The translations under genes and the position numbers were made by a program. The notes beneath the pieces were generated by a model. That model was not told where the DNA came from. It saw nothing but the letters and a program-made list of their open reading frames with translations, and searched no databases. From Chlorobiaceae bacterium (lineage in GTDB: Bacteria; Bacteroidota; Chlorobiia; Chlorobiales; Chlorobiaceae), in the NCBI GenBank assembly GCA_013334485.1, contig JAAXXL010000002.1, positions 11,490 through 75,489 on the forward strand: a stretch of 64,000 nt of DNA, written 5' to 3'. This document shows positions 1 through 64,000 of the stretch, in pieces. Position 1 is the stretch's first letter, and each line of letters starts with the position of its first letter.

Positions 1-503
1 AGAGCCACCATCGCAAGACCATTGGCAACTGCCGCAGCCGATCCTCCGGAACTGCCGCCTGGCACACGTGTTTTGTCATAGGGATTGGGTACATTGCCGA
101 ATGCTGAATTTTCATTCGAACTGCCCATGGCAAACTCATCCATATTGGTTTTGCCAAGAAAAACAGCGTCCTCCGCTTCAAGCCGCAAAACTGCTGTTGC
201 ATCGTAAACACTTTCGTAATTCTCGAGAATTTTAGATGCACAGGTAAGCCCTGCTCCTTTTATAGCTATATTGTCTTTTATGGCCATAGGCATGCCGAAC
301 AATTTTCCGGGCTTGCCACCTTCCATGAGTTTACGGTCAAGGGCTTTTGCGCGTTCGACTGCCTGCTCATGAAAAACCGATATATAGATATTGTCTGACT
401 GATGATGATCAATACGATCCAGATAGAGACGAACGACCTCTTCACAGGATATCGAACGGGAGAGAAGTCTGGAACGAAGATCCTCGTAACTACTTAATTT
501 CAC
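1..503 (-). CDS. gatA: Asp-tRNA(Asn)/Glu-tRNA(Gln) amidotransferase subunit A, N-terminal part (runs off window start)
   Basis: Not in ORF track. Manual translation from GTG at 503 gives [14 protein letters not shown]...AIKDNI...[21 protein letters not shown]...[19 protein letters not shown], the amidase signature of GatA. Confidence 0.95.
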
Positions 504-725
504 TTCAGTTATAAATTATTTTATGATGGGATTTTATCACACTGATTCCCTCTCACTTTTCCACAGGAAATGAGTATATATATACAGGAATTGTGTTCTG
601 TCTAAAGTTTGTATAATAAGAAATAACTGCATATTATTCACTCAATTTAAGGTGTTTTCCTCTTCAGAAAACATCAGCAGATTATGATTACGTCTGCCCG
701 TAAGCTATAAGGAGTAACGAGAGTT

Positions 726-1574
726 ATGGCTATAATCAAGACAATGACTCCATCATCATCATTCAAGCCTCGTTGGTTTGCCACTGACAGTGACACCGCA
801 GACGAGAGGCTGCAAGCTGAATTAAAATCATCATGCCAGCTCCCCTGTCATATTGCTATTATTATGGATGGGAACGGTCGATGGGCGCGTTTAAAAGGGA
901 AAACAAGACTTGAGGGGCATATTGCCGGTGTAGACTCGGTTCGTGATGTTGTTGAAGCCTGTTCACAGCTCGGTATCAAATACCTGACACTGTTTACCTT
1001 CTCAACCGAAAACTGGAACCGGCCTGAAAATGAGGTTTCTGCACTTATGCAGCTCCTGGTAAAGGTTATAGGCAAGGAAACTCGAAAATTGCATGACAAC
1101 AACATCCGCCTCAATGTCATTGGCAATATGGAGCTTATGCCTGAAAAGGTGCGTACGGTGCTGAACAGCACCATGGAACTGACAAAAAATAACAATAAGC
1201 TGGTACTGAATGTTGCAATCAGCTACAGTGGTAAATGGGATATTGTGCAGGCCTGCCGAGCAATGCTTGCTGAAGTGCAGAAAGGGAAACTTGCAGTGGA
1301 AGCTATTGATGAGCAGGTTCTTGCATCATACCTCTCTACAGCCACAATGCCTGACCCTGAGCTTCTGATCAGAACCAGTGGCGAGTTCCGAATCAGTAAC
1401 TTTATGCTCTGGCAGAACGCCTACTCGGAAATATATTTCACCAATGCATACTGGCCCGATTTTCGTCGATCACAGCTTTATGACGCAATTCTCGACTATC
1501 AGAACAGGGAGCGAAGATTCGGTCAGACAAGTGAACAAATTCAGAAAAAAAACATAGCCTCAAACAAGCATTAA
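726..1574 (+). CDS. uppS: Undecaprenyl diphosphate synthase (isoprenyl transferase)
   Basis: HIAIIMDGNGRWA, FSTENWNRP, DLLIRTSGE-like PELLIRTSGEFRISNFMLWQ, and RRFG motifs; GGAG at 711-714. Confidence 0.96.
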   Translation: MAIIKTMTPSSSFKPRWFATDSDTADERLQAELKSSCQLPCHIAIIMDGNGRWARLKGKTRLEGHIAGVDSVRDVVEACSQLGIKYLTLFTFSTENWNRPENEVSALMQLLVKVIGKETRKLHDNNIRLNVIGNMELMPEKVRTVLNSTMELTKNNNKLVLNVAISYSGKWDIVQACRAMLAEVQKGKLAVEAIDEQVLASYLSTATMPDPELLIRTSGEFRISNFMLWQNAYSEIYFTNAYWPDFRRSQLYDAILDYQNRERRFGQTSEQIQKKNIASNKH

Positions 1575-1597
1575 AAGGATTGATACCTAAGTAATTC

Positions 1598-4087
1598 ATG
1601 AAAAAAACGCAACCACTGATAACGGTAGTTCTGACTGCACTTGCATTAAATTTTTCTGTAAATAACGTTGAGGCAAAAACACGCACCAAGGTAACTGAAC
1701 CGACTACAATCAGTGCGGTAAAACAAAATTCGTTCACGGTAAAGAAAATCTCAATTATCGGACTTGAGACACTTGGTGAACAGGAACTGACCGCAAGCCT
1801 TCCAGTCAAAGTCAATGACCGAATCACCATCCCGGGTACAGAACTCTCCGGGGCGTTGCAATACCTCTGGCAACTCCAGAGATTCAGTGACATTACTGTT
1901 GAAAAAAATGAGCTCGGCCAAGGTAACATCGCGCTCATATTCACCGTACATGAACTGAGAATACTTGACCAGGTAACCTTTGAGGGAAACAGCAAGTACA
2001 AAAGTGATGAACTGCTGCCGAAAACTTCACTGGTAACCGGCCAGAAAATAAGTGAGCAGGATCTGCTGACCGCTGCTAATAAAATCGAAAAACTCTATGC
2101 ATCGAAAGGCTACCTGACCGCCGGAGCAGAATTCTCTCTTAAAGATAACGGCAAAAATCACGTAACGGTCCACTTCAAAATAAGCGAGGGTACCAAGGTA
2201 TCTATCGAAAAAATAACCTTTCATGGAAACAGTGCATTCAAGCAAAATAAACTGAAAGGGGTTTTCAAAGAAACTACCCAGAACTCCTGGTGGCGCAAAA
2301 TTTTCGGTACGCCAAAACTTGACAAAGACAAGTTCAGCGATGACAAACACCTTCTGGAAGAGTTCTACAGAAACAATGGGTATCGTGATATAAGAATTCT
2401 GCGAGATTCAATCAGTTATACTCCTGAAAAAAAAGGGCTGTTTCTTGATATTTTTCTTGAAGAGGGAAGAAAATACTCTATCCGTAATATTACATGGAGT
2501 GGTAATACAAAGGATTTTGCCACAACAGAAATTCTCAACAATCACTTCAGGATCAAAAAAGGTGATCTGTATAATGCCAGGTTGATCCAGGAACGACTGA
2601 ATTATTCGCAGGACAACTCCGACATCAGCTCGCTCTATCTGGATCGCGGCTACCTCTCATTCAGTGCCAAACTTGACGAACAGGTTATAAAACCAGACTC
2701 TGTAGATCTGGTGATTGCGTTAAGAGAGGGTGAACCGTTCCAGCTTAATACGGTCAGCATCAAAGGCAACAGCAAAACAAAAGACCATGTCATCCGTCGT
2801 GAACTCTACACGATTCCTGGTGACATGTTCAGTCGCAGTAATGTGGTTCGCAGCATCAGAGAGCTGAACATGCTCAATTACTTTGAGCCGGATCAGATTT
2901 CACCGGACGTTCATCAGAACCCGGAAAACAACAGTGTTGATTTGACCTACAACGTTACTGAAAAACAGACTGACACCTTCAATGCCTCTGTAGGATACGG
3001 TAATACAGGCTTCACCGGTTCACTTGGAGTAACCTTCAATAACTTTTCACTGAAGGATATATTTAATCCCGAGGCCTACACCCCTCTGCCACATGGAGAC
3101 GGGCAGAAAGTAGGAGTGCAATGGCAATTTGGCAGTTATAACTACAATACGTTAAGCTTCTCTTTTACCGAGCCATGGGCATTCGGCACTCCAACAACGG
3201 TCGGGTTTTCAGCCTTCAAAACCCATAGTGCCTACGATTATACCGATGACAGCATATCCAACCCGACCGTCATAGACCAGTATGGCTCGACGCTCTCTGT
3301 TGGAAGACGACTGACATGGCCTGACGACTATTTCTCGATAAACTGGAAGCTGAAATATCTGAACAGCAGAGGAGGATTTCTCAGTTTTATTGATCTTCCC
3401 GCAGATGCCCCGACAGAAGCAAATGAGTATTCCATAACGCAGACCTTCGGTCGTAACAGTATTGACAGCCCTATCTATCCCCGAAAAGGAAGCAAAAACA
3501 TCTTCACCGCACAGCTTGCCGGCGGACCGCTTCCAGGTTCGGTTGATTTCTATAAATTAAATTTCAACTCGAGCTGGTTCTTTCCGATCTCTAAAAAACT
3601 GATACTGAACCTCTCCACGCAGCAAGGGTATCTGTCAACATTCAGTGACAGTGACTATATTCCCTATACGGAATACTTCTATATGGGGGGAAGCGGCATG
3701 TCCACACTGCCAACCGTTCCGCTCAGAGGATATGATGATCGAAGTCTTGGTTCACCACTTGGAAGCAGCACCAACAGCTCCACCCTCTATGCCGGAAAAA
3801 TCTATTCCAAGTTCACTTCGGAGCTGCGTTATCCCATCACAATGTCACAATCGGTAAGTATCTACGGCCTGGCATTTATTGAGGCAGGTAACCTCTGGCA
3901 GACCAAAAGTGCAGTAAGCTTTTCAGACCTGAAAAAATCAGCCGGTCTCGGACTTCGTCTTTACCTGCCGATTATCGGGCAAATCGGTCTTGACTACGGA
4001 TACGGATTTGATGCCGTTAAAAGTATACCTGAAAAAACAAAACAGGGGTGGAATCTCCTCTTCAGCTTTGGCTCTTCAATTGATTAA
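1598..4087 (+). CDS. bamA: Outer membrane protein assembly factor BamA
   Basis: Signal peptide, POTRA-like repeats (GN.KTKDHVIRREL), C-terminal barrel with LRGY motif and GLGLRLYLPIIGQIGLDYGYG; follows uppS. Confidence 0.95.
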   Translation: MKKTQPLITVVLTALALNFSVNNVEAKTRTKVTEPTTISAVKQNSFTVKKISIIGLETLGEQELTASLPVKVNDRITIPGTELSGALQYLWQLQRFSDITVEKNELGQGNIALIFTVHELRILDQVTFEGNSKYKSDELLPKTSLVTGQKISEQDLLTAANKIEKLYASKGYLTAGAEFSLKDNGKNHVTVHFKISEGTKVSIEKITFHGNSAFKQNKLKGVFKETTQNSWWRKIFGTPKLDKDKFSDDKHLLEEFYRNNGYRDIRILRDSISYTPEKKGLFLDIFLEEGRKYSIRNITWSGNTKDFATTEILNNHFRIKKGDLYNARLIQERLNYSQDNSDISSLYLDRGYLSFSAKLDEQVIKPDSVDLVIALREGEPFQLNTVSIKGNSKTKDHVIRRELYTIPGDMFSRSNVVRSIRELNMLNYFEPDQISPDVHQNPENNSVDLTYNVTEKQTDTFNASVGYGNTGFTGSLGVTFNNFSLKDIFNPEAYTPLPHGDGQKVGVQWQFGSYNYNTLSFSFTEPWAFGTPTTVGFSAFKTHSAYDYTDDSISNPTVIDQYGSTLSVGRRLTWPDDYFSINWKLKYLNSRGGFLSFIDLPADAPTEANEYSITQTFGRNSIDSPIYPRKGSKNIFTAQLAGGPLPGSVDFYKLNFNSSWFFPISKKLILNLSTQQGYLSTFSDSDYIPYTEYFYMGGSGMSTLPTVPLRGYDDRSLGSPLGSSTNSSTLYAGKIYSKFTSELRYPITMSQSVSIYGLAFIEAGNLWQTKSAVSFSDLKKSAGLGLRLYLPIIGQIGLDYGYGFDAVKSIPEKTKQGWNLLFSFGSSID

Positions 4088-4199
4088 TTTTAATGTCATT
4101 TTATCACAGTAATTTGTAATTCAAAGTGAACTATATATATTTAAGCTATGTTGTATAGGATGATACAGTTCAGTTATTAAACCAAATTACATAGGAGAG

Positions 4200-4691
4200 A
4201 TGATGAAGAAAACTTATTCACTACTTATCGCAGCTTTAGGATTGACTCTTTTGGCTGCACCTCTTCAGGCTTCCGACAGGTATGCGAGCCTTTTCGGTGG
4301 TGTATCGAAGATCAATGACGGCACGCTGGACGCTGGCTTGACTGCAACTGCTGCCCTAGGATGTGACTACGGAACCAGCCGGGTAGAGGCTGAACTTGGT
4401 TACCAGAACAACGGAGTAAAAAACAGCACAAGTGATGTAAGACTTGTTTCACTCATGGGTAATGGTTATTACGACATTGACCTCGGTGGTGTTGATCTCT
4501 ATGGCACAGCCGGTGTCGGCGTTGCTGAAAGTGGACATCAGACGGATGTTGCATACCAGTTCGGTGCTGGTCTTGCAGTACCAATTGGTGACAAGGTAAT
4601 GCTTGATGCAAGATATCGTTACTTTACAACCATTGTCAATCCTTCTCTTTCAAGTAACAGTGGTCTGCTTGGACTTCGGATCACGTTCTGA
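4200..4691 (+). CDS. Small outer-membrane beta-barrel protein (OmpA-TM/Opa-like, 8-stranded)
   Basis: Signal peptide, RVEAELGY, AYQFGAGL and LDARYRYF strands, C-terminal Phe (GLRITF); SD AGGAGA. Confidence 0.85.
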   Translation: MMKKTYSLLIAALGLTLLAAPLQASDRYASLFGGVSKINDGTLDAGLTATAALGCDYGTSRVEAELGYQNNGVKNSTSDVRLVSLMGNGYYDIDLGGVDLYGTAGVGVAESGHQTDVAYQFGAGLAVPIGDKVMLDARYRYFTTIVNPSLSSNSGLLGLRITF

Positions 4692-4712
4692 TCTGAAAAA
4701 ATGTACATAAAT

Positions 4713-4743
4713 AAAAAAGGAGGCTTCGAGCCTCCTTTTTTTT
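4713..4743. terminator. Bidirectional intrinsic terminator
   Basis: AAAAAA-GGAGGC-TTCGA-GCCTCC-TTTTTTTT between convergent genes. Confidence 0.9.
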
Positions 4744-4760
4744 AAAAAAAACAGCTCTTG

Positions 4761-5354
4761 TCAAGAGCTCCTTTTCAAGCGCGACAGCTCATCACGGAGT
4801 CTTGCCGCCTCTTCATAGTTTTCATTACTGATCGCTTCATTAAGAGCCGCCTGAAGCTCTTCAAGCCGTGTATCCAGGTTTGAGGATACCAATGGCATCT
4901 CTTCTTCAGATTCAGCGGGAATCTCCTCCTCTCCATCCTCCTTCTGCTCCTCTTTTATACCCGCCTCATTCATAATCTCTTCGGTAACAAACAAGGGCGC
5001 ATTGAACCTCACAGCAATAGCTATGGCGTCACTCGGTCGTGCATCGATTTCATGAACCTCGCCATTCACCTCACAGACGACCTTTGCATAAAAGGTCTCG
5101 TTATGCAGCTCATCAATAATAATTTCATTGACATGCAGATGAAAAGCATCGGCTATATTCTTGAAGAGATCGTGAGTAAAGGGGCGGGGTGGTTTTATAT
5201 TTTCAAGTTTCAGAGCAATAGCCTGAGCTTCAAAACCACCAATAATGATTGGAAGCTTGCGCTTTCCTTCCAGCTCGTAGAGAATAAGGGCATATGCTCC
5301 GTTTGTATGGGGACTGGTAGAAAGTCCGAGAATATCTACCTGAAGTTTACGCAT
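4761..5354 (-). CDS. Bifunctional nuclease family protein (DUF151) with C-terminal UVR domain
   Basis: LPIIIGGFEAQAIA, PRPFTHDL, IDARPSDAIAIAVR; UVR motif ENYEEAARLRDEL. Confidence 0.92.
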   Translation of the reverse strand: MRKLQVDILGLSTSPHTNGAYALILYELEGKRKLPIIIGGFEAQAIALKLENIKPPRPFTHDLFKNIADAFHLHVNEIIIDELHNETFYAKVVCEVNGEVHEIDARPSDAIAIAVRFNAPLFVTEEIMNEAGIKEEQKEDGEEEIPAESEEEMPLVSSNLDTRLEELQAALNEAISNENYEEAARLRDELSRLKRSS

Positions 5355-5432
5355 CGGCTGAAAAAATATTTAACGTTACACCCGGAAAGGAACAGATCAT
5401 CCGGGTATTTACTAACCACAAGGTACAGCTAA

Positions 5433-6416
5433 TCAGTTCTTCTTCAAAAATTCCTTTACCGCATCAATAAGTTTTGGCAGCACAAGATGCACATCGCCAA
5501 CAAAACCATAATCTGCAACCTGAAAAATCGGGGCATGAGGGTCACTGTTGACGGCCACCACTATTCCTGCTGAAACAATACCGGCAAGATGCTGGGGAGC
5601 ACCAGACAGCCCGCAGGCAATATAGAGCTCGGGGGCAACCGTTTTACCTGTCTGACCAACCTGCTCTCTGTGAGAACGCCATCCTTCATCGACTGCAAAT
5701 CGGCTTGCGCCTACTGCTCCGCCAAGAAGAGCCGCAAGCTCTTCGAGCATGTTGAAGCCCTCTCTGCCACCCATCCCTCTACCCCCTGATACGATAATAC
5801 GGGCTTCAGCTATATCCAGACTGTTTTCGCGAAAAACGATCCTGCGAACTTCAGATAAAAGCAGATCAATACCCGTTTGAGGCAACCTGATCGGCAGCAC
5901 TTGAATATGACTTTCGCAAGAAAATCCTGCAACTCTTCCCCGTAAAGGTGAAAGATTATAGATCCTGACGTGTCGTTGAGGAGCAAACAAAGCTTTTGCC
6001 TGACCTGAATAGAGCGGACGAACACAACCATCAGGGATCCCGTTCTTGTCTGTATGCAGTTCTCCAGTAAGCAGTGAGGCCTGAAGATCAACAGAAAGTC
6101 TCGGAGCAAGGTCCCGGCTAAGAGATGAATCGGCAAAAAAAAGCGCTGAATAGTTCTCCTGCATCAGCTCAACCAGAAGAGAAGCATAATATTGCTGGTG
6201 GTACACCCTGAGATCCTCGCCAGTGGCATGATACACAACCCCTTCACCGGCAAAAAGAGATGCGTTCTCAAGGATATTCGCCGGACCGGCAATAAGACCC
6301 GTTACGGTCGATCCTGGCTCTGATGCAGCAATCTCCTGAACCCTGTTCCAGATATTAATGGAGGATTTTTTCAGAGCCCCCTCCCTTTGCTCGAGAAATA
6401 CCAGATATTTATTCAT
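5433..6416 (-). CDS. etfA: Electron transfer flavoprotein alpha subunit
   Basis: VSGGRGMG, GAVGASR, QVGQTGKTVAPELYIACGLSGAPQH, and APIFQVADYG FAD-binding motifs. Confidence 0.93.
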   Translation of the reverse strand: MNKYLVFLEQREGALKKSSINIWNRVQEIAASEPGSTVTGLIAGPANILENASLFAGEGVVYHATGEDLRVYHQQYYASLLVELMQENYSALFFADSSLSRDLAPRLSVDLQASLLTGELHTDKNGIPDGCVRPLYSGQAKALFAPQRHVRIYNLSPLRGRVAGFSCESHIQVLPIRLPQTGIDLLLSEVRRIVFRENSLDIAEARIIVSGGRGMGGREGFNMLEELAALLGGAVGASRFAVDEGWRSHREQVGQTGKTVAPELYIACGLSGAPQHLAGIVSAGIVVAVNSDPHAPIFQVADYGFVGDVHLVLPKLIDAVKEFLKKN

Positions 6417-6449
6417 GATAACAGGTTTTAGGCTCCACTATCAAGCTCC

Positions 6450-7199
6450 TCACAAAAAAAAGCCCTCTTTGGCGAACAGCTCGACCAGCTCTTTTTCGCT
6501 CTCTATAAAATGGCATACTTTTTTCCGCTCATAAGGTTCAATACTGCTCATGAAAACAAAAGGAGTTTCCTCAACCGTTACGGTTAATAGATCTATCGGT
6601 TTTTTTCTGGCCTCCATGACAGATCTGACAGTGGTTTTCCGTGGTTGATTCAACCCTTTTTCCGCACTGAGCACGGCTGGAAAGTGAAGCGTAATCTCTT
6701 CAGTTCCCCCTTCAATCTCCCGCTCAAGATGCAGATTGTCACCCGAAACATCGAGAGAGGTAACACCGCTGACTGAAGCCATACCGAGCAGTTCGCCAAG
6801 CATCGAAGGCACTTCTGCATGCTGAAAATCAGTGGAACGTTTTCCGCATAAAACAAGCTCAGGCATAACCTCACCATAACAGGCAATCAACGCTTTTCTC
6901 AAAAAGAGGGCGATCAGATAGGGATCAGAGGGCTCAGTAATAGTGTTCACAAGAACTGCCCGATCAGCTCCCAGTGCAAGAGCTTTACGCAGCATCTCTT
7001 TAGCAGATGGAGGTGCAACACTGAAAACAGTTACAAAACTCCCCGCAATACGCTCTTTAAGGCAAACTGCTTCCTCAAGGGCATACTCATCGTAAGGGTT
7101 CATCACCTCGTTGATTCTCGAACGGTCTAATGCTCCGTCAACAAACCCGATAACAGATGCGCTATCGGGAACCTGGCAGAGGCATACAGCTATATTCAT
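6450..7199 (-). CDS. etfB: Electron transfer flavoprotein beta subunit
   Basis: QVPD, MNPYDEYALEEA, ALALGAD, REIEGG, GLNQPR; start revised to ATG at 7199 (MNIAV). Confidence 0.9.
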   Translation of the reverse strand: MNIAVCLCQVPDSASVIGFVDGALDRSRINEVMNPYDEYALEEAVCLKERIAGSFVTVFSVAPPSAKEMLRKALALGADRAVLVNTITEPSDPYLIALFLRKALIACYGEVMPELVLCGKRSTDFQHAEVPSMLGELLGMASVSGVTSLDVSGDNLHLEREIEGGTEEITLHFPAVLSAEKGLNQPRKTTVRSVMEARKKPIDLLTVTVEETPFVFMSSIEPYERKKVCHFIESEKELVELFAKEGFFL

Positions 7200-7293
7200 G
7201 GCGGTTTCTCTTGTTGTTGCGATATCTCCAGGAAAAAAGAAGAGACCTTTGTAATGACAAAATAAGAGAGCAGGGAGAGAAAAAAAATGCAAC

Positions 7294-7318
7294 AAAAAAG
7301 CCGCGTGAACGCGGCTTT
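7294..7318 (-). terminator. Intrinsic terminator after the tRNA pair
   Basis: Minus strand AAAGCCGCG-TTCA-CGCGGC followed by a T6 tract. Confidence 0.8.
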
Positions 7319-7331
7319 AATGATTAACAAG

Positions 7332-7413
7332 TGCCCGAGAGGAGATTCGAACTCCTACACCTTTCGGCGCTACCCCCTCAAGATAGTGTGTCTACCAATT
7401 TCACCACTCGGGC
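7332..7413 (-). tRNA. tRNA-Leu(GAG); CCA not encoded
   Basis: GCCCGAG acceptor pairs with CTCGGGC; D-loop GGTGAAATTGGTAGAC; anticodon arm CTATC-TTGAGGG-GGTAG; long variable arm; T-loop GTTCGAAT. Confidence 0.96.
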
Positions 7414-7445
7414 TTGTCAAAATCCAAAATTACAATACCAACCTG

Positions 7446-7518
7446 TGAGAATAGAAGGACTCGAACCTTCGACCCTCTGCTTAAAAGGCAGATGCTCTAC
7501 CGACTGAGCTATATTCTC
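7446..7518 (-). tRNA. tRNA-Lys(TTT); CCA not encoded
   Basis: GAGAATA/TATTCTC acceptor; TAGCTCAGTCGGTAGAGC D-arm; TCTGC-CTTTTAA-GCAGA anticodon arm; GGTTCGAGTCC T-arm. Confidence 0.96.
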
Positions 7519-7550
7519 GACCAATAACAAAGGTACAGACGTACCGGAAC

Positions 7551-7658
7551 TTATTTGTTCTGGTATCTCAAGCGCTTTTTGTGCCTATTCTTACGGCGCA
7601 TCTTTTTACGCTTGTGTACCGCCATTTTATGACGTTTTCTTTTTTTTCCGCAGGGCAT
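7551..7658 (-). CDS. Small basic ribosomal protein bS22 / AURKAIP1-COX24 domain protein (35 aa)
   Basis: Manual translation MPCGKKRKRHKMAVHKRKKMRRKNRHKKRLRYQNK*, which matches the family pattern MP.GKKRKRHKM..HKRKKR.RKNRHKK; below the ORF-track cutoff. Confidence 0.88.
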   Translation of the reverse strand: MPCGKKRKRHKMAVHKRKKMRRKNRHKKRLRYQNK

Positions 7659-7800
7659 GTAGTAAATGTCTTTCTACTTGTTTTAAAGGCAGATAATATA
7701 GGAAGTTTTCTCAAAAACGCAAACAGAAATTCTCCCTAAACAGTAATTGATTTTTTATATCGCGCTTACACTCGACTGCATTCAGTACGGAACCAGAAAA

Positions 7801-9090
7801 TCAGGCATTCATATATTTGAAAAAGTCCTTGTTGTCTTTTGTATCAGCCATTTTTTCGCGCATGAACTCCATGCATTCGATAGGGTTCTTGTCGGCAAGA
7901 TACTTTCTGAGAAGCCATGTTCGCGACAGCTCTTCCTGCGAAAAGAGCAGCTCCTCCTTACGGGTTCCGGAACGAAGAATATCGATGGATGGAAAGATCC
8001 GTCGTTCAGAAAGGCGGCGATCAAGCAGAAGCTCCATGTTACCGGTTCCCTTGAACTCTTCAAAGATAACATCATCCATACGCGATCCGGTATCAACAAG
8101 TGCTGTGGCAATAATAGTCAAACTGCCCCCCTCCTCAATATTTCGGGCAGCACCGAAAAAGCGCTTTGGCTTGGTAAGCGCATTGGCATCAATACCACCG
8201 GAAAGAATCTTTCCCGAGTGTGGAATGATAGTATTATGCGCTCTGGCAAGCCGGGTAATGGAGTCAAGCAGCACAACAACATCCCTGCCAACTTCTACAA
8301 GCCGCTTGGCCTTCTCCAGCACCATATCGGCCACAAGGACGTGGCGTTCAGGATCCTCATCAAATGTTGAACTGACGACCTCTGCGGGCACGCTACGGGC
8401 CATATCGGTCACCTCTTCAGGCCGTTCATCAATGAGCAGCACAATAAGGTAGACCTCAGGATGATTTTTGATGATCGCATTGGCTACCATCTGCAGGAGC
8501 ATGGTTTTACCGGTTTTCGGCTGCGCGACAATCAAACCTCTCTGCCCTTTACCGATCGGAGTAAAAATATCCATAATCCGACCGCAATATTCCGACTGCT
8601 TGGTCTCCAGCTTTAGCCGTTCCCTTGGGAACAGAGGAGTAAGGTTTTCAAAATAAGGCCGCTCTCTTGTGATTTCAGGATCATTACCATCTATAGTGTT
8701 GATCTTCAGCAGTGCAAAAAAACGCTCCCCCTCTTTTGGTGCCCTGACCTGGCCGGATACCGTATCACCGGTGCGCATGTTGAAGCGTTTGATCTGGGAA
8801 GGAGAGACATAAATATCGTCGGGAGAGGAGAGGTAGTTATAATTTGCAGAGCGTAAAAAACCGTACCCTTCCGGTATAACCTGCAGAACCCCGGTATTGA
8901 CCATCACATTTCCACTTTCAGAATCGCTGTTTTTCTGTGACTGGGCTTCGATAATCTTGAAAATCAGCTCCTCTTTCCTTAACCCTGCTGCAGTAACACC
9001 AATCTCTTTGGCTAATGCATGCAGTTCAAAAACTTTCTTTTTCTGGAGCATATTGATGTCCAGACCTTTAAACACCGGATTGTTCGACAT
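7801..9090 (-). CDS. rho: Transcription termination factor Rho
   Basis: [57 protein letters not shown]. Confidence 0.98.
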
Positions 9091-9408
9091 TGTAAATGAT
9101 ATTGAGACGCTTGTTATTCGAAAAATATAAACAGGGAAAAGTGTGAACAGTCGTCACATCAGGACGACTTATCCACGGTCATGGCCAAAACCACGTATCA
9201 TCAACGGGTGCTACTTTTAACGCTTTTTCATGCAGCATGAAAGCAGGGAAAAAGAAGATGACAGGGGAAGACTTTCTATAATTGAAAAAGGGATAATCAC
9301 AACAAGGAATTATGAAACGGGAGTCTCTCTTGGATAAATGAAGCATTTATGTTGTTCGGGTAAAATATAAAACTTTTTCCGTAAAAAAACTCTCTTCAAA
9401 CTGTGGCT

Positions 9409-10680
9409 TTATAATCCGCATGAAGCAATGATCTCTCCTGCAAGATAAAATGATCCGGTCACCACTATCAGGTCATCGGGTTCCGCATGCGCTTTCAAAT
9501 ATTCAAGCGCAGCACTTCCAGTATCAAAAACCGTTGCATCATGCCCCTCAGCGCTGCATAAGCGGGCAAGAAGTGCTGCCGGGACACTTCGTTCAGAGGG
9601 AATATTGACAGGATAAAAATTGCACTCAAGCCGCGACAGCTCCCGGATAACCGACAATGCATCCTTGTCCAAAGCAAGGCCAAAAACAACATGAACATTT
9701 CGATAGCGATTCCGGAACACGACTAAAGCACTGACGGTTTTGCGCATACCATCAGGATTGTGCGATACATCAAGCAGTACATCGGGATTTGCACCAATCT
9801 TCTCCAGTCTTGCCCTGTAACCGGTCTTCAGAAGGCCTGCAAGCCCTGACCTGATAGATGCCGACGCAACACCTGCATCCTCTGCCACCATTACCGCCAG
9901 TGCGATATTGGATGCATGGAACTCGCCGGTCAGAGGTGCCTTCAATGCCGGATAATATCCTGAAGTGGTACGGAGATCAAGCTGCAAATCTCCAACTTCC
10001 GGGGATAAAACAGTCCAGAGAGCATCCTCACCCGCAACAAAAAGCAATGCTTCATGCAAAGCCGCCACTCTGGATATCGGAAGAAATGCCTCCGGATCGG
10101 AAACCGCAGTAAAAACCCTGCACCCTTTTTTTATAATCGCGGCTTTTTCCTCCGCGATCAGTGCGCGACTCTCTCCAAGCCAATCGGTATGATCAAGCCC
10201 TATGCTTGTAATGACGGCATAGGCTGAATCCAGAATATTGGTAGCATCAAGCCGCCCGCCCATACCTGTCTCAATAATGGAAACATCGACCTTTTCATCT
10301 GCAAACCAGGCAAAAGCTATGGCTGTTGTCGCTTCAAAAAACGTGTAAGAAGTACCAGCCGCTCTCTCCTTGAGTTGTGCACAGTAAAATGCCACCCTCT
10401 CGAAGGGAATAGACTCACCGTTTACGCGCATTCTTTCGCTGAAATCAATCAGATGGGGTGAGGTGTAGAGTGCAGTTTTTTTACCGGCAGCCTGGAAAAT
10501 CGAAGCAAGAGCTGCTGCAACAGTTCCCTTTCCGTTTGTTCCGGCGATGTGGATTACAAGGCCAAGCTGTTTGTCCGGCGAGCCAAGATCGTCAAGCAGC
10601 TTGCGTATGACTTCAAGCCCCGGTTTTATACCAAACCGGTGCAGTGGATAGAGAAAATCAAGAGCTTCCTTGTAGGTCAC
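9409..10680 (-). CDS. folC: Folylpolyglutamate synthase/dihydrofolate synthase
   Basis: IHIAGTNGKGT, YTSPHL, FFEATTA, ETGMGGRLDATN, LDVSHNPDG. Confidence 0.96.
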   Translation of the reverse strand: MTYKEALDFLYPLHRFGIKPGLEVIRKLLDDLGSPDKQLGLVIHIAGTNGKGTVAAALASIFQAAGKKTALYTSPHLIDFSERMRVNGESIPFERVAFYCAQLKERAAGTSYTFFEATTAIAFAWFADEKVDVSIIETGMGGRLDATNILDSAYAVITSIGLDHTDWLGESRALIAEEKAAIIKKGCRVFTAVSDPEAFLPISRVAALHEALLFVAGEDALWTVLSPEVGDLQLDLRTTSGYYPALKAPLTGEFHASNIALAVMVAEDAGVASASIRSGLAGLLKTGYRARLEKIGANPDVLLDVSHNPDGMRKTVSALVVFRNRYRNVHVVFGLALDKDALSVIRELSRLECNFYPVNIPSERSVPAALLARLCSAEGHDATVFDTGSAALEYLKAHAEPDDLIVVTGSFYLAGEIIASCGL

Positions 10681-10689
10681 CGTTACCTG

Positions 10690-11292
10690 CTAACTGTTAT
10701 GAATTGAAACAAGAGCTGACTTGATAACCTCTTCAACACTCAGAGCTGAATTATTTTCAAGAATACCGCCAACAGCTTTCTGTACCGTAACCTTGGAAAA
10801 GCCAAGAGTCACAAGGGCGTTGACTGCATCATCCCTGAGCCGGGAGGAGAGCAGTGCTGCAGGTGCAGCCATAGTGCCGGCAGGAGAGAGTTTCAGGATT
10901 TTATCCCTTAACTCAAGAATAATGCGTGCAGCAGTTTTTTTTCCCACACCGGTGATCCCGTATAGAGGTTCAGGCGTGTTTGCAAGAATGGCTTCATGAA
11001 CATCCGCCACCTGCATACCCGAAAGTACCGCAAGAGCAAGCTTAGGACCAACTCCGGAAGTAAGAATAAGCAAGCGAAACATCTGCCGCTCAGCTTCTGT
11101 AATAAAACCATAAAGCTGATGAGCGTCTTCGCGGACAGCAAGATGTGAATAAAGCAGTATTTCACCGCCTGGTTCAGGCAGTTGTCGACTGGTGCTTGCG
11201 GAGACAAGAAACCGGTAGCCAATACCGGAAACCTCTACAACCGCCTCTTCCGGCAGGACGGAGACAAGCCTGCCACGAAAATATGCAAACAT
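10690..11292 (-). CDS. ruvA: Holliday junction branch migration protein RuvA
   Basis: [45 protein letters not shown]. Confidence 0.97.
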
Positions 11293-11410
11293 GAGAGAAG
11301 GAATGGAAACCCGGACTGAAAAAACTGTAATGACAATGAATTACGAATTTTTCAGACCGGATGTCAGAGAATGAAGATCAGTATTGAAACGAAGAGCAGA
11401 TCTGTTGATC

Positions 11411-11686
11411 TTACTCAGCCTTACCATAACTGTTCAATAGACGAGTCAATTGCGACTTCTTCCTTGACGCTTTATTGGCATGAATATAGTTCTTGACTCC
11501 GAGACGATCAAGCTTCTGAACAGCCGAACGGTAAGCGACTTCAACTTCCGCCTTGTCAGCACGGGTATCAATCAGTTTCTGCATGGTTTTAACAAGAACT
11601 TTAAGCTCTTTTTTTCTTGCTCTGTTCCTGGCATTTCTTCTTTCTGACTGCCGCAGTCTTTTTTCAGCCGATTTGTGTAAAGGCAT
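11411..11686 (-). CDS. rpsT: 30S ribosomal protein S20
   Basis: [19 protein letters not shown]...[11 protein letters not shown]. Confidence 0.97.
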
Positions 11687-11965
11687 ATACGGATGCTGTT
11701 AGGATATAAAATTTTTAAAGCCCTTATTTCAATAGCAAAGGGCATATAATATAGAAGAAAGGAGCAAATAATCAAAAGAGTATCAAGAAATCATCAAAAT
11801 GCCTTCAAGGACCACTCTTCTGACCTCACTACAGCCAGGAAGCTCTTTATGAATTGCGACTCATGACCTCTCAGCAAAACAAGCAACCAGAGTTGCCCGT
11901 CATTCAGAACTCGCCCCTTTTTCCTTATATTGCGCCAGATCTTTTTCAATTAAAGCCTGCGTGTT

Positions 11966-13390
11966 ATGAGCCTCATGATCAGCGTTTCCGGGATACGCGG
12001 AGTAGTCGGCGAAAGCCTTACTCCGAAAAATCTCACTACATTTGCCATGGCCTTTGCCTCATGGATTCTTCGCCATAAACAGGAACGTCCGGCTGCCAAT
12101 GCTGATACACGTCCGAGGATAGTGATCGGAAGGGATACAAGGCCGACAGGAAAGGCGATCGGCGATCTGGTCAGTAATGTTCTGGTACTTTCGGGCTGTG
12201 ACGTAATCGATCTTGATATCGCAACAACTCCTACCGTTGAAATTGCCGTCACATCCGAATGTGCTGACGGCGGACTGATCATTACCGCTTCCCACAACCC
12301 GGTTGCATGGAATGCGCTGAAAATGCTCAACTACCGTGGTGAGTTTCTGACTGCCACAGAGGTGGATGAGCTGCTTGAAATTGCAGACAAAGAAGAGTTT
12401 TATTCGGCGGGATGGGATCATATCGGCTCCATCACCCATGACGGACGTTATGATGACCTGCACATCGATAAAATCCTTCTTCTCCCCTTTGTTGATACTG
12501 GAGCAATAGCTAAAGAACAGTTCCGGGTGCTCGTAGATTGTGTTGAGGGCGCCGGTTATGCGGTGGTACCAAAGCTGTGTAAAAAGCTCGGCATGGAGCA
12601 TATTGTTTCTGTTGCCTGCGGCGGCAGCGGCCTCTTCCCGCGTAATCCTGAACCGATAGAGGAGAATCTTTCAGAAACCATCACCGAACTTGAAAAGAGC
12701 GGATGCGATTTTGCCATTGTTGTTGATCCCGATGTTGACCGGCTTGCTCTGATCTGTGAGGACGGTACCCTTTTCGGAGAAGAGTATACCCTTGTGGCCT
12801 GTGCAGACTTTTATCTTAAACAGAACCGGGGTGCTGTAGCAAACAACCTCTCCAGCAGCCGGGCGCTGAGAGACATTGCCGGAAGGTACGGCGTCGAATG
12901 CTACAGTGCTAAAGTTGGTGAAGCCAATGTGATTGAGGTTATGAAAGAGAAAGCAGTGGTCATTGGTGGCGAAGGCAATGGCGGCATTATTCTTCCCGAA
13001 CTTCATTACGGAAGGGACGCTCTGGTCGGCATTGCTCTCTTTGTCCAGGCCTTCACCCACTGGCGATCAACACACCATAAAGGCTCTCTTTCAGCATTCA
13101 GAAAAGAGTTCCCGGACTATGTAATGTCAAAGCAGAAAACAACGCTCGGAAAAACTGACCGCTCATCGCTGGAGAATATTCTGACCGATATTTCCCTGCA
13201 ATACCCTGAAGCCGAATCAAACGCCGCTGACGGCCTGAAACTTGATTTTGCCGACAGTTGGGTACATCTGCGTCCGTCAAATACAGAACCGATTATCCGG
13301 ATCTATTCCGAAGCACCCACAAAAGAGGAGGCTGAAGCGCTTGCCAATAAACTTAAAGGTGATATTGAGAAGAGAACAAATGGGCATTAA
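11966..13390 (+). CDS. glmM: Alpha-D-phosphohexomutase (phosphoglucosamine mutase / PMM-PGM family)
   Basis: SVSGIRG, IGRDTR, catalytic ITASHNP, metal loop [28 protein letters not shown]; substrate assignment is less certain than the family. Confidence 0.8.
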
Positions 13391-13428
13391 TTGTCAGGAA
13401 ACTGCAGGCATCTCCTGCATGAAAAATC

Positions 13429-15264
13429 ATGAGTAAAGCTGCGAGAGAGAGTTTCCGTACCCAACTGGACGAAACACTTGGAAAAGAGAATAAAGGTTCG
13501 GTAGACCGCTATATCGTCTCCCGCCTCTTCGCCTATATCAAGCCGTTCAAAACTCTGGTAGCCGCATCTGTTGCGATCACTATTGCCGGCTCTTTTCTCG
13601 GACCGCTTCGGCCATACCTGACAAAAATTGCCATCGACGACCATATCGCCCATGGCGACCTCAGGGGGCTCGCCTTTATCAGCATCCTGCTTGCGGGCGC
13701 AATAGTGCTTGACGGCATCAAGCAGTATATCACCACCTGGTTAACCCAGATTATCGGCCAGAAGGCTGTATTCAACCTACGGATGGATATTTTTTCCCAT
13801 CTGCAAAAACTGCCGGCACGGTTTTATGACCGCAACCCGATAGGACGCTTGATTACAAGAACAACAAGTGACGTTGAATCACTCAACGAGATGCTCTCAA
13901 GCGGCATCATCACAATTCTCGGTGATATCCTGCAACTCTTTTTCATTGTGGTTTTGATGGCCTGGATTGACTGGCAATTGACCCTCATTGTGCTCGGCAT
14001 TCTCCCGATCATGCTCTATGCAACCATCCTGTTTAAAAACAGGGTACGTGTTGCGTTTCAGGATGTCAGAACCCATCTTGCGCGTTTGAACACCTTCTTT
14101 CAGGAGCATATAACCGGCATGAGCATCGTACAGCTCTTCAACCGCGAAGAGCGGGAGTTTGAGCACTATGCCGCCATCAACAGCGATCACCGGGATGCAA
14201 ACATCCGCACGGTTTTTTATTTTTCGATTTACTATCCCCTGATTGAAGTGCTGAGCGCTGCGGCTGCCGGTCTGGTTATCTGGTACAGCGGTGTCCGCCT
14301 GCTCAAGGCCGACCTTACCATTGGAGTTGTCATCTCGTTTGTTCAGTACATCTGGCTCTTTTTCCGACCCCTTCAGCACCTTTCCGACCGCTTCAATGTT
14401 ATTCAGACGGCTATTGCCGGATCAGACCGTATTTTCAGACTGCTTGATGAGAAGGAGGGCATTGAAAACCCTGCCGAAGTGCAGCCCATCTCAACCTTCC
14501 GCGACAAAATCAGCTTCAGCAACGTCTGGTTCGCCTACGATGGCGAAAACTGGATACTGAAGGATATCTCCTTCGATATCCGGCATGGCGAAAAAATTGC
14601 CATTGTAGGGGCTACCGGCAGCGGAAAAACCTCAATCATCAATATTCTCTCTAAACTCTACCCCTTCAGCAAGGGCTCTATCACCATTGACGGCACTCCG
14701 ATTCAGAAAATCGAGGCGGGCTCGCTGAGAAAACTGGTAGGGGTGGTCATGCAGGATGTCTTTCTCTTTTCCGGCACCATTCGCGAAAACCTCGCCTTCG
14801 GCAATCCCGATGTCTCCGATGAGGCTCTGCGGGAAGCCGCAAAAGTGGTTGGCGCCGACCGGTTTATTGATCTGCTCCCCGGAAGTTACGAGTACAGAGT
14901 GCTTGAAAACGGTACCGGACTCTCCTCCGGTCAGAAACAGTTGATTGCCTTCGTTCGGGCGCTCCTCTACAATCCGGAAATTCTGGTACTTGATGAAGCA
15001 ACCAGCTCCGTTGACACTGAAACCGAGACGCTGATTGATTCGGCAACAGCACGCCTCATGAGTGAGCGCACCTCCATTATTATTGCCCACCGGCTCTCAA
15101 CCGTTCAGAAAGCCGACCGGATCATTGTACTGCACAAGGGTGTGATACGTGAAACCGGCAACCATCAGGAGCTTCTGGCAAAACGGGGCCTTTACTACAA
15201 ACTCTACCTCCTACAGCACCCCGAACAGACCACCCAGACTGCATCGGGAACACCGCAGCAATAG
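13429..15264 (+). CDS. ABC transporter, fused TMD + ATPase (type IV exporter)
   Basis: Six TM segments, Walker A GATGSGKT, signature LSSGQKQ, Walker B LVLDEATS, IAHRLST. Confidence 0.93.
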   Translation: MSKAARESFRTQLDETLGKENKGSVDRYIVSRLFAYIKPFKTLVAASVAITIAGSFLGPLRPYLTKIAIDDHIAHGDLRGLAFISILLAGAIVLDGIKQYITTWLTQIIGQKAVFNLRMDIFSHLQKLPARFYDRNPIGRLITRTTSDVESLNEMLSSGIITILGDILQLFFIVVLMAWIDWQLTLIVLGILPIMLYATILFKNRVRVAFQDVRTHLARLNTFFQEHITGMSIVQLFNREEREFEHYAAINSDHRDANIRTVFYFSIYYPLIEVLSAAAAGLVIWYSGVRLLKADLTIGVVISFVQYIWLFFRPLQHLSDRFNVIQTAIAGSDRIFRLLDEKEGIENPAEVQPISTFRDKISFSNVWFAYDGENWILKDISFDIRHGEKIAIVGATGSGKTSIINILSKLYPFSKGSITIDGTPIQKIEAGSLRKLVGVVMQDVFLFSGTIRENLAFGNPDVSDEALREAAKVVGADRFIDLLPGSYEYRVLENGTGLSSGQKQLIAFVRALLYNPEILVLDEATSSVDTETETLIDSATARLMSERTSIIIAHRLSTVQKADRIIVLHKGVIRETGNHQELLAKRGLYYKLYLLQHPEQTTQTASGTPQQ

Positions 15265-15277
15265 AATCCTCTTCCCC

Positions 15278-15349
15278 TGTCATCCCGAACGCATGTGAGG
15301 GATCTGATTATCGTGCAAAAATGATCCCTCCTTTCAGTTCGGGATGACA
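15278..15349. repeat. REP/REPIN-like nested palindrome
   Basis: TGTCATCCCGAAC (15278-15290) / GTTCGGGATGACA (15337-15349) perfect IR; inner GAGGGATC (15297-15304) / GATCCCTC (15323-15330); partial extra copy CGGATGACAA at 15358-15367. Confidence 0.8.
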
Positions 15350-15384
15350 AAAAAATCCGGATGACAACTGGGCGTCTCTATTTC

Positions 15385-15402
15385 TTGTCGTGAGCGGTTT
15401 GA
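15385..15402 (+). repeat. 18-bp inverted repeat, left copy (TTGTCGTGAGCGGTTTGA)
   Basis: Exact reverse complement of 16887-16904. Confidence 0.9.
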
Positions 15403-15444
15403 AGATTATTGAACAACGAAACAGACGAAATTACACGAAATAAT

Positions 15445-15470
15445 GTAGGGGCGATCCTGTGTGATCGTCC
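15445..15470 (+). repeat. GTAG-type REP-like palindrome
   Basis: GTAG followed by a GGGCGATC/GATCGTCC imperfect stem, the usual REP layout of 5' tetranucleotide plus hairpin. Confidence 0.65.
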
Positions 15471-15486
15471 TTTTTGGCGATTTTAA

Positions 15487-15515
15487 TCTTCGTCCTTGAT
15501 GTCCTTTTAGTCCTT
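15487..15515 (+). repeat. 9-bp periodic microrepeat (NNNGTCCTT x3)
   Basis: TTCGTCCTT GATGTCCTT TTAGTCCTT; shares TCTTCGTCCTTG with 35216-35227 (reverse complement). Confidence 0.75.
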
Positions 15516-15571
15516 TTTTAAAGCCCTTAAGCGATAAAATCTAACTGCGCAACAGGTTAACAAAAATACCG

Positions 15572-16840
15572 TTACAAACTGCTGTCGCGGAGCACACTCA
15601 CCGGCTCCAGCTTCGCCGCTCTTGCTGACGGCAGAATCGCGGCAAGCGTGCTGATAAGAACGGTCACCCCGATGACTATAAAAAAATAGATGGGGTTGTA
15701 GGACATACTGAACCCTGTTTTGGTCAGAGGCCCCTGGGAACTCTCAACCGGAAGGCTGGCAAAGAGGTTGATTGAACCTATGGCAAGAACACCACCCGCA
15801 AGAGCACCGGCCAGACCAACAATAAATCCCTCAAGAACAAACATGCCGACAAGCTGCAGGGCTGAAAAGCCGAACGACTTCATGATGGCAATGTCGCGAC
15901 TCTTTTCAAAAACCGTAGTGACAAGAATATTGGCAACTCCGAAACCTGAAACAACGCCGACAAAGGCAACAAGAGAGAAGACGATATAGCCAATACGTTT
16001 AAAAAGAGAGAGCACACTCGCATTCTCCTCCTGCCAGGTGATGCAGCGGTATCCGGTTATCTTTTCCAGCTCTTTTGAAAGTGCCGCATTGTTAAACGGA
16101 TCGGCGACCTTTAAAGCAATGCCCGATACCTTGTTGGCCGGAAGGCCCTCAATAATCTGACCAAGCTTGAGAGAGACAAAAACGCCATTATCAACAGCAT
16201 TGACGCCTGAAAAAAAGATACCGGCAACCTTGCATTGACGGCTCTTTCCGGAAGAGGGAATAATAACCACGTCATCACCAAGAACAAGATTCATATCCCT
16301 TGCAACCGTACGCCCCACCAGAAGAGCATTGGGTGTTTTTTCATAGAGAGTAATATCACCGGAAGTAAGCTTTTTACGGATTCCGCTGATGGCATCTTCC
16401 CTGTCAATCATGACTCCCTTGAGCAGAAGGGGCTGGTTACGGCTCCCCTTTACCGCCATAACCTGCGACAGAACATAGGGAGAGGCGGCAACAATCCGTT
16501 TATTATACTGGGGCAGGCTGAAAACACCGAGAATCTGGCCATAATTGCGCACCTCATCACGATCCAGCTTCTGGATATTATCCTCAACAATCGCAACAGA
16601 GGACTCCTTTTGGCCCGCAAGAATATTGACCGGCACAGGGTTCAGCTTCTCCCCTTTCACGGTTATATGTGGGGCAACGTTGACAATGGTTTCAATAAAG
16701 GAGTCAAGCAAACCGCGAGTCAGAGAGTTGGTGGTAATGAGCACCATGGTGCTCACCGCTACACCGAATATGGTTGTAAGGGTCTGCTTCCGCCGTCCAA
16801 GCAAATGCCGGACAGCTATATCGAACAATGTTTTCAGCAT
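15572..16840 (-). CDS. ABC transporter permease, FtsX/MacB/LolE family
   Basis: N-terminal TM, large periplasmic domain, C-terminal EKSRDIAIMKSFG and LPSARAAKLEPVSVLR motifs. Confidence 0.9.
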   Translation of the reverse strand: MLKTLFDIAVRHLLGRRKQTLTTIFGVAVSTMVLITTNSLTRGLLDSFIETIVNVAPHITVKGEKLNPVPVNILAGQKESSVAIVEDNIQKLDRDEVRNYGQILGVFSLPQYNKRIVAASPYVLSQVMAVKGSRNQPLLLKGVMIDREDAISGIRKKLTSGDITLYEKTPNALLVGRTVARDMNLVLGDDVVIIPSSGKSRQCKVAGIFFSGVNAVDNGVFVSLKLGQIIEGLPANKVSGIALKVADPFNNAALSKELEKITGYRCITWQEENASVLSLFKRIGYIVFSLVAFVGVVSGFGVANILVTTVFEKSRDIAIMKSFGFSALQLVGMFVLEGFIVGLAGALAGGVLAIGSINLFASLPVESSQGPLTKTGFSMSYNPIYFFIVIGVTVLISTLAAILPSARAAKLEPVSVLRDSSL

Positions 16841-16886
16841 GAAGAAAAAATCGGCAGTCCAGGTAAATGGTTAATAACAGAGGCAC

Positions 16887-16904
16887 TCAAACCGCTCACG
16901 ACAA
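16887..16904 (-). repeat. 18-bp inverted repeat, right copy (TCAAACCGCTCACGACAA)
   Basis: Exact reverse complement of 15385-15402. Confidence 0.9.
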
Positions 16905-16923
16905 TTAATCGCGTTGCACAGGC

Positions 16924-17427
16924 TTATCGAATGACAATTTCAGCCTGTGCATCAAGTCTGAACCCCTTGGTTCTTTCAAAGAAAGCCTTTTTCTCGGCAG
17001 AATCAATGACTGTGAAATTTGGACGCTTTTTGTTGCAGGCATAAGCCTTTTTGTACTTGAACGCTGCAAGATTGTGAGTCGCAGAAAGCAGCCTGATCGT
17101 ATTCTCTAACTGACTTGTCGCTTTGGAAAGCCAGCCGCCGGTACCTTGCTTTTTCAGCTCAACCAAAAAGAGGTTGTTCGAAAAGGTAAGCATACCGTCA
17201 CAACTGCTCTCCTTATCCTTTGTTCCTTGTTTCAGAATAATAATGCAGTTATCAATCGCGGTAAATGAAATTGCTCTCTGATTGTTGTTGATAACCGTTG
17301 CAATCCACCTCTCCTTGTTACTGGCATCTGTGTACGCTTTTGTCCCATCCTGCTCATCACAGATCCCGAAAATCGCAGTACGTCTTGAAGGTTCTCTGCA
17401 AACTGTTTCAAAAAAATTCAGACTCAT
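16924..17427 (-). CDS. Hypothetical protein, putative PD-(D/E)xK nuclease fold
   Basis: CDGML...LFLVELK (D77, E90, K92) followed by a KATSQL helix; start overlaps the ATPase stop (ATGA). Confidence 0.7.
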   Translation of the reverse strand: MSLNFFETVCREPSRRTAIFGICDEQDGTKAYTDASNKERWIATVINNNQRAISFTAIDNCIIILKQGTKDKESSCDGMLTFSNNLFLVELKKQGTGGWLSKATSQLENTIRLLSATHNLAAFKYKKAYACNKKRPNFTVIDSAEKKAFFERTKGFRLDAQAEIVIR

Positions 17428-18671
17428 AGCTCCTGCTCTACTTCAAGAAGTGCATCAAAAAGCTGATTCCCTTCCGCCAGCATATCATTTAAATAATTTC
17501 GGTCAGATGGAATGCCATCAACAGAAGCCAGTTTTGTAATAACGCCATCGGCTTCATCCAGTTGAAACACAACAACACTATCTCCTGACAGCAATGCTTG
17601 TTCAGGAATCAGCTTGTACAATTTTGGAAGTAACTCTCCTTTCTTTGGCGATTGCATTAAGAGACCTTCCAGATATTTTCCCTGTATTGCTATGCTTAAA
17701 TAGTTGATGATGTAGGGACTATGGGTAGTCATTATCAATTTGTTGCCCGCATTCATACCATTGAAACCAAGCAGGCTTTGAAGAATTTGCCATTGGGAAG
17801 CTGGAAACAAATTCTGTTCCGGCTCTTCAACAATGTTTACAAAGGCTGTTTTGTTGAATTTTGACGAAAGAACCGAGAGAGCAACTCTTTTTTGCTCATC
17901 CGTTAAACTTTCATTACCCCATATCTCTTCCACACCTTTTTTAAAACGCTGCATCTCATCACTGCTCATCGGCTCACTACTTGACTCACTCTGCATTTTC
18001 ACTGAGTTCGCCAAATATCCAGATACCAGGTACAAGGGCACAAGTGACTGGAATCCGCTGGAAGCATCTGATAGCTTTATTTTGTAGCCGTCTCCTTTTA
18101 CATTGAGTGTATCGTTCAATTTGTCATACTCAATAGCAACGTTATTGACAGGTAGTTGTTTAACTCCTTTTAAATCATTTTTCGCATTATCAAATTCAGT
18201 CAGGAACTCCTTTAACGATGGAGAAGAGAGCTTTAACTCTTTTGGTGTTTTAACATAAGAGAGAAAGTTTCTCTCCGCAGGGACATACATAATCTGCGGG
18301 AGTGGATAGGACCGGGCAGATTTACTTTTTATAACTAATGACCCATGTTCGTACTTGATAGTGTATGCATCACCTTCATACTCAATAACGCTCTTGTCTG
18401 ATCCGTTAACTTTAAAATAGTTCTCAAGGCGATGATAACTCAAAAATTGCTTGGCAAACCTCCCCTTCTGCTCAAACCATTTCTGTTTATAATCACCCCT
18501 GACCAAAGCCTTTTCAATCCAGATAAAAGTTGCGATCAACTTTGCAACGGTACTTTTACCTGAACCCTGATTACCGATGAAAACCGTAACCTTTTTGATG
18601 TCAATCCAGCCATCATTTTCCAGACAGCCCTTCTTGATGGGACCGAATTCCCTTATTCTTATTCTGCTCAT
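17424..18671 (-). CDS. ABC-type ATPase, AAA_15/AAA_21 (AbiEii/OLD-like) family
   Basis: Walker A GNQGSGKST, YVPAER, signature-like ASSGFQS, Walker B/D-loop IVEEPEQNLFP, H-loop TTHSPY; no TM segments. Confidence 0.88.
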   Translation of the reverse strand: MSRIRIREFGPIKKGCLENDGWIDIKKVTVFIGNQGSGKSTVAKLIATFIWIEKALVRGDYKQKWFEQKGRFAKQFLSYHRLENYFKVNGSDKSVIEYEGDAYTIKYEHGSLVIKSKSARSYPLPQIMYVPAERNFLSYVKTPKELKLSSPSLKEFLTEFDNAKNDLKGVKQLPVNNVAIEYDKLNDTLNVKGDGYKIKLSDASSGFQSLVPLYLVSGYLANSVKMQSESSSEPMSSDEMQRFKKGVEEIWGNESLTDEQKRVALSVLSSKFNKTAFVNIVEEPEQNLFPASQWQILQSLLGFNGMNAGNKLIMTTHSPYIINYLSIAIQGKYLEGLLMQSPKKGELLPKLYKLIPEQALLSGDSVVVFQLDEADGVITKLASVDGIPSDRNYLNDMLAEGNQLFDALLEVEQEL

Positions 18672-18737
18672 TTTACACCAGTAAACTGTTCAAACTTTCT
18701 TCTGTTTCTCCGCCTGGCACTTATCAAAAGCAAAGCA

Positions 18738-18780
18738 CTGATTATTAATTAATCTGATTAGCATCAATCAGATCAATCTA
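18738..18780. repeat. AT-rich 9-bp periodic, partly palindromic microrepeat
   Basis: ATCAATCAG ATCAATCTA tandem (18763-18780); CTGATT/AATCAG inverted copies. Confidence 0.5.
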
Positions 18781-18909
18781 CATCTCCTCCATTCGAATCT
18801 TGATAGCTTCTATTGGAAATTGCTTTTTCTCAAATTCATCAGGCTCACCAAAGCTGCGCAACAACCCGTCAACAATCATCAACTGATCTGCCGGTTGGCG
18901 CCCTATCAT
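18778..18909 (-). pseudogene. HigA-like antitoxin remnant (43-codon ORF; similarity only over about 18781-18840)
   Basis: Manual translation ends DEFEKKQFPIEAIKIRMEEM*, which resembles the HigA motif DEYEKKHYPIEAPDPIEAIKIRMEEM; the HTH domain is absent. Confidence 0.6.
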
Positions 18910-19173
18910 CTGCTCTGTTGAATGACTCCAGTGAAATATACAGCAAATCGATTACTGAATAACTACAAGAGACAAAAAAGAGTCAGGGCAAGCGTCCGGT
19001 GTACCCAAGTTGGCCTGCGGGGGTTAATGCAAACGGAGGAGGAAAAACTGTGCAATAATGGGGTTTCAGCGCCACTTATGTTATGGCGTGCTCATGAATC
19101 TGCGATATTTTTATTAAGTTATGCTACTCATATAAAGCATCACAAATCCTGCAAGGAAGATATCCAAGACGGA

Positions 19174-20247
19174 ATGAACGATAGAGAGAGCAATATAACA
19201 ATTGAGCGCAAGCACAGCCACGTGGAGATCTGTCTTCATGGCGATATTGCCTTCAGCGGCAAAACCACCGGTTTTGAGCGCTACGAATTTGAGCACAATG
19301 CCGTGCCTGAACGCTCTTTTGCCGATATCAGCCTCTCAACAACCTTCCTTGGCAGAACCATCGCAGCTCCGCTCATGATCTCCTCCATGACGGGAGGATA
19401 CAGTGAAGCAACGTTTCTGAACCAGCGCCTTGCCGAAACGGCCGAGCAGTTCAGAATACCGCTCGGTGTCGGAAGCATGCGCCAGGCGCTTGAAAACAGT
19501 TCGCACCGCGAAAGCTTTGCCATAGTCAGAAAATACGCCCCTTCTGTTCAGATCTTTGCCAATATAGGCGCACCGGAAATAGCCAAAGGGTTGACAGAGA
19601 GCGATGTAAGCATCATGCTTGATCTGCTTGAAGCCGATGGACTCATTGTACATTTTAATGCCGCACAGGAGCTTTTTCAGCCTGAAGGCAATACTGATTT
19701 TCGCCATGTGCTTGATCATCTCAGCACGATCACCGCTAAAATCCCTGTGCCGGTTATAGCCAAAGAGGTCGGGAGCGGCATATCGGCGGAGGCAGCACGC
19801 AAGCTTGTTGAGGCCGGAGTAAAAGTGATTGATGTTGCAGGTGCTGGAGGCACCAGTTGGCAGAAAGTTGAAGAGATACGCTATACACGCCAGTTCGGTA
19901 CTGAGAACCGCTTCAGCACCCCGGCTCTTGAAGAGCTGCTGAACTGGGGAATACCTACGGCACAATGCCTGAAGGAGATCGCGGCGTTGAAAACATCGAA
20001 CAAAAATTTCAGTACCGTAGAGGTCATCGCTTCCGGTGGCATAAAGAGCGGAATAGATATTGCAAAATCGCTGGCGCTTGGCGCAAATCTTGGAGCATCG
20101 GCAGGTCAATTGCTGAAAGCTCTTCACGAAGGAGTACTTGAACTGACCATCGAATCATGGCTGAACGACCTCAGGGCCGTCATGTTTCTCACCGGAGCGG
20201 CTACAATTGAGGAGCTTCGGAGCAAAATCCTTATCATAAAACAATGA
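19174..20247 (+). CDS. fni: Type 2 isopentenyl-diphosphate Delta-isomerase (FMN-dependent)
   Basis: [55 protein letters not shown]; start revised to ATG 19174 (the ORF-track upstream extension is probably non-coding). Confidence 0.95.
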
Positions 20248-21257
20248 CCGACTGCACAATGACTATACCCGTAACACAGGAACTCGTCGAAAAAAAGTAC
20301 CGGATCTACCACACCAAAATCAATGATGCTCTCGGAACATGTTTTGAAAAACATTCACCGGTAACACTCTATGAGCCCGCGAGGTATATTCTGGAAGGAA
20401 AGGGAAAAAGAATCCGTCCTTTTCTTACGCTCCTTGCTTCTGAAGCGGTCTGTGGCTCATCAGACAATGCTCTCAATGTCGCACTTGCGGTGGAAGTTCT
20501 GCATAATTTCACACTGATGCATGACGACATCATGGATCAGGCCGACCTGCGCCACGGCAGACCAACCGTTCACCTTGAGTGGAATGTCAATGCAGCGATA
20601 CTCTCCGGAGATATGATGATTGCCTACGCCTATGAGCTCGCTCTCAAGGCAAAAAGCAGCCGTCACGCTGAACTGGTTCATATTCTCAACGATGCCAATA
20701 TCACAATTTGCGAGGGACAGGCTCTCGATATGGAGCTTGAAGAGAAAAAAGATGCAACAATTGCCGACTATCTTGACATGATTGCCAAGAAAACAGGACG
20801 CCTGATCTCAGCCGCACTTGAAGCCGGAGGTGTTGCAGGGAATGCTACGGATGAACAGCTTAAAAGTCTGGTAGAGTTCGGTGAAAAAATTGGAAGGGCG
20901 TTTCAGATTCAGGATGACTATCTTGATATCATGGCTGATAATGGCAAATCGGGCAAAATCGCAGGCGGTGATGTCATGAACGGCAAAAAAACCTATCTGC
21001 TCCTGCGTTCGCTTGAACTGACATCAGGAAAGGAACACGATCTCCTTCACTCCATCTTCATGAACAAAGGAATCAGTGCTGAAAGGGTTCCGGAAGTAAA
21101 AGCCATATTTGAGCAGTGCGGTGTGCTTGAAGAGACTGCTGCACTCATCAACACCATTACTGAAGAGGCTCTCTCAGCCATTGACACCCTGCCCTTTGCT
21201 GAAGGAAGGGAGTACCTTAAAGGATTTTCAAATATTCTCATGAAGCGGGATTTCTGA
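20244..21257 (+). CDS. Short-chain polyprenyl diphosphate synthase (probable GGPP synthase)
   Basis: GKRIRP, FARM HDDIMD with Phe at -5, RHGRPT, GQALD, KKT, SARM QDDYLD; ATGA overlap with fni. Confidence 0.92.
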
Positions 21258-21289
21258 ATTTCACGCTTCTCCACACGGAAAGCATTTCC

Positions 21290-22417
21290 ATGGAAAAGAG
21301 AGTACTGCTTCTTGTCCTGACCCTCATTCCAGGGATCGGACCTTCAAGGATCAAAGCACTCATCAACCACCTGCCTGACATCACCAGTGTGATGCGGGCA
21401 GACGTTAACGAGTTGATGAAGATACCGGGCATAGGGGAACCGCTTGCCCGACAGATTTATAATTACCTCAGGGACTCCGGCAAAAAAGAGGCTGCACTGC
21501 GTAAGGCAGAAGAGCAGATTGCCTTGCTGCATCGCTACAATGCGACACTTCTGACCATTCTTGACCCTGACTACCCTCCTCTCCTGAAGGAGATCTACGA
21601 CCCTCCCCCCTGCCTCTTTATCCGGGGAAAACTGCCACAAGCGAACACTCCCGGTATAGCGGTTGTAGGGACAAGAAAGGCATCGCAATACGGCCGACAG
21701 TGTACAGAACAGCTCTGCGAGGGTCTGGTGAAAATCGGAGCGGTCATTTTCAGCGGTCTGGCCTATGGTATTGACATGACGGCACATACAAGCGCACTTG
21801 CACATGGAGGGAGAACTGTCGCCGTTCTTGCCACCGGAGTTGATACCATCTATACCGATCCACTTGGGAAAGTATGGCCGGGAATAATTGAACAGGGTGC
21901 ACTTATATCTGAAGAGTGGTTTGGTTCATCACTCTCTCCGGGAAAATTCCCGAAACGCAACCGAATCATATCAGGGATCACAGCCGGGACCCTGGTGACA
22001 GAATCCGATCTCAAAGGGGGGGCACTGATTACAGCCGCAAATGCCCTTGAGCAGAATCGTGAAGTATTTGCCGTACCCGGAAGTATTTTCTCGCGAAACT
22101 CAAGAGGAACGAACCGGCTGATCCAGCAGGGGCAGGCAAAAGCCGTTATGAGTGTTGAAGATATCATTACAGAGCTCTGGCCTCAATTTGCAAACATGCT
22201 TTCAGGAGTTGATGCTCTTTCGGCAAACCTTCCGGAGATTCAGTTGAACGACAGTGAACGAACAGTTTTACAATGCATGACAAGAGAGCCCGTTCATATT
22301 GATGCGCTGGCATTGCAGACAGGGATGGATATCTCAGCTCTGCTCGTCCATCTTTTTGAACTTGAGCTGAAATCTGCGGTCAAACAGATGCCTGAACAGT
22401 TTTTCAGAAAAACATAA
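21290..22417 (+). CDS. dprA: DNA-processing protein DprA
   Basis: AVVGTR, SGLAYGID, FPKRNRIISG, GGALITA, REVFAVPG; C-terminal winged helix. Confidence 0.96.
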   Translation: MEKRVLLLVLTLIPGIGPSRIKALINHLPDITSVMRADVNELMKIPGIGEPLARQIYNYLRDSGKKEAALRKAEEQIALLHRYNATLLTILDPDYPPLLKEIYDPPPCLFIRGKLPQANTPGIAVVGTRKASQYGRQCTEQLCEGLVKIGAVIFSGLAYGIDMTAHTSALAHGGRTVAVLATGVDTIYTDPLGKVWPGIIEQGALISEEWFGSSLSPGKFPKRNRIISGITAGTLVTESDLKGGALITAANALEQNREVFAVPGSIFSRNSRGTNRLIQQGQAKAVMSVEDIITELWPQFANMLSGVDALSANLPEIQLNDSERTVLQCMTREPVHIDALALQTGMDISALLVHLFELELKSAVKQMPEQFFRKT

Positions 22418-22623
22418 GTAATGACGGGTCGTCAAGAAAAACCGATTTTCCTTTAAACCAACAGCAGATTCAGGGATCGGGACAAACCCGGCAGAAAATC
22501 CGCAAGCGTGCGGGCTTATCAGCTTTTTATAGTATTTTGTCGGGGAATTATTACCTTTGAGTGTATAATTTCGTCCAATAACACATTATATATTTTCAAC
22601 TCAGAACAAACATAACCTAAACC

Positions 22624-23175
22624 TTGAAATTGATGAATCATTCAGGAGGATTTATAAGCGTCTCCCGCCGTGTCATTCTTTCGGCTGCATTAAGCGTTAT
22701 GCTTTTTGCTCCTCTTTCGGCTGAGGCCGCGCAGGAAACAGGCAAGGTTGGCGTTGTGGATTTCGGAAAACTCATTCAGCAGTTACCTGAAACAAAAGTG
22801 GCAGAAACCACCCTTCAGGCAACAGCAGCTCCTCTCCAGAAAGAGCTTGCCCGTTTGAATGCGGATTATCAGAAATCAGTCGCAGCTTATCGCCAACTGC
22901 CCGCAACAGCAAGCAAAGCAGTGAGAGACCAGAAAGAGCAGGAAGCCAACACTAAAGGTCAGGCTCTCCAGAAATATCAGCAGGAGCAGGGTGTAGCTGT
23001 TGAAAAAAAGCAGCAGGAGCTCTTGACTCCAATACGCGAGAAGGTACTCGCCGCAATCAAGGCAATCGCACAGCAGGGAGGATTTACCCTTGTGATTGAT
23101 AAAGGTGTCCAGGTTTACGGGACTCCTGAACATGATCTGACATTCAAGGCAATGAACCAATTGAATATCAAGTAA
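22624..23175 (+). CDS. Periplasmic chaperone Skp/OmpH family
   Basis: Signal peptide, KVGVVDF, long coiled-coil, C-terminal HDLT; TTG start uncertain (ATG 22633 possible). Confidence 0.88.
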   Translation: MKLMNHSGGFISVSRRVILSAALSVMLFAPLSAEAAQETGKVGVVDFGKLIQQLPETKVAETTLQATAAPLQKELARLNADYQKSVAAYRQLPATASKAVRDQKEQEANTKGQALQKYQQEQGVAVEKKQQELLTPIREKVLAAIKAIAQQGGFTLVIDKGVQVYGTPEHDLTFKAMNQLNIK

Positions 23176-23178
23176 TTA

Positions 23179-23736
23179 GTGACGGTGTTCAAAAAGTTAA
23201 TTGTTCTTTTTCTCCACGCTCAACTGATTGTTTTGACTGGATGCGGCACTTCTCACGAGGAGCGCCGCTCTCCGGAGACTGCATTTATCGGCATCAATCA
23301 TCCCGTTCAGGAGAGCTGGGCAGCAAAACTTGCCATTACAGAGTCAGGAATGACCACCGGAGTCATTGAAGCTGCTCACGGGGCGATATACAAAACAGAT
23401 ACCGGAGATGAACATCATCTTGACGGGGGAATCAAGGTTACCTTCTTTGACGTCAACGGCCGTTCCACGACGTCGATAACAGCCGCGAATGCTGTTATTC
23501 ATGATAATCAGGATATCGAGGCATACGGTAATGTCGTCATTACCTCCAATGAAACAACGGTTGTCAGAACCGAATATATCAGACGGAGTGCCAAAGATAA
23601 CATGATCCGCTCAGACAAATTTGTAACGATTACAAGACCGGAAGAGACCATAAGGGGATATGGTTTTGAAAGCGATCAAAACTTAAAGAAATACCGCATT
23701 TTCAGGGGAAGCGGCGAAACGTTTATAAAACAATAA
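23179..23736 (+). CDS. lptC: LPS export ABC transporter periplasmic protein LptC
   Basis: Lipoprotein-like N-terminus, [27 protein letters not shown], as in FCB-group LptC. Confidence 0.82.
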
Positions 23737-23752
23737 TGAAGTTTATCTGTTC

Positions 23753-24139
23753 ATGAAATTACATCTATTAAAATCAAAAATCCACAACGCTATAGTTACA
23801 AGTGGTGATCTTGAATATGAAGGCAGTATCACCATAGACAATGAACTGCTTGAGATGGTAGATATGATCCCCAACGAAAAAGTGCTTGTGGTCAACAATA
23901 ATAATGGCGAGCGATTTGAAACCTATATCATCAAGGGTGAACATGGCTCCAGGGTTATCCAGCTTAATGGTGCCGCTGCCCGCTGCGCTCTGCCTGGCGA
24001 TGAGATCATCATCATGACCTATGCTGTCATGGATGAAGATGAGGCTCGAAACTATAAACCCATGGTTCTTATTGTTGATAAACAGAACAACCCAAAAAGC
24101 CGACACCGCGTTGGCGAATTGAGCGAACCACTATCATAG
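23753..24139 (+). CDS. panD: Aspartate 1-decarboxylase
   Basis: LLKSKIH, self-cleavage site [23 protein letters not shown]. Confidence 0.97.
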
Positions 24140-24170
24140 CCCCCCTTTACTTCAATATTAGATTATAGTT

Positions 24171-24911
24171 ATGGGACTTGCAGTTATCATCATGGCCGCC
24201 GGAAAAGGCACACGCATGCATTCAGATCTTCCAAAAGTGCTGCACAAAGCAAACGGAAAGCCTCTGATTACCTATGTTCTTGACACATCGAACGCACTTG
24301 ATCCTGAAAGAGTTGTACTCATCGTCGGCCATAAGGCTGAGCTTGTAAAGAACGCCACTGCAAACTATTCATTGACAGCAGCTCTTCAGGAGCCGCAACT
24401 GGGAACCGGACATGCGGTCATGCAGGCAAAAGAGGCCCTGAAGAATTTTGAAGGTGAGGTACTCATCCTCTCCGGAGACGCACCTCTCGTTACGATCAGT
24501 ACGCTTCAGAAACTGATAGCATTTCACCGGACCAACAAAGCGACTGCAACCGTGCTGACGGCGAATCTTGAGGATCCTTCAGGCTACGGTAGAGTCATCC
24601 GGCACAATAACAGCGAGATTGTTCTTAAAATTGTTGAGCACAAAGATGCTACAGAGGAGGAGCGTGGCATTCAGGAAATCAACTCTGGCATTTATCTCTT
24701 TGATGCGCCCATACTGTTTCAGGCTCTCGGAGAAATAACGACCAATAACGCCCAGAACGAATACTATCTCACCGATGTATTCGGCATCTGCTTTAAAAGC
24801 GGCAAGCGGGTTTGCGCCTTCAAAACAGAGAATCCGGAAGAGATCGTAGGAATCAATACCACTGAACAGCTAAAGGAAGCCGAAGCAATACTGCTGAAGC
24901 AGCAAGCCTGA
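24171..24911 (+). CDS. Sugar-phosphate nucleotidyltransferase, GlmU N-terminal domain only
   Basis: AAGKGTRMHSDLPKVLH, QLGTGHAV, LSGDAP, GYGRV, EINSGIY, NAQNEYYLTD; no LbH acetyltransferase domain. Confidence 0.9.
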   Translation: MGLAVIIMAAGKGTRMHSDLPKVLHKANGKPLITYVLDTSNALDPERVVLIVGHKAELVKNATANYSLTAALQEPQLGTGHAVMQAKEALKNFEGEVLILSGDAPLVTISTLQKLIAFHRTNKATATVLTANLEDPSGYGRVIRHNNSEIVLKIVEHKDATEEERGIQEINSGIYLFDAPILFQALGEITTNNAQNEYYLTDVFGICFKSGKRVCAFKTENPEEIVGINTTEQLKEAEAILLKQQA

Positions 24912-24939
24912 CAAATGATATTAGTAGTCAAGGGAGAAG

Positions 24940-25006
24940 GCTCTTAATTCTTTTATAAGTCCTATAGGTACCATAGGTCGTATAGGACCTATGGAAGAAT
25001 AAGAGC
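24940..25006. repeat. Imperfect 67-bp palindrome with 9-bp periodic core between convergent genes
   Basis: GCTCTTAATTCTTTTATAAGTCCTATA ... TATAGGACCTATGGAAGAATAAGAGC; core units AAGTCCTAT AGGTACCAT AGGTCGTAT AGGACCTAT. Confidence 0.7.
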
Positions 25007-25043
25007 ACAGGGTGAGAGAGTAACCTTGTTTGCCAGGCAGGAG

Positions 25044-25541
25044 TTATTTCCTGGATCGACGGGGCTTCTGAGTCTCTTTCTCTTCGGTGATTTTTGAGCG
25101 AGTGCCCGTTCCGGGCGATCCGGGTGAGGTGATATCTATACTGGAACTCTCTTTCTGAATACCCGCTTCATGCATGGAGTAGAACTCAACAAGATTACCG
25201 TCCGGATCCATAACAAAAAAAGCCCTTCCTTCCCTGCGATGAGACGGACGGGTAACGAGATGCACCCCTCTCTCATCAAGATAAATTGCCGCAGCATCGA
25301 CCTCCGCATCTGAGGAGAGCCTGAAACCGAAATGGTCTACCCTGATATCACGCGCCTCCGGAGAACCGGGCGTTTCAGCTTTCACCAATACCATCAAATC
25401 CGAATTGATACGAAGGTAGGAGATATTGGCACCAACCCTGTGGTCAAGTTTAAAACCAAGAATACCCCCGTAAAACGCTTCGGCAAGACCGAGGTCATTG
25501 ACACGAAGGGTAATCTGATTAATCCCCGTCAGTTTCATCAT
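25044..25541 (-). CDS. VOC (glyoxalase/bleomycin resistance) family protein
   Basis: ITLRVNDL...AFY, DHFGF, FFVMDPDGNLVEF. Confidence 0.9.
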   Translation of the reverse strand: MMKLTGINQITLRVNDLGLAEAFYGGILGFKLDHRVGANISYLRINSDLMVLVKAETPGSPEARDIRVDHFGFRLSSDAEVDAAAIYLDERGVHLVTRPSHRREGRAFFVMDPDGNLVEFYSMHEAGIQKESSSIDITSPGSPGTGTRSKITEEKETQKPRRSRK

Positions 25542-25872
25542 CTTCTTCTACTTGAACCGGCTTTTTTTCCGCAGTTTTTTCAAGAGTGTAATCATATTTG
25601 TGCTCGAAGTACTCCCCGACAGCCTTATGGGATGCCTTTTCACGAACCTCAAACTCAAGACTGATTGCGATCTGTTCGGGAAAAATCTTGTCCGATTCAG
25701 ATTCGCTGCTTGGATTGCGGATCATCTCCTTGTAGGGAAGCAACTTGTCTTCAAGATCAGCACGCTCGTCATCATGTATTTTTTTCGCTCTTTTAGAAAT
25801 CGCAACTACCGTCTCATACAAATTCGAGTGCGCACTTCTCAGCTTGTTCAAATCAACAGGTTTCACCGACAT
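25519..25872 (-). CDS. rpoZ: RNA polymerase omega subunit (FCB-type)
   Basis: NLYETVVAISKRA, EQIAISLEFE; directly downstream of gmk. Confidence 0.85.
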   Translation of the reverse strand: MSVKPVDLNKLRSAHSNLYETVVAISKRAKKIHDDERADLEDKLLPYKEMIRNPSSESESDKIFPEQIAISLEFEVREKASHKAVGEYFEHKYDYTLEKTAEKKPVQVEEDDETDGD

Positions 25873-25890
25873 TGCACTATATTATGACGT

Positions 25891-26469
25891 TTATAAAAGA
25901 AATGTTCTGACTTTTTCAGTAACTAAATCAACGGTGAGGGCCAGATTATCGTTCACAATCACCTCATCAAAACGGTCCGCATATTCCAGTTCAAGAGAGG
26001 CACGTTCAAGACGCAATTTCAGACTCTCTTCATCTTCACTCTCCCTGCCTTTAAGTCGAGCTTCCAATACCTCAAGGCTTGGTGGCTTAAAAAACAGTAG
26101 CAAAGAGTTTTCCGGAAAGAGCCGCTTGAGATTAAGGGCACCCTTGACATCCAGATCAAAAAGAAGATGGGTTCCACTCTCTATCGCCTCACCGGTTTTA
26201 TCAAGGAGGGTCCCGTAATGATTCCCGAAGAAATACTCATGTTCAATAAAACCACCGCTTCGGATCTTCTCCTCAAACTCTTCGCGACTCAGGAAATAAT
26301 AGTTAATCCCCTCTACTTCACCAACCCTCTTCTCCCGGGTTGTAGCTGATACCGAAAATCTGATACCCTGGATGCGCTCCAGCAACTGCTTGGCAATTGT
26401 TGATTTGCCGGTACCGGATGGAGCTGAAAAAACGATCAGTTTTCCCTGCCGTTTCCGTTCTACAACCAT
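25891..26469 (-). CDS. gmk: Guanylate kinase
   Basis: SAPSGTGKST, SVSATTR, NYYF, YGT, DLDVKGA. Confidence 0.97.
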   Translation of the reverse strand: MVVERKRQGKLIVFSAPSGTGKSTIAKQLLERIQGIRFSVSATTREKRVGEVEGINYYFLSREEFEEKIRSGGFIEHEYFFGNHYGTLLDKTGEAIESGTHLLFDLDVKGALNLKRLFPENSLLLFFKPPSLEVLEARLKGRESEDEESLKLRLERASLELEYADRFDEVIVNDNLALTVDLVTEKVRTFLL

Positions 26470-26473
26470 AACA

Positions 26474-27361
26474 TCACTCTATATTTTGCAATTGCTCCCT
26501 GACTTTTTCAAGCTCTTCCTTTACCCGTACCATTTTCTGGGATATCTCTGCATTCTGGGATTTCGACGCGATAGTATTGGCCTCACGAAGCTGCTCCTGT
26601 AGCAGAAAATTCAATTTCCTGCCTGTACCGCTTTCATCATTTCCCAGCTCTTCAAGGAAAAACTTGTTATGACTGGCGAACCTGGTTAACTCTTCGGTAA
26701 TATCAAGTTTGTCGGCAGCAAGAACCAGCTCCATTTCAAGACGGTCCCTGCTGTAGGCAAGATCCTTTGCCGCTATTGCCTCAACTTTTGCAGCCAGCCT
26801 TTTTCTGACCGACTCAAGATTCTCTACTGAAAGCGTGGCAACAAGAGTTAGTGTCGTTTCAATTTCCGCAAGTCTCTCACTGAAATCAACCAGCAGTTCC
26901 TCTCCCTCCCTGCGGCGCATCGCCTTGAGTCGCTCTATAGCTTCCTGAAGCAGTTTTTTGGCAACAGGCCAGAGTTTCTCTGTCTGGTCAAGGGAAGTAG
27001 CACCATTATCGAATACATCCGGAAACCGGAAGAGATGCTCAAGCGTAACTGGAGTAGTAATATCAGCTTCTCTCTGAAGGGTATCAAGCAGCCTCTTGTA
27101 GGCCTTGACCTTTGAAGCGTTGACACTGACGGTTATAGGCTGCTCCTCATCAAGCTGTACCTGTATAAATGCGGAGATTTTACCCCTTTGAAAATGGGCC
27201 CGTATCATTTCGCGGACTTCAAGCTCAAACGAGAGTAACTGACGGGGAAGCTTTACACTGATTTCGGCAAACCGGTTGTTGACTGAACGCAACTCAACAA
27301 GAGTGCGCACACCATTTTCAACGGACTCCGCGCTGCCATATCCGGTCATGCTTTCCAACAT
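26474..27361 (-). CDS. yicC: YicC/YloC family endoribonuclease
   Basis: MLESMTGYG, ELRSVNNRF, RGK, DITEELTR, GRKLNFLLQE, REANTIASK; start revised to ATG 27361. Confidence 0.93.
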   Translation of the reverse strand: MLESMTGYGSAESVENGVRTLVELRSVNNRFAEISVKLPRQLLSFELEVREMIRAHFQRGKISAFIQVQLDEEQPITVSVNASKVKAYKRLLDTLQREADITTPVTLEHLFRFPDVFDNGATSLDQTEKLWPVAKKLLQEAIERLKAMRRREGEELLVDFSERLAEIETTLTLVATLSVENLESVRKRLAAKVEAIAAKDLAYSRDRLEMELVLAADKLDITEELTRFASHNKFFLEELGNDESGTGRKLNFLLQEQLREANTIASKSQNAEISQKMVRVKEELEKVREQLQNIE

Positions 27362-27451
27362 AGGCTTCCCTGCTTCATTCTTTGTTAAAAAGATAACCTG
27401 CAGAGCTTGAGCCCTGCAGTGATCGGGCAAAAAGAGCTCAGAGTAAACTGC

Positions 27452-27721
27452 TTATTTGCGAAGATCCAGTTCGGCAATCACCTTGCGGTAACGGTCGATA
27501 TCAACATTCTTGATATAATTCAACATTTTTTTGCGCTTGCTTACCAGCATAAGCAGTCCACGACGGGAGTGCTTGTCCTTCGGATGCAACTGAAGATGGC
27601 CGGTAAGATCGGTGATTCTGCGGCTGTATAGTGCCACCTGAACTTCAGATTTTCCGGTATTCTTCTCAGATCCGCCGAACTGCTTGATAACTTCCGCTTT
27701 ATGCTCTTTTGTGAGGCTCAT
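27452..27721 (-). CDS. rpsO: 30S ribosomal protein S15
   Basis: TGKSEVQVAL, HPKDKHSRRGLL, LDLRK. Confidence 0.98.
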   Translation of the reverse strand: MSLTKEHKAEVIKQFGGSEKNTGKSEVQVALYSRRITDLTGHLQLHPKDKHSRRGLLMLVSKRKKMLNYIKNVDIDRYRKVIAELDLRK

Positions 27722-27766
27722 AGCTCTTCATTTGTTATGTTAAATCGATTGACCCGCAATATAATA

Positions 27767-28732
27767 TTATAAACAATACAACTCCACCGTTTTTTTATCT
27801 TTTTCAAGCTGGCCCTTCAGCTCGTCAACTGAGGCGAACTGCTCCTCCTCCCGGATAAACCGAAAAAGGCTGAACTTCAGATGACGGCCGTAAAGATTAC
27901 CGGAATAGCCAAGAATATAGGCCTCAACTGTTTTAATCCCCTCTGAACTGACCGTAGGACGTACACCGATATTCATCATAACCCGGAATGAACGCCCGTC
28001 AAGCTCGGTTCTTGCATAATAGACCCCACTCTTTGGCAACAACTTGTCAGGATCGGAAAGCTGAAGGTTAACAGTCGGAAAACCTATCTCACGGCCCCGC
28101 TTGTCACCATCAATAACAACTCCGCTTATCATATAGGGAGAGCCAAGAAACTCATTGGCCTCTTTGATCAGTCCGCTTGCAAGCAGTTGCCGGATTCTTG
28201 TACTTGAAAAGTGCTCATCACCTATCAACACTTCATCAAGCACCTCTACATCAAAATCGAGCTCACCGCAAAGATGCTCGAGCGTAATGCCGCTGCCACT
28301 CCTGTCGCGACCGAAAGCATGATCATAACCGATGATAATGCTTTTTGCTCCAATAAGAGCCACAAGCACATTGCGGATAAAATCCTCAGAGCTGCGCTGA
28401 GCAAAATCGGGTGTAAAGCGAACAACAAAAAGAAGATCCACCCCTTCCCTGGAAAGGAGATTAATTTTTTCTTCAAGCGTGGTAAGCAGTCCGAGAGGGC
28501 CGCTGACAACTCCCTTGAGCACTCTTCTTGGATGGGGTTCAAATGTCACAACCACACTTCTTAACTGACGACTTCGAGCAAGAGTAACAAGCCTTGCAAT
28601 AATCATCCTGTGACCCTTATGCACCCCGTCAAAAGAACCAATGGTAACTACTGAGCCGACTGCGGGAAAATCAAGAGGAGAGAGAGAGCCGAAACTACAG
28701 ACATGATGATTGTCATATTCCACAATACGCAT
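27767..28732 (-). CDS. ribF: Bifunctional riboflavin kinase/FAD synthetase
   Basis: GSFDGVHKGH, TFEPHP, GYDHAFG, SSTRIR, GFPTVN, NIGVRPT. Confidence 0.96.
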   Translation of the reverse strand: MRIVEYDNHHVCSFGSLSPLDFPAVGSVVTIGSFDGVHKGHRMIIARLVTLARSRQLRSVVVTFEPHPRRVLKGVVSGPLGLLTTLEEKINLLSREGVDLLFVVRFTPDFAQRSSEDFIRNVLVALIGAKSIIIGYDHAFGRDRSGSGITLEHLCGELDFDVEVLDEVLIGDEHFSSTRIRQLLASGLIKEANEFLGSPYMISGVVIDGDKRGREIGFPTVNLQLSDPDKLLPKSGVYYARTELDGRSFRVMMNIGVRPTVSSEGIKTVEAYILGYSGNLYGRHLKFSLFRFIREEEQFASVDELKGQLEKDKKTVELYCL

Positions 28733-28749
28733 ACTTCTGTTATCTCCCT

Positions 28750-29472
28750 TTACAGATCGGGTTGATGGGTGCTTTGAACAATATCCTCGATAGTGTCGGA
28801 GATCGTTCTGGCTGAGCTCAGCTCATATGAGCCGATAGAGACTCTTCTGAGCGAGGCAAGATAGCCGCCTGTGCCAAGTGCCTGCCCAAAATCGTGAGCT
28901 ATAACCCTGATATAGGCACCCTTGGATACATGGAGCACAAAATAGACCATCGGAAGGTCAATCCGGGTAACTTCAAAGCGATAAATTACAATCTCCTTAC
29001 TCTTCCTCTCCTTTATAACTTCCCCTTTGCGGGCATGTTCATAAAGGCGTTTTCCCTGATGCCAGGCAGCCGAATGCATCGGAGGCTGTTGCTGATGGGT
29101 TCCAACAAACGTTGCTGCAGCAAGCCTGATCTGCTCTTCTGTCAGATGATCGGTGCTGCACTCTCCATATTCACTGGTTTCAGTGTCATGACTCTCCGTC
29201 ATAACGCCAAGCTTGATCGCTCCGTCATAGACTTTGTCAAGAATCTCAAGACCGGCTATTGCTTTGGTTTTCCTTCCCGAGGCGAGAATAAGCAGGCCTG
29301 TTGCTTTCGGATCAAGAGTACCGCAATGACCCACCTTTCGCTTCAGACCGCTTTGACGGTAGGTATTCCTGACTTTGGCAACCACATCAAACGATGTCCA
29401 GTCCAATGGCTTGTCTATCAGAAGAAATGCGCCTTCATCCTGAAGCTGCGCACTGTTTTGATGCTCTTCCAT
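28750..29472 (-). CDS. truB: tRNA pseudouridine(55) synthase
   Basis: DKPLDWTSFDVV, KVGHCGTLDPKATG, PPMHSA, SKGAYIR; start ATG 29472 (GTG 29499 is the alternative). Confidence 0.96.
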   Translation of the reverse strand: MEEHQNSAQLQDEGAFLLIDKPLDWTSFDVVAKVRNTYRQSGLKRKVGHCGTLDPKATGLLILASGRKTKAIAGLEILDKVYDGAIKLGVMTESHDTETSEYGECSTDHLTEEQIRLAAATFVGTHQQQPPMHSAAWHQGKRLYEHARKGEVIKERKSKEIVIYRFEVTRIDLPMVYFVLHVSKGAYIRVIAHDFGQALGTGGYLASLRRVSIGSYELSSARTISDTIEDIVQSTHQPDL

Positions 29473-29495
29473 ACTCTCTGTGCTCGCCAAAAAGA

Positions 29496-29861
29496 TCACT
29501 CTTCACCCTTTTCAGGGGAGCTTTTGCGCACACTGCTCAACAGCTCTTCAATCCTTGTGGCACGCTCATAGAGATGATCTTCATGGAATTCAAGTTCCGG
29601 AATACGCCTGAAATGATGGCGGATCCTTGCGGAGAGAATCTTTCTGATACTTTTCGTCTCCTCACGCAAATAGACCATGGCCTCCTGCTGCTCTTTGGGC
29701 GTACCGATAATGGAGACATAGATCCTCGCAATGCCGAGATCGGCCGTAACCTTTACATCAACAACCGTAATGATCGGGCCGCTGCGAGGTAGCTCTTTCT
29801 GCATTATTGCACCGAGCTCCTGCTGAAGGAGTGAGGCAACTTTCTCAGTACGTATCGACAT
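29496..29861 (-). CDS. rbfA: Ribosome-binding factor A
   Basis: RTEKVA, VKVTADL..ARIYVS, RRIPELEF; follows infB. Confidence 0.95.
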   Translation of the reverse strand: MSIRTEKVASLLQQELGAIMQKELPRSGPIITVVDVKVTADLGIARIYVSIIGTPKEQQEAMVYLREETKSIRKILSARIRHHFRRIPELEFHEDHLYERATRIEELLSSVRKSSPEKGEE

Positions 29862-29879
29862 AGTTCAACAATAAGAGGT

Positions 29880-32594
29880 TTACAATTTCCGTTTTTTCTC
29901 GACGATTTTGTAAGCCTCAACAATATCTCCAACCTTGATATCATCGTAATTTTTGAGACTCATACCGCACTCATAGCCGGCATCGACCTCTTTGACATCA
30001 TCCTTGAAGCGCTTGAGAGCAGCAAGCTGACCTTCATAGATCTGAACACCATCACGAAGCAGTCGAACCTTGGAGTCACGGAAAACCTTGCCCTCAAGCA
30101 TATAGCATCCACCAACGTTACCAATCTTCGGCACTTTAAAGACCTGACGAATCTCAAGCGATCCAAGACTCTCCTCATGAAGCTCCGGAGAGAGCATACC
30201 TTCAAGAGCCTTTTCAACATCTTCAAGTACATGATAGATGACGCTGTAGAAGCGAACATCAAGATCTTCCTTTTCAGCAAGTTTCTTGGCGTTGACATTC
30301 GGACGCACTCTGAATCCGATAATTATGGCGTCTGAAGCCGCAGCAAGCAGAACGTCGGTTTCGGTAATCTGACCAACACCCTGGTGGATAATCTGCACCT
30401 TGACCTCCTCATTCTGAATCTTCATGAGTCCATCGGCAAGGGCCTGAATAGAGCCGTCGGTATCAGCCTTGATAATAACGCTCAGCTCTTTCATGAGACC
30501 CTCCTTGATCTGACGGGCAATGCTGTCAAGCTTGACGCGTGTACTGCGACGGAAATCGTGCTCTCGACGGATAACCTGCCGTTTCTGAGCCAGGTCACGG
30601 GCCTCCCTGTCGGTTACCATAACCGTCAGCACATCACCCGATTGCGGAAGATCCTCGAATCCGAGAACCATGACAGGCTGTGAAGGACCGGCAAAGGCAA
30701 TTCTCTTGCCCCGTTCGTCCATAATAGCGCGAACCTTGCCAAGTGTATTGCCTGCAACAAATGGATCGCCAACCTTGAGGAATCCCCGCTGAACCAGAAC
30801 CGTAGAGATAACACCCTTACCCTTGTCAAGCTCCGACTCAACAATAATGCCGCTTGCTGGAACCTCTTTGGAATAGTTACCGCGCAGTTCACGCATCTCA
30901 GCTTCAGTCAGCACCTTGCCCATAAGCTCCGAGATCCCGAGTCCCTTCTTGGCGGATATCTCCTGGCACTGGTACTCACCGCCCCACTCTTCAACAAGCA
31001 CACCGGCTTCGGAAAGCTGGGTTTTAATCTTTTCGGGATTGGCTTCAACCTTGTCAATTTTGTTAAGGGCAACAACAATCGGCACACCGGCCGCCTTGGC
31101 ATGATTGATCGCCTCGATGGTCTGAGGCATAACACTGTCATCTGCGGCCACAACAAGAATAACGATATCGGTCACCTGAGCTCCCCTTGCACGCATGGCG
31201 GTAAAGGCTTCATGACCAGGTGTATCGAGAAAGGTGATCCTTCTGTTTCCATCAACCGTCACTTCATAAGCTCCGATGTGCTGGGTTATTCCACCCGATT
31301 CACCGGCAACAACATTGCTGTTACGGATATAATCAAGCAGTGAGGTCTTTCCGTGATCAACATGGCCCATGATCGTAACAACAGGAGGACGGGTCTGCAG
31401 ATCCTCTTCAGCATCCTCCTCGGCAATAACTGCGGTTGCTTCTACTTCAGAGATGAATTCAGCTTCGTATCCAAACTCAAGAGCAATAAGTTCAATCGAC
31501 TCCTTGTCAAGCCGCTGGTTGATAGTGACAAACTTGCCGAGAGCGAAACACTTCTGGATAATATCCTTTGCCGTAACTCCCATCAGTTCTGCCAGTTCAT
31601 GCGGAGAAGCGTATTCAGTTACCCTGACAATAAGCTGCTGCGATTCGCGAAGTGCTTCGGCCTCTTCCTGTTCGCGCTCACGATCAATTCTGCGCATTTT
31701 GCGGAATTTCTGGCGCGAACCCGTGCCGCTGCCATCTTCCATTCCGCTGATCGTTTTCTGAATATTTGCCGAAATAACCTTGTCATCGACTTCCGGCTTC
31801 TTTTTCTTCTTGCCCTTTTTCTTTTTGCTGGCCGCACTCTCATCAACCGCAACTTTAGGCTTTTCATCACCCGCAGCCTTGACCGGCTTTTTGATCACAG
31901 CACCTTTTTCATCAACATGCGTCTCATCTGCCGGTTTCGTCTCAAACTCGTCTTTCAGTGCGTCAGCCTGCTCCTTGAAATTCTTTTTACGGTTTTTCTT
32001 ATTCCTGCCGGCCTGCATATCAAGCGTACCAAGAACGGTCAAACCGCCCATGTTCTGGGGACTGTCAAACGAGACCAGATGCTCATTGATAGACGGCTCA
32101 ATCTTTACAGGCTCAGGTTCCGGAACATCAATGACTATTGGCAATGATGACTCAATTTCAGATTGCTCGACAACGGCAACAACATCCGCAACCGGAGATG
32201 GCTCGTCAACAAACAATTCATCAGGAACATCCGCCTGCTGGGCATGATGCGTATCTTCTTTTTTGGCTTCCGGAGCCGCTACCGGAGCAGGGGGAGGGCT
32301 GAGGGTTTCGCGCAGTTGCTTCTCTTTTTCATAAGTTTTGCGTGACTGCTCTTCAAGCCGTGTTAAGCGCTTCTCTTTTTCCTCCCTGATTTTCTTGGTC
32401 TCGTCGACCATTTTCTTTTCAACACTGAAGTGGCTGAAAATCAGGTTGTGCATCTCATCACCTACCATAGAGGATGTAGAGGCCACTTTGCCCCCTTCCT
32501 GCTTGACAAACAGTAAGACTTCCTGCGGACTCAACTGCAGTTCTCTTGCTATATCACTTATTCGATATCTCTTTTCCATGTCCTCAAGGGCCAT
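29880..32594 (-). CDS. infB: Translation initiation factor IF-2
   Basis: RPPVVTIMGHVDHGKTSLLD, GGITQHIGAY, DTPGHEAF, NKID; start revised to ATG 32594 behind a GAGGAGG SD. Confidence 0.98.
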   Translation of the reverse strand: MALEDMEKRYRISDIARELQLSPQEVLLFVKQEGGKVASTSSMVGDEMHNLIFSHFSVEKKMVDETKKIREEKEKRLTRLEEQSRKTYEKEKQLRETLSPPPAPVAAPEAKKEDTHHAQQADVPDELFVDEPSPVADVVAVVEQSEIESSLPIVIDVPEPEPVKIEPSINEHLVSFDSPQNMGGLTVLGTLDMQAGRNKKNRKKNFKEQADALKDEFETKPADETHVDEKGAVIKKPVKAAGDEKPKVAVDESAASKKKKGKKKKKPEVDDKVISANIQKTISGMEDGSGTGSRQKFRKMRRIDREREQEEAEALRESQQLIVRVTEYASPHELAELMGVTAKDIIQKCFALGKFVTINQRLDKESIELIALEFGYEAEFISEVEATAVIAEEDAEEDLQTRPPVVTIMGHVDHGKTSLLDYIRNSNVVAGESGGITQHIGAYEVTVDGNRRITFLDTPGHEAFTAMRARGAQVTDIVILVVAADDSVMPQTIEAINHAKAAGVPIVVALNKIDKVEANPEKIKTQLSEAGVLVEEWGGEYQCQEISAKKGLGISELMGKVLTEAEMRELRGNYSKEVPASGIIVESELDKGKGVISTVLVQRGFLKVGDPFVAGNTLGKVRAIMDERGKRIAFAGPSQPVMVLGFEDLPQSGDVLTVMVTDREARDLAQKRQVIRREHDFRRSTRVKLDSIARQIKEGLMKELSVIIKADTDGSIQALADGLMKIQNEEVKVQIIHQGVGQITETDVLLAAASDAIIIGFRVRPNVNAKKLAEKEDLDVRFYSVIYHVLEDVEKALEGMLSPELHEESLGSLEIRQVFKVPKIGNVGGCYMLEGKVFRDSKVRLLRDGVQIYEGQLAALKRFKDDVKEVDAGYECGMSLKNYDDIKVGDIVEAYKIVEKKRKL

Positions 32595-32655
32595 TACATC
32601 CTCCTCTGGATTTAAAAACTCTTTACTCTTACCCAATCGTTCTTATCTGCGGGGA

Positions 32656-34212
32656 TTACTCAGGATTCGTCTCCACCACTGGTTCAACTGGATCCTGATC
32701 GTCATCGTCATCAAAAAGACCCTGCAGATCCGATTCGGTAAACTGCTCTTTAACGGTTTTATAGATGTTTTCGGCAATCTTCTTCCAGTAACGCTTTTCA
32801 TCCTCGGTCACTTTTCGCTCCCTCGGCTTTACTCCGGGTCTGCGGCCCTGTGGCTGGCCAAAAACGGTTACCTCTTCGGGTTTAGCCGGTCCAAGAAGTG
32901 CATTTTCAATCTCTTCAACTCCGGCTTTCAGAACTTTTTTAGCTGTATCAAGTCCGCCATCAAGAAGCTGATAGATCATATCATCACCGAACTCTTCACG
33001 GAATGCGATGATATCGATATCCGTCGGATCTTCCATTGACTTGTCAATAACATCGCGATAAACGTCGATCTCATAGCCTGTCAGTTTTTCAGCCAGATGA
33101 ATGTTATTTCCATTCTTGCCGATGGCATATTTGATCTGGTCCGGCTTGAGCATCACTCGCGCCTTCCTGGTTTTCGGATCGGCATGAACAGTCAACGGAT
33201 CGATTTTAGCCGGCTGCATAGCTCTGGATATATAGATCTGGGGCTCATCGGTATAGTAGATAACGTCAATATTCTCATTATTCAGCTCCTTGACAATGCT
33301 CTGAATACGTTTACCCCTGTAACCAACCGTTGCTCCTACAGGATCAATCCTTGCACTGGTAGATTCAACAGCAACCTTGGCCCTTTCGCCAGGCACCCGG
33401 GCAATAGCTTTAATAATAATCAGGCCATCAAGAATTTCCGGAACCTCATGTTCAAAAAGCTTGTAGAGAAAACGGTCATCAACTCTTGATACAATCACTT
33501 TCATGCCGCCGTCCGCTTTTTCGCGTTCAACCACATTTCCGTCATCAAGCTTTGTTTTCACCTTCTCGCGCTCAATACGCTTGATATAGAGTTTCATCCT
33601 CGGAGTTCTGCGGGGATTATCCTTTTTCATCATCTCCGACTTCGGAAGAACAAGTTCAACACGGTGATCTTTTGAGGTGTTGTAGGTAAAAATAACCTCA
33701 TTTGAACGGACCTGGTAAACCTCGCCGGCTACAACCTCACCAACTTTCTCCAGACACTCTTCATAGACCACAAGACGCTCAAGATCCCTCACTTTTTTCT
33801 GAACGGACTGCTTGATAATCTGTATGGATTTACGGCTCAGATAATCATCCAGCTTGATAGGACCCTCTTCATAAGAATCACCGATTTCAAGCGAGTCATC
33901 AATTTTTCTCACCTCATCAAGACTGATCTCGATACTTTCGATGTCTACTTCCTTGACGATTTTTTTCAGAATATAGACCTCAAAATCACCCCTTTCCGGG
34001 TTGATGAAAATGTTGGATTCAACTTCAGGATCATAATCTTTTCTGAGCTGCTTCTGGATGATATCCTTGAGCAGATCGGCAATATCCATTTTCACCGCCG
34101 CACTTTCCGTGCGCTTATCCAGAAAGATCTTGGACTGTTCGATTTCACCGAAAGCACTGGCAATCTGTGCTCTCCTGTCCACTCCCTCATCTTTTATCTT
34201 TTTTCTGACCAT
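32656..34212 (-). CDS. nusA: Transcription termination/antitermination factor NusA
   Basis: S1 and KH domains: ARVPGERAKVAV, IDPVGATVG.RGKRIQ, AIGKNGNNIHLA..LTGYEIDV. Confidence 0.96.
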   Translation of the reverse strand: MVRKKIKDEGVDRRAQIASAFGEIEQSKIFLDKRTESAAVKMDIADLLKDIIQKQLRKDYDPEVESNIFINPERGDFEVYILKKIVKEVDIESIEISLDEVRKIDDSLEIGDSYEEGPIKLDDYLSRKSIQIIKQSVQKKVRDLERLVVYEECLEKVGEVVAGEVYQVRSNEVIFTYNTSKDHRVELVLPKSEMMKKDNPRRTPRMKLYIKRIEREKVKTKLDDGNVVEREKADGGMKVIVSRVDDRFLYKLFEHEVPEILDGLIIIKAIARVPGERAKVAVESTSARIDPVGATVGYRGKRIQSIVKELNNENIDVIYYTDEPQIYISRAMQPAKIDPLTVHADPKTRKARVMLKPDQIKYAIGKNGNNIHLAEKLTGYEIDVYRDVIDKSMEDPTDIDIIAFREEFGDDMIYQLLDGGLDTAKKVLKAGVEEIENALLGPAKPEEVTVFGQPQGRRPGVKPRERKVTEDEKRYWKKIAENIYKTVKEQFTESDLQGLFDDDDDQDPVEPVVETNPE

Positions 34213-34268
34213 CTCTTTCTTGATTGTGCTTTTTTAAAAGATAACTCCCGCTGATCCTTAAAAACCTT

Positions 34269-34790
34269 TTATAATTCCGCTACAGGAACCGCACGGCTTA
34301 CCTGATCGAGGTAAAGTGTGACTTCCTCCCTGTTTGGTGTAGCACCCTTTTTCTTGTTTTTTTCCGGCATAATCACGATATGCTGCCGACTCTCTTCCGA
34401 CAGCGATACCCGCAGAAGACGCCCTTTAAGCTCTCTCTCTACTCCACCGTCATCACTATAGGTCACTTCCAGAACTTTCCCGCAATGCCTTATATATTGA
34501 CGGGGAAGCATGATTGGCTCACCAAGCCCCGGAGATGAGGCTGTGATCTCAAAATCCTCTCCTACCATAGCAAGAAGTTCCTCATCACCCTCAAGCCGTT
34601 CCCTGAGCCTTCTGTTCAACCAGGCACACTGGTCAATGCGTACACCGCTGTCGTCATCGACAACTATCTCTATTTTCCGGGCTCTCTGGGGTCCTTTTAC
34701 CTTGAGATCAACAAGATAGGCGCCCTCACCTCTGGTGCCCACAGATCCATCAATAATTTGGAGAACACAACTCCTGATGCGCTCTTGCAT
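34269..34790 (-). CDS. rimP: Ribosome maturation factor RimP
   Basis: IVVDDDSGVRIDQC, SSPGLGEP, RQY; first gene of the rimP-nusA-infB operon; start ATG 34790 or TTG 34805. Confidence 0.9.
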   Translation of the reverse strand: MQERIRSCVLQIIDGSVGTRGEGAYLVDLKVKGPQRARKIEIVVDDDSGVRIDQCAWLNRRLRERLEGDEELLAMVGEDFEITASSPGLGEPIMLPRQYIRHCGKVLEVTYSDDGGVERELKGRLLRVSLSEESRQHIVIMPEKNKKKGATPNREEVTLYLDQVSRAVPVAEL

Positions 34791-34823
34791 GATCACCCCG
34801 GACAATCTTTAATGGAAAACAAA

Positions 34824-34843
34824 AAAGTGGGGAACCCCCACTT
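34824..34843 (-). promoter_or_regulatory. rimP leader hairpin with U-tract (attenuator-like)
   Basis: Minus strand AAAGTGGGG-TT-CCCCACTTTTTT just upstream of rimP. Confidence 0.6.
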
Positions 34844-34915
34844 TCAGATAAGATAATTCCTGCGTCGTCAAATCAAGTGTTCTAATGTACAAAAAATCTG
34901 TCAACGGCCAAACAG

Positions 34916-35122
34916 TTACGAAACATCCCTCTCATTGTCTGAAAGATGACTCTCGATAACCTCATAATCACTCTCTTCAATCTGCTTTCGGGAAGCACTT
35001 ACACCGGGACTATTTTCTCTGTTACGGGAAGAGTAATGGAAAAAAAGTCCCCTCCTGAAGAGACGCCACACCATTCTGACAATCAGGTAGAAGAGAATAA
35101 CAAACAGAATAAATTTCAGCAT
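34916..35122 (-). CDS. Small hypothetical membrane protein (one TM)
   Basis: MLKFILFVILFYLIVRMVWRL hydrophobic N-terminus, acidic IEESDYEVI tail; start may be ATG 35122 rather than 35146. Confidence 0.65.
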   Translation of the reverse strand: MLKFILFVILFYLIVRMVWRLFRRGLFFHYSSRNRENSPGVSASRKQIEESDYEVIESHLSDNERDVS

Positions 35123-35189
35123 CGGAAAAAGCTCTGGTCTGAGCAATTAACAGTTTGTCGTCGAACAACCTTACCTGAAAAATGAAATA

Positions 35190-35227
35190 AAGGACAACAG
35201 GGACTTCAGGGACTACAAGGACGAAGA
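35190..35227 (+). repeat. 9-bp periodic microrepeat (ARGGACNNN x4)
   Basis: AAGGACAAC AGGGACTTC AGGGACTAC AAGGACGAA GA. Confidence 0.8.
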
Positions 35228-35253
35228 GACGACTTTCCGGCCACTCTATCCTG

Positions 35254-35508
35254 TCAGGCTGTCAGTAATGAGCGCAGTTTGTTTTCGTTTACCCTGTAGT
35301 TGAATGCCCTCTTGCCATCAACAAAAATTACCGGTATTTTAAGCCCGAACTCCTGGAGCAGTTCGGGGCTGGCTGAAATATCAATTTTTTCAAGTTCGAA
35401 CGGAAATGCGGCGCGAACCCGATCCAGCACCTCCATCGCCTCGTCACAAAGACAACACTCTTTTTTACCATAGAGCGTTACGTTATGGCGAATGTTACTC
35501 GTCATCAT
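35254..35508 (-). CDS. Glutaredoxin-like protein (DUF836)
   Basis: [23 protein letters not shown]; overlaps the hisS stop. Confidence 0.88.
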
Positions 35509-36794
35509 TTCTGCAACTCTCCTGATGCCGGTTCCTGCAGAAGCTCAAGCACCGCTTCCAGCGAAAGGGTTGATTGTTCCGAAGTGACAAGATTCTTGAG
35601 CGTGTAGAGCCCTGTTGTCACTTCCGCAGCACCGATAAAGAGCGCCCATGCAGCACGCATCCTGTTAGCATCCCTCATCTGAGCCTTCATACTCCTTCCG
35701 GCAAGGTCGATTTCCGTGCGAATGCCAGCCTTGCGCAATCGCCATGCCACCTGCATGCCATGGTCCTCCAGTTCCTGCTGCTGTATGACAACATAAGCAA
35801 CCGGCCCATGAGGAGTCAGGGCGGCTAAAAGCCCCTGTTTTTCCATGGTCAAAAGCACTCTCTCCATACCTGCAGCAAAACCTGCGGCCGGCACGTCAGT
35901 TGAGCTGCCAAGCTCTCTGGAAAGGCCATCATATCTTCCCCCGCCACCAATAGCATCCTGGGCACCAAGCTCTGAACTGGTAACTTCAAACGCTGTATGG
36001 CAGTAATAATCAAGGCCCCGGACAAGCAGGTGATCGATGTCATACGCAATCCCCCTTTCAGCAAGGTAGAAGAGCACTTTTTCGAAATCCTCAACCGAAG
36101 AGGGCGAGAGGTAGTCGTACAAGCGCGGGGCACCCGCAACAATTTCCTTAATGGCCGGATTTTTTGAATCAAGGATTCTTAGTGGATTTTTTTCGAGCCG
36201 CTCTTTTGAAGAGTCATCAAGCATCTCCTGAAACGGCAGAAAATAGCTTTTCAGGGCCTCCCGATAACGATGCCGGTCATCCTTGTCTCCAAGCGAATTG
36301 ATTCTGAGTTTCAGGCCGCGAAGCCCCAGCGACTGAAACACCTGCATCATCAGGGTGATAACCTCAGCCACTGCTGCCGGAGATGAAACACCAAGCAGTT
36401 CTGCCCCGAACTGAGAAAACTGACGCTGGCGACCAGCCTGCGGTCTCTCCTTGCGAAAAAGTTCACCGATATAGTAAAGCTTGTGCAGCGGCGCAGTGGA
36501 AAGCAGGCTTTTCTGCAGAGCGGCCCTCATGACTCCGGCAGTCATCTCCGGCCGAAGCGTAATGGAACGTCCGTTTGGATCCGGCAGAAAAGAGAACATC
36601 TCTTTTCCGACAATATCCGTTGTCGAACCAATACCTCTCTGGAACAGCTCGGTATACTCAAAAACCGGTACTCTTATTTCGCTGAACCCGTAAAGAGAGG
36701 CAACAGTATGAACCACTTCTTCAACATATTTCCATTGAGCTGACTCTTCAGGAAAAATATCCCTTGCGCCCTTTACGGCCTGATACTGCGGCAT
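35505..36794 (-). CDS. hisS: Histidine--tRNA ligase
   Basis: [57 protein letters not shown]. Confidence 0.98.
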
Positions 36795-36854
36795 ATCTCG
36801 TATATTCCTCTGATAGTGAAATGGTTATGGGCATCGAAAAAAACAGGATGCGCC

Positions 36855-37325
36855 TCAAATTTGCGGTAAATCCTTCTCCTCTTCCCTGAAAAGCTCAAGA
36901 ACTTCAGTTGCCGATCCGGCATGAAGAAGCCTTTCTCGAACCTCCTCTCGACCGGCAAGGCGCGTAATGCGACCAAGAAGCTTCAGGTGTTCAGCAAGCA
37001 TCTCTTCGGGAGTCGCAAGAAGAAAAACGATCTGAACAGGTTCATTGTCAATCGATTCAAAATCAATCTCACGGTGCAGTGTAGCAAAAGCCAGAACCGG
37101 CTGTGTCACGGCACTGGTCTTGGCATGAGGAAGGGCTATTTGTTTACCAATACCGGTAGACATCTCCCCTTCACGTTTAAGGACATCCTCCCTCAGCTTT
37201 TTGCTATCCGTCACTCCTCTGTGAACAGCAACAATGGAAAGCATTTTTTCTATCACCTGCTGTTTTGTTGCCAGCTCAAGATTCAGGGCAATACATTTTT
37301 CAGAGAGAAGAGCTTCAATTTTCAT
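36855..37325 (-). CDS. PTS IIA component (fructose/mannitol/Ntr-type)
   Basis: REGEMSTGIG..IALPHA (phospho-His), IDFESIDNEPV, HLKLL. Confidence 0.9.
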   Translation of the reverse strand: MKIEALLSEKCIALNLELATKQQVIEKMLSIVAVHRGVTDSKKLREDVLKREGEMSTGIGKQIALPHAKTSAVTQPVLAFATLHREIDFESIDNEPVQIVFLLATPEEMLAEHLKLLGRITRLAGREEVRERLLHAGSATEVLELFREEEKDLPQI

Positions 37326-37448
37326 TATGACAATCTCTTGCAGTTAATACGCTGTTCTATGGAAACACGCGAGACCCGGTCAGCGGTTGAACGGATAATA
37401 TAAAACATTTATAAACCATATCGCATGCGACTCCAGTCTGTCGTCAGC

Positions 37449-38270
37449 TCAGAGGTAAAACGTAATAAAATAAAGAAATGGGGATATAAACATGACAGTA
37501 TCAAACCGATCAAGCACCCCCCCATGTCCAGGAATCAGACTCGACGAGTCTTTGACTCCTGCATCACGTTTGAACATGGACTCAACAAGATCTCCGGCTG
37601 GACTGACAAGACCAATCAGCAGACCAGTCATTAAAGAAGTTCCTAATGGCAATGAAGAGAAATAATTTCCATAGATCAGTGATACCAGCACGCTGCCAGC
37701 AATACCGAACAGAAACCCCTCCCATGTTTTATGAGGGCTCAACCGTTCAAACAGTTTGCGATGAATAAATTTCCCGCCAAGTGTGCTCCCACCGAAATAG
37801 GCAAAAATATCCGCAGCCCATACACAGAGAAAAAGAAGATAGACCATGGAGAGGCCTATTCCATCCGGAGCATCAAGCCGCACTCTTGACAGGGAACCGA
37901 ATGTAAGGTTGACATAGAGCAGGCCGGGAAAAATCGATCCAAGATTGAGCAGTGGCGATCCCTCTTTTACATAGAGTTCGAGAACGAAAAGAACAAGCAC
38001 AACCGCAAGCAGCAGCTCCCAAACCTCAACAAGATGAAGAGAAAAATTCACCTGAAAGAGCAGTGTTATCAAAAGTACCAGCCAGAGCGGCGGCGGAGTA
38101 GCTTTATGGATTGCAAGATGATGAAACTCATAAACCGCAAGCAGTGCGAGCAATGAAAAAAAGCAGGAAAACCATATCCCGCCAGCATTGATCAGAAAGA
38201 GAAGAAAAGGGATACCCACAAAAGCCACAGCTACCCGCTGCAATAAATTCACGCTCATTAATTTAGACAT
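37449..38270 (-). CDS. cdsA: Phosphatidate cytidylyltransferase
   Basis: WAADIFAYFGG, SPHKTWEG, GDLVESMFKR..GVKDS..LIPGHGGVLDRFD. Confidence 0.96.
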   Translation of the reverse strand: MSKLMSVNLLQRVAVAFVGIPFLLFLINAGGIWFSCFFSLLALLAVYEFHHLAIHKATPPPLWLVLLITLLFQVNFSLHLVEVWELLLAVVLVLFVLELYVKEGSPLLNLGSIFPGLLYVNLTFGSLSRVRLDAPDGIGLSMVYLLFLCVWAADIFAYFGGSTLGGKFIHRKLFERLSPHKTWEGFLFGIAGSVLVSLIYGNYFSSLPLGTSLMTGLLIGLVSPAGDLVESMFKRDAGVKDSSSLIPGHGGVLDRFDTVMFISPFLYFITFYL

Positions 38271-38305
38271 AGATCACATTTTAAAACGACTGACCCGCAT
38301 TGTTA

Positions 38306-39265
38306 TCAGGGACTCTCCTGATACACCTCAACCATGGCGAGTGATGCTGAGGAAAACCGGCGAATAACCAGGACGAACAGCAACAAGCTCCCTGCAACAG
38401 CAAACCACCACCAAAGGGTCTGAAAAACCGGCTGGGGAACAAACACTTTCAAAGGAAGTTCCCTTTCTGTAAAAAAGAGCATAAAAAGAGCAGCAAGATT
38501 ATTCGCCAAATGAGCAGCAAAAGGCACTATCAGGCTGCCGGATGCGCTATAGATATATCCAATATACCACCCCAAAAATGCAAGAGGAAGAAGATTCGCT
38601 GCACTCAGATGAAAGAGTGCAAAAATAAACCCGGTCAGTAAAACAGCCTTTGCCGGTGTTATTGATCTGGAATAGTTCTGCTGAATATATCCTCTGAAAA
38701 AGAGCTCTTCACATACCGCCGGAGTCAAGGAAAAAACAAAGACCACAAAAAAGAGCTCCGGTATCGAATGCACAACAGCAAGTGCCTTGATAAACGACTC
38801 CATCATGTCACGCTGGCTTACCACTGCTGAACCCGCAGCACCAAGAGCTGGCCACAAATAAAGATCCTGCAGGACTGTAATGGTATACAACGCTGGTTGC
38901 AGAAGCAAAATACCCGCAACGGCAAGAAAAATGTTACCTGACTGCGGGCGCAGCCCAACCCCTAAAAAAGCCAGACCGCTTCGGGAAAATGGATTTCTGC
39001 TGCCGGTATGCCAAGCGGCAAGCAGCAAAACCGGAATGGCAAGCACAAAAATCTGACCTGCCACCTGAATAAGACGAATGAGCGGAAGCATGGTGTCCAG
39101 CGAATGCAATAGGGAGGACGCATCAACACGCTCACCATTGACAAGCCAGAACAGAAGCTCACCGGCGAAGGAGTAGAGCATCATAAGAGAGCTCAAAACA
39201 AGCGTATTGGCCAGAAAAGAGGGGCGCCTGGCTTTGAAAAGGTCAGCGGAAAAGTACGGCTGCAT
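38306..39265 (-). CDS. CPBP (Abi/CAAX) family intramembrane glutamic endopeptidase
   Basis: PAVCEELFFRGYIQ, FALFH, HLANN motifs; multi-TM. Confidence 0.92.
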   Translation of the reverse strand: MQPYFSADLFKARRPSFLANTLVLSSLMMLYSFAGELLFWLVNGERVDASSLLHSLDTMLPLIRLIQVAGQIFVLAIPVLLLAAWHTGSRNPFSRSGLAFLGVGLRPQSGNIFLAVAGILLLQPALYTITVLQDLYLWPALGAAGSAVVSQRDMMESFIKALAVVHSIPELFFVVFVFSLTPAVCEELFFRGYIQQNYSRSITPAKAVLLTGFIFALFHLSAANLLPLAFLGWYIGYIYSASGSLIVPFAAHLANNLAALFMLFFTERELPLKVFVPQPVFQTLWWWFAVAGSLLLFVLVIRRFSSASLAMVEVYQESP

Positions 39266-39458
39266 TGATTATCGTTTACAATGAATCCCTAAGAATTTGA
39301 TTACTTTATCTGAACTGAACCCTGACATTACACGTCAGTCGTCAAATAGATATTGTCTAAAAAAGTAAAACTGATCCTGAATTGCACTGAACCACGGATA
39401 CCGGCTAATAAAAAAACCGAAGCCCATTTCATATGCAATCAACAATACGTCAACTCTG

Positions 39459-40529
39459 ATGAAAAAAAGTTCGTTCAGAATATTTTTGGCTCGCGCACTA
39501 CAACAAATCATCAATGAAAAAGATTCAAATCAACGGTTTACCGGCGAATTGAACTCGATCGTCATCCTTTCAGGAGAAAAAATTGGAGATTCAATCCTTC
39601 TTACTCCCTTGTTGCGTAATCTCCGCCATCATTTCCCAAAACTTGAAATCCACCTCCTCTGTATCACCCATACATCTGCCGAATTTTTCAAAAACGATCC
39701 TCATATAACGGCAATTCATGAGGTTAAAAAAAATATTCTGACCTACTGTATAAAAACACTGCCAAAAAAATTCGATCTGTTGTTCAACACAAAGGATGGT
39801 CTATCAACAAATTTCCTGCTGCAAACCGCCCTGCTCCGGGCTCGATTCAAAGTCGGGCACCAGCATCCTTATCATGAAAGAATATTCAGCCACTTGATCG
39901 CAGTTGACATGAATACCAAGATGGTAATGAAACACTGCTCACTGCTTCCCGTCTTATCCCTCACTGCAACAGGAGAAGAGACCCGGCCATATCTCCCTCC
40001 TGCACCAATTTCAGAGAAGATGGCATCGTTCATCGCATCCATTAAAGAGGGTCAGTTTATCGGGCTCAATATCAGTGCGGGAGGAGCAAGCAGATACTGG
40101 ACCGAACAAAAATGGTCGGATCTCATAACAACCTTTCATACCCATCAATTCATAATATTTGCATCTCCCGGTGACCGTGGGATAAAAGAGCGGCTTGAGC
40201 AAGCTCACAACAACGTCACTATCTCACCACCGACTGCAAACATATACGAAGTAGGAATGCTTGTAAATAAGTTACGGCTATTGATAAGTCCTGATACCTC
40301 TCTTGTGCACATTGCTTCATGCTACAAAACTCCTGTTATCGCACTCTTCCCTGACGCTCCTGTTGAATATGCACGATTTGGGCCCTACCTTACAGAGCAT
40401 GAACTGGTCATTTCTCCCAACATGCAGGTTTGTGACATCGAGGTTAAGGCTGTCGCAATTGCATTAAAAAAATTATTATCAACTATTGCTCAAAATCAAT
40501 CAGCAAAAACACTAAACCCTGCAAAATGA
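39459..40529 (+). CDS. Glycosyltransferase family 9 (heptosyltransferase-like)
   Basis: IGDSILLTP, LLISPDTSLVHIA. Confidence 0.88.
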   Translation: MKKSSFRIFLARALQQIINEKDSNQRFTGELNSIVILSGEKIGDSILLTPLLRNLRHHFPKLEIHLLCITHTSAEFFKNDPHITAIHEVKKNILTYCIKTLPKKFDLLFNTKDGLSTNFLLQTALLRARFKVGHQHPYHERIFSHLIAVDMNTKMVMKHCSLLPVLSLTATGEETRPYLPPAPISEKMASFIASIKEGQFIGLNISAGGASRYWTEQKWSDLITTFHTHQFIIFASPGDRGIKERLEQAHNNVTISPPTANIYEVGMLVNKLRLLISPDTSLVHIASCYKTPVIALFPDAPVEYARFGPYLTEHELVISPNMQVCDIEVKAVAIALKKLLSTIAQNQSAKTLNPAK

Positions 40530-41596
40530 AATCGGGAAAAAAGGAAAAAAAAACGTTCCGATACCGTTTTGCACAAACTCTCCAGGTCGCAGCGAAACGG
40601 CAATCGCGAGAGTACCGGCAGGATAAACCACCTGAAAGCATCGTAATTTTAGCCAAAGAGTGCTACGGTGACTGTATTATGCTTACTCCGCTTATCGGAT
40701 GCCTTCGGAAAAAGTATCCAGCGATTTCCATATACATTCTGACATTCAACAAAAAAATCTTCGACTTTTTCAGTGCCGACACAAACATTACGGCCGTCTA
40801 CAACACTAAAAAAAATCCGGTCAGATACTACAGGGAGATTCTTTCAAAGGAGTTTGATCTTCTTTTCAACCCCAAAGACCACCCGTCTACCAATTTTCTC
40901 ATCCAAACGGCACTTGTCCGGGCTCGACACAAAATAAGTCACTTCAATATCTATCATGAAGGACTTTACGATCAACTGATCAGGCTCGATTCAAGCACTC
41001 ATGAATCATCAAAAAATCTCTCTCTGATAAACCTTGTCGATGGGAGTTCAGAGGTGAGCGAGTACAAACCATATATCCCCGTTATGGATGTATCAGCCGA
41101 TATATCCCGTTTTCTGCAAACAGTTGATGCTGGCAGAAATATAGGCATCAATATCAGCACCGGCCACAGCGGCGGTCACCGGAGTGTCGAGCAATGGTCA
41201 GAGCTCATCAATCATTTCAAAAACGAAACCTTCATAATCTTCTCGTCCGCTCAGGATTTTGAAGAAAAAAAAGCGCTTGAACAACTGCATAAAAATGTTC
41301 AGCAATCACCTGCAACCCAAAACCTTTACGAGGTAGGAGAGATTGTAAAAAACCTGAAGCTTCTCATTACACCCGACACCTCACTGATCCATGTTGCCTC
41401 ATGCTTCGACACTCCTCTCGTCGGGCTCTATCGCCAAAATCCATCCGACAGCACCAATTTCGCGCCATTGAGCACTCAACAGGAGGTCATCGTCTCGACC
41501 ACCCATGATGTCATCGATATCAACAGCACTACAATAAACAACACTGTCGAAATGCTGCTCGAAAAACTGACACTGAACGACATCGTCCGACAATAA
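40526..41596 (+). CDS. Glycosyltransferase family 9 (heptosyltransferase-like), paralog of upstream gene
   Basis: YGDCIMLTP, LLITPDTSLIHVA; ATGA overlap. Confidence 0.88.
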   Translation: MKSGKKEKKTFRYRFAQTLQVAAKRQSREYRQDKPPESIVILAKECYGDCIMLTPLIGCLRKKYPAISIYILTFNKKIFDFFSADTNITAVYNTKKNPVRYYREILSKEFDLLFNPKDHPSTNFLIQTALVRARHKISHFNIYHEGLYDQLIRLDSSTHESSKNLSLINLVDGSSEVSEYKPYIPVMDVSADISRFLQTVDAGRNIGINISTGHSGGHRSVEQWSELINHFKNETFIIFSSAQDFEEKKALEQLHKNVQQSPATQNLYEVGEIVKNLKLLITPDTSLIHVASCFDTPLVGLYRQNPSDSTNFAPLSTQQEVIVSTTHDVIDINSTTINNTVEMLLEKLTLNDIVRQ

Positions 41597-41665
41597 AAAC
41601 CGACTCAAGGGCGCCGCCCAACACAGTAATCGGGTTTCGAAATAAATAAATAAATAGAGGTGCCC

Positions 41666-42607
41666 TCAAGAAAAAACATCTTCACCGCTTACTATCCGAT
41701 CGTACAGATTCAGATAATTTTTCGCACAAACAGCAGAGGAAAAATAGGTCATGGCCCAGTCGCGACAATGTGCAGGCGAGCAGGATAGCGCTTTTTCCAG
41801 TGCCTCAGGAAACATTTCGTCCTCTGTAAATAACGCTCCAACATCGGAATTGACAAGCTCCGGAACTGATCCGCGCGGTGTTGCAATGACCGGTGTTCCC
41901 GACAGTAATGATTCAATCACTACCAGTCCGAAAGGCTCATCCCAACTGATTGGAAAGAGCAGAGCTTTGGCATTTGCAAAGTATTGTGCTTTTTCATTTC
42001 CACCTGTTTTCCCGACAAATTCAGTTCGTGGATGAAAACTATCCAACAGACCACCGGCTTTAATCAGGTCGAATCGCGATCCTCCGGCAAAAACCATAGG
42101 TATTTTGTATTCTCTCGCGAGTTTTAATGCTCGAGCCGCACCTTTTTCAGCTCGTCTTATCAGTGATAAAAACAACAGATAGTCCTTTTTTTGCTCTCTG
42201 TAAATAAACTCATCAGGTTTGATTCCGTTGTATATGAATGTTTTTTTCTGATGTCGCACAGCATGATTGGCACTTATGCATACAGTATTTACAGGTAATT
42301 TTGAGAGGTCTGGTTCATTACCATGCAGGGTAAAAAGCCAGGGCAATGTAAAATCCGATACAGGTGGCCAGCCATGAAAATGGACGATATCCACATCTTT
42401 TGGAATTGCAAGTAATGCCTGTTCATGATTATTGGCAGGAATACAAGTTACACCTTGCATGTAACTCCCTTTTGGCGCCACCAATGTAACATGATGCCCA
42501 AGTCTTGCATACTCAAGAATGAGCCATTGAACAATGCGTTCAGTACCGCCATATTTATTTACCGGCAAACGCGTATTACATACCAGGCAAATCTTTATGG
42601 GTGACAT
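41666..42607 (-). CDS. Glycosyltransferase family 4
   Basis: YGGTERIV, WDEPFGLVVIESLLSGTPVI. Confidence 0.88.
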   Translation of the reverse strand: MSPIKICLVCNTRLPVNKYGGTERIVQWLILEYARLGHHVTLVAPKGSYMQGVTCIPANNHEQALLAIPKDVDIVHFHGWPPVSDFTLPWLFTLHGNEPDLSKLPVNTVCISANHAVRHQKKTFIYNGIKPDEFIYREQKKDYLLFLSLIRRAEKGAARALKLAREYKIPMVFAGGSRFDLIKAGGLLDSFHPRTEFVGKTGGNEKAQYFANAKALLFPISWDEPFGLVVIESLLSGTPVIATPRGSVPELVNSDVGALFTEDEMFPEALEKALSCSPAHCRDWAMTYFSSAVCAKNYLNLYDRIVSGEDVFS

Positions 42608-42665
42608 AGTGCAGTAGATTGGACAATGATGCTAAAAACGTACCGTTCCTCTGATAACAGCTTAC

Positions 42666-43640
42666 TCAATGATCTGCATAAAATTCATGTGATCCGAGCA
42701 AATTCGCCATAACCGCCGCTACCGCATCCGGTTTGATGTTTTCAAGACAGCGGTAGTGCTGGTAGCGGCATGTTCTCTGAAAACATGGGGCACATTGCTC
42801 CGGGAAGTTCATCGCCATGCTTCTTTTTCCGAGTGGACGGGTCCATACCGGGCTTGTGGAACCAAACAGGCCAATAACCGGAGTGCCTATATAGGCTGCA
42901 AGATGCATCAGCCCGGAGTCATTCGAGACAACGCCGCACGCACCTGACATGATCGCAGCAGCCTCGGTCAGTGAAGTCCTGCCGGTCAGGTCAGTCACCC
43001 TGCCTGGTGCCACGCGAACAATCTTCTGCGCGCTCTCCTGGTCATTGCGCGTTCCAAGTACAACAATATGGTATTGCTCCTGTAACCGTGCGAGTTCGGC
43101 AAAATGAGGCCATTGCTTGGCTGGTCCATATGCTGCTCCGGGGCAGTAGACAATTGAACCTTTATAGCTATCGTCAGGAAGAACCGGTGTGCCGGTCCAC
43201 GTTTCGGGAGAGCGAAATGGCGTATCAAGAATCCGGGCATATTCACTGGTAATATGCTGCGACTTGTTTCTCAAATCTCCGGGAAGAGGATCATTCAGGA
43301 GAAAGCGCCTCATTTCGCGTGATAATCCCCGTCTGACAGGCACCCCGCTCTTCAAAGCAAACCATGCTGAAGAAAACGAAAACGGCAGCAGGTAGATGGT
43401 GTGAAAATTCCCGCTTCGCACAGCCGTTACCGTACTTTTTCGCTCGTTCGTATCGTTCCGGGCAAACTCGATCAGGGGCAGATCGCACAACATCCTGACA
43501 AGTCCGCTCATCTGCTCCGGAACAAGAAGCGTTGTATTCGATCGGCGGGTTTCAGGCAGTCTGGTAACAATTGACAGAGCAAGAAGCATGTCTCCTATCC
43601 AGTTCGGCAAAAGGATAATGGAAGGGTTCATAACCGCCAT
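42666..43640 (-). CDS. waaF: Lipopolysaccharide heptosyltransferase II (GT9)
   Basis: PNWIGDM, CPGAAYGPAKQWP, LTGRTSL.EA, SNDSGLMHLAA, LFGSTSP; start revised to ATG 43640 (or 43631). Confidence 0.88.
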   Translation of the reverse strand: MAVMNPSIILLPNWIGDMLLALSIVTRLPETRRSNTTLLVPEQMSGLVRMLCDLPLIEFARNDTNERKSTVTAVRSGNFHTIYLLPFSFSSAWFALKSGVPVRRGLSREMRRFLLNDPLPGDLRNKSQHITSEYARILDTPFRSPETWTGTPVLPDDSYKGSIVYCPGAAYGPAKQWPHFAELARLQEQYHIVVLGTRNDQESAQKIVRVAPGRVTDLTGRTSLTEAAAIMSGACGVVSNDSGLMHLAAYIGTPVIGLFGSTSPVWTRPLGKRSMAMNFPEQCAPCFQRTCRYQHYRCLENIKPDAVAAVMANLLGSHEFYADH

Positions 43641-43752
43641 GAGTAGGATTGACTGGCAAAAAATACACCATTTGGCAAACAGATAATATAGCTCACAAGA
43701 TGAGTCCGTAGAGCATAAGTTCACAAATTTTCAACACAACAGTACCAGCCAC

Positions 43753-44619
43753 TCAAGGCTTTACCTCGATATAATGTTTTTTGCTCAGCTCCAGCCCGAA
43801 CCAGCGTTCAAAACGAGCCATGATGCGATGTTTTTTCTCCCGACGGGTCAGCTTGTGATTCGGATCAGGCTTAAAGAGCCCTTTCTCCTTCGGAAGCCAC
43901 CCCTGGATAATCTTTGGATGAGAACCGGTAAATTCACGAACTATTTTCGGATCAATCTCCCGGTAGTCGATTCGCTCATGATTTTTGCTCCAGTATTTCT
44001 GTATGTGCTCTGATTTGCGGTTCATCTCCGCCTCGCTCCTCACCCAGCCATAGTGATAAATCGATGCTCCGGAATGGGCAGCTCTCGGATACCGGGAGAC
44101 CTTGCTCCTCTCGGTAAGTACATGCCAGTAGAGTCCATCAGGTGCTGTAGACCTTACGGAGTTTCTGATAATCCGGGCTGCGCGGCGATACCAGCGGGGA
44201 GAATCAAGATAGGTATTCGCATTACCGTAAAAATGATAGTAGTCGAAGCTCAGCGCCTCGACCCGCTCATCATCCAGATGGGTACGACACGCATTGACAA
44301 TGGTATCAAGGTCATTTTCATGCACAATTTCATCGCCTTCGAGATAGAACGCCCAGTCACCGGTGCAATTGAACTGAGCAATCATCTTCTGCTGACCGTA
44401 GACATAGCCTGCAACCTTCATCTTGTCGTTCCAGTGCGACTGGATAATCCTGATTTTCGGATCATCAATCGCCCGGACTCTTTCGAGAGTGTCGTCATCA
44501 CTCAGGCCTACGTTGACGACAAACTCATCAACAATAGGCAGCACAGAACGAATCGATTCCTCAAAAGGAAAACCGAAGATTGTGCCATTTTTGATGAAAG
44601 TAAATGCACTGATTTTCAT
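43753..44619 (-). CDS. Glycosyltransferase family 2
   Basis: VVNVGLSDDDT, YLEGDE (DxD-like), IYHYGWVR. Confidence 0.82.
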   Translation of the reverse strand: MKISAFTFIKNGTIFGFPFEESIRSVLPIVDEFVVNVGLSDDDTLERVRAIDDPKIRIIQSHWNDKMKVAGYVYGQQKMIAQFNCTGDWAFYLEGDEIVHENDLDTIVNACRTHLDDERVEALSFDYYHFYGNANTYLDSPRWYRRAARIIRNSVRSTAPDGLYWHVLTERSKVSRYPRAAHSGASIYHYGWVRSEAEMNRKSEHIQKYWSKNHERIDYREIDPKIVREFTGSHPKIIQGWLPKEKGLFKPDPNHKLTRREKKHRIMARFERWFGLELSKKHYIEVKP

Positions 44620-44737
44620 AAGCTTTATAATTGTGCTCTGTAGTTATCGATACCATTCATACAATCGGGCAGTTTGATAAACAGACCATTCGAGTTCGAA
44701 ATGTAAATCAGCTAAGGTCATTACCATAACGGTTCCG

Positions 44738-45853
44738 CTATTGCTTGAGCAAAAGTTGCGAAGATGATATTGTCAGCCACCCCTCAATTTCCTCAGCAAT
44801 ACGATCAGAATCAATTTGGTAAAGGCATTCGCTGGCGCCATGATGATCATCGCAACCAGTTTTTCCGCATCCTGCACAAGGCATATCGGCCTGAAAGATC
44901 GTGACGTTGCCATAGGTCTGCACCGGACTGTTTAGCCTTGCACAAGCGTGAAGAGCATTGCTCCATGGCGACCATGTCGTGAGAATGGTAGGGCCGAAGA
45001 TGGCGAAAATTCGTTTATTCTGCGAAGCAGCAATATGCATGTTCAAGGTATCGGCGCCGATATAGGCAAGGGATCGGTCACTCAGCGCAATCAGCTCATC
45101 CATGCTTGTCCGGCCAATAAAATCATGCACATTTTCGAGTTGAGGCAGCGTCCGCTTAATCTCAAGATCAAGCGCACTCTTCGATCCGGTAACAACAATC
45201 GGTACACCGAGACGGTTCAGGCGTTCGAGCAAAGCATTTCTGGCTTTTTCGGGATAAACCTTGTAGTTGTATTGCGCTCCGGGATGAAAAACAAGAAATT
45301 CGGTAATACCAATCCCTATCAACATCTTCTCAACACGTTCGGCAGCTTCCGGCGAATGGTACGAAGTGATTGCAGGTTTAGCTGACCCTATCCCCAGAAG
45401 TCCGAGAGCAGCAGTGTTGTTCTCAATTATGTGCCTGGCCGTATCAAACTCATAGTAAAAAGAGAGAAAACGACGCTTCCACCAGGACCTCTTCCTGTCA
45501 TGCTCCACCGCACTGATAGATATATGTCCGGCGAGCAGGGCGAAGATGACGGAACGATCGCTTGTTGTGAGATTGATACTGAGATCGTAGCGTCGGGCAA
45601 TCTTTTTGATCAGCTCTGAAGTTTGGGCAAATCTCCCCTTTGCAGGGTCTGTGTAGGAAAACTGATGTATCTCATTGATATGCGGAAGCGTTTCTGCAAT
45701 GGCAAGCGTATCGCTGTTGACAAGCAGATCAATACTTGGGCCTCCATAAGCCAGAAAAAGCGCTTCGATCAATGGCGAACTCAAAAAGACATCGCCGTTT
45801 GAGCGCTGTACAATAACAAGGATACGATGGGGAGGGCCGTCAAGCATGGGCAT
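44738..45853 (-). CDS. Glycosyltransferase family 9 (RfaQ-like heptosyltransferase)
   Basis: GDVFLSSP, FIGRTS, YIGADTLNMHIAA, IFGPT. Confidence 0.87.
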   Translation of the reverse strand: MPMLDGPPHRILVIVQRSNGDVFLSSPLIEALFLAYGGPSIDLLVNSDTLAIAETLPHINEIHQFSYTDPAKGRFAQTSELIKKIARRYDLSINLTTSDRSVIFALLAGHISISAVEHDRKRSWWKRRFLSFYYEFDTARHIIENNTAALGLLGIGSAKPAITSYHSPEAAERVEKMLIGIGITEFLVFHPGAQYNYKVYPEKARNALLERLNRLGVPIVVTGSKSALDLEIKRTLPQLENVHDFIGRTSMDELIALSDRSLAYIGADTLNMHIAASQNKRIFAIFGPTILTTWSPWSNALHACARLNSPVQTYGNVTIFQADMPCAGCGKTGCDDHHGASECLYQIDSDRIAEEIEGWLTISSSQLLLKQ

Positions 45854-46252
45854 GATTCAAGTATGGCAATAAAGCCGACTGACCGGAACCGACTACAACT
45901 ACACTATTGAGCGGCGTAAGCTGCGAACTGCGTGCAAGGGTTTGAAAACCGCAAGGATCACTCGTGCCTTCAGGAATAATCGGAGCTTTTATATATCAAA
46001 TTCCTCGCGCAATAAAAAGAGTCTCTGCCTGATACACCAACATAGCGGACCAACAACTTCAAACCGTATCAGCAGAGTAATGATATAAACTGCAAGTCGT
46101 ATGCATTTCAGATTGAATCATGGACACCTCGGTCACCTTTACCGGCCTTTTGCAGAGTGACCTGCCAACACCGCTTGACCAGTTTGACAATCTTTTGTGG
46201 TTCAAGTGACGTGGAGATCACAACACTAAGCAAAAGAAATGAAATGCGGGAT

Positions 46253-47362
46253 CTATCGGCTTGAGCTACGTCCGTTTTTATCCGGAGATCCGCTTAACTG
46301 GACCAAATGACGCTCAAGGCTCTCAACCATTGCCGGCATGGTAAACTTTTCACATACCCGTTCATATCCAGATTTGCCAAACGCCTGAAGCTTGTCCGGA
46401 TGGTCAATGATTGACTCTATTGCTGCACCAAAAGCTTCAGGATCTTTTGACGGCACAATCATTCCGGTTTTCCCATCAACCATCAGCTCCCGAACGCCGT
46501 TAACGTTTGTGGCAACAACAGGTTTTTTCATGGCCATTGCTTCCATGATAACGTTCGGCATACCTTCAAAAAGAGAGCTCAGCACAAAGAGATCGCATCC
46601 TTTCAACAAAGGGTAGATATCGGCGTTAAAACCTGTAAACACAAACGACTCTTCAAGCCCTGCCTCGTTGACCTGTTTTTTTAATGCCGCATCCATCGCT
46701 CCCTCACCGGAGACGACAAAGACAAGGTCACTGCGCTTTTTATTCAGATTTGATGCGACATCAATGAGAAAAGTAAATCCTTTCTGCTCGGAAAGCCTGC
46801 CTGCGCTGTAGATGATTTTTTTACCCGGAAAACTCTTCGAAAAATCATAGGCCGCAACATCTTCGGGAATAGTTATCCCGTTATAGATCACCTTGACAAA
46901 ATCATCGTCGAACCAGCCATACCTGGCATAAGCATCTTTAATCGTATGACTGTTGGTAATGATGCCATCGACAAGTTGATTAAGGGTGATCTTGTATTTC
47001 AATTTGTTTGCGCAAAGCTGCATCCCATGGCGTGCAAGCACGGTTGTCTTTCCGTAAAGCCTGGCGGCCAGACCTGCAACCCGTACATCCTTGTTCAGAT
47101 TGCAGATGATGATATCAACAGCATGTCGTCTCAGGTAAAAAGCGATTTTCAGCGTATTCAGCGGACTAATATCACTATGAATGTCAAAAACCTCAGTCCT
47201 GACTCCTGCTGACACCGCGTACCTGAGCGTTTTTGAATTTTTTTTACTGCCAAGCACAACGTTATGCCCCTGTTGAGCAAGACCTTTGGCGGCATTGATC
47301 ATCCATTTCTCTCCGCCTCCGAATTTATCGCGCCCTATGGAATTGATAAATAAAATGTTCAT
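46253..47362 (-). CDS. Glycosyltransferase family 4
   Basis: FGGGEK, AGRLSEQKG, SSLFEGMPNVIMEAMA; start revised to ATG 47362 (MNILFINS). Confidence 0.9.
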   Translation of the reverse strand: MNILFINSIGRDKFGGGEKWMINAAKGLAQQGHNVVLGSKKNSKTLRYAVSAGVRTEVFDIHSDISPLNTLKIAFYLRRHAVDIIICNLNKDVRVAGLAARLYGKTTVLARHGMQLCANKLKYKITLNQLVDGIITNSHTIKDAYARYGWFDDDFVKVIYNGITIPEDVAAYDFSKSFPGKKIIYSAGRLSEQKGFTFLIDVASNLNKKRSDLVFVVSGEGAMDAALKKQVNEAGLEESFVFTGFNADIYPLLKGCDLFVLSSLFEGMPNVIMEAMAMKKPVVATNVNGVRELMVDGKTGMIVPSKDPEAFGAAIESIIDHPDKLQAFGKSGYERVCEKFTMPAMVESLERHLVQLSGSPDKNGRSSSR

Positions 47363-47526
47363 ATCCTCAGTACTGAATTCACTTACTGTGTATCGGGAAC
47401 CACTCCGTTTGCTTGAAACCTGCAGGATCAACTATCCGGAAGTGACGTTGATATCGGAACCGTGCCATACAGAACCGAATGCTGATTTTATTAAACCAAT
47501 GCAACAGGTTTCGTGCTGCACAGGAA

Positions 47527-48588
47527 TTACGATACAAGAACGCTGTTCCTGCATCCCTTTCTGTTCCGTTGGGCAGTGCTGAAATCGTGATGCAGCAGTT
47601 CAGCCATACGCGCCTGTACCTGTTGACGCTCAAAAGAGGCAAGATAGAGCTTGCGGCTCTCTTCACCCATTGAGTAACGGAGATCAGGCCTTGAAACAAG
47701 CCGTTCAAACGCAGCATGCCACTCTGCCGCAGATGATGCCAGATATCCGTTGACACCATGCTTGACCACAACCCGGTTTGCGCCTACACGTGAAGCAATC
47801 ACGGGCTTGCCATGCGACATATACTGCAAAAGCTTGAACGCACATTTACCCCTGCACCACTCATCATCGGCAAGTGGCATGATACCGATATCAACAGAGT
47901 GCAGCCATGAGGCTTCGCCCTCTTTCGACCAGGGGACAAAATCCCATCTGGTTTTCAGACCCTCAGGGGGTTTACCCGCCATCAAGGTAAACCTGATGGC
48001 GGGATACGACTGCTGCACAGAAAAGAGTACCTCATCAATCAGGGTGAGAAAAAAAAGGTTCTGGTTGTTGCCTATCCAACCAACACGCAATGGCTCTCCT
48101 GAACGATCTCCCGGTATAAACTTCTCAGGAACCTTGCTTAACGCGGTCGGAACCAGGAAAACCCCCTCATTTCGAAATCGACTTGCATAGTCCACAAGCG
48201 CTTCACTGCCGGCAAACACAAGAGATGCCCGTTTCAGCAGAATATTGAGCCTGCTGATGGATTGTTTGGAACCCGGCCGGGTCGGCTTCGGAGGACCCTC
48301 AAGATAGCTTTCCCTTGCATAAAGAGCATCATCATAATCATAGATAAGCGTTGAGCGCCGGGCAATGAGATCAACAAAAAATCCTGAAAGTGGTTTTTTC
48401 TGTAGCCAGACATAATCATAGTTCTTGCTTGCCAGTGCAAACTTAAACTTTTCAAAATAGCTGATTCCGGAAAGATTCACCGGATGCACCTCAATACCAT
48501 ACTCTTTCCAGTAGGGCAAAAACTGCTCTACCCGATAGCGGTAGCTTGCCTGATTCCCGGCAATATGCAGACAAAGAATCCTTATCAC
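47527..48588 (-). CDS. Glycosyltransferase family 4
   Basis: ASYRYR, YDYDDA, VGWIG, DIGIMPL, GKCAFKLLQYM..GKPVIAS.VG. Confidence 0.87.
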   Translation of the reverse strand: MIRILCLHIAGNQASYRYRVEQFLPYWKEYGIEVHPVNLSGISYFEKFKFALASKNYDYVWLQKKPLSGFFVDLIARRSTLIYDYDDALYARESYLEGPPKPTRPGSKQSISRLNILLKRASLVFAGSEALVDYASRFRNEGVFLVPTALSKVPEKFIPGDRSGEPLRVGWIGNNQNLFFLTLIDEVLFSVQQSYPAIRFTLMAGKPPEGLKTRWDFVPWSKEGEASWLHSVDIGIMPLADDEWCRGKCAFKLLQYMSHGKPVIASRVGANRVVVKHGVNGYLASSAAEWHAAFERLVSRPDLRYSMGEESRKLYLASFERQQVQARMAELLHHDFSTAQRNRKGCRNSVLVS

Positions 48589-48913
48589 TGCTGCTTGTTA
48601 TGTTGCTGTCTCTGCAAGAATTTAAAAATATCAGCCGACTGAGGATATAAAATCGAATCCTCCGGCCATTCATGTAAACTGATCACCATAGAGTCAGCCA
48701 TAATACAATGTACTTTTCTCCCTTTTCAAACAGAGGCATACACCCAATCCTGACCGGTACACAAAAGAACATTTGTATTGACTACTGAATCTTTACGAAA
48801 TTCAACAGTAATCACCTGATGGATCAAGATATATCAATAGTGAGAGAACCGTTCTGAAAAGATAACGCTGAATATCCCAACTCACTGCAGGAACTGAAAA
48901 TGAGCTGAGGTAA

Positions 48914-49798
48914 TCATATCCCGACCCTGTTCCCGTATCTGTTAAACAAATAGTCAAAACAGGCTTGCAAAACAAAACGAATATAGAGCCATCGTTGATC
49001 ACTGTAACGGATACATTTCGAAATCTTGCTGTGGATATGTTTTTGGAGATACTTGGTATAAACTGGAAAAGCATGCCTGTATGTTTTGGAAATATACAGG
49101 CCATTTCTGACAATGAAATACATCCGCTTTGGCGAATGAATATGAAATGTTTTTCTTTTCAACCCAAAAAAAAAGGAACCGGAATACTCCTGACCTACAG
49201 TATGACAGATAAAACAGTTTACTGCCTGCACAACATCCAGACCGAGTAAATTGGCTCTCAGACAATAGTCATGATCGACGGAATCGATAAAAAGCGCCTC
49301 ATTAAAAACTCCTGTTTTCCGTGTTAATGACAAGTTCAACAGGTTACCGGAAGTCATCACTTCATCCTTTTTCTCATACACACATGCGCCTGACGCATTC
49401 GGCCTGTTTTCATGACTCGGTGACAATATTGCTACCCTGCTCTCATCAATTACAGCCAGAGATTCGAAATACCTTTTGGCCTGATCAGCATCGAAATAAC
49501 TATCCTGATCCATAGTAAGCAGCCAGGAGTAGTTATTCTCCAAACCCTTATTAATAGCAAGATTAAGTGCCGCCGCTATGCCAATATTTTGCCCGCAGGA
49601 CAACAGCTCAATATTTGGATATTTTCTTAACAGTTCAGGGGTAATCGGATGTCGGGGAGAAGGTGTATTATCGACTATATAAAGTCTTTCAATATAGGAA
49701 AGATAGGTTTCGATATTATCAACGCAGGATATGGGCGGCGCATAAAGTGTTATTATTCCACAAATTGTGCGATTATTCAATCTATTGGCTCCAGGCAA
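48914..49798 (-). CDS. Glycosyltransferase family 2 (rhamnosyltransferase-like)
   Basis: IVDNT, NIGIAAALN, LTMDQDS, VMTSGNLL, FIDSVDHDYCLR, YFIVRN; start codon uncertain. Confidence 0.87.
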   Translation of the reverse strand: MPGANRLNNRTICGIITLYAPPISCVDNIETYLSYIERLYIVDNTPSPRHPITPELLRKYPNIELLSCGQNIGIAAALNLAINKGLENNYSWLLTMDQDSYFDADQAKRYFESLAVIDESRVAILSPSHENRPNASGACVYEKKDEVMTSGNLLNLSLTRKTGVFNEALFIDSVDHDYCLRANLLGLDVVQAVNCFICHTVGQEYSGSFFFGLKRKTFHIHSPKRMYFIVRNGLYISKTYRHAFPVYTKYLQKHIHSKISKCIRYSDQRWLYIRFVLQACFDYLFNRYGNRVGI

Positions 49799-49891
49799 GA
49801 GTTTTTGTTATAGTATCAGGTACCCCCCCGACTCAGTCGTAAATACAGCGCGTACCGCAATCTAATAAACTATGGCGATTTACAAGATAAA

Positions 49892-51805
49892 CTACGCCAC
49901 ACCCGGTTCAAGCATTTTACCTGCAAACTGAATATCATAGAGATGTTTGTACAATCCACCGAGTTCCAGCAGCTCGGTGTGGTTACCGGACTCTACAGCC
50001 CTGCCACGCTCCATAACAATGATTCGGTCAGCATTCCTGATGGTTGAAAGACGATGAGCGACAACCAGTGCCGTGCGGTTTTCCAAAGCATGATCTATTG
50101 CCTGCTGTACAACTTTTTCGGATTCATTGTCAAGTGCACTTGTCGCCTCATCGAAAACCAGCAGTTCGGGATTCTTCACCATGGCACGTGCAATAGCCAG
50201 TCGCTGACGCTGACCGCCGGAAAGCTGTACCCCCCTGTCCCCGATCAGTGTCTGATACTGCTCCGGTTTCTCTTCAATGAACTGATGGGCATTAGCCATT
50301 TTAGCAGCCAGAATAACCCTTTCAGTGGTGATATGTTCATTGGTGCCATAGGCAATATTTTCCTGAATGGTATCATTGAAGAGAATCACCTCCTGGCTTA
50401 CAACTCCGATCATACGGCGCAACTGCTTGAAGTCATACTCACGAATATCAACACCGTCAATAGTAATCCTTCCTGAATCAACATCATAGAACCTCAGCAA
50501 AAGATCAACCGTCGTTGACTTTCCGGAACCTGACTGACCAACAAGCGCGACCATCTCCCCTTTTTTCAGTTCAAATGAGACATGATCAAGCACATTGGGC
50601 GCATCGACCTCCTTGCTGTATTTAAAACAGACATCCTCAAATTTGATAGTATGCGCAAAACCTTCGATAGGTCGGGTTCCATTTTTGATATCAGGTACCG
50701 TATCAAGCAGATCAAACAACCGTTCGGCAGATACCATCCCGAGCTGCATCTGGGTATTGACATCCCCGAACATCTTTACAGGACCCATAGTTGAGTAGAG
50801 GGTAAAAGCAAAAAGAATCAGTTCGGATGATGACATCCTGCCATCAAAGACCTGCAATCCACCAAACCAGAGCACCAGCGCTATAGCAGCAACAAGCAAC
50901 GTCTCATTCAGCGGACCGATAATATTCCGGTATCGGGCAATCCTGATGTCAAGATTCCTGAAATCACGGGTAAATGCCTGAAACCGCTCAAGCTCAACAT
51001 TTTCGAACGCACTTGACTTGATAACCTTTATTCCGCTGAACTTTTCCTGCAATACAGAGTTCATATCCCCCATTCTGGAACGAAAACTGGTAGCCAGTCC
51101 TTTAACTTCCTTACCGATAATACGGATAACAAAAAATATCAGGATTGAAGTAAACGAAGCAAACAGTGTAAGCTTCCAGCTCAACACCAGAAGAACGCCA
51201 AGATAAACCAGTATGGAAAAGGGGTTCTGCAACAAATTGACAAATGTTGTACTGACCGTATTGTTGACAGACTGTACATCATTATAGACCAGGTTCATCA
51301 GATTTCCGACCCGGTTCTTGTTAAAATAGTCAAGATGCATCTCGATAATATTATGAAAAACATCATCCCGGAGTTTCTTTGCCGTCTTGGTCTGAATTCT
51401 GAAAATAAGCTGACCGTTCAGGTAGACAAACAAGTTTTTAACTGCAAAGGCTGCAATCAAAAACAGGCAGATATTGAGCAATGTCCGCTCTTTGGTCTCG
51501 GCATGAAACGCTGTTTCAAATGCCGTGGTCACCTGAGCCTTCAGCTTTTCTGTATCAAACCCCGAGACTAATGATGAAGAGGATTCCGTTGCAGTGCTCA
51601 CCTTTTTTTCCTGCGAAGGGCCAGTTCCAGGGTTAAGCGGAGACTCAATACTCCTGTCGGCAGTAAAAACCGCATTCAGGAGGGGAAGCACCGAATAGAT
51701 TGAAACCACTCCGAGCAGTGATGTCATGATACTGACAATAACGACAAGCGCAACCTTTCCCTTCGACGGCAGAAGGTAACGCAAAACTCTTATATACAAA
51801 CTCAT
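49892..51805 (-). CDS. msbA: MsbA-like lipid A/LPS flippase ABC transporter
   Basis: Fused TMD and NBD (GQSGSGKST, LSGGQRQR, DEATSALD); lies next to lpxL in the LPS cluster. Confidence 0.78.
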   Translation of the reverse strand: MSLYIRVLRYLLPSKGKVALVVIVSIMTSLLGVVSIYSVLPLLNAVFTADRSIESPLNPGTGPSQEKKVSTATESSSSLVSGFDTEKLKAQVTTAFETAFHAETKERTLLNICLFLIAAFAVKNLFVYLNGQLIFRIQTKTAKKLRDDVFHNIIEMHLDYFNKNRVGNLMNLVYNDVQSVNNTVSTTFVNLLQNPFSILVYLGVLLVLSWKLTLFASFTSILIFFVIRIIGKEVKGLATSFRSRMGDMNSVLQEKFSGIKVIKSSAFENVELERFQAFTRDFRNLDIRIARYRNIIGPLNETLLVAAIALVLWFGGLQVFDGRMSSSELILFAFTLYSTMGPVKMFGDVNTQMQLGMVSAERLFDLLDTVPDIKNGTRPIEGFAHTIKFEDVCFKYSKEVDAPNVLDHVSFELKKGEMVALVGQSGSGKSTTVDLLLRFYDVDSGRITIDGVDIREYDFKQLRRMIGVVSQEVILFNDTIQENIAYGTNEHITTERVILAAKMANAHQFIEEKPEQYQTLIGDRGVQLSGGQRQRLAIARAMVKNPELLVFDEATSALDNESEKVVQQAIDHALENRTALVVAHRLSTIRNADRIIVMERGRAVESGNHTELLELGGLYKHLYDIQFAGKMLEPGVA

Positions 51806-51913
51806 AACAAAATGATCTGTTCCTGCATAGCAAAAATTCCGAGTACAATCTACATTTTCAACCCCGCTTATACAAAAAAGGGTTGAATAGCGAAACCTGG
51901 GGGATATCTGGAT

Positions 51914-52831
51914 TTATGGTTCCGATCGCTTCCAGCGATTATGCAGCCAAAACCACTCTTCAGGATAGTTATAAATATAGCGCTCAATCACCTTTGTATA
52001 CCGGAGAGCAAGCTCTTCAGCATCCGCCCTGCTGCTTCCGAAATCACTCACATCAATCTCCTCTATATCGATAGTGTAACGATCCTCTCCGGTTCTGCGA
52101 CACATGACAACAAAAATCGGAACACCTGCTTTAAGAGCAAGAAATGCCGGGCCAAGGAATACTGCTGTGCGCCGACCGAGAAATTCAGAAAAAAAAGAGC
52201 CACCAGGATCAGACTGATCACCAAGAATTGATAAAAAGCCCCCCTCACGAAGTGTGCGCAATCCTTTGCGAACCGCCTGCCAGTCGTAGACGATACTGTT
52301 CCCCTGCATGGTCCTCCAACTATTGATTTTTCGGTCAATAGCGTGATTTCTCAACTCCTTTACCACAATAGTCAACGGTGCCATAAGGAGACCGGCACAG
52401 AGAGCCATGAGCTCCCAGTTACCGAAATGAGCAGATACCAGCACACAACCTTTCTGCTGATCCCGTGTTTTTGAAAGCAGCAGACGAGCATCGAGGTCAA
52501 GAAGCCGGGAAGCATCTTCTGCTGTTTTAATCATGGGCAGACGGAGCACTTCTATGAAATTTTCAGCCTGGTTCCGGTAGACCTGCCGGGCAATCGCCGT
52601 GATCTCCCCGCTGTTTTTTTTCGGAAAAGTAAGGGTAAGATTCTCTTCGACAAGCGTACGCCTTATTTTAAGGGTACGATAGAGAAAATCACCAATCAAG
52701 TGGGCAATGACAGTCGATGCACTTCGGCTTAAACTCCGAACAATAACGCCGAGCATCATGATCAGGCTATAGAGCACTCCCTCGACAATGTTTCGTTGTA
52801 TTTTTCCTTTAGGCATCATTGAATTCGCCAC
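51914..52831 (-). CDS. lpxL: Lipid A biosynthesis lauroyl/myristoyl acyltransferase family
   Basis: SAHFGNWE, LGDQ, FLG, PEEWFWLHNRWK. Confidence 0.85.
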   Translation of the reverse strand: MANSMMPKGKIQRNIVEGVLYSLIMMLGVIVRSLSRSASTVIAHLIGDFLYRTLKIRRTLVEENLTLTFPKKNSGEITAIARQVYRNQAENFIEVLRLPMIKTAEDASRLLDLDARLLLSKTRDQQKGCVLVSAHFGNWELMALCAGLLMAPLTIVVKELRNHAIDRKINSWRTMQGNSIVYDWQAVRKGLRTLREGGFLSILGDQSDPGGSFFSEFLGRRTAVFLGPAFLALKAGVPIFVVMCRRTGEDRYTIDIEEIDVSDFGSSRADAEELALRYTKVIERYIYNYPEEWFWLHNRWKRSEP

Positions 52832-52930
52832 TATTTTACCATGCGGACAATCGAAGAGTATACGCTAAATTGAAAAAATATTGCCTCTTTATGGCTTATA
52901 AGCTGTAAAAACAATCCGGACATACTGATA

Positions 52931-53452
52931 ATGATGGTTATGAATGAATCGGGTAAGGTACTGAACCATGACGAAGCTCTTCATAAGGTACAGGAATGGC
53001 AGGCTTCCGGAGAAACCGTTGTTTTTACCAACGGCTGTTTCGATATCCTTCATGCAGGGCACGTCGAGTATCTGACTGCTGCAAAAAAACTTGGCGCACG
53101 ACTTCTGATCGGCCTGAACAGTGATGCTTCGGTGCGAAGACTGAAAGGCCCGAATCGACCGGTCTGCCATGAAAAGGACAGGGCTGCGGTTCTTGCCGCT
53201 CTGACGGCCGTCGATGCAGTTACGTTGTTTGAAGAAGATACCCCTGAAACGCTTATAACCCTCCTTTTACCTGATATTCTGCTCAAAGGCGCGGACTGGG
53301 CAGTTGAACATATAGCCGGAGCAAAGGCCGTGCTTGAAAATGGCGGCAAAGTCCTGACCGTCCCGCTCCTTGAGGGTCGATCAACAAGTACTATCATTGA
53401 CAAAATTCTTCAGCTCTACACTAACTCATCACCCGGCAGTGGAAAAGATTAA
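52931..53452 (+). CDS. rfaE2: D-glycero-beta-D-manno-heptose 1-phosphate adenylyltransferase
   Basis: FTNGCFDILHAGH, GLNSDASVRRLKG..RP, KGADW, GRSTSTII. Confidence 0.94.
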   Translation: MMVMNESGKVLNHDEALHKVQEWQASGETVVFTNGCFDILHAGHVEYLTAAKKLGARLLIGLNSDASVRRLKGPNRPVCHEKDRAAVLAALTAVDAVTLFEEDTPETLITLLLPDILLKGADWAVEHIAGAKAVLENGGKVLTVPLLEGRSTSTIIDKILQLYTNSSPGSGKD

Positions 53453-56400
53453 ACACTATACAATCAAACTGCTGACAGCTTTTACCGGGTTCATTCTTGT
53501 TCTGTCGCTTGTCGCTCTAACTGTTCTGAACAGCGGAGTGCTTGATCTGCTGGTCAAAAAACAGGCAGTTGCTCTTTTTAACGAAAATTTTGTCGGACGT
53601 CTGGAAGTGAAGGAGCTGCACCTGAAGTTCCCTAATAATGTCACACTGATCAACCTCCGCATATACGGACCCGGTGAAACCGTTCCGGCACTCGAAGCCC
53701 GCAAGGTTTCAGCAAAGGTAAACTTCCTCACCTTTATTCAGCCTGAAATCAAAAAACTCTATTTTCGACGACTTGATGCTGATTCACTGAATGCAAGAGT
53801 TATCGAACAGGACAATGGCAAACTCAATCTTGAACTGCTCTTTGCATTTCGCGATCCCAAAGTAAAACAAGCTCCCCTGGATCATTTTTTCAGCAAAAAA
53901 CTGCATCTAAAAAACAGCACTCTCACCTATAGCGGGAAAAAAAGCAACCCGAACGCTCGCCAGATTACGGTGAACAATATCAATCTGGCTCTCTCATCAT
54001 TCACCGTAAAAGATAAATTTCTGAAGGGAAAACTTGACACACTGCAACTCACTCTCCCCCGCCAAAATATCACACTGCACAATGCATCCGGAAGTTTTCT
54101 TCTTTCGGAAGTCCGATCAGAAATAATCGAACTTAAAGCCACGGCCAATAAAAGCAAAGCTGAATTCTCAGCCACTTTTGACAACTTTAATATATTCTCC
54201 TCCCTCTTTCAAAAACAGCTTTTACGCGCTGACTCTTTTGTAAATATTCAGGAATTCTCACTACACAGCAGTGATCTGAAACAGTTTTTCCCGACCCTTG
54301 TAATGCCCGAAGGTATCTACACACTGAAAGGCAATGCAAAATCGAAAAAAGATAACATTGAAATCCTTGATGCGCTCCTGACACACAGGAAAAGCAGAAT
54401 TATGGTAAAAGGTGAACTGCTTAACCTGCAAAACAGAAATGCCCTTGCATACCAGCTTGAATGTGACAGCTCACGAGTTGAAGGCACCTATATCGAGTCG
54501 CTTCTGAACGAAATATCGCACAAAAATATCGCACATAAAACCGGTGACATTACGTTTTTCGGCAAGGCAAAAGGCACACTGAAAGCACTCAAGTCAGAAC
54601 TGACTCTTCGTACCGCTCCCGGAGAACTCTCACTGAATGCAGAGACATCAAGAGATGGATCGGATCAATTTTCATCCAAAGGCACCGTTGTACTGAAAAA
54701 CCTGAAACCTCAAAAACTGATTGACGCGGGCGGAGAAAAAAGCCTGATCAACGCATCCGGCAGCTTTGATGGAGTGGTGGCCAACAAAAAGATAAACCGC
54801 CTGAAGCTTGATATGAAGCTGGCTGACTCATACTGGCAGAATCAGCCACTCAAAGAGGGCAGTGTGCTGCTTGACTACGGCAGTGATATGATGAGTGCTA
54901 CGGTGTTTCTCAAAAACAATATCACGTCGTTCACCCTTGATGGCGGAATTGACCTGAAAGATAAAACACCGCGCTACCAGGCATATGGCAAAACCTCAGC
55001 TCTCGATCTGTCGAAAATAGTCGGTTCAGAGCAGTATAAAACCGATCTGAACGGCACATTCAGCATGAACGGATCAGGTTTTGACCCGAAAGCTCTGAAT
55101 GTTTTTGCGGTAATGAAGTTCGCCCCCTCCGCAATCAACAATATTCGCCTGAAAGAAAATTCAAAGGCATCTGTCGAGATTGTACAAAAACCCGGCACTT
55201 CCAGAACAACGATCAACAGTGATTTTTTTGACCTTCTTACCGAAGGTAATTTTTCATTTGATGAACTGATTGCTCTTTACAGACTGACAGAATCCGGAAT
55301 TACGAGGGAGATCGCACTGCAGAATATCTGGCACTCATCCATGCCCGCCCCTGAAAGCAGTTCGGGTAACCTGACCAAACCTTTCACAGTCAACTACCTT
55401 GTAACGGTCAAGGATCTCTCACCGTTCAAGCAACTGTTCCCTCTGGAAGATCTCTCACTGAAGGGACGTGCCGAAGGTAGAGCTTTATACAGTAATGGAG
55501 CGTGTTCGATAGAGAGTGCAATAAGAGTTGAACGATTGCAGGCCAATAACAATCTGCTGATAGAAAAGCTCGCTATGGCGGCGGGGCTGGAGTGCACAGC
55601 AAGCGAGACGAAAAAAGCAACACTAAACGCGAAGGCCGCATCACTCACCTTTGCAGGCAAAAAAACAGGTGCGGCCATCTTGACCGCTCTCTACACTCCA
55701 TCACTGCTTGATACCTCGCTCGACATCTCCATCCTTGAGCCTCAGCAGAACTTTTCAGCAAAATTATCAGCCGCAAAAAGCAGCAACAGTTATGACCTGA
55801 CCGTCAACCACCTCTCCTTGAAAGATGCTGAAGGTACCTGGCAGGTATCTGAAAAATCACATGTCAGGCTCGGAAGAACAGCAGCAATCTTCAATCGCTT
55901 CAGTTTAATGAAAGGAGGCCAGCAGATTGTGCTTAATGGAGAGCTCAGCAACTCGCAGTCAGGCACACTTCAATGTATACTGAACAAAGTTCAACTCCGG
56001 GAGTTGAAACAGTTTGCGATCCATCCTTCACTTGATCTGCTTGAAGGAACCATCAATGCAACCCTGATGGTCAGCGGAACGCCCGGCGCAAAAACAACCA
56101 CACTAAAACTGAGCGGAGAGGATATCCGATATGATAAAAACCGGATAGGAACCATACAGGGCACCGCCCGGCACCGTTCCGGCCAGCTTCAGTTTGAGAT
56201 GCATAACAACTCACAGAGTCCAGGAAACAGTGCGAAACCGATAGTTGCAATGAACACATTCGAGGGAAGCGGAACCATCCCTCTGGAACTCAGCTACTAC
56301 CCCCTGCAAATCAGGACTGCACCGCAACAACCGGTCAGAGTTTCATTCCGCTCGGATAATCTGTCCGCGCAGTTGCTGAAATACGCGCTCCCGATCATTG

Positions 56401-57968
56401 ATGAGGCCGACGGTATAATCCCGACAACACTCAGAATTGAGGGAAGAACACCGACACCCGATATCTATCTGACAACCCGGCTGATTGATACAAAAATAAG
56501 AATTGAACCCACACAGGTTACCTATCTGCTTAATGGCGACATCTACATAACGCCAAAAGTAATCGAACTTCGGGATATCAAAATCCGTGATAATCTCAAA
56601 GGCACGGGCCTGATAAACGGCCTGGTAAAGCTCGATAAATTGAAACCAGGGGATCTTTCTCTCGGATGCCGGATTGAAAATCTTTTGCTGTTCAACAAAA
56701 AAGACAGAAAAGATGAAACCTCATTTGGAACCATTACCGGCTCTTCAAACAATCTTATGCTTCATGGGACTCTATCCTCCCCGCTGGCCGAGGGAGAGCT
56801 GCGTATCAACGCTGCTGATTTCTCTCTTTACCGTATCGGAGCAAATGAAAGCGCAAAATATCTTGGTGTCAGCAAGTTTATAGAATTTGTGCCCCGCTAC
56901 CCATCAAAGAGCGCTTCTGATATTCAGGGAAACAAAACACCTGCCCAATCGGCCGAATTCAACTATTCACTGCTTGATATCCTCCAGATTAAAAACCTGC
57001 GGCTTACAAGTAATGTCCCGATCAAATGCAGTGTTGTCTTTGATCGACTCAGGGGCGAGCAGATTGAGACCTCAGTTAACAATCTCTCTCTGATCGTCAA
57101 TAAAAACGATCAGCAATACCGGCTGTTCGGTTCGGTGAACGTCATAGGAGGCAAATACAAATTTTCAAACTCAAATTTTGACCTGCAGGATGGAGGAAAG
57201 GTAACATGGAACAACGCTGACATCCGGGGTGGCGTCATGGATAACCTGTACGGTATAAAATACGTCAGTGTTGTAAACCAGCAGACCGCTGAACGTGATA
57301 ACGTAAAACTGCTCCTTGCCATCACCGGTTCACTCAACGCTCCACAGGTTGGGATGGGCTACTATCTGAACGAACAGTCTCAACCATTCTCCTCCCTCAA
57401 CACAATCGGAGGTCAATCAAGCCAGATAGATCCCAACGCACAGCTTAATGTCATCTCCATGCTGTTCTCAAAACAGTGGTATATAAGACCGGGAAGCAGC
57501 ACTCAGAACACCGGTTTGGCATCCAACGTCGGAATATCGACAGGAACCGGCATGATTTCATCCCAGATTTCAAGAGTCGTGCAGGATATTGCCGGAATAG
57601 AAAGCTTCAATGTCAATGTGGGCGTGGATAAAAATGGCGCACTGAGCGGTCTGGATCTTTACTTTGCGCTCAACATTCCTGGTACCGGAGGAAAAGTCCG
57701 GTTTATAGGCACGGGAAGCTCACCAAACATGAAACAATCGGTCATGGCCAATTATTATGGTACAGCCCAGAAAATCGAATACCGAGTAACACCTAAAATA
57801 TATCTGGAAGCCTATCGTTCTTACGGACAGACAGGAAATGAGACTTCAAGCATCAATCTGCAAAAACCATCGGAAACATGGGGAGCAAGCATCTCATTCA
57901 GGGAACGGTTCAACTCGTGGGACCAGTTCTGGAAACGAATTATTCCTTCTTCCGGCAAAAAAAAATAA
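53439..57968 (+). CDS. Translocation/assembly module TamB-like (AsmA-like, DUF490) protein
   Basis: About 1500 aa, N-terminal TM anchor, beta-rich body, C-terminal GGKYKF...FDL..GGKVTWN segment; start revised to GTG 53439. Confidence 0.8.
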   Translation: MEKIKHYTIKLLTAFTGFILVLSLVALTVLNSGVLDLLVKKQAVALFNENFVGRLEVKELHLKFPNNVTLINLRIYGPGETVPALEARKVSAKVNFLTFIQPEIKKLYFRRLDADSLNARVIEQDNGKLNLELLFAFRDPKVKQAPLDHFFSKKLHLKNSTLTYSGKKSNPNARQITVNNINLALSSFTVKDKFLKGKLDTLQLTLPRQNITLHNASGSFLLSEVRSEIIELKATANKSKAEFSATFDNFNIFSSLFQKQLLRADSFVNIQEFSLHSSDLKQFFPTLVMPEGIYTLKGNAKSKKDNIEILDALLTHRKSRIMVKGELLNLQNRNALAYQLECDSSRVEGTYIESLLNEISHKNIAHKTGDITFFGKAKGTLKALKSELTLRTAPGELSLNAETSRDGSDQFSSKGTVVLKNLKPQKLIDAGGEKSLINASGSFDGVVANKKINRLKLDMKLADSYWQNQPLKEGSVLLDYGSDMMSATVFLKNNITSFTLDGGIDLKDKTPRYQAYGKTSALDLSKIVGSEQYKTDLNGTFSMNGSGFDPKALNVFAVMKFAPSAINNIRLKENSKASVEIVQKPGTSRTTINSDFFDLLTEGNFSFDELIALYRLTESGITREIALQNIWHSSMPAPESSSGNLTKPFTVNYLVTVKDLSPFKQLFPLEDLSLKGRAEGRALYSNGACSIESAIRVERLQANNNLLIEKLAMAAGLECTASETKKATLNAKAASLTFAGKKTGAAILTALYTPSLLDTSLDISILEPQQNFSAKLSAAKSSNSYDLTVNHLSLKDAEGTWQVSEKSHVRLGRTAAIFNRFSLMKGGQQIVLNGELSNSQSGTLQCILNKVQLRELKQFAIHPSLDLLEGTINATLMVSGTPGAKTTTLKLSGEDIRYDKNRIGTIQGTARHRSGQLQFEMHNNSQSPGNSAKPIVAMNTFEGSGTIPLELSYYPLQIRTAPQQPVRVSFRSDNLSAQLLKYALPIIDEADGIIPTTLRIEGRTPTPDIYLTTRLIDTKIRIEPTQVTYLLNGDIYITPKVIELRDIKIRDNLKGTGLINGLVKLDKLKPGDLSLGCRIENLLLFNKKDRKDETSFGTITGSSNNLMLHGTLSSPLAEGELRINAADFSLYRIGANESAKYLGVSKFIEFVPRYPSKSASDIQGNKTPAQSAEFNYSLLDILQIKNLRLTSNVPIKCSVVFDRLRGEQIETSVNNLSLIVNKNDQQYRLFGSVNVIGGKYKFSNSNFDLQDGGKVTWNNADIRGGVMDNLYGIKYVSVVNQQTAERDNVKLLLAITGSLNAPQVGMGYYLNEQSQPFSSLNTIGGQSSQIDPNAQLNVISMLFSKQWYIRPGSSTQNTGLASNVGISTGTGMISSQISRVVQDIAGIESFNVNVGVDKNGALSGLDLYFALNIPGTGGKVRFIGTGSSPNMKQSVMANYYGTAQKIEYRVTPKIYLEAYRSYGQTGNETSSINLQKPSETWGASISFRERFNSWDQFWKRIIPSSGKKK

Positions 57969-58031
57969 ATCCTGCTGTTTTTGTAGATTGATGGAGAACC
58001 ATTCTGAAATAAACCCATAGGAAATAATCTT

Positions 58032-59267
58032 TTGAGAGGCAAAAACATCATCATCGGGATCTGCGGAGGTATTGCCGCCTATAAAACGCCACAACTGGTA
58101 AGAGCGTTAAAAAAAGAGGGTGCAAATGTCAGGGTTGCCCTTACCGACGGTGGAGCCCGCTTTGTCAGTGAACTTGCTCTTGCAACCGTTTCCCAGGAGC
58201 CTGTTTACCGGAAAATATTTCCTCCGGCTGACACACCGGAAACAGATTATACTCACCATATCTCGCTTGGAGAGTGGGCTGACGCGCTGGTCATTGCTCC
58301 AGCCACTGCTAACACGCTTGCAAGACTTGCAGCAGGACTGTGCGACGATATGCTTACCGCCTGTTTTCTTACCCTTCGTCCTGGTAAACCGGTGCTGATT
58401 TTTCCGGCCATGGATGGCCAGATGTTTCTCTCTGCGTCAGTTCAGAGAAACATAGCTCTGCTTCAGGAACAGGGGTGTCTGGTATTCCGCCCTGAAAGCG
58501 GGGAGCTGGCCTCAGGACAATGCGGACTCGGCCGTATGGCTGAACCTGACACCATCAAATCCCGTCTTGAAGAGGCGCTTCAAAAGCCGACTGAACACTC
58601 CCCGCTTCAAGGTAAAACCATTGTTGTGACTGCCGGACCGACAAGAGAGAAGATTGATGGTGTCCGCTACATCTCCAACTACTCTTCAGGCAAAATGGGA
58701 TTCGCAATCGCCCGTGCAGCAGTTGAACGCGGCGCGTTGGTCACCCTTATTACCGGACCGGTTAATCTCGAAACCCCGCCGGGAGTGGAGCGCATTAATG
58801 TTGAAAGTGCCACTGAAATGCTTGCCGCCGCCCGAAATTTTTTCCAGAGCTGCACACTCTTTATCGGAGCAGCGGCTGTGGCTGATTATCGGCCGGCTCT
58901 CCCTTTTGAGGGGAAAATGAAAAAAAATTCTTCTGAAATTGAACTCACACTTGTAAAAAATCCTGATATTCTTGCAGAGTTCAGTCTGCAAAAAAGCAGT
59001 AATCAACTTGCCATTGGATTTGCTCTCGAAATGCAGTCCGACCTTGTTAACGCACAAAAAAAACTTGAAGCCAAACAGCTTGACCTGATTGCTTTTAACT
59101 TTTTTGACCGCAAAACGGCCGGATTTGAAGTTGATACCAATATCCTCACCCTGATAGAAGAGAGCGGTGCGACAACCGAACTGCCTCAACTTCCCAAAGA
59201 GGAAGCAGCAAAAAGGTTGCTTGACGCAATAGAAGAGCTTTACGTGAATAAAGGAATCAATTGCTGA
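58032..59267 (+). CDS. coaBC: Bifunctional phosphopantothenoylcysteine decarboxylase/ligase
   Basis: GGIAAYK, APATANT, PAMD, TAGPTRE.ID.VRYISNYSSGKMG, AAVADY, NPDIL. Confidence 0.97.
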   Translation: MRGKNIIIGICGGIAAYKTPQLVRALKKEGANVRVALTDGGARFVSELALATVSQEPVYRKIFPPADTPETDYTHHISLGEWADALVIAPATANTLARLAAGLCDDMLTACFLTLRPGKPVLIFPAMDGQMFLSASVQRNIALLQEQGCLVFRPESGELASGQCGLGRMAEPDTIKSRLEEALQKPTEHSPLQGKTIVVTAGPTREKIDGVRYISNYSSGKMGFAIARAAVERGALVTLITGPVNLETPPGVERINVESATEMLAAARNFFQSCTLFIGAAAVADYRPALPFEGKMKKNSSEIELTLVKNPDILAEFSLQKSSNQLAIGFALEMQSDLVNAQKKLEAKQLDLIAFNFFDRKTAGFEVDTNILTLIEESGATTELPQLPKEEAAKRLLDAIEELYVNKGINC

Positions 59268-59920
59268 AAATAAACACTGACTGTATGCAAGAGGTATCGT
59301 TTGACGGTAAAGGGAGTACTCCCGTTTCTACCATAGAATCGCTTGCAATGCTTGGAGATATGGCCAAAGAGTGCTGCAAATGCGAGCTTGCAACAACCAG
59401 AAAGAGTGTGGTTGTGGGCGAAGGCAGCCCCCTTGCAGAAATTGTTGTTATCGGCGAAGCCCCCGGGGCGGAAGAGGATGCTTCTGGACGACCTTTTGTA
59501 GGAAGATCGGGCCAGTTGCTCACAAAAATGCTACAGGCAGTTCATATTGAACGTGAAGATGTCTATATATGCAACATTCTGAAATGCAGGCCTCCGGGAA
59601 ACCGCAACCCGCTCGCAGATGAGATAAAACTCTGTATTCCCTGGCTTCTGCAACAATTGCAGATTATAAATCCAAAAATCATTCTGATTCTTGGAAAGGT
59701 GGCAGCAAATACCATTCTTGAAAATACCCTCGCAATGGGGACGATGCGGGGAAAGCTGATCCGATGGAAAGCATTTGACTGTTTTGTAACCTATCACCCG
59801 GCTGCACTGCTGCGTAACCCTAACTGGAAAAGGGCCTGCTGGGAGGATCTGCAGATGATGGAGCAACACTACAATAACTTGAGCGAAAAAGAAACGCTTC
59901 ACGACAAGGACATGGCATGA
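59261..59920 (+). CDS. Uracil-DNA glycosylase family 4
   Basis: C..C, GEAPG, PFVGRSG.LL, NILKCRPPGNR, TYHPAALLRNP. Confidence 0.94.
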   Translation: MLKINTDCMQEVSFDGKGSTPVSTIESLAMLGDMAKECCKCELATTRKSVVVGEGSPLAEIVVIGEAPGAEEDASGRPFVGRSGQLLTKMLQAVHIEREDVYICNILKCRPPGNRNPLADEIKLCIPWLLQQLQIINPKIILILGKVAANTILENTLAMGTMRGKLIRWKAFDCFVTYHPAALLRNPNWKRACWEDLQMMEQHYNNLSEKETLHDKDMA

Positions 59921-61443
59921 TGATCAAGAAAGCAGCGGTTTCCATAGATTTTGACAAGGATATCGATTTCAGTCAGGAGAGCCGCGTTCCTCCCTATTCA
60001 ACCGAGATTGAGCAGGAGGTTCTTGCCTGTATTCTTCTTGAAGATGACCCGATTGAACAGGTCATTCAGATATTCGGTGATAATGGTGAGGATGTCTTTT
60101 ATGAAAAACGCCACCAGATCATCTTCAAGGCGATGATGCAGCTCTACCATAAACGGCAGGCAATTGATATTATCACCGTCAGTGAAGAGTTGCTGAAAAT
60201 GAACGAACTGGAGCCTGTCGGAGGGCGGCACTATCTGGCAGAACTCTCCGGCAAAGTTATCAGTGCTGCCAATATCGAGTACTATGCCCGCCTTGCAAAG
60301 GAGAAGTACCTCTACCGGAGGATGATCTCCATATCGGCAAGGATTTCCGGTGCAGCCTACAGCTCATCAATGGATATTTTCGATCTGGTAGAGCATGCAT
60401 CACAGCAGTTTTTCAATATCTCCCAGGCCGGCATCAAAAAGAAAGCCTCACTGATAAAAGAGCTGGTCAAAAACGGTATACGGATGCTTGAAACCCTCAG
60501 GGCTTCACAATCATCCGTAACAGGTGTCGCCTCCGGATTCTCCGAACTCGATCAGATGACGGCCGGATTTCAGGGATCCGACATGATTATCATTGCAGCA
60601 AGACCGTCAGCCGGTAAAACAGCTTTTGCTCTCGCCCTTGCCCGAAATGCGGCTGTTGATTTCGATACTCCGGTACTTTTTTTCAGCCTTGAGATGGCTG
60701 AGGTACAGCTTGCCGTAAGGCTCATGTGCGCCGAAGCCTATGTTGAGTCACAGCTTGTCAGAACCGGACGGATAACGCCGGAAATGATGGGCAGGATCAT
60801 CAACAGCATGGACAAACTCAATGAAGCTAAACTCTTTATTGATGACACACCGGGTATTTCGATTATGGAGCTTGCCGCCAAAACCCGCCGCATGAAGCAG
60901 GAGCACAATATCGGCATGCTTGTTGTCGATTACCTTCAGTTGGTAACGCCGGTCAGGGATGGCAAAACAAATCGGGAACAGGAGATCGCCCAGATTTCAC
61001 GATCACTCAAAGCACTGGCAAAGGAGCTGAACATTCCCGTCATTGCGCTTGCCCAGCTTAACCGATCGGTTGAACAGCGCTCGGGTGACCGTCGGCCCCA
61101 GCTAAGCGATCTCAGAGAGTCCGGCTCTATCGAACAGGATGCTGACGTTGTCATGTTCCTCTCACGACCTGAAATGTATGGCAAAACGACATTCGAGGAT
61201 GGCTCATCAACCAAGGATGTTGTTGAAATTGTTATCGGAAAACAGAGAAACGGCCCAATTGGCGATATACGGCTGCTCTTCCTGAAAAACTACGGTCGGT
61301 TTCAGTCTACGGCAAATACCTATATATCCGGCGGCGATACATCAGACTCCTCTCATGAGCAGGAACGTTATATTCCCTCGTCTCCGGAATCCGGAAAATC
61401 AAGTGCAGCAGCATACATAACTCATGATGAAGCACCTTTTTAA
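59917..61443 (+). CDS. dnaB: Replicative DNA helicase
   Basis: AARPSAGKT, FSLEM, VDYLQL, QLNR, DLRESGSIEQDAD, KQRNGP; no intein. Confidence 0.98.
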   Translation: MMIKKAAVSIDFDKDIDFSQESRVPPYSTEIEQEVLACILLEDDPIEQVIQIFGDNGEDVFYEKRHQIIFKAMMQLYHKRQAIDIITVSEELLKMNELEPVGGRHYLAELSGKVISAANIEYYARLAKEKYLYRRMISISARISGAAYSSSMDIFDLVEHASQQFFNISQAGIKKKASLIKELVKNGIRMLETLRASQSSVTGVASGFSELDQMTAGFQGSDMIIIAARPSAGKTAFALALARNAAVDFDTPVLFFSLEMAEVQLAVRLMCAEAYVESQLVRTGRITPEMMGRIINSMDKLNEAKLFIDDTPGISIMELAAKTRRMKQEHNIGMLVVDYLQLVTPVRDGKTNREQEIAQISRSLKALAKELNIPVIALAQLNRSVEQRSGDRRPQLSDLRESGSIEQDADVVMFLSRPEMYGKTTFEDGSSTKDVVEIVIGKQRNGPIGDIRLLFLKNYGRFQSTANTYISGGDTSDSSHEQERYIPSSPESGKSSAAAYITHDEAPF

Positions 61444-61452
61444 CCCGCTCAT

Positions 61453-63258
61453 ATGACAAACAGCAATCAGCCCCTGGGCTCCGAACAAAAAGATGCAGCA
61501 ACGGAACCAGCAATCAATAACTGCGACACAGCAGGGCAGGAAAAGGAGATATCCTATACAGGGATCGGCGCATCCAAAGGGATAGCAATAGGAGCCTGCT
61601 ACAGTTTTGTCAAGGAGACCGATGATCATGAAATCCAGGATCTTAAACATGGGGATATCAATGACGAGATTGAGCGGTTTCTGGCTGCACTGAACCGTTC
61701 CGAAAAAGAGCTGAAGAAAATCGAGCGGGTAACAACAAGAAAACTGGGGAAAGGATACTCCAATCTTTTTCAGGCCCAGATCATGATCCTGCACGATCCG
61801 GTCCTTATTGATACCATCTCGTCGCGCATTCTCTCCGAGAGAAAACCTGCACATATGGTTATAGAGGAGGAGTTCAACCTCTATCTCGAAAAGTTTAAAA
61901 ATTCTGAAGAGGCAATATTCCGTGAACGGGCCGATGACCTCCTTGACATAAAGGACCGGATCATCAGAAATCTGAATGTCCGGAAACTGCACTCATGGAT
62001 TCCTGAAGGAGTCATTGTCGCATCCTATCACCTCTCTCCTGCGGATGTCATCCTGCTCAGCCGAAGCAATGTCAAGGGATTTATAACCGATTCAGGTGGA
62101 ACAACCTCTCACATCTCCCTGATATGCAAGTCGCTCAACATTCCGATGGTCGTAGGGCTCGGAAACCTCTCACACAAGGTATCAACCGGCATGACGGTGA
62201 TTATGGACGGAACAACAGGAGTCGTGATCACCAATCCGGAACAGGAGAGTATTGACCGGTATACAAGAAAAAAAGAGGATGAAAAAGAGCATGAAGAGAG
62301 TGCTTCACTGACGGCTACGCTGCCGGCAACAACCGGATGCGGGGTCAGAATAACCTTTTTCACTAATATTGATTTCAAAGAGGAACTCCAAAACATGACG
62401 GCTTCTGGCGCGGAAGGTGTAGGCCTTTTCAGAAGCGAGAACCTCTTTACTGATGGCACAAAAGTTCCAAAGGAGACCGAACAGTACTCCTATTATCGTG
62501 ATATGGCGGAAGCAATTGCGCCAATGCCTCTCGACATTCGTCTCTTTGATATCGGTGGTGACAAGCTGATCTACTCCCCGGTCAGGGAACCGAATCCCAA
62601 CCTCGGATGGCGTGGAATAAGAATCCTGATTGATATGCCTGAAATACTCGATGACCAGATTCGGGCTGCTATCAAGGCAAATGTGCACGGTAACATTGAT
62701 ATCCTGATCCCTATGGTCATCTCTCTTGAAGAGATTCACCATGTCCGCAAAGTGATCGACCGCCACGTCGAAGAGCTATCCAGGGAGACAGGACAGCAGA
62801 TTGACAGGCCGGGAATAGGTGCTATGATAGAGGTTCCGGCAGCCGTAGAGATCATTGATGAAATCACCAGATGTGTGGATTTCATCAGCATAGGGACCAA
62901 TGACCTGACGCAATACACACTCGCCGTGGACAGAAACAATGTTGTGGTGCAGAACCTCTTTGAAAAATTCCATCCTGCAATTATCCGCCAACTGCACAGG
63001 ATTATTGCTGCTGCGAGGAAAAACCACTGCAGGGCAATGATATGCGGTGACATGGGTTCAGATCCGTTAGCTTTGCCATTCCTGATTGGATGCGGCCTGA
63101 GAAGATTCAGTGTCGTTCTTTCGGATATCCCGAACCTCAAATCACTGGTATCACACTTCTCTGTTGCTGAAGCTGAAGCACTTGCAGAGGAGTGCCTGAC
63201 GCTCGACAACCCTCATGCGATCAAAGCCTGCCTGGAAGGTTTCCAGGCAACTCACTGA
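61453..63258 (+). CDS. ptsI: Phosphoenolpyruvate-protein phosphotransferase (PTS enzyme I)
   Basis: GGTTSH (phospho-His), GVGLFRSE, RLFDIGGDK, NPNLGWRGIR, MIEVP, SIGTNDLTQY. Confidence 0.95.
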   Translation: MTNSNQPLGSEQKDAATEPAINNCDTAGQEKEISYTGIGASKGIAIGACYSFVKETDDHEIQDLKHGDINDEIERFLAALNRSEKELKKIERVTTRKLGKGYSNLFQAQIMILHDPVLIDTISSRILSERKPAHMVIEEEFNLYLEKFKNSEEAIFRERADDLLDIKDRIIRNLNVRKLHSWIPEGVIVASYHLSPADVILLSRSNVKGFITDSGGTTSHISLICKSLNIPMVVGLGNLSHKVSTGMTVIMDGTTGVVITNPEQESIDRYTRKKEDEKEHEESASLTATLPATTGCGVRITFFTNIDFKEELQNMTASGAEGVGLFRSENLFTDGTKVPKETEQYSYYRDMAEAIAPMPLDIRLFDIGGDKLIYSPVREPNPNLGWRGIRILIDMPEILDDQIRAAIKANVHGNIDILIPMVISLEEIHHVRKVIDRHVEELSRETGQQIDRPGIGAMIEVPAAVEIIDEITRCVDFISIGTNDLTQYTLAVDRNNVVVQNLFEKFHPAIIRQLHRIIAAARKNHCRAMICGDMGSDPLALPFLIGCGLRRFSVVLSDIPNLKSLVSHFSVAEAEALAEECLTLDNPHAIKACLEGFQATH

Positions 63259-63277
63259 TCACAAGGGAAACTATTTT

Positions 63278-64000
63278 TCAGGGTCGCAAATCCTCAACTT
63301 TTGCGCTTTTGCGAACGGCAGCAAAATATTCAGCAAAGAGCTGTTCCTGTTTTGCCCGGAGCAACTGGGGGGTAACACTGACTTTTTCTGCTTCAAGATT
63401 CAGCCCCTCTGGAAGCGTTCTCTTCGTAAGCACAACCAGTGCATAGCCATCAGTAGTTTTCACTGGAGCTGAAAGTTTTCCGATCGCCATTCCTGACATG
63501 GCTTCAACAAGAGGCCTGTCAACTCCGTAACCCGGAATAAGTCCGTCACTCCACTGGATATTCTCAGCAGAGACTACACTCAATCCCGGATTTGCAGCGG
63601 CTATCTTTTCAATCGACATTCCGGCACCCTTTGCCATTGCTGCAAGTTTTTTCTCAAGTGCAACTCCCTTCTTCTCCCTTACAAGTTCTGAGGTGATCCG
63701 GGTTTTCATCTCCTGATCCAGCAGACGGTACCCGGTATCATTCTTTTCAGTAAGACGCATGACATAAAAACCTTTCTCTGTTTCAAGAAGATCTGAAATA
63801 TCACCTTCTGATGCCTTGAAGGCAAACGATGTCACTTTATCACTGTAGCCAATCTGAGCAACCGGCATATGTTTACCAAACTCTCCGGTCTTCTCAATGC
63901 GCAATTTGGCAGCAGATGAAGTCTGGTTGAAACCCTTCGATGCCGCACTGGTCTGAAAAGCAACCGCCTGACGCCTTACACTTTCTACCGTCTCGGTAGA
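63278..64000 (-). CDS. Periplasmic peptidyl-prolyl isomerase (PpiD/SurA-like), C-terminal part (runs off window end)
   Basis: Frame is open from 64000; GDISDLLETEKGFYV, GKLSAPVKT..GYALV and KVEDLRP segments. Confidence 0.8.
   Translation of the reverse strand, partial: STETVESVRRQAVAFQTSAASKGFNQTSSAAKLRIEKTGEFGKHMPVAQIGYSDKVTSFAFKASEGDISDLLETEKGFYVMRLTEKNDTGYRLLDQEMKTRITSELVREKKGVALEKKLAAMAKGAGMSIEKIAAANPGLSVVSAENIQWSDGLIPGYGVDRPLVEAMSGMAIGKLSAPVKTTDGYALVVLTKRTLPEGLNLEAEKVSVTPQLLRAKQEQLFAEYFAAVRKSAKVEDLRP

Follow-up and report, generated by a model that had tools for sequence, protein, structure and literature searches.

An inverted 18-bp repeat around a Chlorobium ABC permease gene very probably reflects two separate, decayed MITE copies

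The window analysed here, a 64-kb (64,000-nt) stretch from a Chlorobium genome (G000) of 2.59 Mb close to C. ferrooxidans, contains an ABC permease gene bracketed by a perfect inverted repeat, which raises the question of whether the repeat delimits a unit that carries the permease or can turn it around. The 18-mer TTGTCGTGAGCGGTTTGA lies at 15385-15402 on the forward strand and its exact reverse complement at 16887-16904 on the minus strand; direct reading and a pattern search both gave zero mismatches, and the search found no third copy in the window at up to three mismatches. As a sequence-only reading of this DNA had stated, the two copies lie 1.5 kb apart and enclose the whole permease ORF (15572-16840, minus strand), and the right copy ends 19 bp from the stop codon (16924-16926) of a gene for a 167-aa nuclease. 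The same reading held that an 18-bp match is improbable by chance. This is correct for random sequence, and shuffles of the window gave a mean of 0.02 18-mer matches, with two matches in none of 100; it does not hold for this genome, which contains 14 exact copies. The likeness of the two sites also runs outward from the 18-mers, over 35 nt at 80% identity (15368-15402 versus 16887-16921). The features discussed below are as follows.

15278-15349: a second dispersed palindromic repeat (TGTCATCCCGAAC...GTTCGGGATGACA), unrelated to the MITE, between the exporter stop codon and the MITE
15370-15571, forward strand: near-complete class-2 MITE copy, filling the intergenic space where the ABC exporter and permease genes converge
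15385-15402, forward strand: left 18-mer copy, a sub-terminal arm of the MITE
15403-15530, forward strand: class-2 interior, with ACGAAA-type repeats, a hairpin (GGGGCGATC...GATCGTCC) followed by TTTTT, and GTCCTTG-type repeats
15572-16840, minus strand: FtsX/MacB-type ABC permease gene, 422 aa (Pfam FtsX 2.9e-17, MacB_PCD 6.7e-11)
16842-19100: lineage-specific island, a 2.26-kb insertion relative to genomes G008 and G002, from BLAST breakpoints and spacer sequences
16883-16919, minus strand: truncated MITE left end, 37 nt (left-end profile matches 16917-16885, E=9.8e-6)
35180-35246, minus strand: class-2 interior fragment elsewhere in the window, with GTCC/GGAC repeats (nhmmer class-2 match, E=2.3e-4)
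41612-41666, forward strand: solo MITE right end elsewhere in the window (right-end profile, E=3.6e-11)

We conclude with high confidence that both 18-mers represent one sub-terminal segment of a MITE, present here in two decayed copies that are independent of each other; they do not form a unit that carries the permease, and very probably not one that can invert it. Across the 2.59-Mb genome the 18-mer occurs 14 times exactly, 43 times at up to two mismatches and about 53 times at up to three, and in the aligned copies it always sits in one register within a longer repeat, as the sub-terminal arm of a MITE directly inside its 15-nt transposase-type terminus. For 53 copies spread over 2.59 Mb, chance should give about 1.6 pairs no more than 1.5 kb apart in the whole genome, about 0.8 of them inverted; for the 14 exact copies, the expectation for chance inverted pairs at this spacing falls to about 0.05 per genome. 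That both 18-mers are letter-perfect though the 35-nt flanks agree at 80% counts against chance pairing. The remainder of the MITE explanation is independent of this low expectation.

The family to which both copies belong is a small, non-coding, high-copy element scattered more than 100 times through the genome, with many fragments besides the full copies. Its 142-nt form gave 100 nhmmer matches, 51-52 of them full length; a long variant (class 2) of 190-240 nt has about 14 near-full copies, and 12-mers of the terminus occur 354 times at up to two mismatches. The terminal inverted repeats read GGGCRCCTCTAT..., and an alignment of 48 full copies gives GGGCRCCTCTATWWATTGT... as the left end and ...ACAAATWWATAGAGGYGCCC as the right end, with 97% pairing in the outer stem. 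Insertion left a target-site duplication of exactly 4 bp: identical 4-mers stand directly outside GGGC...GCCC in 24 of 42 bounded copies, while a 5-bp duplication was seen in 0 of the 42, and 4-mer identity at shifted offsets (-2 to +3) was almost absent, at 0 of 42 for each offset tested. Comparison with relatives gave filled and empty sites directly. A site on contig C77 is filled in this genome and in G008 (C. ferrooxidans DSM 13031) and empty in G019, which has a single AATA; one on contig C15 is filled here and empty in G008, which has a single TTAT. Among the 14 insertion sites compared, two are filled in this genome only (G008 and G019 empty) and one is common to G008 only, and of the remainder some are common to two or all three of G008, G019 and G049. 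A literature search by sequence strings and organism found no earlier description of the family.

The ends of the MITE match those of an autonomous element found in related genomes. An IS of about 1.3 kb encoding an NF033581 IS5-family transposase is present in the same-genus genomes G004, G010, G013, G022 and G023 (258-287 bits; cut-off 140), and the NF033581 ORFs in these five genomes are bordered by GGG[CT]ACCTCTAT.... At locus L315 the IS termini are identical to the MITE termini over 18-19 nt, and the IS is flanked by 4-bp duplications, TAAA at L314 and TTAA at L323. The family is a MITE derived from an IS5-family IS rather than a REP. Its interior is no internally deleted IS but a hairpin module in its own right, one that in Proteobacteria and Nitrospirota is joined to ends of different types. 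We found no autonomous NF033581 IS in this genome, nor in the other two most MITE-rich genomes, G008 and G019; the assembly under study is a 96%-complete draft in 130 contigs, many of which break in MITE repeats, and a transposase gene could be missing from it. That many contigs end in these repeats is an assembly effect. When left and right ends paired at 0.4-5 kb and solo termini were inspected for an autonomous element within this genome, all proved to be ordinary genes lying between separate MITEs. A scan of the complete genome G014 with the terminus pattern met too few copies to reveal an IS in that way.

The left copy is recognisable over almost its whole length. A class-2 query, taken from a copy on contig C79, matches 15368-15517 (nhmmer, E=1.2e-19); the match to the left-end profile spans 15370-15402 (E=2.2e-6). 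Its left terminus, GGGCGTCTCTATTTC, is intact, with 13 of 15 positions as in the consensus, whereas its right terminus, decayed to 7 of 16, extends precisely to the permease stop codon. The "downstream repeat cluster" of the sequence-only reading is real and corresponds, in the class-2 alignment, to the class-2 interior at 15403-15530. As a whole the element folds no better than shuffled sequence (z = -0.44 and +0.17). Its right end, ...GCGCAACAGGTTAACAAAAATACCG, recurs in G008, whose exporter-permease spacer has another MITE variant at this site; in G002, G011 and G014 this spacer contains no repeat. The palindromic repeat on its exporter side belongs to a family with 51 nhmmer matches over both strands, which represent about 30 genomic loci.

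The right copy is a stump. It consists of the terminus GTGCAACGCGATTAA at 16905-16919 (12 of 15 positions as in the consensus), the 18-mer at 16887-16904 and GTGC at 16883-16886; no match to the right-end profile was found near it, and it is without core and right end. The stump begins 4 nt past the nuclease stop codon and is oriented like the nuclease gene. The 2.26-kb island in which it lies also contains a short remnant and the ATPase/nuclease candidate, a pair of genes at 16924-18671. Comparison with G084 and G050 showed that in G084 the island occupies the same spacer without the MITE stump.

These observations suggest the following history. The MITE, 142 nt long or, in the long variant, 190-240 nt, folds as one long hairpin and was very probably moved in trans by an IS5-family transposase, whose staggered cuts leave the 4-bp duplication. 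The left copy very probably reached the spacer that follows the permease stop codon at a time when this lineage had not yet split from C. ferrooxidans, its right end decaying since then, and the right copy very probably inserted 4 nt behind the nuclease stop codon of the later-acquired island and then lost everything past its first 37 nt. The facing arrangement of the two copies is very probably accidental. Both are most likely inert, since they have a single intact end between them and the assembly contains no cognate transposase.

Two independent insertions of one repeat family had been among the possibilities raised by the sequence-only reading, and that proposal is supported here, except that the family is a MITE and not the "REP" then envisaged. 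The finding that the reading had said would speak for an ordinary dispersed repeat is also what we see: the genome holds many unpaired 18-mers, and the permease position is invariant. In all 15 same-genus genomes in which the genes were matched, the exporter (forward), permease (minus) and FMN-dehydrogenase (forward) genes keep identical order and orientation. The permease is a resident core gene, not cargo.

A broader interpretation of the 18-mer, which we regard as possible though improbable, is that it forms the basal arm of a functional single-stranded module, which might act as an RNA at gene 3' ends (sX9-type), a transposition intermediate or a protein-binding site, and which different transposon ends would have captured repeatedly; the coreless arms at the permease would then be relics. 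At the apex is a core, GGAGCGCAGRAACCGGARTGTAC-loop-GTACATGAGGATTYCGAGCACC with purine-rich internal loops, that hardly varies across Chlorobiaceae, Nitrospirota and many Beta- and Gammaproteobacteria, while the stems flanking it vary by compensatory substitutions and the transposon ends vary by lineage. Selection also appears to act on the fold of one strand only. A covariance model of the module scores 89 bits on one strand and 9 on the other, and at one stem pair the 37 sequences have G-U in 19, A-U in 14 and G-C in 3; the minimum-free-energy strand preference over 69 diverse copies is weak (-66.1 versus -63.8 kcal/mol, p=0.009), and G-U counts point the opposite way. The core was also considered as a hammerhead or a K-turn, which by eye it does not fit and which no tool supported. 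No MITE core was found in the window, and both 18-mer copies of the pair are coreless.

A cis-regulatory role, in which the 18-mer would serve at both sites as an operator or promoter element and might, for instance, co-regulate the permease and a small transcript from the left element, appears very unlikely to us. The right copy does lie 46 nt upstream of the permease start codon, a hairpin with a T-run follows the left copy on the same strand after about 45 nt, and a related Xanthomonas element is on record as a 75-nt sRNA, sX9 (PMC3300014). Against this, the 18-mers keep a fixed register within MITEs and no fixed distance to genes, no sigma-70-like promoter was called at either copy, and the permease leader is wholly different in G008, G002 and G084. 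Full-length copies likewise show no orientation bias with respect to neighbouring genes (15 divergent, 14 co-directional, 12 antisense, 10 convergent). A preference of the MITE right end for incoming stop codons, hinted at by crude gene calls, came to 8 versus 3 of 42 with exact boundaries, and we make no claim for it.

We find it harder still to credit the inverted 18-mers, or the 35 nt at 80% identity around them, as substrates for inversion of the permease, another possibility raised by the sequence-only reading. Such a switch would gain from perfect inverted identity over 18 bp at a 1.5-kb spacing, and it would leave the permease reading in the same direction as the ABC exporter gene, on the exporter's strand and just downstream of it. 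Yet the permease has one orientation only across relatives, none of six neighbouring ORFs (11966-20247) matches a recombinase or invertase family in Pfam, and the 167-aa ORF matches no Pfam family. Efficient RecA recombination usually needs roughly 23-27 bp, more than the 18 bp available, and with about 50 copies of the same 18-mer such recombination would scramble the genome; even a rare inversion or mobilisation in a subpopulation is probably absent.

Least probable of all is that the inverted left ends bound a composite or cargo transposon of 1.55 kb (15370-16919) that brought the permease or can move it: the termini do face outward, as in a transposon with terminal inverted repeats and in a geometry that a transposase would use, and both are recognisable (13 and 12 of 15 consensus positions), but the unit is flanked by AACT and AGGC where true copies show exact 4-bp duplications, permease place and orientation are constant in relatives most of which have no repeat there, the left site is common to G008 while the right lies in a later island and is absent from G084, and this genome has no cognate transposase. 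As the origin of the permease gene, a composite element is already refuted by the synteny. The sequence-only reading's suggestion that the repeats are element ends enclosing the permease fails on the invariant synteny and the lack of a target duplication on the unit, and its REPIN with captured cargo fails on the same evidence together with the target duplications and IS5-type ends of the family.

The assignment of the pair to two separate MITE copies removes the idea of a mobile or phase-variable ABC permease and makes the inverted repeat a by-product of a repeat-rich genome; for the locus itself, which is ordinary, the result matters little. The family has wider implications. It accounts for many contig breaks in Chlorobium draft assemblies, its insertions provide datable presence/absence markers for the iron-oxidising Chlorobium clade, and it is an example of a MITE swarm persisting in genomes without a transposase of their own. 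Its core belongs to a poorly described, cross-phylum hairpin module represented in Rfam only by the Xanthomonas sRNA sX9.

That sRNA (Rfam RF02228) is a single 75-nt Xanthomonas transcript not described as a transposon (Schmidtke et al. 2011/2012, PMC3300014). It was the sole Rfam family to respond: it matched 45 copies in the genome, on the complement of the strand written here, and every score fell below the gathering threshold of 44 bits (best score 35.5). About 40 nt of the MITE copies are nearly identical to the model consensus (AUGUAC..GUACACUCCGGUUUCUCCGC.CCGUCCGC), and the Xanthomonas loci hold the same core within hairpin elements of about 150 nt. Rfam scans gave no sX9 match at 14000-18000 of the window and, at the four full-copy loci scanned, nothing but sub-threshold sX9.

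ERIC/IRU and Correia elements were compared by profile HMM and covariance model with real E. coli and Neisseria copies. ERIC/IRU (about 127 bp) resembles the MITE as an imperfect intergenic palindrome, about 130-140 nt long, that often closely follows a stop codon and shows compensatory stem changes, and by eye short strings around the core are shared (AAGGCG...AACGCAGCA). The superfamily nhmmer profile gave no match to it even at E<=100, and homology was rejected with the covariance model (R1), which scored 7.6 bits (E=2.4) at the ERIC copy versus 89.2 bits for a Chlorobium control. Neisseria Correia elements (CREE/NEMIS) are likewise hairpin MITEs, about 105-155 nt in length, whose terminal repeats are long and whose apex carries GTAC-N5-GTAC, and pairwise alignment gave a local similarity of about 45 nt (AGGACAAGGCG...GCAGA...GTAC). 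Their termini (TATAGTGGATTAA...) differ from those of the Chlorobium MITE, and they duplicate TA, not 4 bp. The superfamily profile found no match in 114 Neisseria loci (753 kb), and the covariance model R1 scored 6.5 bits (E=4.7) at Correia copies, within background, so homology was rejected here too.

REP and REPIN sequences, which RAYT transposases (IS200/IS605-like) mobilise, are alike as dispersed intergenic palindromes with hairpin-keeping compensatory changes. REPINs have neither a target duplication nor IS5-type termini, whereas the Chlorobium MITE has both an exact 4-bp duplication and IS5-type ends. In this it corresponds to the IS5 family (NF033581; 4-bp duplication subgroup) and its derived MITEs, which likewise make an A/T-rich target duplication of 4 bp.

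The inverted repeat that brackets the permease gene is real, but there is nothing unusual about it: its two arms belong to independently inserted and since decayed copies of an IS5-mobilised MITE, of which this Chlorobium lineage carries a great many. By direct reading and pattern search, the 18-mer TTGTCGTGAGCGGTTTGA lies on the plus strand at 15385-15402 and its exact reverse complement at 16887-16904, so the sequence-only reading was correct as written on this point. It was also right that the repeat encloses the permease gene, whose ORF lies wholly between the copies, and that the right copy ends 19 bp from the stop codon of the nuclease gene. Pattern search finds no further copy in the window at up to three mismatches; in shuffled versions of the window it matches 0.02 times on average. 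The similarity of the pair extends outward for 35 nt at 80%. The relevant features of the window are as follows.

15278-15349: second dispersed palindromic repeat
15370-15571, plus strand: left copy, class-2 MITE (E=1.2e-19)
15572-16840, minus strand: FtsX/MacB-type ABC permease, 422-aa ORF
16919-16883, minus strand: right copy, MITE left end only
16924-16926: stop codon of the 167-aa ORF
35180-35246, minus strand: class-2 interior fragment with GTCC/GGAC repeats
41612-41666, plus strand: solo right end of the same MITE family (E=3.6e-11)

A genome-wide count shows the 18-mer to occur well beyond this pair. The assembly holding the window (G000; 2.59 Mb, 130 contigs, 48% G+C) contains 14 exact copies, 32 at up to one mismatch, 43 at up to two and 53 at up to three. 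Chance alone would place about 1.6 pairs of 53 copies less than 1.5 kb apart somewhere in 2.59 Mb, half of them inverted; among the listed copies, the pair on contig C20 is the sole inverted pair within 5 kb. Among public genomes, perfect matches to the 18-mer come nearly all from Chlorobium ferrooxidans DSM 13031 (G008, ~90% identical to the window at the permease locus), Chlorobium sp. KB01 and Chlorobiaceae MAGs.

When the G000 copies are lined up, the 18-mer occupies a constant register within a longer repeat. Its commonest form, class 1, is 142 nt long (GGGCACCTCTATTAA-TTGTCGTGAGCGGTTTGA-GTGCGAGGCGGACGGAGCGCAGAAACCGGAATGTAC-loop-GTACTTGAGGATTTCGAGCACCGCCCAACGAAGCAATCGAATCGCGGAACAAATTAATAGAGGTGCCC) and gives 100 nhmmer matches, 51-52 of them full length. 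Class 2, of 190-240 nt and with 14 near-full copies, shares these ends and arms but differs inside, where it has ACGAAA-type and GTCCTTG-type short repeats. Profiles of the ends recover 82 left and 105 right ends, and MITE copies hold the ends of several contigs. Deletion derivatives are numerous; the collapsed examples at C120:16301-16326, C40:1575-1615, C11:575-640 and C56:2265-2345, one a 26-nt perfect palindrome of termini only (GGGCGCCTCTATTAATAGAGACGCCC) and the others 40-80-nt mini-elements lacking the core, look like hairpin-deletion products. The MITE folds as a single long hairpin, in which two G000 subfamilies show compensatory differences (GAGCGGTTTGA with TCGAATCGCGG versus GAGAAGCCCGA with TCGGGTTTCGG). 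Double changes occur in 23 of 44 predicted pairs, with standard pairs in 97% of cells; because most trace to the split between the two subfamilies, they represent few events.

Several concordant tests establish that the family is a true MITE. If each copy is taken to run from GGGC to GCCC, the two 4-mers that adjoin it are identical in 24 of 42 cases and mostly A/T-rich (ATAA, TTAT, TAAA, TTTA, ATTA, TAAT; also ATGA and AACC); 5-bp duplications occur in none of the 42, and shifted offsets yield essentially none. We also joined the two flanks of each of 14 copies, searched for them in four sister genomes and read three places. At the C77 site, G000 and C. ferrooxidans are filled (...AATA|GGGCACC...GTGCCC|AATA...) and the sister genome G019 is uninterrupted with a single AATA; at the C15 site, G000 is filled with TTAT on both sides and C. 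ferrooxidans is empty with one TTAT. Of G008, G019 and G049, two or all three are filled at other sites, so the family was mobile both before and after these species split. It occurs in 16 of 25 genomes of the genus but not in any of the 16 sampled from the order's other genera; related copies are present in MAGs labelled Prosthecochloris and Chlorobaculum.

The source of the ends is an IS5-family element. The transposase model NCBIfam NF033581 scores above its cut-off in eight same-genus genomes, with intact frames of 347-377 aa in five (G004, G010, G013, G022 and G023; 258-287 bits, cut-off 140). These ORFs lie within ~1.3-kb elements bounded by GGG[CT]ACCTCTAT..., which are flanked by 4-bp duplications (TAAA at locus L314, TTAA at L323). 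The termini at locus L315, GGGCACCTCTATTTATT and GGGCACCTCTATAAATTG, are identical to the MITE termini over 18-19 nt; the MITE's outermost 15-19 nt are thus transposase ends of the IS5 type, and the 18-mer starts exactly where this similarity stops. MITE numbers largely fail to track the presence of the cognate transposase: NF033581 is lacking in the three genomes richest in copies (G000, G008 and G019) and in G001, which also has many, whereas it occurs in G004, G013, G010 and G023; of these, G004 and G013 have three intact copies of the IS apiece without any MITE match.

Of the readings offered for the pair, that of two independent insertions of one repeat family is supported: the family is the MITE, and the copies differ in age. 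The left copy keeps its left terminus well (GGGCGTCTCTATTTC); its right terminus, which runs exactly up to the permease stop codon, is decayed and matches the consensus at 7 of 16 positions. C. ferrooxidans has, in the same place, a MITE with a different interior and the same right end (...GCGCAACAGGTTAACAAAAATACCG-TTA), so the insertion predates the split of the two genomes and the interior was exchanged or rebuilt later. The C. ferrooxidans interior is of a third type (TTCAGCTCCGGAGGAGCGAAATATTGGTAGGCCGACGCAAGTCGG...; L078, 1330-1455), against class 2 in G000 at this one site, which suggests that interiors were swapped between MITE copies or that copies were hit repeatedly at one spot. In G002, G011 and G014 the exporter-permease spacer is short and repeat-free. 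In the window this spacer also holds a second dispersed palindromic repeat, unrelated to the MITE (~72-80 nt, TGTCATCCCGAACGCAGAGAGGGATC-loop-GATCCCTCCTTTCAGTTCGGGATGACA; ~30 G000 loci, e.g. C91:7014-7090, C3:23102-23182 and C35:47388-47467; 51 nhmmer matches, both strands counted); partial GTTCGGGATGACA repeats often follow it, and one case is nested in a 342-nt MITE copy on C3.

The right copy begins 4 nt past the stop codon of the 167-aa gene and comprises a terminus (GTGCAACGCGATTAA, 12 of 15 positions), the 18-mer and GTGC, where family similarity ends. It lies within a 2.26-kb stretch (16842-19100) that carries an ATPase/nuclease gene pair and is missing from G008 and G002. The relative G084 has the same island in the same spacer, 80% identical over 2 kb and contiguous with the permease and FMN-dehydrogenase genes; its sequence from permease start to nuclease stop is unrelated, with no MITE match. 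Since the island came later and the stump is missing in G084, the right copy is younger than the left and independent of it. The divergent permease/FMN-dehydrogenase spacer is a recurrent insertion site: the gene pair occupies it in G000, G084 (L325) and G050 (L326), with ~1.4 kb extra between pair and permease in G050, and without the island the spacer measures 113 nt in C. ferrooxidans and 36 nt in G002.

The alternative that the pair forms the ends of a MITE or composite element fails: despite termini that point outward, as transposon ends do, there is no duplication around 15370-16919 (AACT versus AGGC). Comparison of permease position and orientation finds both invariant, the gene adjacent to and convergent with the exporter 3' end in 15 of 15 same-genus genomes with matches, and the FMN-dehydrogenase gene next after the permease start wherever readable. 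A Pfam scan of six neighbouring ORFs found no recombinase gene, promoter calling gave no sigma-70-like hit at either 18-mer copy, and the fold of the entire left element is no better than that of shuffled sequence. None of these checks of synteny, flanks, recombinase, promoter and fold gives evidence of the two copies working as a unit.

The core of the class-1 hairpin has wider relatives. A degenerate 20-nt core pattern matches more than 116 loci (~17 expected by chance) in Chlorobiaceae, Xanthomonas, Herbaspirillum, Gallionella, Thiobacillus, Chitinimonas, Pseudogulbenkiania and Nitrospirota, among others, and in all these lineages the core is the tip of a ~150-nt hairpin element with covarying arms and lineage-specific termini, such as the GGGCACCTCT ends on Nitrospirota and Prosthecochloris copies. 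Across loci L082-L197 the core hardly changes among Chlorobiaceae, Nitrospirota and many Beta- and Gammaproteobacteria; what varies is the transposon ends and the apparent duplications, flanks of Xanthomonas and Chromobacteriaceae copies resembling TTA/TAA (3 bp). Among 37 diverse cores, one pair changes from G-C (22) to A-U (15) and another is G-U (19), A-U (14) or G-C (3), the latter pattern fitting folding of one strand only. Our covariance model of these cores, R1, gives an unseen G000 copy 89.2 bits on one strand against 9.2 on its complement. Rfam responds below threshold only, with sX9 (RF02228; best 35.5 bits, threshold 44), reported as a 75-nt Xanthomonas sRNA (PMC3300014); the matches lie on the opposite strand in the left half of full MITE copies.

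Neisseria Correia elements and ERIC are like the Chlorobium MITE in behaviour, with no significant similarity in sequence or structure. Against real copies of both, the profile HMM found nothing and the covariance model, run with filters off, gave only 6.5-7.6 bits (E 2.4-4.7), within background; they are therefore analogues in behaviour rather than demonstrated relatives.
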